64,000 nucleotides of DNA from Mustelus asterias (Eukaryota). The notes below the pieces were generated by a model, which saw only the letters and a program-made list of their open reading frames with translations, did not search any database and had not been told where the DNA came from. The DNA lies in contig NC_135823.1 of NCBI RefSeq assembly GCF_964213995.1, positions 62,001 through 126,000 on the forward strand, written 5' to 3'. Within the stretch, counting starts at the first letter, position 1. Each line of letters opens with the position of its first letter. A program made the position numbers and the translations under genes. Of the stretch, positions 1 to 64,000 are shown piece after piece.

Positions 1-1222
1 ACAGTTCGCCTATCGCCGCAACAGCTCCACAGCAGATGCCATCTTCCCGGCCCTGTACTCAACCCTGGAAAAGCTGGATAACAAAGCCACCTCTGTCAGG
101 CTCCTATTAACCGACTACAGCTCAGCCTTCATCGCCATTATTCCGACTAAACTCATCTCTAAACTCCATGTCCTGGGCCGCGGCTCCTCCCTCTGCAATT
201 GGATCCTGAACTTCGTCACCCTCAGACCGAAATCAGTAAGGATAGGCAACAACCCCTCCTCCACGATCATCCTCAACACCAGTGTCCCACAAAGCTCTGT
301 CCTCAACCCCTTACTATACTCCTTATACACCTATGACTGTGTGGACAAATTCCCCTCCAACTCGATTTTCAAGATTGCTGATGACACCAGCGTCGTGGGT
401 CGGATTTCAAACAATGATGAGACGGAGGACGGGAATGAGAGAGAGAATCTGGTGAACTGGTGCCGCAGCAATAATCTCTCCCTCAATGTCAACAAAACGA
501 AGGAGATAGTCATCGACTTCAGGAAGCGCAGTGGAGGATGCGCCCTGTCTACATCAATGGGGACAGAGTCGAAATGGTCAAGAATCATAGAGGTTTACAG
601 CATGGAAACAGGCCCTTCCGCCCAACTTGTCCATGCTGCCCTTTTTTTAAAACCCCGAAGCGAGTCCCAACTGCCTGCATTTGGCCCACATCCCTCTCTG
701 CCCATCTTACCCATGTAACTGTCTGAACGCTTTTAAAAAGACAAAATTGTACCCGCCTCAACTACTACCTCTGGCAGCTCGTTCCAGACACTCACCAACC
801 TCTGTGTGAAAAATTGCCCCTCTGAACCCTTTTGTGTCTCTCCCCTCTCATCTTAAATATATGAGCTACAACTTTTTAGGTATCCCGATTCTGTCTACAA
901 TTCCCGCTGCCTCGGAAAAGCAGCCAGCATAATGAAAGACCCCACACACCTCGGACATTCTCTCTTCCACCTTCTTCCAACTGGAAAAAAAGATACAAAA
1001 GTCTGAGGTCAGCTTCTTCCCTGCTGCCGTCAGACTTTTGAATGGACCGACCTCGCACTAATTTGATGTTTCTCTACACCCTAGCTATGACTGTAGCACT
1101 ACATTGTGCACTCTCTTGTTTCCTTTTCTATGAACGGTATGCTTCATCTGTATTGCGCGCAAGAAACAATACTTTTCCCTGTATCCCAATACAGGTGACA
1201 ATAATCAATCAAATCAAATCAA
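1..1222 (+). mobile_element. Rex1/Babar-type LINE fragment (RT to 3' end), interrupted by a minus-strand CR1 tail (~583-875)
   Basis: QFAYR..STADAI, KIADDT..WC..NNLSLNVNKTKEIVIDFRKR; (AAATC)n tail. Confidence 0.8.
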
Positions 1223-1576
1223 CACACAGACACACACACAGTCAGAATCTCTCTCTCACACACAGACACGCCAGAATCTTTCTCACTTTTTCTCTCTCTC
1301 TCACACACACATGCACACACACATGCACACACAAACCGTTACCAATCTACACTCTGCTGGATAATGTCAGAATTACACCCCACCCCCCACCACCCCCCCG
1401 CCCCGCCCCACCACACACACAGATAGCCAGAATTTCTCTCTCACACACACACAGACATAACCTTTGTCATTCTCTCTCTCTCTCTCACACACACACGCGC
1501 GCACACTTTTATCAATCTACCCTTTGCTGGATAATGTCAGAATCACACACCCACGCAGACACAGACAGCCAGAATT

Positions 1577-1616
<40 letters not shown>

Positions 1617-1830
1617 GAACACACATACAAGCACACACACCTTTACCAATCTACCCTCTGCTGGGTAATGTCAGAGTTACACACACACACACACACACAC
1701 AGACACACAGCCAGAATTTCTCTCTCTCTCGCATACACACACACACCTTCATCACTCTTCCCATTCCTGGATAATGTCATAAACAGACATATACACATTT
1801 ACAGATCCATACTCTCTGCTGGGTACTCTC
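1220..1830. repeat. Compound (CA)n/(CT)n minisatellite with recurring core CCAATCTACCCTCTGCTGGATAATGTCAGA
   Basis: Core repeated about 4-5 times between dinucleotide runs. Confidence 0.8.
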
Positions 1831-2670
1831 TGAATTTTATTGGACGCGATATTACCGGAAACAACTTGGCTTAAGATTGTTTAGTTGTTTGTTCAGTGTA
1901 TCACAGGCGGTACATTGAATGTAAGATTTCCATCTCTGTTAGCAGTGGTTCCATTCTTATAGAATCCATTTCTGATCCGCCTCTCTCTTATTTGCGGCGC
2001 TTTCAATACAGCAACATTCACTCCTCGGTAAAGAGTCCAGTGCTGCAACCCCGCCCTAAACCTGTAAGACATTTTATCTGAGGGAAATATATAGATATGC
2101 AACTTAGATTCGTATCAGTTTATTTATTCTGCATCAAACACGAATCTGGTTTCACTGGGGATATGTATTAATTAAGAAAATAATTAAAGTAGAAGTAAAT
2201 AAGATTATTTTTCAAATCAAAATATCCAGTCAGAAAACGAGACTATTTGGCTGTTAGACAGGACCAATCAATCCAAATAGACAGTTCTTCTGTATACCTG
2301 CCAGTCTCTGACGTCCCATGTTGAAGGGGAACTGTTCACAATTTCTCACTCAGCTCATGACTTCAAAAAAATGGAAACCGGTTTTCTGGTTCCCCTAGCG
2401 GTGAGAGAAGAACTTGTTCTGCATGGGACATAACTGAAAAAAAAAACTTCTTGCGGGTGAGAAGGGTCAAGATCCCTTCTTATTGTTTTGAATAACAGCG
2501 TCTCCTAATGGCGCGCCCACACACACACACACTCATACACTTACAGACTCACATGCACACTCACACACACATACTCATATAATTAAAAATTCGCACATTC
2601 ATACACTGACACACACACACACACTCATACACTGACACACACTTATACACATTTGCACACACACTCATAC

Positions 2671-3765
2671 ACATGGTCTCGCCAATGTACCATGCCTTGG
2701 GGTATCCTTTCCTGCAGGTAGACAATGTTGGCCGAGTCGCAAGAGTATGTACTGTGTACCTGGTGGATGGTACTCTCATGTGAGATGGTGGCATCCATGT
2801 TGATGATCCGGCACATCTTGCACAGTTTGCTGTGGAAATACTCACTGTATAGTGTCGTGGTCACTGTTATCCTGAAGGCTGGCTAGTTTGCTGCGAAAAA
2901 TGGCCTGTTTGAGGTTGCGCGGTTGTTTGAAGACAAGTAGTGGGGGTGTGGGGATGGCCTTGGCGAGATGTTCGTCTTCATCAATGACATGTTGAAGGCT
3001 CCGGAGAAGATGTCGTAGTTTCTCCGCTCCGGGTAAGTACTGGACGATGAGGGTACTCTGTCCGCCGTCTCCCGTGTTTGTCTTCTGAGGAGGTCAGTGC
3101 GGTTTTTTGCTGTGGCGCGTCAGAACTGTCGATCGATGAGTCGAGCGACATATCCTGTTCTTACGCAGGCATCTTTCAGCGTCTGTAGGTTTCTATTCTG
3201 TTCCTCCTCATCTGAGCAGATCCTGTGTATACGGAGGACTTGTCCGTAGGGGATGGCTTCTTTTACGTTTTTAGGGTGGAAGCTGGAGAAGTGGAGCATC
3301 GTGAGGTTATCCGTGGGCTTGCGGTACAGTGAGGTGCTGAGGTGACAGGCCATGATGGAGATGCGTGTGTCCAAGAATGCAACCGATTCCGGAGAGTAGT
3401 CCATGGTGAGTCTAATGGTGGGAGGGTACTTGTTGATGTCATCATGTAGTTGTTTCACTGACGTTTCGCTGTGAGTCCAAAGGAAGAAAATGTCATCGAT
3501 GTATCTAGTGTATCGCATCTATTGAAGGTCCTGTGTGGTGAAGAGATCTTGTTCGAACTTGTGCATGAAAACGTTGGCATACTGAGGTGCGAATTTGGTC
3601 CCCATGGCGGTTCCATGTGTATGACTGAAGAACTGGTTGTTGAAGGTGAAGATGTTGTGGTCCAGGATGAAGCAGATGAGTTGCAGAATTGCGTCTTGAG
3701 ATGGGCAGTTGTCGGCGTTAAGTACTGAGGCAGTTGCAGCAATGCCGTCGTCATGGGGAATGTTT
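2671..3765 (-). mobile_element. Penelope-like retroelement fragment (RT and GIY-YIG endonuclease), degraded
   Basis: GTAMGTKFAPQYANVFM, RYIDDIF, FLD, LYRKPTD and VYL..C..WYIGET motifs, with stops and frameshifts. Confidence 0.85.
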
Positions 3766-4011
3766 TTCGCCTCTCCCTGGAGATCACATGGTCTGGAATG
3801 GGGGGGGTGGGGTGAGTAAATAGGTTGTGATGAACAAAACATCGTAGCTGTGAGGGACAGCTCGGTGGATAGGATATTAGGATGTAGATAGGCTGGAAAA
3901 TTGGGCGGGGATCCTGGATTCAGGATTCAATCCTGGACCGGGGAGCGGCGCGGGCTTGGAGGGCCGAAGGGCCTGTTCCTGTGCTGTATTGTTCTTTGTT
4001 CTTTGTTCTTT
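3765..4011 (+). mobile_element. 3' tail of young CR1 subfamily (extended 3' UTR type)
   Basis: Near-identical to reverse complement of 62460-62705; ends in (TTCTTTG)n. Confidence 0.85.
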
Positions 4012-5036
4012 GATATGGTGCTCGACTCATCAGTCGACAGTTCCGATGCGCCACAGCGGAAAACCACACCGACCTCCTCAGAACATACACACGGGACACG
4101 GTGGACAGAGTACCCTTCGTTGTCCAGTACTTTCCCGGAGAGGAGAAGCTACGACATCTTCTCCGGAGCCTTCAACATGTCATTGATGAAGAGGAACATC
4201 TCGCAAGGCTATCCCCACAGCTCCACTTGCCTTCAAACAACTGCGCAACCTCAAACAGACCATTGTTCATCGCAAACTACCCAGCATTCAGGAGAACAGC
4301 AACAACAACACAACACAGTCCCGCCACAGCAACCTTGCAAGATGTGATGGATCATCGACACAGATGTCATCATCTCACGTGAGAACATCATCCACCAGGT
4401 ACACGATACATACTCTTGCGACTCGGCCAAAGTAATCTACCTGATACGCTGCAGAAAAGGATGTCCCGAGGCATGGTACATTGGGGAGACCTTGCAGACG
4501 CTACGACAATGGATGAATGGACACCACTCGATAATCACCAGGCAGGAGTGTTCCCTTCCTGTCGGAGAACACTTCAGCAGTCAAGGGCATTCACCCTCCG
4601 ATCTTTGGGTAAGCATTCTCCAAGGCGGCCTTCAAGACACACGACAATGCAGAATCGCTGAACAGAAACTGATAGCCGAGTTCCGCATGTATGAAGGTGG
4701 CCTCAACCGGGATCTTGGGTTCATGTCAAACTACCTGTAACCCCCAGGACTTGCCTGGGCTTGCAAAATCTCACGAACAGTCCTGGCTTGAGACAATTCA
4801 CACCTCTTTAACCTGTACTTAACCCTCTCTCCACTCACATTGTCTGCACCTGTAAAGACTTGATTACCTGTAAAGACTCGCATTCCAACTATTATCTTGT
4901 AAATTGAGTCTGTGTCTATATGCCCTGTTTGTGAACCCAATCCTCCACTCACCTGATGAAGGGGCAGTGCTCTGAAAGCTCGTGCTACCAAATAAACCTG
5001 TTGGACTTTAACGTGGTGTTGTGAGACTTCTTACTG
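4012..5036 (+). mobile_element. Penelope-like element 3' part (GIY-YIG) with terminal repeat, inverted relative to 2671-3765
   Basis: CDSAKVIYLIRC..WYIGET, VGEHFS, EQKLI..GLNRD; tail with AATAAA and hammerhead motif. Confidence 0.85.
4950..4984 (+). ncRNA. Minimal hammerhead ribozyme motif (Penelope terminal repeat)
   Basis: CAC-CTGATGA-A-GGGGC-AGT-GCTCT-GAAA-GCTC-GTG. Confidence 0.65.
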
Positions 5037-5043
5037 CACTTGA

Positions 5044-5742
5044 TGTGATGAGTATTTTGAAAAGTCTTTATTATTTCTCTTTTTACAGCATAACCTCAGT
5101 AGAAAACTTGAATGTGATTACTCTTTCTGTAATAACCAATTTGAAATATCTCAAAATTTCCTTTGCGTTGCGTTGAAGCAACGCAGAATGCTACATGATT
5201 TGTGTAGAGAACCTGAATGTTTCATTACTTCCTGTGGTGGCCATTTTGTCATATTTTTCATGATCTTTGAGATATTTTATGAATAAGAAATTGGAAAAAA
5301 TATTTTTTCCACGGTGTGTTTTGATTTTTAATCTTTTGACTTGAAGCCGAGGTTTGATCCATAGTGTAGGAATTGTGTGTTTTGGAGGAAGAACTTCCCT
5401 TCGTTGAAATCTGCAGTTCTCTGGATTCACTCCAAACAGTTTGAAGACAAGGCAGCTTCCCAAAACAGCAGAGAGACTCGTCCAGCTGCCAACAACATCA
5501 GATTTTCACCTTTCTGGAAAGCAACAGAACTTTCAAAACAATAGGGAGAGAGGGAAAACATTTCTTTTTAGCTTGCTGTCCCTTCTAAAACTCAACTCCA
5601 ACCTGGAGCTCCAAACTGAAACTGAAAATGAAATCCCTATCACCTGACGTGCCCATATTTTTTTCTCCTTCCAACAATAAAATCACATCAGGCTGTCAGC
5701 ATGAATTTAAAGAAAAATTCTTAAAGGGACACTCACATCACA
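5044..5742. mobile_element. Probable solo LTR
   Basis: Terminal inverted TGTGATG...CATCACA, ~700 bp; no clean TSD. Confidence 0.4.
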
Positions 5743-5789
5743 CATGCAACTTCCAGGGTCGTAAAATGTGATGTATATGGGAGTTGATT

Positions 5790-6200
5790 TGAGGACTCTG
5801 GGTCTGTACTCAATGGAGTTTAGAAGGATGAGGGGGATCTCATTGAACCTCACCGAATTCTGAAAGGCCTGGTTAGGGTGGACATAGGGAAGTTGTTTCC
5901 ATTAGTAGGAGAGACTGGGATCCGAGGGCACAGCCTCAGAGTTAAGGGACGACTCTTTAGAACCGAGATGAGGAGGAAATTCTTCAGCTGGAGGGCGGTG
6001 AATCTGGGGAATTCATGGCCACAGAGGCCAGGTCATTTAAGACAGAGATAGATAGGTTCTTGATTGGAAAGGGGATCAAAGGTTACGAGGGAAAGGCGGG
6101 AGAATGGGGATGAGAGACCTATGAACCATGATTGAATGGTGGAGCAGACCCGATGGGCTGAATGGCCTAATTCTGCTGATACATCTTATAGTCTTATTGT
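5790..6200 (+). mobile_element. CR1/HER1 LINE 3' fragment
   Basis: GLYSMEFRRMRGDLIE...FFS.RAVNLGNS; tail GGCTGAATGGCCT. Confidence 0.75.
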
Positions 6201-6269
6201 CTTTTTCTATGTAGATATTTTTATTTCCCTAATCCATTGATTTCACAGCGTAATAAGTAAACGTTGAGT

Positions 6270-6960
6270 TAGAGAGAGAGATTGAGGCAGAGCAGGTGAA
6301 ATAGAGAGTGAGAAAGAGAGCGAGACAGAGGGAGAAAGAGAGAGAGAGGGGGGAGAGATAGAGAGAGGGGGAGCCAGAGATAGAGATACGAGGCTGAGAG
6401 AGACAGAGTGAGAGAGACAGATAGAGAGAAAGAAAGAGAGATAGAGAGAGAGAGACAGAGAAAGAGAGACAGAGAAAGCCAGTGCGAAGGACAGAGAGCG
6501 AGAAAGAGAGAGAAATAAAGAGAGAGAGAGGGAGAGAGAGAGAGGGAGAGAGAGCAAGAGAGAGTTAGACAGAGAAAGAGATAGGGAGAGAGAGAGAGAC
6601 AGAGAGAGAGAGAGATAGAGAGATAAAGTGAGACAGAGAGAGGGAGAGAGAGAGAAAGACACAGAGAGAGCCAAAGGAAGAGAGAGAGAGATAGCGGGAG
6701 GTGGACAGAGAGAGAGAGAGAAAGAGAAAGAGAGGGACAGAGCGAGCGAGAGTGAGACAGCGAGAGAAACAGAGAAAGTCAGTGAGAGGGACAGAGCGAG
6801 ACAGCGAGGGTGGGAGGGAAAACGTTAGACAGAGAGACAGAGGGAGAGACAGAGAGAGAGAGAGAGGTAGAGAGAGAGGGAGAGAGAAAGAGAGAGCGAG
6901 AGACAGCGAGAAAAACAGACAGACAGAGAGACACCCGGAGAGAAGAAACTGGCGGAAACA
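6270..6960. repeat. (GA)n-rich low-complexity tract
   Basis: Direct inspection. Confidence 0.95.
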
Positions 6961-7324
6961 AAGTCTCTGAATGTTTTTAAAAGTGTTTTCCTTGGACGGT
7001 TGATAGATTCTTGATAATTGGCAGGAACGTGGCGTTGAATTTACAATTAGGTTAGCCCCGATATGATTGACTGGGTGAGCAGGCGCGAAGAGGTGATGGC
7101 CTACTCCTTTTCTGAGTTCATATGTTCATATCCAGATATTGTTTTTACTGATGTTGCTTGAGGGAGAAATATGCCCACAAGTGGACCCACTCTGGTTGTC
7201 CTGCTCACAGTGACCATGGCATACTTTAAATTCCAGGTGAATAGACACGGGGCTTTTGTTTCAATTGATTGGAGAATATTGACATGTGATTCATTATGAT
7301 CAGCTGTAAATAATCCACTCCTTC

Positions 7325-9530
7325 AGCATGAGGTTAGTGATAGAAGAAAGAGATAGAGAGTCTGGTGAACTGGTGCGGCGATAATAATCTCTCCCTCAGT
7401 GTCACCAAAACGGAGAAGGTAGTCATCAATTTCAGGAAGCGTAGTGGAGGACATGCCCTTTGCGTATATCAACGGGGACGAAGTTGAAATGGTCGAGAGC
7501 TTAAACTTCCCAGGTGCCCAAATCACCAACAACCCGTCCTAGTCCGCCCATGCTGATGCTATAGTTAATAAAGCCCAACAATACCTCTACTTTCCCAGGA
7601 GACGGTGGCATGCCTGCTACAACCCTCACCAACGTTTCCAGGGTGTAGAACATAGAACATTACAGCGCAGTACAGGCCCTTCGGCCCTCGACGTTGCACC
7701 GACCAGTGAAACCAATCTAAAGCCCATCTAACCTACACTATTCCAATATCATCCATATGTTTATCCAATAATCATTTGAATGCTCTTAATGTTGACGAGT
7801 CCACTACTGCTGCAGGCAGGGCATTCCACGCCATTACTACTCTCTGAGTAAAGAACCTACCTCTAACATCTGTCCTATATCTCTAACCCCTCAATTTAAA
7901 GCTATGTCCCCTCGTGTGAGCCATCACCATCCGAGGAAAAAGGCTCTCACTATCCACCCTATCTAATCCTCTGATCATCTTGTATGCCTCTATTAAGTCA
8001 CGTCTTAACCTCCTTCTCTCTAACGAAAACAACCTCAAGCCCCTCAGCCTTTCCTCATGCGATTTTCCCACCAGACAGGCAACATCCTGGTAAATCTCCT
8101 CTGCAACCTTTCCAACACTTCCACATCCTTCCTATAATGCGGCGACCAGAACTGTACGCAATACTCCAAGTGCGGCCGCACCAGAGTTTTGTACAGTTGC
8201 AACATGACCTCCTGGCTCCGAAACTCAATCCCTCTACCAATAATAGCTCACACACCGTACGCCTTCTTAACAACCCTATCAACCTGGGTGCCAACCTTCA
8301 GGGATCTATGCACATGGACACCCAGATCCCTCTGTTCATCCACACTGCCAAGTATCGTATCATTCGCCCAGTTCTCTATATTCCTGTTACTCCTTCCAAA
8401 GTGAATCACTTCGCACTTTTCCGCATTAAACTCCATTTGCCACCTCTCAGGTGTACCATAGAAAGTATCGTTTTCGGATGTACCACGGCTTGGTATGGCT
8501 CCTGCCAAAACCGCAAGAAACTACAAAATATTGTGAACGTAGCCCAGACCATCACACAAACCAGCCTCCAATCCATTGACTTTGTCTACACTTCCCGCTG
8601 CCTCGGGAAAAGCATGATGAGGAGATGCCAGCGTTGGACTGGGGTAAATACAGTCCGAAGTTTAACAACACCAGGTTAAAGTCCAACAGGTTTATTTGGT
8701 AGCAAAAGCCACACAAACTTTCGGAGCTCCAAGCCCCTTCTTCAGGTGAGTGGGAATCCTGTTCACAAACAGGGCATATAAAGACACAGACTCAATTGAC
8801 ATGACTAATGGTTGGAATGCGAATACTTACAGCTGATCAAGTCTTAAAGGTACAAACAATGTGAGTGGAGAGAGCATCAAGACAGGCTAAAAAGATGTGT
8901 ATTGTTTCCAGACAGGACAGCCAGCGAAACTCTGCAGGTCCAGGCAGGCTGTGGGGATTACAAACAGTGTGACACGAACACAATATCCCGGTTGAGTCCG
9001 TCCTCATGTGTGCGGAACTTGGCTATCAGTTTCTGCTCAGCGACTCTGCGCCGTCGTGTGTCGTGAAGGCCGCCTTGGAGAACACTTACCCGAATACTCG
9101 GGTAACTCGGGAAAAGCAGCCAGCATAACTAAGGACGCCACGCATCCCGGACATTCTCTCTTCCACCTTCTTCCGTCGGGAAAAACATACAAAAGTCTGA
9201 GGTCATGTACCAACCGATTCAAGAACAGCTTCTTCCCTGCTGCCATCAGACTTTTGAATGGACCTACCTCGCATTAAGTTGATCTTTCTCTACACCCTAC
9301 CTATGACTGTAACACTACATTCTGTACTCTCTCCTTTGCTTTCTCCCCTATGTACTCTATGAACAGTCTGCCTTGTCTGTAAAGCACACAAGAAAGAATA
9401 CTTTATCGACACTCTATCTGACTGTGACACTACATTCTCTACCTTCTCCTTTCCTTCTGCCCTATGTACTCTATGAACAGTATGCCTTGTCTGTTTAGCG
9501 CTCAAGAAGCAAAACCTTTCACTGTATCCC
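7325..9530 (+). mobile_element. Rex1/Babar LINE 3' part carrying nested CR1 (~7645-8449, minus) and Penelope (8615-9105, minus) insertions
   Basis: Rex1 coding resumes on each side; 13-bp TSD CTCGGGAAAAGCA at 8602-8614 and 9106-9118. Confidence 0.8.
8709..8753 (-). ncRNA. Minimal hammerhead ribozyme motif (Penelope terminal repeat)
   Basis: CAC-CTGAAGA-A-GGGGC-TTGGA-GCTCC-GAAA-GTTT-GTG. Confidence 0.55.
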
Positions 9531-9769
9531 AAGTATAAACGGGAGCAACTGTCTGCTACCTCAATCGTGCTAACCCTGCAAAGGCATCATTCTAAATGAG
9601 GAGTGAGGATGACACAAACTACAAAGAGATACCCAGGGCAGTGAGGAGCGGATGGTCTTTTTGCTGTTTTCCACATACTAGCTTTTCTCTTTGGTGACTC
9701 GTCATCTGCGCTGGAAAACATGCTGGAAATGTACGTTTTGCAGATACTACGTGCAGTGGTTAAGAACTG

Positions 9770-9899
9770 GAAAATTCAGCGCTGTGTTTATTTTGCCTCA
9801 GCGCTTCCCGTTTATAGTTCAGGAGCCCGCTCATATCTCAGTACGCCAAGACAAACACCTCACAGCTTATGCTTCACTGGGCGCTTCAGACTGTTCAAA
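9770..9899 (-). other. Candidate terminal exon / 3' UTR of the IgSF gene
   Basis: Non-repeat island with strong acceptor CCTTTTCTCCACAG at 9900 and AATAAA at 9792-9787. Confidence 0.3.
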
Positions 9900-9929
9900 C
9901 TGTGGAGAAAAGGCAAAGTTAATTTACTT

Positions 9930-10225
9930 TTTTATGAGTCACAAGTAGGCTTACGTTCACACTGCAATGAATTAACTGTGAAAATACCCTAGTCGCCACA
10001 TTCCAGCTCCTGTTCGGGTAACACTGAGGGAGAATTTAGCTTGGCAAGTTCACCTCACCTGCACATCTTTGGGACCATAGGAGGAACCCGGAGCACCCGC
10101 AGGAAACCCAAAACCCAAGCAGACACGGGAGAGTGTGCAAACTCCACACAGACAGTGACCCGAGCCCGGGAATCGAAACTGGCGCTGTGAGGCAGCAGTG
10201 CCAACCACTGTGCCGCCGTGCCGCC
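9930..10225 (-). mobile_element. tRNA-derived SINE (HE1/V-SINE-like head, non-CR1 tail B)
   Basis: Head GGCACAGTGGTTGGCACTGCTGCCTCACAGC and central GGGTTTCCT..GGGTGCTCCGG domain. Confidence 0.8.
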
Positions 10226-10599
10226 CTTTGTTGGGCAGCGTGGATAATTTGCTGACCTCAACAGCACGACTGGTTGCGCCATTCACCTGAGCATGGGGGT
10301 TAGCAATCTAATACAGAGTGTTGCGTTGAATTCATTCCGGATATCTTCATTTATTTTGTTTTGAACCAGAAGGTGTCAGATTGAAGATAACACGAAAGAG
10401 GAGTGAACGTTTTACTTATTGTTTCACCTGGTGTCTGTTTCCCTGTCTATCTCTCTGTGGCATAATTATCCTCTTACTCGATGGAGCATGGACAATCTGC
10501 TCCAGGCTGTTATCCTTCACATTAAACGCAACCACGTGGGGAGGCAATGGCCTAGTGGCATTATCACTGGACTTAATCCAGAAACTCAGCTAATGAGGC

Positions 10600-10927
10600 A
10601 TAGATCGGGTGGACTCTCAGAGGCTTTTTCCTAGGGTGGAAATGGCTGCGACGAGAGGACACAGGTTTAAGGTGCTGGGGGGTAGGTACAGGGGAAATGT
10701 TAGGGGGAGGTTTTTCACACAGAGGGTGGTGGGCGAGTGGGATCGGCTGCCGTCAGTGGTGGTGGAGGCAAACTCAATAGGGTCTTTTAAGAGACTCCTG
10801 GATGAGTACATGGGACTTAATAGGATGGAGGGCTATAGGTAGGCCTAAAAGGTAGGGATATGTTCGGCACAACTTGTGGGGCCGAACGGCCTGTTTTGTG
10901 CTGTAGTTTTCTATGTTTCTATGTTTC
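10600..10927 (+). mobile_element. CR1 LINE 3' end inserted into a SINE head
   Basis: LFPRVEMAATRGHRFK...FFTQRVV; (TTTCTATG)n tail. Confidence 0.8.
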
Positions 10928-11019
10928 TAATGTTTGGGTACCCGGGTTCGACTCCCGCCACGGCAGAGAATGGAATTTAAATTTAATAAAAAAATATCTG
11001 GAATTAAGAATCTACCAAT

Positions 11020-11340
11020 TACAATGGTTAGCACTGTTGCCTAACAGTGCCAGCGCTACTGTTGCCTAACCCGAGTTGAATTCTGGCCTCGGGTCACTCT
11101 CTGTGTCGAGTTGGCCCACTTTCCCCATGTCGGCGTGGGTTTCCACCGGGTGCTCCAGTTTCTTCACACAGTCCTAAGATGTGCGGGTTAAGTTGATTGA
11201 CCATGTTAAATTCCCGGTAGTGTCAGGGGGATTAGCAATGTAAAAACATGATGTTCAGGGGATAGGACCTGGGTGGGATTGTTGTGGTGCTGGCTCGATG
11301 GGCAGAAAGGCCTCCTTCTGCACTGCAGGGATTCTATGAA
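11020..11340 (+). mobile_element. HE1/V-SINE-like SINE (CR1-type tail A)
   Basis: Head, central domain, tail GATGGGCAGAAAGGCCTCCTTCTGCACTG. Confidence 0.75.
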
Positions 11341-11824
11341 TGTTGATCTGTTCATTATTCCTCAAACAAAGAAGAGGAATAATCTGGAACCCCGACCCTC
11401 AAATAGTTTGCTGAGAAAGGTGGGGTGGCGGTCATGGAAAACTACCAGAATTTCGATGTTGTTCGGTAATACGATGGAGGTTTATTGAATGGAACAGCGT
11501 GGATGGAGTTAATACAGATCAGTCAAGACAGACCAAACTCACCGAGTGGCTGAATGGACTCCACCTGCCCCAGTGTTCTTGTGGATACAGCAGTGTATTC
11601 CAAGGCAAATTTAGGACTGATGCCAGGAGCCTATCACACAGGAAGTGATCGGCATTGAGAATGGTTCTCTGGGTAGAGTGAATTGGGGGATAATTGAATG
11701 AAACCCCTGCATTCCTCAAGAAACAATTGTCCTGGTGGATGAGAAGTTCAAATCCTCATGGGGTGGATGGACTGTCTTGCGCACAATAACTTTTCCCATT
11801 TTGAAAATACCCTTCGTTGAAAGG

Positions 11825-12115
11825 TCAGTCACGAGGGGACATAGATTCAAGGTGAGGGGCAGGAAGGTTTAGGGGGGTGTGAGGAAAAGATTTTTCACTC
11901 AGAGGGTGGTGAGGGTCTGGAATGCGCTGGCCGGGAGGGTGGTAGATGCGGGTTGCCTCACATCTTTTAAAATGGACCCGGATAAGCACTTGACACGTCA
12001 TAACATTCAGGGCTCCGGGCCAAGTGTTGGTAGATGGGATTTGGCGGGAGTTCAGGTCTCGGTGCAGACTCGATGGGCCGAAAGGCCTCCTTTGCACTCC
12101 ATGATTCTATGATTC
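11825..12115 (+). mobile_element. CR1 LINE 3' end
   Basis: TRGHRFKV..FFTQRVVRVWNAL. Confidence 0.8.
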
Positions 12116-12489
12116 TGCATAATGTACACATGGCTTCAAATACTCTTCGCAATTTCTGTGCAGAATGATTTTTTGGACCAGTGCAAAGCGGTGTGCATTT
12201 GAAAATGTGTCTACGCGTTTGTATCAGGAATTGTCCAAGGTTCTATATTATATCAGAGAATAACAATTATCTAATTATCCAAAAATCATCACACGACATT
12301 CGAGATTCTTAATAGTTATGATATTAAAAATATCATGGGGATATGTCGTACCGTGTCAGTGAAAAATCATCTGAAATGTACTCACTCGTTTGCCTAATCT
12401 TCCAACGTGACTGAATAATTGACGTTTGCAAAGTTGGCCAGCAAATCTGTTGCATTCAAAGCCAATGGGTTCTGCTTCAAGCTGTATGG

Positions 12490-12845
12490 ATTTTATTTAT
12501 TCATTGGTGGGACATGGGCGTCGCTGGTTGGTCAGCATTTATTGCCCATCCCCAGTTGCCATTGGAGGGCAGTTGAGAGTCAACCGCATTGCTGTGGCTC
12601 TGAAGTCACATGTAGGCCAGACCGGGTAAGGAGACAGATTTCTTTCCCCAAAGGATATTAGTGAACCAGGTGTCATTTTTTGGGATAATCGCCAATAGTC
12701 ATCAGTAGATTCTTAATGTCAGAGTTTGTTTTTTATTTAATCTAAATTTCACCATCTGCCGTGGTGGGATACGAACCCTGGTCCCCATTAGCTAACTTTC
12801 TGGATTATGAGTCTCGCGATGATACCACTAGGCCTTCGCCTCCCC
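12490..12845 (-). mobile_element. Second SINE family sharing its 3' tail with the CR1-like LINE at 56300-57440 (other copies ~37185-37470, 44970-45243, 51080-51420)
   Basis: tRNA-like head GGCCTAGTGGTATCATC; tail GGGATGGGCAATAAATGCTG..CCCATGTCCC..TGAATAAA. Confidence 0.7.
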
Positions 12846-13586
12846 ATTCAGGTAGGAACATTTACTAAGAATTAAGAAAACAAAATCACCATTAAAATGG
12901 TGGTGTGTTGAAAGATGAATCATTCTCAAGGGCATTGGGAAAAAGCCAAGAGTTTAGACTAAATTGATGGTTCAAACAAATGACACTGGCTTGACGGGCA
13001 GAATGGCCTCTTTCTGTGCTGGAAATTGCCACAATTCTAAGCTTCGAGTCTATAAAATCCATTTACCCGGTGTTCAGACGGGAATATGGATTGCAGATAA
13101 TATTCTTTCAGGATTAAATGCATCAGTGTCCAATACCAGGGTACATCCAGTTAAGGCTCGGGACACATTTAATCTTGCAGATTTCATATTCATGCAGCCG
13201 AAATCCTGAACCAATTGCTAACATGCCTGGTCAGCCCTTAATCCCATCTCCAACGCACACACACTCACCCTAAAAATGTCTGTAAATTAGCTGAAGAGCC
13301 ACCGGAAACATATTTGTTCTAAACCCTTATAGAAACCGGAATCACACAGCTTACATTTGGTATTCAAAACCTGTTTCAATATTTAGATAACTCCGGCAAA
13401 GATATATTTTGAATTATTTCTTGCACAATGACGGTAGAAAATGCAGAATAGAATTTTAAAAACCGCTATGAGAAATTAGAAGCATGGAGAGGTGAAATTG
13501 CACTGCAGGTGATATCCTGTCTCAGAATGGCGGACACTTAGAAAAAATTCATTTTCCGCTTTGGTCGCCATCATAATATTGAGCCA

Positions 13587-13686
13587 CCAATCCGCCCGAA
13601 TTTGCACCGGCTGCACTTTCGGAATTTCCCGGGCAACAAGAAAAATGTTTCGACAACACGAGACATCCGGGAAACACACGGTGAGT
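13587..13686 (+). promoter_or_regulatory. Promoter-like cluster (CCAAT, GC box, octamer-like, NF-kB) followed by a splice donor
   Basis: CCAAT 13587, CCGCCC 13592, ATTTGCAC 13600, GGAATTTCCC 13621, CACG|GTGAGT 13681. Confidence 0.3.
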
Positions 13687-14054
13687 TTTCTCTCTTTCCC
13701 CTCGAGTTAGAGTTTTGGATCCTCGTTAAAGGCCAGGCGAGCGTAAAGCGTCTGTGGATGAAAAGTGATCAGTTAGTGCAATCCACATCATTATTATAGG
13801 GATAGGCGAGACCACTGAGTCCCCCACTCCACCCCTCCCCGCCCCCCCCCCCCTCCCGCCGCCCGCCACTCTATTCAATCGGTTCATAGCTGGAATGTAG
13901 CTCAACTCACAGTCACCCACCAATATTGAATAATCCTTAATCCACTCCCTAATATAAATCTAACTGTCGCAGTTTTGAGAGTTCCAATTGCCCAATGTTC
14001 TATATAGCTTTTTAGTGACCGGAATTCCGCTCCGCGTGCTGTGAAGAAGTGTTT

Positions 14055-15420
14055 TGATTTTATTTATTATTGTCACATGTATTACTATGCATTGAAAAGT
14101 ATTGTTTCCTGCCCAGTATACAGACAAAGCATACCGTGTACGGAGGAGGAAAGGAGAGGGTGCAGATTATAGTGTTACAGTGACAGCTAGGGTGTAGAGA
14201 AAGTTCAACTTAAATGAGTCAGGTCAATTCTAATGTCTGATGGCAGCAGGGAAGAAGCTGTTCTTGCGTGGGTTGGTACGTGACCTCAGACTGATGTATC
14301 TTTTTCCCGAAGGAAGAAGGTGGAAAAGAGTATATCCAGGGGTCCTTGATTGTGCTGGCTCTTTTTTACATAGAAACGTAGAAGATAATAGCAGGAAGAG
14401 GTCATTTGGCCCTTCGAGCCTGCTCCACAACTCATTACGATCATGGCTGATCGTCCAGCCGAATAGCCTAACCCTGCTTTCTCCCCATAACCTTCGCCAC
14501 CAGGTGCGATATCCAGCCGCCTCTTGAATACATTCAATATTTTGGCATCAACTACTTCCTGTGGTAATGAATTCCACAGGTTCACCACGCTTTGTGTGAA
14601 GAAATGTCTCCTCATCTCCGTCCTAAATGGTCTACCCCGAAACCTCAAACTGTGATCCCTGGTTCTGGACTCCCCCACCATCGAGAACATCCTCCCGCAA
14701 TCTACCTTGTCTAGTCCTGTTAGAATTTTATAAGTCTCTGTGAAATCCCCCCTCATTCGTCTGAACTCCAGCGAAAACAATCCTAACCTAGTCAATCTCT
14801 CCTCATAGATCGGTCCCGCCATTCCCGGAATGAGCCTGGTAAACCTTCGCTGCACTCCCTCGAGAGCAAGAACACCCTTCCAAAGTGGATACGCTTGGTA
14901 TGTGTCCTGCTCTGTCCAGGACCACAAGAACTGGTCGAATCCCATCACTCAAACCAGCCTCCCATCCATTGACTCTGTCTGCATTTCCCGCTCTCTCGGA
15001 AAAGCAACCAGCATAATTAAGGACCCGACGCATTCCGGACTTACTCTCTTCCACCTTCTTCCGTCGGGAAAAAGATACAAAACTCTGAGGTCACCTACCA
15101 ACCGACTCAAGAACAGCTTCTTCCCTGCTGCCATCAGGCTTTTGAATGGACCTACCTCGCACGAAGTTGATCTTTCTCTACGCCCTAGCTATGACTGTAA
15201 CACTACATTCTCCACTTTCTCCTTTCCTTCTCTATGAACGGTATGCCTTCTCGGTATAGAGCGCAAGAAACAATACTTTCACTGTACCCCAATACACGTG
15301 ACAATAATAAATCAAATCTACGTATTCTATAAATGGTATGCTTTGTCTGTATAGCGCGCAATAAATAATACTTTTCACTGTAAGCTAATGCATGTGACAA
15401 TAATAAATCAACTCAAATCA
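14055..15420. mobile_element. Cluster of Rex1 3' ends (minus 14055-14360, plus 14890-15420) and a CR1 fragment (minus 14370-14882)
   Basis: LFHLLPSGKRY..KNSFFPAAIR and [14 protein letters not shown] motifs. Confidence 0.8.
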
Positions 15421-15621
15421 AATGTTCCACGAATGAATTGAACAAAAAAGCTAACTTGGAAGTAGTGTCATTCGGCCTCGAAACTTTCTCTGTCCGTGGA
15501 AGCCGCCAGGCTGTTTGAGATAATCCAGAATTTTCTGTGTTGGTTATGAATTCTAAACCGCGGATTAATAAATAATGAAAAGTATCCGTGTGGTATAGCA
15601 ACAACAATTCCATTCATTCAC

Positions 15622-15669
15622 CTCTTCATTCTGTTTGTGTTCTCAGTTCCTCATCACTGTTCGCGGTTC
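15622..15669 (-). CDS. Exon 5, cytoplasmic GTANSDEELRTQTE* (stop 15628-15626, donor after 15622)
   Basis: Acceptor CTTTCTAACAG, 48-nt exon, donor AGAG|GTGAA; phase 1 at both ends. Confidence 0.65.
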
Positions 15670-15808
15670 CTGTTAGAAAGAGTGATTTAAACTGAAATTT
15701 AAACTGGCTACATTTCACACCGAACCCGCTCAGAAGTGTCAATAACTCAGCGATAAATGTGTGGATTGAGAGCGCCTCGCAGTAACAGCGTCCTCCAACA
15801 ATCGCTAC

Positions 15809-15928
15809 CTCTCTGCCGGTTCCTGCAGATCCTTCTTCCGGCCACAAGGACCAAGCCCAGAAGGAGAACCGCCGCAGCCGACAAACGCCCGGAAAACAGT
15901 AAATGACAGGTGGTCGGGAAGGGAGAAT
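15809..15928 (-). CDS. Exon 4, connecting peptide and transmembrane: DSPFPTTCHLLFSGRLSAAAVLLLGLVLVAGRRICRNRQR
   Basis: Acceptor TTCTTTTTGCAG, 120 nt, donor AGAG|GTAGC; ~22-aa hydrophobic segment followed by basic stop-transfer residues. Not shown in this frame by the ORF track. Confidence 0.82.
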
Positions 15929-16194
15929 CTGCAAAAAGAATTAAACTTTTACTGAAAGAAAATCAAGTGTGGAAATAATTAAACAAGCGAAGGATTTTGT
16001 CCAATCTAACTGTCCAATTTAACAGAAAAATGGTCAAAAGTATTTGCACACTTTCCCATTATGTAATAGAGTAGCACTTTTACAATAGGACACAAGGCGA
16101 GGTAGAGAGACAGTGACAGGGAGACTGAGCATTTTTTGAACAGGGCACACAGAGAGATGGAAGGAGAGAGTGAAAGATTCAGGGAGAGAGTAAC

Positions 16195-16507
16195 CATCGA
16201 ATCCCACAGTGCAGAAGAAGACCATTCGGGCCATCGCGTCTACACTGACAATAATCCCACCCTATCCCCGTCACATCACGCATTTACCCTGCTAATCCCC
16301 CTGACAGTCGGGTCAATTTAGCATGGCCAATCAACCGAACCCGCACATCTTTGGACTGTGGGAGGAAACCGGAGCACCCAGAGGAAACCCACGCATTCAC
16401 GGGGAGAATGTGCAGACTCGACACAGACAACCCCCGAGGCCGGAATTGAAACTGGGGCTCTTGGCGCTGTGAGACATCAGTGCGAACAATTGTGCCACCG
16501 TGTTGCC
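16195..16507 (-). mobile_element. HE1/V-SINE-like SINE in intron 3
   Basis: Complete head, central domain and CR1-like tail. Confidence 0.8.
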
Positions 16508-17469
16508 CAATCGAGAGATTTTTAAAAAGCACTTTTCCAATGGGACACAGGGAGAGGCAGAGAGAGAGAGTGACAGAGGGACTGCGCACTTTTTGAACAT
16601 AGAGAAAGGAGGAGAGTGTGAAAGATTCAGGGAAGAGAAAGAACCAAGATGTTACAAAGCCCAGTTTAAACAACAGAGAAATAAAGCACGAAGTGGAATC
16701 ATAGAGTCATAGAGGCTTACAGCATGGAAACAGGCCCTTCAGACCAACTTGTCCATCCCGCCCCTTTGTTAACAACTAAGCTAGTCTAATTTGCCCGTGT
16801 TTGGCCCATATCCCTCTGTACCCATCTTACCCATGTAACTGTCCAAACGCTTTTTAAAATACAAACTTGTACCCGCCTCTACCACTGCCTCTGGCAGCTC
16901 GTTCCAGACACTCAACACCCAGTGTATGAAAAAATTGTCCCAGATATATTGACAGAATAAATGATTCAAAGATAGAGCAGCAATCTGAGAGAACACCGTT
17001 CAAAGATAGAGAGATAGGCAGAGACGATAACTTATACAGAAGTATTTAGTTCAATTTTCAATAGGGAAAGATTCAGAGAGCTTTTGAGAAAGAGCGAAAA
17101 GAAGAGAACAAAATAGATATCATTGGAGAGCGATAGGTAGACACTTAGATGAAGCACCATGTAACTAGCACAAAAATAGTAAACATAGAACGCTGGAGAA
17201 TGCAAGATAAACCAATAAATAGAGGGAAAGAGAGAGAGACAGAGAGAGGGCGATGAATATCTGAAGTTAGAGTGAGAGTGAAAGAGAGTGACAGACTGAC
17301 TGAGAAAGCTACACCAGGGTATAAATTGAATATTGATAGAGAGAAAGGGTGGGGATTAGGTGGGGGGGGGGGGGGGGTGGGGGGGGGGGTGGTGGTGGAT
17401 GGTGGGGGAGAGAGATTGTAAACAGGGGAAGATAAACAACTAGACATATCGTAGTATGCCTGCAGAACA

Positions 17470-18160
17470 CAACAAGGCCTATCGGCCTATCGAGCCTGCG
17501 CGACAATAGTCCCACCCAGGTCTCAACCACTTAATCCCAAATATTTACCCTGACACTAAGGGACAATCTACCATGGCCAACGCACCTGGCCTACACATCT
17601 TTGGACACTAAGGGGCAATTTAGCATGGCCAATCCACCTAACTCGCACATCTTTGGACATTAAGGGGCAATTTAGCATGGCCAATCCACTTAACCCGCAC
17701 ATCTTTGGACACTAAAGGGCAATTTGCCATAGCTAATCCAACTAACCTGCACATCTTGGACACTAAGGGGCAATTTACCATGACTGATCTACCTGACTTA
17801 CACACCTTTTGACACTAAGGGGCAATTCAGCCTGGCCAATCCACCTCGCCTGCACAGTTGTGGACACAAAGGGGCAATTTAGCATGGCCAATCCAACTAA
17901 CCTGCTGATTCATGACACTTGGGCTCAATTAACCATGGCCGATCCACCTGGCCTACACATCTTTGGACACTAAGGGGCAATGTAGCACGGGCAATCCACC
18001 TAATCTGCATATCTTTCGACACTAAGGGTCCATTTAGCACGGCCAATCCACCTAACCTGCACATCTTTCGACACTGAGGGGCAATTTAGCATGGTCAATC
18101 CACCTAACCCACACATCTTTGGAGTTTGGGAGGAAACAGGAGCACCCGCAGGAAACCCGG
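17470..18160 (-). repeat. SINE with internal tandem array of about 11 x 52-bp units
   Basis: Unit GACACTAAGGGGCAATTTAGCATGGCCAATCCACCTAACCTGCACATCTTTG, period 52. Confidence 0.85.
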
Positions 18161-18680
18161 TGTAACTGAATGGGATTGAAGTAGAGAGAGACGAAGGGAT
18201 GAATAAATGGTTCACCGCCGTGCTGAGATAGAGTGCGACACGGGGATATAATCACACATTTCAATTTGACACACAGGCAGATTGGTCCTTGACCTTCAGA
18301 CATGTAACGGTGTCTTAGCCAGATGCAAGAAGTGGGAGAGGGGAAGAGGCCATTCGGCCTATCTCGCCTATTCTGCCATCCAATAACACCATGGCTAACC
18401 GTGCACATAAACATCACTTTCCCGCCCTTTCTCTTACCCATTATTCTATCCCTTCTGGCGAATCTGTTTCAGTGATTAAACATCCAAGGCTCTCTACGGT
18501 AGCGAAGAAGAGTTAAAATATCAGAAAACGAAACTGGGAGGGCTGTGATAGGCCAGTGTTGATTTAGATTTCAATGGAGATGCCCGCAGAGACATTTGTA
18601 ATTTACAAAGTTGGACTGCTCTTAGTAAAGTGTCCCGTTAATATTAAATGGATTGAAAAATGGTCATTGTGAATAGCTAC

Positions 18681-18986
18681 CTCTCTGAGATGAGACACTT
18701 TCACTGAGAATACTTTCACTGGAGTTGACCTGAACGGTGCAAGTACAGCGAGCGCCGCTTCTCCAAGTTTCCGCCGGGAGGCTGATGTAACTCCTGACGG
18801 TGTAGGTCCCGTCCGGCTCCAGTGTCCCTGAATCGGTCTGTCCCTCGGTATCCCGTCCCGAAACATTCCAGAGGACGGGAAAGGAATCGGGAGACACGCC
18901 TCTGACCAAACACAACAACGGGACTCTTTCCATGGCGGGAATCTCATCCAGCGGCGGAGTGAGGAGGAATATGGTGGGAGAACCCG
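18681..18986 (-). CDS. Exon 3, C1-set Ig constant domain AGSPTIFLLTPP..LLCLVRG..VLWNVSG..PDGTYTVRSYISL..WRSGARCTCTVQ
   Basis: 306-nt open exon with acceptor TTTAG and donor AGAG|GTAGC. C1 motifs PxxFLLxP, LxCLV, W, DGTY, WxxG, CxV. A 99-nt intron separates it from the VJ exon. Confidence 0.9.
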
Positions 18987-19085
18987 CTAAATCCGGAAAA
19001 ACAAAAGGGGAACCCATTGACAAATGGAACAGGACACATTAATTGCTCTGAGGTCCCACATCAATGTAATAATAATGGAATTTAC

Positions 19086-19399
19086 CTGTAATCACTAACT
19101 TGGAGCCATTTCCGAATATTTGGGCCAGTAATATATCCCAGAATCATTTATCCGGGAATCCGCAATGGTTAGTGAATAAATACGCCGTTTTTCAGAAATC
19201 TCGCTGGAAAATCTCCCCTCAGCTGGGCTGTTCTGGTACGCTCTGTAAATGAAATCCATGTGGTTTCTCTCCCTCTGTCTGTACCAGAAGACAGAGCCAG
19301 CAGCTTGACCCTGGATGCGGCAGCTGAGATTAACAGGACTCCCCGCAAGGAGCGTCAGAACCGGCGGAGACTGGGACAAGGTGACCTGAGACATTGTAA
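19086..19399 (-). CDS. Exon 2, germline-joined VJ Ig domain: VTMSQVTLSQSPP..NLSC..VFWYRQ..YSLTI..DSGIYY[C]AQIFGNGSKLVIT
   Basis: Acceptor (CT)n-TTTCCCAG, donor ACAG|GTAAA. V-set hallmarks: first Cys, WYRQ, LTI, DSGxYY. A J motif FGNGSKLVIT lies in a shifted frame immediately downstream, with the frameshift at 19125/19126. Confidence 0.9.
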
Positions 19400-19489
19400 C
19401 TGGGAAAGAGAGAGAGAGAGAGAACAACAGTCACCAGAGGTTATGGAGCTTTCCCTGAAGACAGCGGACTGAAAGCCAATTGGGAGTAA

Positions 19490-19865
19490 ACCTCAAACCA
19501 GTCTTCCATCCATTGACACTTCCCGCTGCCTCGGCAAAGCAGCCAGCATAATTAAGGACCCCACGCACCCCGGACATTCTCTCTTCTCTCTTCCACCTTC
19601 TTCCGTCGGGAAAAAGATAATAAGTCTAAGGTCACGTACCAACCGACACGAAACAACTTCTTCCCTGCTGCGGTCAGACTTTTGAATGGTCCTACCTAAC
19701 AGAAAATTGATAATTCTCTACACTCTAATTATGATAACACGACATTCTGCACTCCCTCCTTTCCTTCTCTGTGTACGGTATGCTTTGTCTGTATAGTGCG
19801 CAACAAACAATACATTTCACTCTATAGTAATACACGTGACAATATTAAATCAAATCAAATGAAAT
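19490..19865 (+). mobile_element. Rex1/Babar 3' end in intron 1
   Basis: Same 3' motifs as other copies and (AAATC)n tail. Confidence 0.8.
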
Positions 19866-20349
19866 CACAAAAATGCCCGATTCAGAAAAAGAAATCGCAC
19901 CATTAAAATCGCTCTGATTATGGTGTTAGTTGCCCCATTTTCCTCCTCCCTTTCGAAAGGTATAATACCAGTCCATTCACCAGTAAATCTGGTTTAAACA
20001 CTGGGGAGGGGACACATGGAAACCAAGTGATGTTAATCACATAGAGAGGTTCAGTGAAATTACGTTTCTCAACTATTGCTTACATCCCGTGTCTCTCCTT
20101 AAATGAAAGCAAATGACTGGGGATGCCTGGAACTGAACAAAAAACAGAAGATGCTGGGAAACCTCAGTGGGGGTACGGGAATTGTGATCAGTGCCGACTC
20201 GATCGGCCAAGTGGCCTCCTTGTGCGCTGAACAAACTGACTCTATGATTCTCGGTCTGAGAGCATCAGTGGAGGGAGAATAGACCCGACGTTTCCAGTCT
20301 GGATGATTCTCGGTCAGAGTTCCATTGCCTCTCCGCCGATGCGCTCAGA

Positions 20350-20662
20350 ATCCTAGAATGACAGAATCCCTACAGTGCTGAAAAAGGCCGTTTGGTCCAT
20401 CGAGTCTGCACCGATCACAATCCCTCCCAGGCCCTAATGCCGCAAACCCATATATTTACACTGCTAATCTCCTGATACGAAGGGGCAATTTAGCATGTCC
20501 ATTCAAACTAACCCGCACATCTTTGGACCGTGGAAGGAAACTGGAGCACCCGGAGGAAACCCACGCAGACACGGGGAGAACGTGTAAACTCTGCAGACAG
20601 TGGCCCAAGCCGGGAACCCAAGCCTGGCGCTGTGATGCATCAGTGCGAAGCACTGTGTCGCT
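20350..20662 (-). mobile_element. HE1/V-SINE-like SINE in intron 1
   Basis: Head, central domain and tail. Confidence 0.8.
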
Positions 20663-20982
20663 GAGATGTTCCAGTACTTTCTATTTTTGCTTCGTTTCTG
20701 CTTCTCCTCCGTTGACTGTGGACGCTAAAGTTTGTTCAACAGTTTATAACTGACTCTGACGTTCCACTTGAAGTTCGAGCTTTCTCTCCAAAGTGGTCAA
20801 CATTGTTAATGGAGCCCATTGACATATCATATCTCGTGAGAAATGGCAATTCGGATCAATTAAACTCTAATCATTGTTATTAATCGACGTTCCATTTTGT
20901 CAGTAACATTTGTTTCATTGTTAAGTTAAACTTGCACGCTGAATCACACCTTATAGCACGGCAGAAGACGGGGAGAAGGTAG

Positions 20983-21155
20983 GTGGGGGGGGGGGAAGGT
21001 GGAGGGTGGGGGAGGGTGGGGGGCGTGGGGGGGTGGGGGCGTGGGGGGACGTGGGGGGGGGGTGGAGGGGGGGTGCGGGGGGGAGGGGTGGGGGGAAGGG
21101 GTGTGGGGGAGGGGGTTGGGAGGTGGGGGGAGGTGGGGGGTGGGAGGTGGGGGGA
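20983..21155 (+). repeat. G-run tract (G-quadruplex potential) in intron 1
   Basis: About 170 nt with more than 20 runs of G3 or longer. Confidence 0.85.
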
Positions 21156-21508
21156 CCGTTCGGCCGTTCGAGTCGGTGTTGAATCTTTGAAAGATTTCGC
21201 TAACATTACTGAATTTTCCCTCTTAAATACGTATCCAATTCCCCCATTTTGAAAGTTCCAATTGCCGCTTTTGAAAGTTCCTGTTGAATCTGCTTCCTCC
21301 GCCCTTTCAGGCAGAGCCTTCCAAATCGCAACAACTCAGATGGGTAAAAAAATATAACTCCCCTCATCTCCCTCTCTGTTACTATTACCAAATTCTTCAA
21401 TCCATGCTCCTTTGGCTCCAGACACTCGTGCCAACGGAAACAGTTTCTGCCTCTTCGCTCTATCTAAATCCTTCTCCACTCTATCTGAATATAATGAGGA
21501 TATCTCAC

Positions 21509-21551
21509 CCTGAAAGAGATGGAACAGTGCACAGATACCGAGGAAACTCAT
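21509..21551 (-). CDS. Exon 1, signal peptide MSFLGICALFHLFQ-(G)
   Basis: ATG in good context (ggacaATGa), hydrophobic 14 codons + 1 nt, donor CAGG|GTGAG; continues in frame into VTMS-QVTL of the V exon. Confidence 0.8.
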
Positions 21552-21712
21552 TGTCCTTGCGCCAGACCGTGAGACTCTGAGCCCCGGATCCGAATCTGAC
21601 AGAGATCTCGCTCTTGTTCTCTCTGTGTGGGGGAGGTGTGAAATATGCGCATTGTGTATATGAATGAAAACACGACTGGGGTTTGAAAATAGAACCGAGG
21701 TAGGGAGCTCTC

Positions 21713-21730
21713 TGCGGTTTTCCTGTTTAC
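21713..21730. promoter_or_regulatory. Composite RUNX (TGCGGT) / ETS (TTCCTG) / FOX (TGTTTAC) motif about 170 bp upstream of the IgSF ATG
   Basis: Sequence TGCGGTTTTCCTGTTTAC; motif match only. Confidence 0.4.
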
Positions 21731-23164
21731 TGTAGGTCCAAGTGCTGGCGTGCATTCGACATGTTCTACAAAATACCTCAAACATCTACTCACATCTGTT
21801 ACACCAGACTTGGAGTGCAGAGCACGGTTCTTCCTAATCTGGTAAGGATTCTCTGGTAGTGGAAAAGGTGCAGTTAACACTTCACAACGAATGATGCCAG
21901 AAATGAGAGTGTGTAACTGTTAGTGAGTCTTGAAGTGTTTGGAGGTCTTTTTCTCGAAACAAAATTGAAAATTGAGGGCTGATCCACCGAAACATTTAGA
22001 AATATGAAATGCTTCAACAAGGCAGAAGTAGGATTTCAAAATATTGCAGGATGAGTTCGTCGCCAAGCAGGAATTCAGGACAAAATTGTATTTTGGAAGA
22101 ACAAAGAACAAAGAAAATTACAGCACAGGAACAGGCCCTTCGGCCCTCCAAGCCTGCATCGACCATGCTGCCCGACTTAACTAAAACCCCTTCCGGGGAC
22201 CATATCCCTCTATTCCCATTCTATTCATGTATTTGTCAATACGCCCTTAAAAGTCCCTACCGTATCCGCTTCCACTACCTCCCGCGGCAACGAGTTCCAG
22301 GCACCCACTACTCTCTGTGTAAAAAATCTGTAAGAATGGGCAGAATATAGAATTCGGTCGCATGGGGAATGCTTTTGATTTGATTTGATTTGATTTATTA
22401 TTGGCACATGTATTGGGATACAGTGAAAAGTATTATTTCTTGCGCGCTATCCAGACAAAGCATTCCGTTCATCGAGAAGGAAAGGAGGGAGTGCAGAATG
22501 TAGTGTCACAGTCAGAGCCAGGGTGTAGAGAAAGATCAACTTCGTGCAAGGTGGGCCCATTTTTCATTGTATAGTAATACATGTGACAATAATAAATCAA
22601 ACCAAATCAAATGAAAATGTGCCGATTCAAAAAAAATCGCACCATTAAAATCTTTCTGACAATGGCGTTAGTTGTCCCATTTTCCTCCCCACTTCCGCTT
22701 GAGACGAATGACAAAGATGGGCAGCTGGATAGACACGAAGGAGAGAAAGGAGAAGAAGGATATGTTGATGGGGTGATAGAAAGAAGGAATGAGGTACCTC
22801 TGGAACATTAACAACAGCTGATAGGCCGAATGGTACCAATCTGTACTGTGCTTTTGATGTAATCGTGTTAGAAAAACATGAAAGCAAAGCCATCCTTTGA
22901 TACCCTGATATGTGAGCAGTTAATGCTGCCTCTTTGCTTTGTATGGGTTGCAACAGGGCATGGTCCACATTTTTTCAGTGAGATTACAGTCGCCTTGTTT
23001 AATGTCGAGCCTGGCCCGAACATCGGATATCCCCAGGTTCTTGGTAGCCGGTGATCTGTCTTTGCAAGTGCACTTACTTTTGAAATGTAGGAGATTCAGT
23101 CAGGATCACGCAAAACAGAATGCCGAAAATTGACAAATGATAAAGCCTTGATAAGTTGACTTAT

Positions 23165-23650
23165 AGAACCATAAAACTCCTGTAGCGTAAAAGGAGGGCC
23201 ATTCAGCCCATTGAGCCTTCACCGCCAGCAATCCCACCCAGGCGATATCGCGGTGACCCCACATATTTAGCCTGCTAATTCCCCTGACACTAAGAGGCAA
23301 TTTAGCATGGCCAATCCACCTAACCTGCACATCTTTATCCATTAAGGTGCAATTTAGCATGGCCAATCCAGCATCCTGCACATTTTTGGATACTTAGAGA
23401 CAATTTAGCGTGGCCAATCCACGTAACCCGAATATCCTTGGACACTAAGGGACAATTTACCATGATCAATGTACCTCACCTGCACACCTTTGGACACTAA
23501 GGGACAACTTAGCATGGCCAATCAGTAAACTGGCACATATTTGGACACTAAGGGGCAATTTTGCATGACCAATCCAGAATACCTGCACATCTTTCGACAC
23601 TAAGGGGCAATTAAGCTAGTCAATCCACCTAACCAGCACATCGTTGGACA
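23165..23650 (-). repeat. SINE with 52-bp tandem array (~7 units)
   Basis: Same unit as 17470-18160. Confidence 0.8.
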
Positions 23651-24269
23651 TTGGCATTCAAACGGACAGCGTTCTAATTTACAGATACTGTCCCAGACAC
23701 CTCGATGGCCATTTTTGTTGATTCCTGTTGCTTCTTTTGACAAATCCTCTGAAATCAATGCCATGTAACTCTCGATATTTTGCACTTTTCTACAAATATG
23801 TATTCGTCTTTTTTGCAGAAATTATGAATGGCAACAGAACACAGAAACAGACAAGGCTCTGAACACAAAACAAAAAAAAGTAACGTGATTTGTTGTATTT
23901 AAGCTAATCCACGTCCTTTACCTTAATATAGGCTGCTGGCCGTAAGAGAATGGGAGAGTAATCATCTTTATTTATCATTACGCTTCCAGAAAGCGAGCAA
24001 ACCCTTTGCTTTGTGAAAAACTTCCTTTATACTGACAAACAATCCTATTTAAATAGCAGTTGCCTGGTTACTTGTTCTTTACCATCCAAGACCACCTCTA
24101 CACATGCTCAGTGATGGCACTTGCTGTCGACTGTGTGATGGTCAGTTGACATTCATCATTAACCAGGGTCAGAATCCCGCCTTTCATCTCCAGGGAGAAG
24201 AACAGGTGCAAAGTGGATTGACTCAATTCTGTTCCTCATATCAGCTCGTTCACAACCTGTGTGGATCCC

Positions 24270-24722
24270 TTTGGATGTTGCCTGGTATGGAGGGTCTTAG
24301 CTATGAGGAGAGATTGGGTAGACTGGGGTTGTTCTCCTTGGAAAGACGGAGAATGTGGGGAGATCTAATAGAGGTATACAAGATTATGAAGGGTATAGAT
24401 AGGGTGAACAGTGAGAAGCTTTTTCCCAGGTCGGAGGTGACGATCACGAGGGGTCACGGGCTCAAGCTGAGAGGGGCGAAGTATAACTCAGACATCAGAG
24501 GGACGTTTTTTACACAGAGGGTGGTGGGGGCCTGGAATGCGCTGCCAAGTAGGGTGGTGAAGGCAGGCACGCTGACATCGTTTAAGACTTACCTGGATAG
24601 TCACATGAGCAGCCTGGGAATGGAGGGATACAAACGATTGGTCTAGTTGGACCAAGGAGCGGCACAGGCTTGGAGGGCCGAAGAGCCTGTTTCCTGTGCT
24701 GTACTGTTCTTTGTTCTTTGAT
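24270..24722 (+). mobile_element. CR1 LINE 3' end
   Basis: MLPGMEGLSYEERLGRLGLFSLERRR... Confidence 0.85.
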
Positions 24723-24909
24723 TGCTCTGGCCGTCCCCAGCTCCTTACTAATACCGTGCATTAAGTTAGATATATGCAAATCTAGAATCTTGGGTCGTAA
24801 TAGTTCGGAATGGGAGGTGATGGAGACTGAGGGGATAAGGGGGTGGCTTGACTGAGATGTATAAAATTATGTGGGGCACAGATAGAGGAGATGGAAAGAA
24901 ACGTTTTAA

Positions 24910-25210
24910 GTGTATTTATTCGTGCCACTAGTTGGCTCACATTACACTCTAATAAAGTAACTGTGATAATCCTCTTATTGCCACACTCTGGCGCCTGTTC
25001 TGGTAGACTGAGGGAAACTTTAGCATGGGCAATGCACCTAACCAGCATGTCATTTGGAGTTTGGGAGAAAGCTGGAGCACCCGGAGGAAACCCACGCAGA
25101 CACGGAGAGAATGTGCAGACTTCAAACAGAGAGTGGCCCAAGCTGGGAATTGAACCCGGGTCCCTGCCGCGGTGAGGCAGTAATGCTAATCACTATGCCA
25201 CCGTACCACC
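24910..25210 (-). mobile_element. SINE (tail B)
   Basis: Head and central domain. Confidence 0.75.
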
Positions 25211-25479
25211 CAGTTTTCCTTGGTGGGAGGATCAATGAACAGGGGGCATGGATTTAAGGTGAGGGACAGAATGTTTGGAACCATAGAATCCTTACAGAGC
25301 AGAATGAGGCCATTCAGTCCATAGTGCCTGCCCCAACGCGCTGAAAGAGCATCTGGACCGAAATCTATTTTCAGATCTTTTGTCCGTGTTTGAATCAAGG
25401 CTGGAATGAAGTAGTCCTTGACTAAGACTGGGAGAACCCAAACTGAGCGCCAGTGGAAAGGTTATTACTTGACATGCAT

Positions 25480-26015
25480 CGATTGGATTGGATTGGATTT
25501 GATTTCATTTACTATTGTCACATGTATGAGTACACTTTGAGAAGCATATTTTCTTGTGCGCTATACAGGCAAAACATACCGTGCAAATGGAAGGAAAGGA
25601 GAGAGTGCAGAACGTAGTGTCACAGTCATAGCTAGGGTGTAGAGAAATATCAACTTAATACTAGGGAGGTCCATTCAAAAGTCTGAAGGTAGCAGTGAAG
25701 GAACAGTGTTTGAGTCAGTTGGTACGTGACCTCAGACTTTTGTAGCATTTTCCATACATGGAAGAGAGTATGTCCGGGGTGCGGGGGTCCTTGAATTACG
25801 CTGGCAGCTTTTTTGAGGTATCGGGAATTGTAGAACATGTCAATGGATGCAAGGCTGTTTGGAATGATGGACTGGACTTCATTCACGCTTTGTGGTTTTT
25901 TGCAGTCTTGGGCCGAGCAGGAGCCATGCCAAGTTGTGATGCAACCAGAAAGAATGGTTTCTGTGGTGCCTCTGTAGAAGTTGGTGAGAGTTGTAGCTGA
26001 CATGCCACATTTCCT
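25480..26015 (-). mobile_element. Rex1/Babar 3' fragment
   Basis: TLTNFYRGTTETILSGCITTW. Confidence 0.8.
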
Positions 26016-26749
26016 AGCAATGTCAATAATCACTGATGATGGAGAGGAAATGCATGGGGTGATAATGAACTCAGTTGAATTTGTCCTGGTAATAATGTAC
26101 AGGACATACCTGAGAAATTTTACACATTACCGAATAGCTGCCTGTGTTATCGCTGTACCTTAACATGGAGAACTGCTCAATTATCAGCGGAATGGGTCTG
26201 GGGACACATTGCAATTAGCTGGTGTTTTCCTTTTCCATGTTTGACCAAATGTGAATTGATGGGATCAGGAGTGGATAGGGAGTATTCTCAGGACTACTCA
26301 CTCCCGGCTGGCTACCCCATGGCCGCCATCTTAGCTAGATATGTCCTGCGAGAGCAGAACGTACGTTGGAATGGCGATGATGGAGATTACTGACATTGGG
26401 AGATGTGAATGCTTGGTGTGAAAAGGAGATGATTTGCTGCAACGCGGCAGGTTAAATGAGTAATCGCCAATTTACCAGATGGTGGCTCGTGTGGGGAATT
26501 ATTCATATAGCTTGGAAGAATAGACAATCTGACTATGTTTGCGTGAACTTGTAAAGGAACTCTGCTAATTCGCATCTGGATGCAGGAAAGAAGTGAGAAT
26601 TCAAAAATAATATTCAATATGTATTGCTACAATTGGACAGGATGTTATGCGATCACTCCTGAAATGATGTGTCCAGGTTTGAACTCCAAATTTAAGGAAG
26701 GATAAATTTGCTCAAGAGGCGGTACAGTTAATGTCCTTTAGAAAATTAG

Positions 26750-27690
26750 GACATAAGAACTAGGAGCAGGAGTAGACCATGTGGCCCCTCAAGCCTGCTC
26801 CACCATGTAATAAGATCATAGCTGATCTTTTCATGGACTCAGCTCCACTTACCCACCCGCTCACCATAATCCTTAATTCCTTTACTGCATCTATTTTTGC
26901 CTTAAAAACATTCAAAGAGGTAGCCTCAACTGCTTCACTGGGCCGGGAATTCCATGGATTCATAACCCTTTGGGTGAAGAAGCTCTTCCTAAACTCAATC
27001 CCAAATCTGCTCCCCCTTATTTTGCGGCTATGCCCCCTTGTTCTAGTTTCACCCGCCAGTGGAAACAAACTCCTTGCTTCTATCTTATCTATTCCCTTCA
27101 TAATCTTATATGTTTCTATGAGATCCCCCTCATCCCTCTGAATTCCAATGAGTATAGGCACAGTCTACACAGTCTCTCCCCATAAGCCAAGCCTCTGAAT
27201 TCCACAATCAACCTCGTGAATCGCCGCTGCACTCCTCCAGTGCCCGTATATCCTTTCTCACGTAAGGAAACCAAAACTGTACACAGTACTCCAAGTGTGG
27301 CCTCTCCAGCACCTTAAACAGCTGCAACATAACCTCTCTGAATTAAACTCCATCCCTCTCGCAATAAATCTCAAAATTCCATTTGCCTTCTTAATTATCA
27401 GCTGCACCTGCGAACCAACTTTTTGTGATTCATGCATAAGGGCACCCAGATCCCTCTGCACAGCAGCACGCTACATTTTTTACCATTTAAGAAAAAAGTA
27501 AATTTTGCTGTTATTCCTATCAAAATGGATGATCTCACTTTTCCCAACATTGTACTCAATCCGCCACGCCCTTGTCCACTCACTTAGACTACCTATAACC
27601 CTTCGCAGGCGTTAATTGTCCTCTGCACACTTTGCTCGACCACTCATCATACTGTCACCTGCGTACTTGGTCCCCAACTCCTAATAATCT
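26750..27690 (-). mobile_element. CR1 LINE 3' fragment
   Basis: QRDLG..KKANGIL, GDLIETYKIMKG. Confidence 0.8.
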
Positions 27691-27999
27691 ATCATTAACC
27701 CCTTGAACGATAGGGTTTTCCTGTGATGAGAGACTGGGAAAATTATGTTTATATTCTTTGTAGAACAGAAAAATGAGACATCAACGCATTGAAACACAAT
27801 ATTTTGAAGGATGGTGACATGCCAGATACGAAAGAGGTTGATTACATTAGCTGGAAAATATGTCACACAGCGACATGGCCTCAGGATCAAGAAATTACCA
27901 TTTCAGAATGAGAGGAGGAGAATTTTCTCCGACCAGAGGATAATGAATGTTTTGGAATCTCTGCCCAAGTGACCTGTCGATGCTCAGTCACTCCTAAGA

Positions 28000-30120
28000 C
28001 CATAAGACATTGGAGCAGTATTAGGCCACTCGTCCATAGCGTCTGCTCCACCATTCAATCTTGGCTGATACTTTTCTCATCCCCATTCTCCTGCATTTTG
28101 CCCATAACCCCTGATACCCTTATTAAGCAAGAACATATCTATCTCTATCTTAAAGACACTCAGTGGTCTGGCCTCCACAGCCTTCTGTGACGAAGAGTTC
28201 CACAGATTCACCACTCTCTGACTGAAGAAATTCCTCCTCATATCTGTTTTAAAGGTTCGTTCCTTTAGCCTGAGGATGTGCCCTCTGGTTCTAGTTTTTC
28301 CTACCAGTGGAAATATCCTCTCCACGTCCACTCTATCCAGGCCTCGCAGTATCCTGTAAGTTTCAATAACAACCCCCCCCCCCTCGCCCCCCCCCCCCCC
28401 CCCCGCCATCCTTCTAAACTTCAACGAGTACAGACCCAGAGTCCTCAACCGTTCCTCATATGACAAGCCCTTCATTCCAGGAATCATTCTTGTGACCATC
28501 CTCTGGACTCTTTCCAAGGCCAGCACATCTTTCCCTAGATATGGGGCACTAAACTGCTCACAATACTCCAAATGCGGTCTGACCAGAGTCTTATACAGCC
28601 TCAGCAGTACATCCCTGCCCTTGTATTCTAGCCCTCTCGACATGAATGCTAACATTGCAATTTCCTTCCTAACTGCCGATTGAAACTGCACCTTAAGAAA
28701 ATCTTGAACAATGAGTCCCAAGTCCCTTTGTGTTTCTGATTTCCGAAGCATTTTTCCATTTAGAAAATAGCCTATGCCTCCATTTCTCCTTCCAAAGGGC
28801 ATAACCTCACACTTTTCCACATTGTATTCCATCTGCCACTTCTTTGCCCACTTTCCTAACCTGCCCAGTTCTTTTTCCAACCCTCCTGCTTCCTCAAGAC
28901 TACCTGTCCCTCTACATACCTTTGTATCATTTGGAAACTTAGCAACAGTGCCTTCAGATCCTTCCTCCAAATCGTTAATGTATATTGTGAAAATTTGTGG
29001 TCCCAGCACTGACCCCCGAGGCACGCCACTAGTCACCGGCTGCCATCCTGAAAGAGACGCCGTTATCTCCACTCTCTGTCTTCCGCCAGTCAGCCAATCC
29101 TCTGTCCATGCCAGGATCTTACTCTTAACACCATGCGCACTTAACTTATTTAACAGTCTCCTATGTAGCACCTTGTCAAAGGCCTTCTGGAAATCCACTG
29201 GTTCTCCTTTATCTAACTTCCTTGTTACCTCCTCAAAGAACTCTAACAGATTCGTCAGATATGAGCACCCATTGACAAAGCCTTGCTGACTCATTCCTAC
29301 TTCATCATGAACTTCAAAGTACTCTGCAATCTCATCTTTAATAATTGTCTCTATAATCTTGCCAATGACCGACGTCAGGCTAAGTGGCCTATAAAACCCC
29401 ATCTGCTGCCTCCGTACCTTCTTAAACAGCGGTGTTACTATCCTACTTTCCAATCCTCTGGTACTCTCCCTGCCTCCAGTGATTCCTGAAGTTCACAACC
29501 ATTGAGTCCACAATTTCCTCAGTTATCTCTTTTAGAACCCTGGGGTGTAGTCCATCTGGTCCAGGTGACTTATCCACCTTCAGACCTTTCAGTTTCCCCA
29601 GAACCTTCTCCTTAGTGATGGCCACTCCACTCATCTGTGCCCCTTGGCTCTCCTGGAGCTCTGGCATCCCACTGGTGTCTTCCACCGCGAAGACTGATGC
29701 AAAGTAACTGTTCAGTTCCTCTGCCTTCGCTTTGTTTCCTGTTATTACTTCTCCAGCCTCACTTTCCAGTGGTCCAATGGCTATTTCTGCCTCTCTCTTA
29801 CCTTTTATATATTGAAACAAAACTCTTCCTATCTTCTTTTATACTACTAGCTAGCTTACACTCATATTTCATGTTCTCATCGCTAATTGTTTTTTTTTCA
29901 GTTGTGCTCTGCTCGCTTTTAAAGGCTTCCCAATCCTCTGGCTTCCCACTGATCCTTGCCACTTTGTAAGCTTTTTATTTTGCTTTTATGCTGTCCTTGA
30001 CTTCCCTCGTCAGCCATGGATGCCTCGTCCTCTCCTTAACATGTTGCCTCCTTCTTGGGATGAATTTCATTTGTGCCTCCCGAATAACTCTCAAAAACTC
30101 CTGCCATTGCTGTTCCAAAG
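28000..30120 (-). mobile_element. CR1/HER1 LINE, 5'-truncated ORF2 (RT), decayed
   Basis: KSPGPDGLHPRVLKE, YRPLSLTS, DFQKAFDKV, GVPRGSVLGP; the catalytic ADD is degraded to PND. Confidence 0.9.
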
Positions 30121-30499
30121 TCTTCGATATTTTACTCAGTATATTGAAGAGTAAGGTCTATTGATTTTTGGATAAGAACAGAAACGAGGTATTTGGAGAT
30201 AGTGTGGCAAAATGGAACTCGGGTACAAGGTCTCGGTGAAGCAAATGTCTTCTCTTGCTCATGTTTCTCACCTGTATGCTCAGGGTCTCAACATTTTGAC
30301 GAAGCCTTTGGTAGCCATGGGGTGTTGCTGGGAAACACATCCTTGCATTAACACATGGTGGGGGAAAAACCTGGAACTCAGAATTGAGTTCTGTTGCATT
30401 TGCAGGATGCGTTTGATTGATGTGTGTCACATGTTGTCAAAGTTATGCCAAATGTAAAGTGGATTCCTAACCGTCCATTCTGAAACTGCATGCATCAGT

Positions 30500-31205
30500 G
30501 GCGGCACTGTAGCACAGTGGTTAATCCTGCTGCCTCACAGTATAAAGGACCTGCGTTCGATTCCCAGCTTGGGTCACTGTCTGTCTGGAATTTGCACCTT
30601 CTCCCCGCGTCTGCGTGCGTTTCCTCCGGATGCTCATGTTTCCCCCCACTGTCTGAAAGCCGTGCTGCTCAGGTGCATTGATCGTGCTGAATTCTCCCAG
30701 TGTACCTGAATAGGCGCTAAAGTGTGGCGATCAGTGGATTTTCACAGTAACCTCATTGCAGTGTTAATGTAAGCCCACATGTGACAGGAATAAAAAAAAA
30801 CTTTAATGCTCTCCAGCATGCTATTTCTCTGAAAGTTTTCTCCCCTTCATCTTCGTCCATCACCTCGTAAGTTGGATTTTCCCAAATATTTATTCATTTT
30901 GATTCTCAAACCGCTTTTAGGGCGATACGGTGGTACAGTGCTGCCTCACAACGCCAGGGACCCGAGTTCGAATCCTGGCGTCGGTCACTCTCTGTGTGGA
31001 GTTTGCACGTTCTCCCTGTGTCTGTTCGGGTTCCCTCCTGGTGCTCCGGATTCCTCCCACAGTCCGAAGGATCTGCTGGTTCTGTGCATTGGCCATGCTA
31101 AATTCTCCCTCTGTGTACCCGAACAGGCGCTGGGGTTTGGCGACTAGCGGATTTCACAGTAACTTCATTGCAGTGTTAATGTAAGCCTACTTATGAAAAA
31201 TAAAT
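30500..31205 (+). mobile_element. Two tandem SINEs (tail B), 30500-30800 and 30920-31205
   Basis: Heads with GGTTCGA-like B box, central domain and A-rich ends. Confidence 0.8.
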
Positions 31206-31579
31206 AAAATTTTAAAAATATTATCGATGAATTAGTTTCTTCGGATTTATTGCAAGAAGGCTGCATGAGAAGAGTAAGGTTTACTGCAATGAAGGTGTAG
31301 AAGCCTTTGAGGTTTCTATGTCATTGAGTGGGTTCTATGCATATTTCCTCGGGGGCAGGGCAGTGTGTGGTAATCCCATTAAAATATATAAGATACTGGC
31401 TGTGCTTTGAGGGCAAATGTTGATAGGCTTTTTCTCCCACTTTATGGAGATTCTGGAACTGGGAGTGACAGTCTCCGGATCAAGACTGAGATGGTGAGAA
31501 GTTTCGTCAGTCGCAGGCTTGTGATCGTTTGGGATTCTCTATTGCACAGATGTCCATGTGTTTTCGGGAATGAGCAGCA

Positions 31580-32112
31580 TGTGAGGCAGAGCAATTTGGC
31601 CCATCGAGCTTACACCGGCAACAATCCCACCCAGGCCATGTCCCCGTAACCTCGCACGTTTACCATGGTTAATCCAGCCAAACAACACATCTCTGGACAA
31701 CAATTGGAATTTAGCAGGGCCAATGCACCTAACTGCCACATCTTTGGACACAAAGGGGCAATTTAGCATGGCCAATCCACTTAATCTGCAAATCGTGGGA
31801 CACTAAAGGGCAATTTAGCATGGCCAATCCAGCGAACCTTCCCACCATTGAACACTAAGTGACAATCTAGCATGGCGAATCTACCTAAACTGCACATTAT
31901 GGACACTCAGGGGCAATTTAGCAAGGCCAATCCACCTAACATGCACATCTTGGGACACTAAGGGGCAATTTAGCATGGGAGGAAACTGGAACACTCTGAG
32001 GAAACCCACGCAGAAATGGGGAGAACGTGCAAGCTCAACAGAAGCAGTGACCCAAGCCAGGAATCCAACCCGGATCCCTGTCAGTGCGAGGCACTGTGCC
32101 ACCGTGCCGCCC
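31580..32112 (-). mobile_element. SINE with 52-bp tandem array
   Basis: About 6 units plus head. Confidence 0.8.
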
Positions 32113-32994
32113 TACTTGCACCGACTCTCCAGAAGAGCATCTTACCCAGACACACTTTGCCCTCTAAAGAGGTATAATCGTTTGAAATACCATCTGCTTT
32201 CTGGGTTCCAAATAATTTTTATTATTATTTCCACAGGAGGTCAATACTTCCAAAAGAATTTAGAATTGTTCACAAGGGATCCTGCGACAGAGACTGTAGC
32301 TGCTTCCACTCCTGGCCGCACGGTGTCGCTCTAACTCTGGAGCACGCCTTTCCTACCCGCAGTCGCATCTTGCCCGCTCCGTTTCCCGGTCGCTGCTCTT
32401 TGTCAAATCCCGATCACGCCCCCATGACGGGGAGCGACGTCTGCCATTCATTCGTGATGTCAAATCCTTTTCAAATATTCACATCGCCATTGGAAGGTGT
32501 TGATACAGGGTGATTGTGCGTTAATTCTCAATGATTAATGTGCTGACTGTTGGTATCATGCTGTGGCTGTTAATAACAACATTTTGTCTGTGAGTATTAT
32601 TGGAATTATTCTGACAGGACTGGGCGTACTTAGCTTTTTTCAGATGAGCGTCAAATAAAGGTTATTTATCTATTTCTAGTGGTCAATTGTTTGCTTTAAA
32701 ATGAAAGATAAGGATTATTCCGAGCACATGTCTCTGGGCTTGTTGGCTCTTGGACCTGGTTGAGAACGCCTGGGTGATTTCTGGTGTCCCACTTCAAAGA
32801 TTTGCTTCGATTTACTTTCAATGCCGAACACGCGCAGAGCAATATCAAAATTTGGTCCCAGACGAGGCAAAGATATATTTGGAAGGGTGATGTTAAGCTA
32901 TTTCAAGGAGGTGTGTGTTAAGGAGACTCTTACATTGGAAAATGAGGACGGAATTTTTAGCAGGTCAGCGAATGAATTCGAGATCTTATTGGCT

Positions 32995-33305
32995 GGGGGC
33001 CACTATGGTTAGCACTGCTGCCTCATATTGCCAGGACCGGGGTTCGATTCCTGGCTTGGGTCACTGTCTGTGTGGGGTCTGCACATTCTCCCCGTGTCTG
33101 CGTGGGTTTCCTCCAGGTGCTCTGGTTTCCTTCCACATGCTGATTAGATGCAATGGCCATGCAAACGAAAGGCATGCTGGTCAGATGCACTAGCCATGCA
33201 AATTATCCGAAAGTGTTCCGGAATAGGCACCGGAGTGTGACGACGAGGGGGATTTTCACAGCAACTTCATTGCAGTGTTAATGTAAGCCTACTTGTGACG
33301 CTAAC
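32995..33305 (+). mobile_element. SINE (tail B)
   Basis: Head and central domain. Confidence 0.75.
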
Positions 33306-33649
33306 AGATGAACTAAACTTGAAAGCTTCAATGGTTGAACGAAGGGAAAATGGAGCGTATACATGTGGCTGCACTTTTCAAGCACATTAAAGTTAAATTC
33401 ATTAATTAGTCACAAATCGGCCGACACCCATGATTGTCATTGCCAAATGAAGGCACACACTTTCTGAAGTGTATTTATTGGTCACCAGTAGGCTTAGATT
33501 CACATTACAATTAAGTTACTGTGAAAATCCCCTCGTCGCCACACTCCAGCGTCTGTTTGGGTACACTGAGGGAGAATTTAGCATGGCCAATGCACGTCTT
33601 TGGACTCTGGGAGGAAACTAGAGCACCCGGAGGGAAACCACATAGACAC

Positions 33650-34592
33650 AGGATTGTTGATTGTGCAGACTCGATGGCCTCCTGCTGCACTGTAGGATTT
33701 TATATTCTGTAACTTCTGAACGCAAAGTTCCCGACCTGAATCATCAAACACGGTTCCACGTGAGGGCATGTGATTTGCTTATTGGATGACACAGAGCCTA
33801 ATTGAAGACGTGAACTCTCTGGATGACGGCTAGCTGAAGCCTTTCAAATATAGGCAGTGACCCCAAGCAAGGAATCGATACCGTGGTCCCTCGTGCTGTG
33901 AGGCAGCGGTGCTATCCACTGTGCCACCGTGCTGCCCCAGGAACTTAGTCAATGAAGTAAAAGTCAATGGTGACTGGCAGAAGCAGTATCAATCAATTTA
34001 ATGTTGTTACTGGAAAATCCGGGCTTGAATGACAACTATCTGTTAGTACCTAAATCGCCATTACCTCCCGTTGCAAGTGTCATTGATCTCTTTTTAGGGC
34101 AAGTGTCATTGAAGTTAACTCGAAATGTCAGGAAAATATTCCTGGAATCTTTCCTCAATTCACAAACATCATCAAATAAACTCGTGGGGAATATTTCAAC
34201 AATCAAGCTTACAATGATCGATGTGTACATACTATTCCATGTCAACAACGTATCAGAATGAAGTTTGGTTTATTGTGGAAGAAAGCAGATTTGTGTAACT
34301 TATTCTGTTTTGTAAGATCAATCTTCCATTTGAACAAAATGATAAACATACCACCAAATACAATAGATTTATCGAACTCATTCACAAGAAAATTATTTGC
34401 AAGTCTTCAGCGAGCCGTCATCCAGAGAGTTCGCGTCTTCATTTAGGCTCTGTGTCATCCAATAAGCAAATCTCATGCCCTCAAGTGGAACCGTGTTTGA
34501 TGATCCAGGTCGGGAACTTTGAGTTCAGAAGTTACAGAATATAAAATCCTACAGTGCAGCAGGAGGCCATCGAGTCTGCACAAACACCAATC
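33650..34592. repeat. ~190-bp inverted repeat (33650-33840 / 34405-34592)
   Basis: Arms are near-perfect reverse complements by eye. Confidence 0.85.
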
Positions 34593-34845
34593 CCACCCAG
34601 CCCCTATCCCCATAACCCCTTGTATTTACCCTTGCTAACCCCCCGACACGAAGAGGCAATTTAGCATGGCCAATCCACATAACCCGTACATCTTTGGACT
34701 CTGGGAGGAAACTGGAGCAGGCGGATGAAACCCACGCATACACAGAGTGAAAATGCAAACTCCACACAGACAGTGACCCAAACTGGGAATTGAACCTGGG
34801 TCCCTGGCGCTGTGAGGCAGCAGTGCTAAACACCGTGCTTCCGTA
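34545..34845 (-). mobile_element. HE1/V-SINE-like SINE
   Basis: Complete copy. Confidence 0.8.
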
Positions 34846-34933
34846 CATGCTGTAAAGACAACCTTTCCTTCTCATGGCTGCATAAGAAGATTCTGGGGTG
34901 AAGATAAATAAGATGTTTCTGGTGTCAAGACTC

Positions 34934-35702
34934 TGTTAAGACCCAGGCCAGAATCTTCAAGGTGTTTTATGAAGATACCCTCGATCCTATGTTTTCACTT
35001 TTGAATTTGGCACCCGTCAGCATAAGATGTTTCACTCCAGGTTTGATTAAAGAGATCCAGGAGGAAGCTTTTATCAAAGAAAATTTATTTAAGAATACGG
35101 TTACAATACAATGAAAGGAATTAGCATAACATTGACCAATCATAAGATTTATACGTGATACAGTAAAAACCTTAACTGCGAGCTATCTATGGTATTCCAA
35201 GTAAAACACCATCCCACAAACACACACCCACTTTGTAGACAAGGCAGAAAGAGCAACTGTGCCCACATGATACTAGGTTTTCAGCTTTTTAACCTGCTGT
35301 ATATTGGTCATGTGGATGCTGGATTAAATTTCTGAGGCTTCCGAGTCATGGAACTTTCTAAAAGCCTCTGGAGAGAGATAAAGCCGGAACCACGCTACCT
35401 TCTCCCACGAGATCCTGGAAGATACGAAAAGAAAACTAAAAACTTGGACTTTACTGTGGTAGAAAAGAATCTGCCCCCGGGCATCACCTGACCTGCCAGT
35501 CATGCTCCACCCAGCAATTCCAAAAGGATCATAAAACCCGAGGACACTGCTTAGGTCAGATTAAAAATAAACATGGTGTTCATTACATTGCTCCAGTAAC
35601 AATGAGAGACACTGGTTTCATAAAAAACGATGCCAACAAAAGGCTAGGAGCTGCAAAGAAAGATGATTAAAATACATTTCTTAAAGGCACTGTATCGTCA
35701 CA
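34934..35702. mobile_element. Probable solo LTR (Gypsy-like)
   Basis: TGT...ACA termini, imperfect 4-bp TSD ACTC/ACGC, ~770 bp. Confidence 0.45.
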
Positions 35703-35799
35703 ACGCAGTCTCGAGGATTGATAGCAGAGAACAGACTGACAACTGAATACTCACAGGTGCCCTACTGCACTCAAGGCCCTCTTACAGACAACAAAGTAC

Positions 35800-36180
35800 A
35801 ATGAACAAAGAACATTACAGCACAGGAAGAGGCCCTGCTACTCGCCAACCCTGCATACTGCCTATCGGACTAAAACCCCTACCCTTCTGGGGACCATCAT
35901 CCCTCCATTCCCATCCTATTCATGTATTTGTCCAGACGCCCCTTATAAGTCACTATCGTATTTGCTTTCACTACTTCCCCTGGCAGCGAGTTCCAGGCAC
36001 CCACCACCTTCTGTGTAAAAAAACTGCCTTGTACATCTCCTGTAAATCTTACTTCTCGCACCTTAAACCTACGCCCCTCATAATTGACTCTTCCACCTCG
36101 GGAAAAAGCTTTTGACTATCCACTCTGTCCATGCCCCGACTAATCTTGTAGACTTCTATCAGGTCGCCCCTCAACTTCTT
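35800..36180 (-). mobile_element. CR1 3' end
   Basis: Same tail motifs as other CR1 copies. Confidence 0.75.
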
Positions 36181-36644
36181 AGTAGTAATTAAAACCCTGG
36201 ACGCTATTTTGGAGGAAAGGAACCAACGTGCCTAAATGAGATCATTAGGGAATCAACACATTTCCTTGGGTTGTAACTTGCTTTCAGGAAGTGAAAGGGA
36301 TTCCTACATCACAGCAGTAACTTTAATTTAATGTGTTCTCAAAAAAATCTTGAACTGTCTACGACCTGAACTGAGGCATGAATCCACAAACATTCTGACT
36401 CAACAGAAAAATACTTCAAGTCAAACTGAATCACTCACGAATTAATTACATTTAATATGCGGCTAATAAATAAGTTACTTTCAATTAACAAGTCTAATGT
36501 AAATCGATTTTCCAGTCTTGGTCACTCTTGGGGTAAAGAGCAATCGTGTCAATGTTGCCTCTTTGTAGACATATTATAGTGAGCTAGCGGTCGGGGTCAA
36601 TATTTTCTACAATTAAGGAACTCGCTGATATTGGTTAATTGGGA

Positions 36645-36995
36645 TTTGGTTTGATCTGATTTGATTTATGATTGTCACTTGTTTGAGTATGAAGTGAAAA
36701 GCATTATTTTTTGCATGCTATACAGACAAAGCTTACCGTACATAGGGAAGGAAAGGAGAGATTGCAGAATGTAATGTTACAGTCATAACTAGGGTGTAGA
36801 GACAGATCAACTTAATGTGCGGTAGGTCCATACAAAATTCTGATGGCAGCAGGGATGAAGCGGTTTTTGTGTCAGTTGGGACCTGTCTTCAGACTTCTGT
36901 ATCTTCTTCCCAATGGAAGAAGGTGGAAGAGATTATATCCGGGGTAAGTGGGGTCCCTGATTATGCTGGCTACTTTTCCGAGTCAGCGGGAAGTG
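36645..36995 (-). mobile_element. Rex1/Babar 3' end
   Basis: Same motifs as other copies. Confidence 0.75.
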
Positions 36996-37559
36996 TCCTG
37001 ATCATGTTTGGAGACTAGGGAGCAATTTAGTATCGCCATGAACGATGATGTTATTGAATGGTGGTGCAGGCTTGAACGGCCGAATGGCCTCCTCCTGCTT
37101 TGTGCTCGTGAAAGTAATACTGTGATGGACAGTGTTGATTGGTAAAAGATGAAACTTAAATGAATGTGGGCAATTTCAAATCATTTTTTTCTTCATTGGA
37201 TGTGGGCATCGTTGACAGGACCAGCATTTATTGCTCACCCCTAATCACTCTTCAATTACTCGGCTATTTAAGAGTCTATCACATTGCTGTGGGTCCGGAG
37301 TCACATGTAGGCCAGACCATGTAAGGAAGGCAGACTCCCTTCCCTAAAGGCCATTAATGAATGAGATGGGTTTTTACAACAGTTTCATAGTCATCATTAG
37401 GCTTTTAATATCAGATTTTTTATTGAATTCAAATTTCACCAGTTGCCATGGTGGGATTCGAACCCGGGTCCCCAGAGCATTTAGATTTATTTCATTCAAT
37501 TTCATTTAATCTCATGCAACCATTTTATTGTCATTCTTTTTCACTTCTATTTTTCCACT

Positions 37560-37932
37560 TCTCCATTCCAGCTCTCCTTGTCGCCACACCCTCCCGCCCT
37601 TCAGTGCAGCTGCCACATTCCTCAGGCAGCCCTTTAACATTTTGTACCTCTTCTGCCATTCTTCCATTCTGATCACTTAATGGACACACTTAGCACATTA
37701 TCAGCCTTCTCTCTCCTCATGTAAATTGCCATTGTCCAATTCCACACCCCCTCCTGCCTACCCCAAGCGTATAAACCTTTGCTGATTCTTTTTGCTCTTA
37801 GCTCTGACGAAGGGTCATCGAGACTCAAAACGTTGGCTCTATTCTCTCTCCACAGATGCTCAGACCAGCTGAGACTTTGCAGCATTTTCTGTTTTTATCT
37901 CAGATTCCAGCATCCGCAGTATTTTGCTTTTA
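37560..37932 (+). mobile_element. Second Penelope-derived terminal-repeat family with degenerate hammerhead motif (~37800-37840)
   Basis: CTGACGA-A-GGGTC-ATCGA-GACTC-AAAA-CGTT; related copies at ~20105-20320 (minus) and 38470-38750. Confidence 0.55.
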
Positions 37933-38114
37933 CCCCAGAACATTCCCCTGAGTATCTGGTTTACGAGCCCAGTGACAATATCAATATGCCTCCCATCGGA
38001 ATGGGTACTGGGGATGAACTTATTTTGACACGGTGTTAAATGCAATGAGACTGTTAATTATGAAATTTGTGAAAGGGGTTCGATGATCGTATTTCCTTTC
38101 ATTAGATGAGATTA

Positions 38115-38395
38115 TTATTAGTGCCACGAGTAGGCTTACATTGCAATGACGTAACTGTGAAAATCCCCTAGTCGCCACACTCCGGTGCCTATTCGGGTAC
38201 ACTGAGGGAGAATTTAGCATGGCCAATGCACCTAAAAGCACGTCTTTCAGACTGTGGGAGGAAACTGGAGCACCCGGAGGAAACCTATGTGGACATAGGG
38301 AGACTTGACACAGACAGTGATCTAAGCCTCGAGTCGAACCCGGGTCTCTGGCACTGTGAGTCAGCAGTGCTAACCACTGTGCCATCATACTGCCC
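38115..38395 (-). mobile_element. SINE (tail B)
   Basis: Head and central domain. Confidence 0.75.
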
Positions 38396-39561
38396 GTCAC
38401 GGACTACGTTGGAACAATCGCTCTTAGGTCACTTCTGCCTCAAAAACACACAATTCTCGAACTAGGAATGAAAGGAAATCACTGCGGATGCTGGAATGTG
38501 AAGCCAAAGGAGAACAGTCTGGAAAATCTCAGTAGTTCTGGCAGTATGTGTAAGGAGAGAAAAGAGCCGACATTTCGAGTCCAGATGACCCTCTGTCAAA
38601 GCCAAGCGGCATGTCTTTTAACTTCGACAAAGCCTTCTCTGCTTTTTAGCTTTGACAATGTGTTATCTGGACCAGAAACGTGAGCTCTTTTCTCTCCTTA
38701 CAGATAATGCCAGACCAGCTGAGGTTTTCCAGCATTTTCTCTTTTGGATTCTCAAACTATGGATCAAACACCTATGGCTTAAAGTTCAAATGTTAAAAAT
38801 CAAAACACATTTTGTAACAGGTATTTTGAGTAGGAGCTATTCACTCTTTTATGAAACAAGAAACTAGTTAGTATTTTAAAGACATGCACATTAGAGGAAC
38901 ATTTATTCTAATGCCCCAGTTAGACATCCCGTGAGGATCAGCCGCTTTAGTGAAACAAAGCCCTAATTAGGATGTAGTTTAGAACACGGTTTTCCGTGAT
39001 ACTTACTGCAAAGGGTCAACATGCACCACCCTAACAGAACAAAAACACTTAGAAGCAGCCGTTGAATCAAATCATTCATTTTCGGGAGACTCTCATTAGA
39101 CAGTTGATATAATGAGAAAATTGAAGCAGTAAATTCAATGCTTCAGCTCCTCTGCAAGAGCCTGTAGCAATTATTCCACCAGGGAATGTTCAAAAGAATG
39201 GGGAGGAACAGGGCTGGGAGACCAGAGCGAGATACAGACATCTTAATGTGAAGACCCTAGGAGAACGAATTAATGCCACAACAGGTTCGGAAGTGAACAG
39301 AGAGGGTGCTCCTTCCAGAGTGATTGAAATTCTCTGCAAAATGCTATCACCTTTAAAGTCAAAGAAAAGAGTCATTCGCTTTTGCAGCAGAGAGTGGGGC
39401 TTGGCAGCAGACAGAGCGAGGGAGAGAGACGTTGGCTGTGGCCACGCTTGTTTTGGTATGACCTTAAGAAAGACGCCTTCCTCACTGCCCTTTCAGGGAG
39501 TGTGCAAAGTACATCTGCAGCAGAAATCGCTGATCGAGATTTTGACCACGTTACGCTTTGA

Positions 39562-41385
39562 AACATAGAAACCCTACAGTACAGAAAGAGGCCATTCGGC
39601 CCATCGAGTCTGCACCGACCACAATCCCACCCAGGCCCTACCCCCATATCCCTACATATATACCCACTAATCCCTCTAACCTACTCATCTCAGGACACCA
39701 AGGGCAATTTTTAGGATGACCAATCAACCTAACCCGCACATCTTTGGACTTGGGAGGAAACCAGAGCAAACGCAGACACGAGGAGAATGTCCAAACTCCA
39801 CACAGATAGTGACCCAAGCCGGGAATCGAACCCATGTCCCTGGAGCTGTGAAGCAGCAGTGCTGACCACTGTGCTACCGTGCCGTACCGCTTGAGATAGA
39901 AAATTGCCTGAGACGGCAGCTCACTGTGGTTTTTCGTTTTTTACAGTTGAGGCGCTACACCTACCCAACAGCCTCCAGAGATCAGAAGCTGAAACACAAT
40001 GTTAAACCGCAGAGAGAAGACGGTTGTGCATTCAAGATAGATTAAGCTGATCAGAGAACCTGTTTGTTTACAATTAAGCCATATTCCAGGAACCTATTCC
40101 AAAGACAATTAGTCACTATTTGCAAGCATTCCGAGGATTGGGTACAATTCGCAGAAACCCCCTCTGATTCACAACATACGCACGCAAGTCACAAATAATT
40201 CGTAGTATATTTTCACTTCTCTTTATGAGGCAGCTTGCATCAGGAATCATGTGCAACCTCTTTACAGAATGAATTAGATTGGACACAATTACATTACGGC
40301 ATGCTGGCACAGTGGTTAGCAGTGCTGCCTCACCGCGTCTGGGACCTGGCTTCGATTCCCGCCTTGGGTGACTGCGTGGAGTTTGACGTTGTCCTCATGT
40401 CTGCGCAGGTTTCCTCTGGGTGCTCCGGTTTCCTACCACAGTCTGAAAGTGTGCAGGTTTGGTGGATTGGTCATGCTAAATTGCTCCTTAGTGTCCAACT
40501 ATCTAGAGGTCAGGTGGAGCAGCCATGCAGAATTGTCCCTTAGTGTTCAAAGATGTGCAGTTTAGGTGGATTGGCCATTCTAAATTGCACCTTTGTTTTC
40601 AAAGAAGTGCAGGTTAGCTGGATTGGCCATGCTAAATTGCCCCTGAGTGCCCAACGATGTCTGGGTTAGGCGGATTATCCGTGGTAAATCTGCGCAGTTA
40701 TGGGGATAAGGTGGGGTGACGTGACCTGAGTAAATTGGTGCTTCTTTCTGCACTGTAGGAAGTCTATGATTATATTCTCAATTCCTTTCGTTTCGCATTG
40801 TAACACAAAGGGTTCTACCCCCAGACGACAGGGACAGATTAACAGGAACACCAAAATGATAACGTGCCCCTCGAAAATGCGGAGCATTCTGATTTGGAAC
40901 TATATCACCAACTATTCCGTCACTGCCCCGGTTACAAATCTGGTGACTCCTTCCCTAAAATGAACTGTGAGCAAACACAGGGATTAAAGAGGGTGGGTCA
41001 TCATAGAATCATCAAACCCTACAGTGCAGAAGGATGCCGTTCCGTCCATCGAGTCTGCACCGACCACAGTTCCACGCAGGCACTATCCCCATAACCCCAT
41101 GCATTTACCCTAGTTGGTCCCCCTGACCAACTATCCCCATAACCCGATACATTTACCCTAGTTGGTCCCCCTGACACTAAGGGGCAATTTAGCATGGCCA
41201 ATCCAACTAACCGGCATATCTTTGGACATAAAGGGGCAATTTAGCATGACCAATCCACGTAACCCGCACATCCATGGACACTAAGGGACAATCTAGCCTG
41301 GTCAATCTACCTAATCTGCACATCTTTGGACACTAAGGGGCAATTTGGCATGGCCACTGCAGCTAACCTGCACATCTTTGGACAT
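39562..41385. mobile_element. SINE cluster (39562-39890 minus, 40300-40770 plus, 41000-41385 minus), two with 52-bp arrays
   Basis: Shared head, central and tail motifs. Confidence 0.8.
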
Positions 41386-41814
41386 CATCACCTTGGAAAG
41401 AAAAATACACTCTGCCCTTGCCAAGGAAGTTCACATCCCGCGAATGAATTGAAATTTAGCTGAAATAGAAAACATATCACCACACAATTACACACAGCGT
41501 GAAGACACGCTGCCAGTTCACCGCTGTGACGCACGGTCGATGACCACACGGTTTCAAATGAATTGGAATTCACCAGCACACCGCACCAAACGTGTGTCAT
41601 ACTTTCCATTGCATAGCTCGTCATAATTTCCACTGTATCTGAAAGGGACGAAACTCTCTGGGTCTGAGCTGAGGTCAACCTGCGGCCATTAACCCTACAG
41701 AAACCAACTGGTCACATAACATGTAGAAATAGCGCGTAAAGGTATCCAAAGAATGCTTATCTGGAAGACTTATTTTCTTGCTGTTGCGTGTTTATAATGA
41801 GTGAAAGAAGGTAA

Positions 41815-44345
41815 GAACTAGAACATAGAACATAGAACAGTACAGCACAGAACAGGCCCTTCGGCCCACGATGTGGTGCCGAGCTTTATCTGAAACCAAG
41901 ATCAAGCAATCCCACTCCCTATCATCCTGGTGTACTCCATGTGCCTATCCAATAACCGCTTAAATGTTCCTAAAGTGTCTGACTCCACTATCACTGCAGG
42001 CAGTCCATTCCACACCCCAACCACTCTCTGCGTAAAGAACCTACCTCTGATATCCTTCCTTTTTTCCCACCATGAACCCTATAGTTATGCCCCCTTGTAA
42101 TAGCTCCATCCACCCGAGGAAATAGTCTTTGAATGTTCACTCTATCTATCACCTTCATCATTTTATAAACCTCTATCAAGTCTCCCCTCAGCCTCCTCCG
42201 CTCCAGAGAGAACAGCCCTAGCTCCCTCAACCTTTCCTCATAAGACCTACCCTCCAAACCAGGCAGCATCCTGGTAAATCTCCTCTGCACACTTTCAAGA
42301 GCATCCACATCCTTCTACTCGTGCGGTGACCAGAACTGCACACAATATTCCAAATGTGGTCTCACCAATGTCCTGTACAGTTGCAGCATAATCCCACGGC
42401 TCTTAAACTCCAACTCCCTGTTAATAAAAGCTAACACACTACAGGCCTTCTTCACAGCTCTCTCCACTTGAGTGGCAACCTTTAGAGATCTGTGGATATG
42501 GACCCCAAGATCGCTCTGTTCCTCCACAGTCTTCAGAACTCTACCTTTAAACCTGTAATCCACATTTAAATTAGTCCTACCAAAATGAATCACCTCACAC
42601 TTATCAGGGTTAAACTCCATTTGCCATTTTTCAGCCCAGCTTTGCATCCTATCTGTGTTTTTTTGAGGCCTACAACAGCCCTCCACCCCATCCACTACTC
42701 CACCAATCTTGGTGTCATCAGCAAATTTACTGATCCACCCTTCAGCCCCCTCCTCTAAGTCATTAATAAAAATCACAAAGAGCAGAGGACCAAGCACTGA
42801 TCCCTGTGCCACTCTGCTAGCAACCTGCCTCCAGTCCGAAAATTTTCCATCCACCACCACCCTCTGTCTTCGATCAGATAGCCAATTACCTATCCAATCT
42901 GCCAACTTTCCCTCTATGCCACACCTCCTTACTTTCATCATAGGCCGACCATGGGGGACATTATCAAACGCCTTACTAAAATGCATGTATATGGCATCAA
43001 CTGCCCTACCTTCATCAACACACTTAGTTACCTCCTCAAAAAACTCAATCAAATTTGTGAGGCACGACTTACCCTTCACGAATCAGTGCTGACTATCGCG
43101 GATTAATCTGCATCTTTCTAAATGTTCGTAAATCCCATCTCTAAGGACCTTTTCCATCAATTTACCAACCAACGAAGTAAGACTAACCGGTCTACAATTA
43201 CCAGTGTCATTTCTATTCCCTTTCTTAAACAGAGGAACAACATTCGCCACTCTCCAGTCGTCTGGCACCATCCCCGTGGAAAGTGACGCCCCAAAGATCA
43301 AAGCCCAAGTCTCTGCAATCTCATCCCTTGCCTCCTAAAGAATGCTAGGATATATTTCATCAAGCCCAGGGGACTTATGGACCTTCAGTTTATTCAAAAC
43401 TGCCAGTACATCCTCCCTCCGAACAACTATTTCCTCCAGCCTATTAGCCTGTAACACCTTCTCTTCCTCAAAAACATGGCCCCTTTCCTTGGTGAATACT
43501 GAAGAAAAGTATTCATTCATCACCTCGCCTATCTCCACTGACTCCATACACAAGTTCCCACTACTGTCCTTGACCGGCCCTAACCTCAGCCTGGTCATTC
43601 TTTTATTCCTCACATAAGAGTATAAAGCCTTGGTGTTTTCCTTGATCCGACCCGTCAAGGACTTCTCATGTCCCCTCCTAGCTCTCCTAAGCCCCTTTTT
43701 CAGCTCATTCCTTGCTACCTTGTAACCCTCAATCGAGCCATCTGAACGTTGTTTCCTCATCCTTACATTAGCTTCCCTCTTCCTTTTCACAAAACATTCC
43801 ACCTCTTTCGTGAACCATGGTTCCCTCACTCGGCCATTTCCTCCTTGCCTGACAGGGACATACCTATCAAGGACACCCAGTATTTGTTCCTTGAAAAAGT
43901 TCCACTTTTCATTAGTGCCTTTCCCTGACAGTTTCTGTTCCCATCTTATGCCCCCTAATTCTTGCCTAATCGCATCATAATTACCTCTCCCCCAATTGTA
44001 AACCTTGCCCTGCCGTACGGCCCTATCCCTCTCCATTGCAATAACAAAAGACACCGAATTGTGGTCACTATCTCCAAAGTGCTCTCCCACAACCAAATCT
44101 AACACTTGGCCCGATTCATTTCCCAGTACCAAATTCAATGTGGCCTCACCTCTTGTCGGCCTATCCACATATTGTGTCAGGAAACCCTCCTGCACACACT
44201 GCACAAAAACTGCCCCATTCGAACTATTTCACCGACAAAGGTTCCAATCAATTTTTGGAAAGTTAAAGTCCCCCATGACAACTACCCTGTGATCCCCACA
44301 CATATCCATAATCTGCTTAGCAATTTATTCCTCCACATCTCTATA
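41815..44345 (-). mobile_element. Young CR1 LINE ORF2 (endonuclease C-terminal part and RT), few stops
   Basis: PTRGEATLNLVL..GDSDHN, KSPGLD, RPVSLTS, FSKAFD, QGSVLGP, KFADDTK; (TTCTATG)n tail. Confidence 0.92.
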
Positions 44346-44669
44346 TCTAGACTTATATCTATAAGTATCTATATCTATAATTTATTCCTCCACGTCTCCA
44401 CACTATACATTGCAATCATCTAGCATCAGCGTTCACACAGTAGAAACTGTGACCCCCATATTCAGGTGAAGGGAATTACCCTGTTCATGCGAGTTTGCTT
44501 TATTTTCCTCACAGAAATGTTCATTAAAAGTTCACTAATGCCCTTCAGGGAAGGTTATTTGCCGTCCTTACCTGGTTTGCCCGACATGTGACTCCGGAGC
44601 CGCTGCAATATTTTTGACTCTCAGCTGCCCTCGGGCAACTAGGGATGGGCAATAACATTTTTTCAGTTA

Positions 44670-44960
44670 AAGTTTATTTATTTGTGTCACAAGTGGGCTT
44701 ACATTAACACTGCAACGATGTTACTGCGAAAATCACCTCGTCACCACACTCTGGCGCCTGTTTGCGTCCAATGAGGGAAACGTTAGCAAGGTCAATGCAC
44801 CTAACTAGCACGTCATTCCGACTGTGGGAGGATACCGGAGCACCAAGAGGAAATCCATGCAGTCACGGGGAGAACGTGCAGACTCCGCACAGATGGTGAC
44901 CAAAGTCAGGAATCACAGGCGGGTCCCTGTGAGGCAGCGACGCGAAACAGTGTGCCACAC
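44670..44960 (-). mobile_element. SINE (tail B), diverged
   Basis: Head and central domain. Confidence 0.7.
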
Positions 44961-45293
44961 TGCTTTCTAAAGTTCTGGGAGACCCGGGTTCGAATCCCGC
45001 CTCGGCAGATGGTGGAATTTGAGTCCAACCAAAAAATATTTGGAATGAAGATTAACCATCATCGATTGTCGGAAAACCCCATCTGGTTAACTAATATCCT
45101 TTAGGGAAAGAAATCTGCCGCCCTGACCATCGTCTGCCCTATACGTGACTCCAGAGTCACAGCAATATGGTAGTCTTTCGACTGCCCTCTAAGGGCAACG
45201 AGGGATTGGCAATCGATGCCCATGTCCCACGAATGAATAAAAAGATTGATAGAGGGATCGATCTCCCTGTCTATCAATCTACCAATCTGTCTG

Positions 45294-45593
45294 NNNNNNN
45301 NNNNNNNNNNNNNNNNNNNNNNNNNNNNNNNNNNNNNNNNNNNNNNNNNNNNNNNNNNNNNNNNNNNNNNNNNNNNNNNNNNNNNNNNNNNNNNNNNNNN
45401 NNNNNNNNNNNNNNNNNNNNNNNNNNNNNNNNNNNNNNNNNNNNNNNNNNNNNNNNNNNNNNNNNNNNNNNNNNNNNNNNNNNNNNNNNNNNNNNNNNNN
45501 NNNNNNNNNNNNNNNNNNNNNNNNNNNNNNNNNNNNNNNNNNNNNNNNNNNNNNNNNNNNNNNNNNNNNNNNNNNNNNNNNNNNNNNNNNNNN
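45294..45593. other. Assembly gap
   Basis: N run. Confidence 1.
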
Positions 45594-45794
45594 TTGCAGG
45601 GTAATCGAGAAGGAGGTGGCAGATTTAAATCTGAGATGGGGGAAATTTTACTTCTGCCAAAGAATGGAGAGTTTGTGGAACTCACTAACATAGAGTGCGG
45701 TTAATGCCGGGACCTTGAGTAAATTATGGAATAGGTAGACGATACATTAATTAGGAACGGTTTGAAGGGCTATGATGAACAGGCAGGACAAAGA

Positions 45795-47055
45795 GAACAA
45801 AGAACATAGAACAGAACAGTACAGGAAACAGGCCCTTCGACCCCCGAAGCCTGTGCCGCTCATTGGCCCAACTAGACCATTCGTTTGTATCCCTCCATTC
45901 GCAGACTGCTCATGTGACTATCCAGGTAAGTCTTAAACGATGCCAGCGTGTCTGCCTCCACCACTCTACTTGACAGCGCATTCCAGGCCCCCACCACTCT
46001 CTGTGTAAAAAACGTCCCTCTGATATCTGAATTATACCTCGCCCCTCTCACCTTGAGCCCGTGACCCCTCGTGATCGTCACTTCCGACCTGGGAAAAAGC
46101 TTCCCACTGTTCACCCTATCTATACCCTTTATAATTTTGTACACCTCTATTAGGTCTCCCCTCATTCTCCGTCTTTCCATGGAGAACAAGCCCAGTTTAC
46201 CCAATCACTCCTCATAGCTAAGACCCTCCCTATCAGGCAACATCCTGGTAAACCTTCTCTGCACTCTCTCTAAAGCCTCCACATGCTTCTGGTAGTGCGG
46301 CGACCAGAACTGGACGCAGTACTCCAAGTGTGGCCGAACCAGCGTTCTATACAGCTGCAACATCAGACTCCAGCTTTGATACTCTATACCCCATCCTATA
46401 AAGGCAAGCATACCATATGCCTTCTTCACCACCTTCTCCACCTGTGCTGCCATCTTCAAGGATTTGTGGACTTGCACACCAAGGTCCCTCTGTGTTTCTA
46501 TACTTTTGATGGCTCTGCCATTTATTGTGTAACTCCCCCCTACATTAGTTCTTCCAACATGCGTCACTTCGCATTTATCTGGATTAAATTACATCTGCCA
46601 TTTCTCCGCCCAATTTTCCAGCCTATCTATATCCTGCTGGATTGTCCGACAATGTTCATCGTTATCCGCAAGTCCAGCCATCTTCGTGTCATCCGCCAAC
46701 TTGCTGATAACACCAGTTACACCTTCTTCCAAATCATTGATATACATCACAAATAGCAGAGGTCCCAGTACAGAGTCCTGTGGAACACCACTGATCATAG
46801 ACCTCCAGCCGGAAAAAGACCCTTTGACTGCTACCCTCTGTCTCCTGTGGCCAAGCCAGTTCTCTTCCCATCTAGCCACCTCTCCTTGTATCCCATGAGC
46901 CTTAACCTTCTTAACCAACCTGCCATGAGGGACTTTTTCAAATGCCTTACTGAAATCCATATAGACAAAGTCCACGGCCCTCCCTTCCTCAACCGTTTTT
47001 GTCACTTCCTCAAAAAACTCCACCACATGTGAAGGCACGACCTCCCTCTTACAAA
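45795..47055 (-). mobile_element. CR1 LINE RT 3' half
   Basis: DFSKAFEKV, GVPQDSVLGP, KLADDTK. Confidence 0.9.
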
Positions 47056-47749
47056 ACAGGACAGTAAAGCTGAGGATCAGATCAGATCAGCTATGATGGT
47101 AATAAATGGTAGACCAGTCTAGAGAGGCCAATTTGCCTTTTCCTGCTCTCAGTTCTTGTTATTCTTGTGTGAGAGAGAGAAAGGGTGACTGAGAGGGAGA
47201 GCGATGGGGGAGCGGGGGTGGGGGTGGGGGGGTGCTGTTGGGAGGGACACAGCCAAATAGGTGGCAATAAGTTATTCAGCCTCTCAGAAATACGCTGTCT
47301 CTTTGAACGAGCTCTGCAATTGGATCCAAAGTTTTCCAATAGCATTACCAAATTCTTCCCGTCAAGTCACAATCTGACTTCCGTTTTGCAAGCGACTGTT
47401 GAATATGCTTCCAACCCCCTTTTCAGGCAATGGATTTTGAATGGAGTCAATGGGCAGCCTTGCGACGACAAGTGGCAAAGTATCAATGGTGCTACACATG
47501 GGCCAGGCAATGACTATATCCAACATGAGAGAATCGGACATTTCATCTTGACATTAAATTGAAATGCCATCGCCAAATCCCCTAGTATCAAATTCCTGGG
47601 CGTTAACATTGTCCAGAAGCTTAATTGGACTGGCCATATAAGTGTATTGATTGAAAGGGAATATCAGAGGCTACGAATCTTGTAGCGAAAAGCTCGGGTC
47701 CTGACTCCAAAATACTTTTTGCTACCCAGAAAGCACGAATCACGACAGA

Positions 47750-48030
47750 GGTTTTAGCACTACTGTTTCACCGGGCCTTGGACCCGGGTTCGATTCCAGG
47801 CTTGCGCCACTGTCTGTGCAGTGTCTGCACATTCTCCCCGTGTCTGCGGGGGATTCCTCTTCGTGCTCCGGTTTCCTCCCACAGTCCGAAAGACATGCTG
47901 ATTAGGCGCATTGGCCATGCTAAATTCTCGCTCAGTGTACCAGAACAGGCGCCAGAGTGCAGCGACCAGGAGATTTTCACAGTGACGTCATTGCAGTGTT
48001 CATGGAAGCCGACTTGTGACACGAATAAAT
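47750..48030 (+). mobile_element. SINE (tail B) inserted in a degraded CR1-like fragment (~47470-48700)
   Basis: Flanks resemble 56680-57420. Confidence 0.7.
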
Positions 48031-49187
48031 GAACTTTCACTAAAGTCAGAAGTGTGATGGGATACTTTCCAAATTGCCTGCATTAGTGTAACCCCAAAAG
48101 CATTCATGAAATTTGGCGCCATCCAATGCAATGCGGCCCAGTTGGTTGGCTCCATTTCCACAAATATTCACTCCTCCCACCATCGAGGAACTGTGCCAGC
48201 AGTGTGCACCATCTACAAGATGAATTGCATAAGTTCACTAAGGCTCCTTATACAGGACTGATACCTTCTTGAAGGGACCTGGACACGAGATAAATGGAGC
48301 ACCAGTTCCTGAATGTTTCCCTGACTTGGAAATATACCATCTGTTCTTCACTATTGCTCAGTCAAAATCCTGAGAGGGAGAGAGATGGGGGGAGGGGGGG
48401 GGGAAGTCGGGGGGAGAGTGCTGTTGGGGGATGGGGGGTCACAGCCAAATACGTGGAAATAAGTTATTCAGCCTCTCATATATACGCTGTCTCTTTGAAC
48501 GAGCTCTGCAATTGGATCCAAAGTTTTCCAATAACATTTCCAAATTCCCTTCCGAACAGCATTATGGGTGTAACAACACCAATTGGGGTGTACCGGTTGA
48601 AGAAGGCATCTCACTATCACATTCTCAAGGTATTTTAGGGATGGGCAATTAGCTCTGGCCTGGCCAGCGACGCCTACATCCGGTAAATTAATTTTAATAA
48701 TCCAATCCTCTTTTCCAATTGATGCCAGTACCTTTGCACCATTCTCTTCTCAGCTGGCACCGTGCTGAGGAATGCAGTAAAGCTTGGGACAGCCGCTACA
48801 GAGGCACAATGGGGGAAGGTCGAAGGCTAAGACAATTCTGCCATTGTCCACCTTGGGGTGGGTAATTTTCTGGAGCACCTCCCTCATAATGAAAATACAT
48901 GGTGAATATTAGATAGATCATAATTGTATTCAAGCATCTCTAACTGCCACTTGATCAATGTGGGCAACCCAAGTGCTGTTGCACTTTTGCTACTGGCCGA
49001 TTTGACATTTCTCTTGTGTTCCTTTGACTGCATTGAAGCACATCAGAGGCAACATGATCTATGAAGAAAAGTTAAACATCATTAAAATGAAGATAATTCC
49101 AGTTACAGACAAATATCACTTTATTAGTATGTAAATGTATGTCTCAGGTATAAGTGAACAATTAAATTAATCAGCTTGGGGAGAATA

Positions 49188-49820
49188 AGTGTGCGTGTGT
49201 TTGTGTGACAGTGTGTGTGTGACTGTGGGTGTATGAGTGAATGAGTGAGAGTGTGTTTGTGTGTGTCTGTAAGTGTGTGTGCATGCTTGTGAATGTATGT
49301 GAATGAGTATGTGAGCGTGTGTGTGAGTGTGTGTGTGCATGTGTGTGTATGCATGTTTTTGAGTTTGTGAGTGTGTGTGTGAATGAGTGTGTGCTTGTGT
49401 GAGTGTGTGTCAGTGTATGTGTGCGTGAGTGCGTGTGTGCGTTTGTGTATGTGTGTGAGAGTGTATGTGTGGGAGTGTGAGTACATGTGCGAGTTTGTGC
49501 GCATGTGTGTGAGAGTATATGTGGGAGTGTGAGTGTTGTGTGTATGCGTGTATTTATGTGTGTGAGTTTTTGAGTGTGTGTGTTCTTGTATGCGTGTGTG
49601 AATACGTGTGTGTTTGTGTGAATGTGTGTGTGTATGTCAGTGCGTGTGCACGTGTTTTTGTGTTTGCAATGTGTGTGTGAGTATTTGTCTGCGTGTGTGT
49701 ATGTGAGTGTGAGTTTAAGTGCTTGTATGAGTGTGTATCTGTGAATGTGTGAGTGTGTGTGAGAGAGTGTGAATGTGCGATTGGATACGTCTGTCTGTGC
49801 ATTTTTATGAATGTTTGCGA
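49188..49820. repeat. (TG)n-rich tract
   Basis: Direct inspection. Confidence 0.95.

Positions 49821-64000: not shown

Follow-up and report, generated by a model that had tools for sequence, protein, structure and literature searches.

Gene structure at the locus

The window that we analysed is a stretch of 64,000 nucleotides of the Mustelus asterias genome (C23:62001-126000), and coordinates are counted from its first letter unless they are given on a contig. Its minus strand carries a gene of six exons with the layout leader-VJ-C1-transmembrane (TM)-tail and with canonical splice sites throughout. Exon 1 (21509..21551, 43 nt) encodes the leader peptide, starting with ATG and ending at a GT donor, and a spliced contig from one public sequencing run (X4) has a loose end that matches the 3' portion of this exon. 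Exon 2 (19086..19399, 314 nt, against 339 nt in the intact paralogues) holds a VJ domain in a single exon, as recognized from Pfam V-set (E 2e-11) and the paralogue alignment. The V-set domain covers the 90 residues upstream of the lesion described below, and 99 nt beyond this exon follows an open C1-set exon (exon 3, 18681..18986, 306 nt, Pfam C1-set E 3e-10). Exon 4 (15809..15928) encodes a stalk, with a conserved cysteine that is nearly invariant in the family, and the TM helix. Exon 5 (15622..15669) is cytoplasmic, and exon 6 (13707..13751) encodes a tyrosine motif, TLYARL, of ITIM/ITSM-like type. The intact paralogues are 303 residues long and carry this motif at their end; two paralogues match proteins labelled M. 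asterias in NCBI.

Two features of the window gene, a TM arginine and a second frameshift, were absent from the initial annotation, which had been made from the sequence of the window alone. A private Gly to Arg change (GGT to CGT) lies in the outer third of the TM helix. Exon 5 has a private 11-nt deletion (48 nt, against 59 nt in the paralogues) that leads to a stop 4 nt short of the end of the exon, and the tail ends before the tyrosine motif, the sequence of which is intact in exon 6 but is not reached in frame. Under the 50-nt rule for nonsense-mediated decay, a stop 4 nt from the last junction is predicted to escape. A 52-bp unit forms five arrays of 4-11 copies in the window (17552-18123, 23286-23650, 31659-31978, 40446-40676 and 41173-41384), one of them inside intron 3; these are likely expansions within a dispersed repeat.

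A 25-nt deletion at the second V-domain cysteine

Exon 2, read on the minus strand from 19399 to 19086, is bounded by AG and GT, is in phase 1, and translates as YYWPKYSEMAPS followed by a stop. Around the lesion the letters run TAT TAC TG/GCC CAA ATA, continue with TTC GGA AAT GGC TCC AAG, and end with TTA GTG ATT ACA G/GT at the donor; the initial annotation had described them in this way and had rightly remarked that the site is not a homopolymer. It had also placed a frameshift of 1 nt at the second V-domain cysteine. The frameshift is real, but the paralogue alignment that the annotation had proposed as a check, while giving uniform junctions, shows a loss of 25 nt: against its three closest paralogues (97-98% amino acid identity) the window copy lacks 25 bases between 19126 and 19125. 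These paralogues have an exon of 339 nt, a junction of the form YYC-A(I/M)RNYQNM(T/A)QI-FGNG and a CDR3 of 11 residues, and the 25-nt segment is retained in 16/16 other aligned genome copies, whose exon measures 338-342 nt. The deletion takes out the second cysteine and most of CDR3 and shifts the frame, which leads to a premature TAG at 19097-19095, codon 116, which precedes the last exon junction by 485 nt.

Several earlier proposals change with the size of the lesion. A repaired exon of 315 nt had been apparent because 25 equals 1 modulo 3, and the intact paralogue exon is one of 339 nt. The ultra-short CDR3 of three residues gives way to the 11 residues that the paralogues carry, and the suggestion that a short CDR3 points to a fixed ligand is lost together with the 1-nt assumption. 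Among 26 elasmobranch V domains from the database, CDR3 has 11 residues in 22, the remaining four having 10, 12, 7 and 7; it is conserved across shark orders, and the junctions are not variable among copies. A basking shark homologue shows an in-frame Cys to Trp change at the equivalent second cysteine, and a horn shark isoform is devoid of the 3' part of the V exon (entries P0010 and P0019).

We considered and rejected three further readings of the lesion. The 25-nt junction (TG at 19125..19126) and the 11-nt deletion in exon 5 each show a microhomology of 2 nt, but this does not mark a mechanism, as 16-17% of random deletions show 2 nt as well. The second deletion does not compensate for the first (-25 -11 = -36), since the frame is restored only in exon 5 and the stop at 19097 comes earlier. 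Rescue by a cryptic donor fails because only one of the three upstream GT(A/G) sites is in frame (19183), it is a poor match, and the cysteine would still be lost. A product without the V domain, made if splicing leaves out exon 2 (leader-C1-TM(Arg)-short tail), is conceivable in that exon 1 and exon 3 share phase 1 and an open frame of 170 residues results; the splice sites of exon 2 are intact, however, and no contig of the public runs joins exon 1 to exon 3, which makes this product highly unlikely.

Sequencing support for the deletion

To the window copy we compared the contigs of six different public runs. Over 18926-19182, contig 21 of run X3 agrees with the window copy at every base (0 differences, 0 gaps), reaching 199 and 57 nt past the junction on its two sides, and it also carries that copy's own base at 18997; the junction is thus backed by one contig, of depth 3.4, from one study. 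A loose end of X3 resembles a Tn5 adapter, which would mean a short-read library. The contigs of X1, X2 and X4 contain the undeleted form only. This is expected because the four near-identical copies (97-98%) collapse, and the absence of the deleted form from these contigs carries no evidential weight; X1 and X2, which come from one sample, show differing paralogue forms, and contigs drop minority variants. The same similarity among copies, with the undeleted contigs, is what an assembly or consensus error in a collapsed repeat would call upon. Such an error, one of the options in the initial annotation, is very unlikely because the X3 contig carries the deletion exactly, and a clean loss of 25 nt outside any repeat is atypical of consensus errors. 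The option of a null allele or pseudogene is the one that the data support, and we consider the window copy to be almost certainly null.

The X4 contigs are spliced, skipping the 99-nt GT-AG intron 2 and having loose ends that match exons 1 and 4, and therefore an intact paralogue form is transcribed. Among the contigs of the public runs we saw no transcript of the window copy or of the copy at 1454k discussed below.

The null may still be segregating, with other haplotypes holding the window copy with an intact V exon. An X1 contig over the junction pairs Ile108 with the Ala codon within 31 nt, a combination found in 0/3 close assembled paralogues and equal to the expected undeleted state of the window copy; no unplaced copy was found, 15/15 matches being on C23. 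The V exon has no private substitution, which places the 25-nt deletion on a short branch and suggests that it is young. Against this, the X1 contig is unphased to the private bases, carries the common base at 18997, and may be an allele of one of the three close paralogues (L002, L003 or L004). We regard a segregating allele as rather unlikely, and it is compatible with the explanation preferred below.

Absence of recombination signals

The initial annotation had offered an out-of-frame germline V-J join as one origin of the lesion and had named split, RSS-bearing relatives as its test. Our scan finds an RSS with at most 2 mismatches after 6/7 control V exons (8 loci were given, one of which was not parsed), as opposed to 0/27 family V exons, after which the best candidate has at least 5 mismatches. 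At the threshold used, 0 RSS are found in the 64-kb window, where shuffled sequence gives a mean of 0.7. Every family copy that we read has its VJ in a single exon. With this structure throughout, no RSS, and conserved CDR3s, the germline-join origin does not hold.

A RAG-made lesion could also take another form, with a cut made at the cryptic heptamer within the Tyr-Cys codons and then closed by end-joining. The left breakpoint does lie within TACTGTG, which is the cryptic heptamer used in VH replacement according to PMC3918983 and PMC3526766. However, the break is inside the heptamer and not at its edge, the best nonamer at a spacing of 12 or 23 reaches 2-3/9, with no RSS in the whole window, no split or RSS-bearing relative was found among the family V exons, and the second deletion, in exon 5, occurred without such a site. 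Both forms of the RAG explanation are largely refuted, and we consider them extremely improbable.

The array on C23 and its two subfamilies

A search of the genome recovers three copies at 97-98% and many more distant ones on C23. Between 0.08 and 1.71 Mb this contig holds 21 V-bearing copies of the window type (A), with V and C1 open in 9, the ectodomain broken in 11, and 1 interrupted by an assembly gap. Interleaved with them are 20 loci of a second VJ-C1 subfamily (B), with an alternation of about 105 kb at the window end; the counts of 21 and 20 are lower bounds, because only candidate regions were examined. The window copy is the outermost of the array, and no family exons were found in six stretches that cover C23 1-59,999.

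The B-type subfamily, of VJ-C1-TM structure, comprises L041 and L076 (C23:136001-152999) and 19 more loci up to 1.71 Mb. In the B-type neighbour of the window copy, V and C1 are open, the TM is uncharged, and the motif reads PLYASL. A and B could possibly be heterodimer partners. An outlying and more divergent A/B pair (L035, L050) lies at C23 3.23-3.27 Mb, and similar A and B copies (L039, L057) lie on contig C73. A 1-kb unplaced contig (L058, C5131:1-1000) carries the TM exon and exon 5 of the window family and probably fits the assembly gap of the 399k copy (L023). A further single-exon joined VJ domain without RSS, unrelated to the array on C23, is found at C1:175911800-175913800 (L068).

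Transmembrane arginine and loss of the tyrosine tail

A TM arginine occurs in four A copies, at C23 78k (the window copy), 1053k, 1102k and 1454k, by three different codon changes, and each of the four adjoins a non-Arg twin. AU tests on two trees of 18 rows each reject a single origin of the arginine (p-AU 1e-118 for V+C1, 2e-51 for TM-tail). No B-type copy that we read has a TM arginine at the equivalent position. A readable tyrosine tail is missing in 4/4 Arg copies versus 5/16 non-Arg TM exons (p 0.026), where the 16 include one V-less fragment, the 545k copy is unscored, and the TM exons of 436k, 1334k, 3230k and C73, which were not recovered in the scan, are left out. The association is modest overall (p 0.02-0.03). 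It was picked out post hoc, and decay is a confounder, in that 3/4 Arg copies have broken ectodomains; when copies are stratified by ectodomain, significance is lost (p 0.22 for open copies, 1/1 vs 1/8; p 0.5 for broken ones, 3/3 vs 4/6). Of the 11 broken ectodomains among the 21 copies, 8 belong to copies without a scored Arg, and so the death of copies needs no activating story. A broader test of basic TM residues against the tyrosine motif (124 database proteins, p 0.004) was set aside, as several automatic TM calls were wrong or non-family.

The private changes of the window copy are unevenly distributed. It has three private coding substitutions, which all fall in the TM or tail exons, whereas the 304 nt of the V exon contain 0; R166L is not private, being common to L003. 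Over the whole gene the copy is a mosaic, young in its 5' part and old in its 3' part, with private substitutions at 0.6% in the 5' half versus 3.1% in the 3' half. A weaker contrast of this kind, 0.7% vs 1.9%, is also present in its inhibitory twin L022, and the contrast between V and TM-tail is not present against L024 (p 0.6). An Arg or Lys in the relevant TM window corresponds to 4/2736 possible single changes, giving a chance of 0.8% at 0.6% divergence (5' half) and 4% at 3% (3' half).

The 1454k copy (L029, C23:1449100-1459099) has an open ectodomain with a TM arginine, a mutated exon 5 acceptor, an exon 5 stop and an altered exon 6. Its inhibitory twin at 1404k (L031, C23:1399100-1409099) has a near-identical V; the two differ by 1.2% in V as against 7.0% in TM-tail (p 1e-4). 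On this pattern the two loci are the best candidate for a live activating/inhibitory pair. In horn shark, the models P0016 and P0085 have a TM arginine and no tyrosine tail, and P0016 is 89% identical overall to the full-tailed P0012 and identical to it over residues 50-128; the horn shark tails are those of automatic gene models. Alternative splicing of an inhibitory copy also yields a short tail (P0004 vs P0313).

Relation to known receptor families

PRARP has a single-exon V domain with a J-like FGxG motif and no RSS, a V-C1-TM architecture and a cytoplasmic ITIM/ITSM-like motif; it is a disulfide-linked dimer on lymphocytes with a conserved chromosomal location, related to tetrapod and bony-fish V-C1 receptors and apart from Ig and TCR. 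The family described here has likewise a non-rearranging joined VJ exon with J-like FGxG and no RSS, the V-C1-TM layout of a membrane protein, with spliced contigs of an intact paralogue form, and two related gene types. Its cytoplasmic tyrosine motif is TLYARL in the intact A paralogues and PLYASL in B, and is encoded but out of frame in the window copy. Unlike PRARP, it forms a single array of about 21 + 20 copies that includes motif-less members with a TM arginine. PRARP is listed among the VJ genes in the MHC in PMC10751288, and is also mentioned in PMC11599192, whereas the contig of the array is C23 and that of every MHC class I match (140/140) is C8. We call the family PRARP-like, and only that, because no labelled PRARP sequence was found and the location tests were of no help; its features fit those of PRARP, with membership not proven. 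Most of the class I matches on C8 fall at 21-43 Mb, many of them near-identical duplicates.

In the C1 tree the family (41 rows) stands apart from 11 other C1 exons of the genome with support of 100/94, in a sample from which duck was dropped, in which the outgroups are not individually identified, and which holds no chicken PRARP row; the V tree places the family without resolution. Homologues are found in rays, sturgeon, gar, salmonids, coelacanth, lungfish, caecilian, turtles, crocodilians, lizards and birds, most of the bird matches being without a Pfam C1 match, and no mammal is named among the named homologue matches. A lizard homologue is labelled APH-1A, and 0/11 Aph-1 matches lie on C23. 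The Atlas gives only generic Ig names for the family.

In cartilaginous fish, germline-joined Ig genes have V and J fused in one germline exon. The window family shares this V + J arrangement and, unlike those genes, has no split RSS-bearing relatives, a CDR3 conserved across orders, and a C1 exon that falls outside the other C1 exons tested. Germline-joined Ig genes are mentioned in PMC12227049, which also describes UrIg, with 3 C1 domains, secreted and MHC-linked, and UrIg2, with 9 C1 domains and located within the Ig/TCR complex. As in these elasmobranch genes, a non-rearranging VJ exon precedes C1-set sequence, but the window gene has a TM, a tyrosine tail and a single C1 exon, where UrIg has three C1 domains and UrIg2 nine, and we reject identity with either. 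NKp30 (NCR3), a single VJ without C1 that is MHC-linked, is likewise rejected, since C1 is present here and the array lies on C23 with class I on C8.

A further comparison is with paired receptors. In PMC4258407 and PMC3210942, cattle KIR, PIR-A/B, KLRI and Ly49 consist of inhibitory forms with ITIM and activating forms in which a TM arginine without ITIM marks the use of FcR-gamma or CD3-zeta; the genome analysed here has two zeta/gamma-family TM exons. The array resembles these systems in its near-identical ectodomains, shared by an ITIM-type inhibitory form and a motif-less form with a TM arginine, and differs in that the ectodomain is an antigen-receptor-like VJ-C1. Activating members are short-lived in both, with 5/6 dead in cattle KIR and 3/4 Arg copies dead here, but the cattle activating tails have one origin and were spread by recombination (as PMC4258407 and PMC3210942 report), while here each Arg arose separately. 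The window copy has a TM arginine, no ITIM in frame and an inhibitory twin alongside; its ligand-binding domain is frameshifted in V, whereas that of the 1454k copy is open.

Origin and inactivation of the window copy

The explanation that we prefer, with fair rather than strong confidence, is that a germline 25-nt deletion inactivated a copy of a non-rearranging VJ-C1-TM receptor that was already of activating type beforehand; judged by its TM and tail, the window copy was probably once an activating paired receptor. The history would start with the duplication of an inhibitory VJ-C1 receptor gene, its intact copies remaining as surface receptors that presumably inhibit through the TLYARL motif. 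The window copy would then have gained the TM arginine and lost the tyrosine motif, giving a predicted activating twin that would signal through an FcR-gamma or CD3-zeta dimer and would have its ligand in common with its near-identical twins. The 25-nt deletion would have come later, by ordinary slippage or end-joining. With a stop that precedes the last junction by 485 nt, the gene is predicted to yield a transcript subject to nonsense-mediated decay, and no receptor.

The order of events separates this explanation from plain decay, in which one deletion killed an inhibitory copy and the other deletion and the TM arginine are drift. Decay is frequent in the array (11/21 copies with broken ectodomains), the window copy is its outermost member, Gly to Arg arises easily (a chance of about 4% at 3% divergence), and the association of Arg with tail loss is not significant when stratified. 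If the V deletion came first, however, both TM-tail changes must fit within about 0.6% divergence, where the arginine alone has a chance of 0.8%, and the arginine also accompanies tail loss in two horn shark models and in one copy whose ectodomain is open. We therefore judge plain decay to be unlikely. The switch from inhibitory to activating type, as we prefer to read it, apparently took place several times within the array.

The frameshift alone is of little consequence; the lesion is an ordinary knock-out, and the array is the interesting part. Tentatively, and at slightly less than even odds, we suggest that the shark VJ-C1 array behaves like KIR or Ly49, with activating members that would repeatedly arise by TM Arg and tail loss and then die, and that the window locus is a young and possibly segregating null. 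In the literature searched, no shark PRARP-like array or activating members are described, although Fu 2019, Ohta 2019 and Flajnik 2023 may contain such a description. Non-rearranging VJ-C1 genes are usually treated as relics of the gene split by RAG; if the paired-receptor reading is true, they would make up an innate recognition system under active turnover in cartilaginous fish. The twins at 1404k and 1454k, which have the same V and predicted opposite signalling, would permit a direct test of ligand and signalling.
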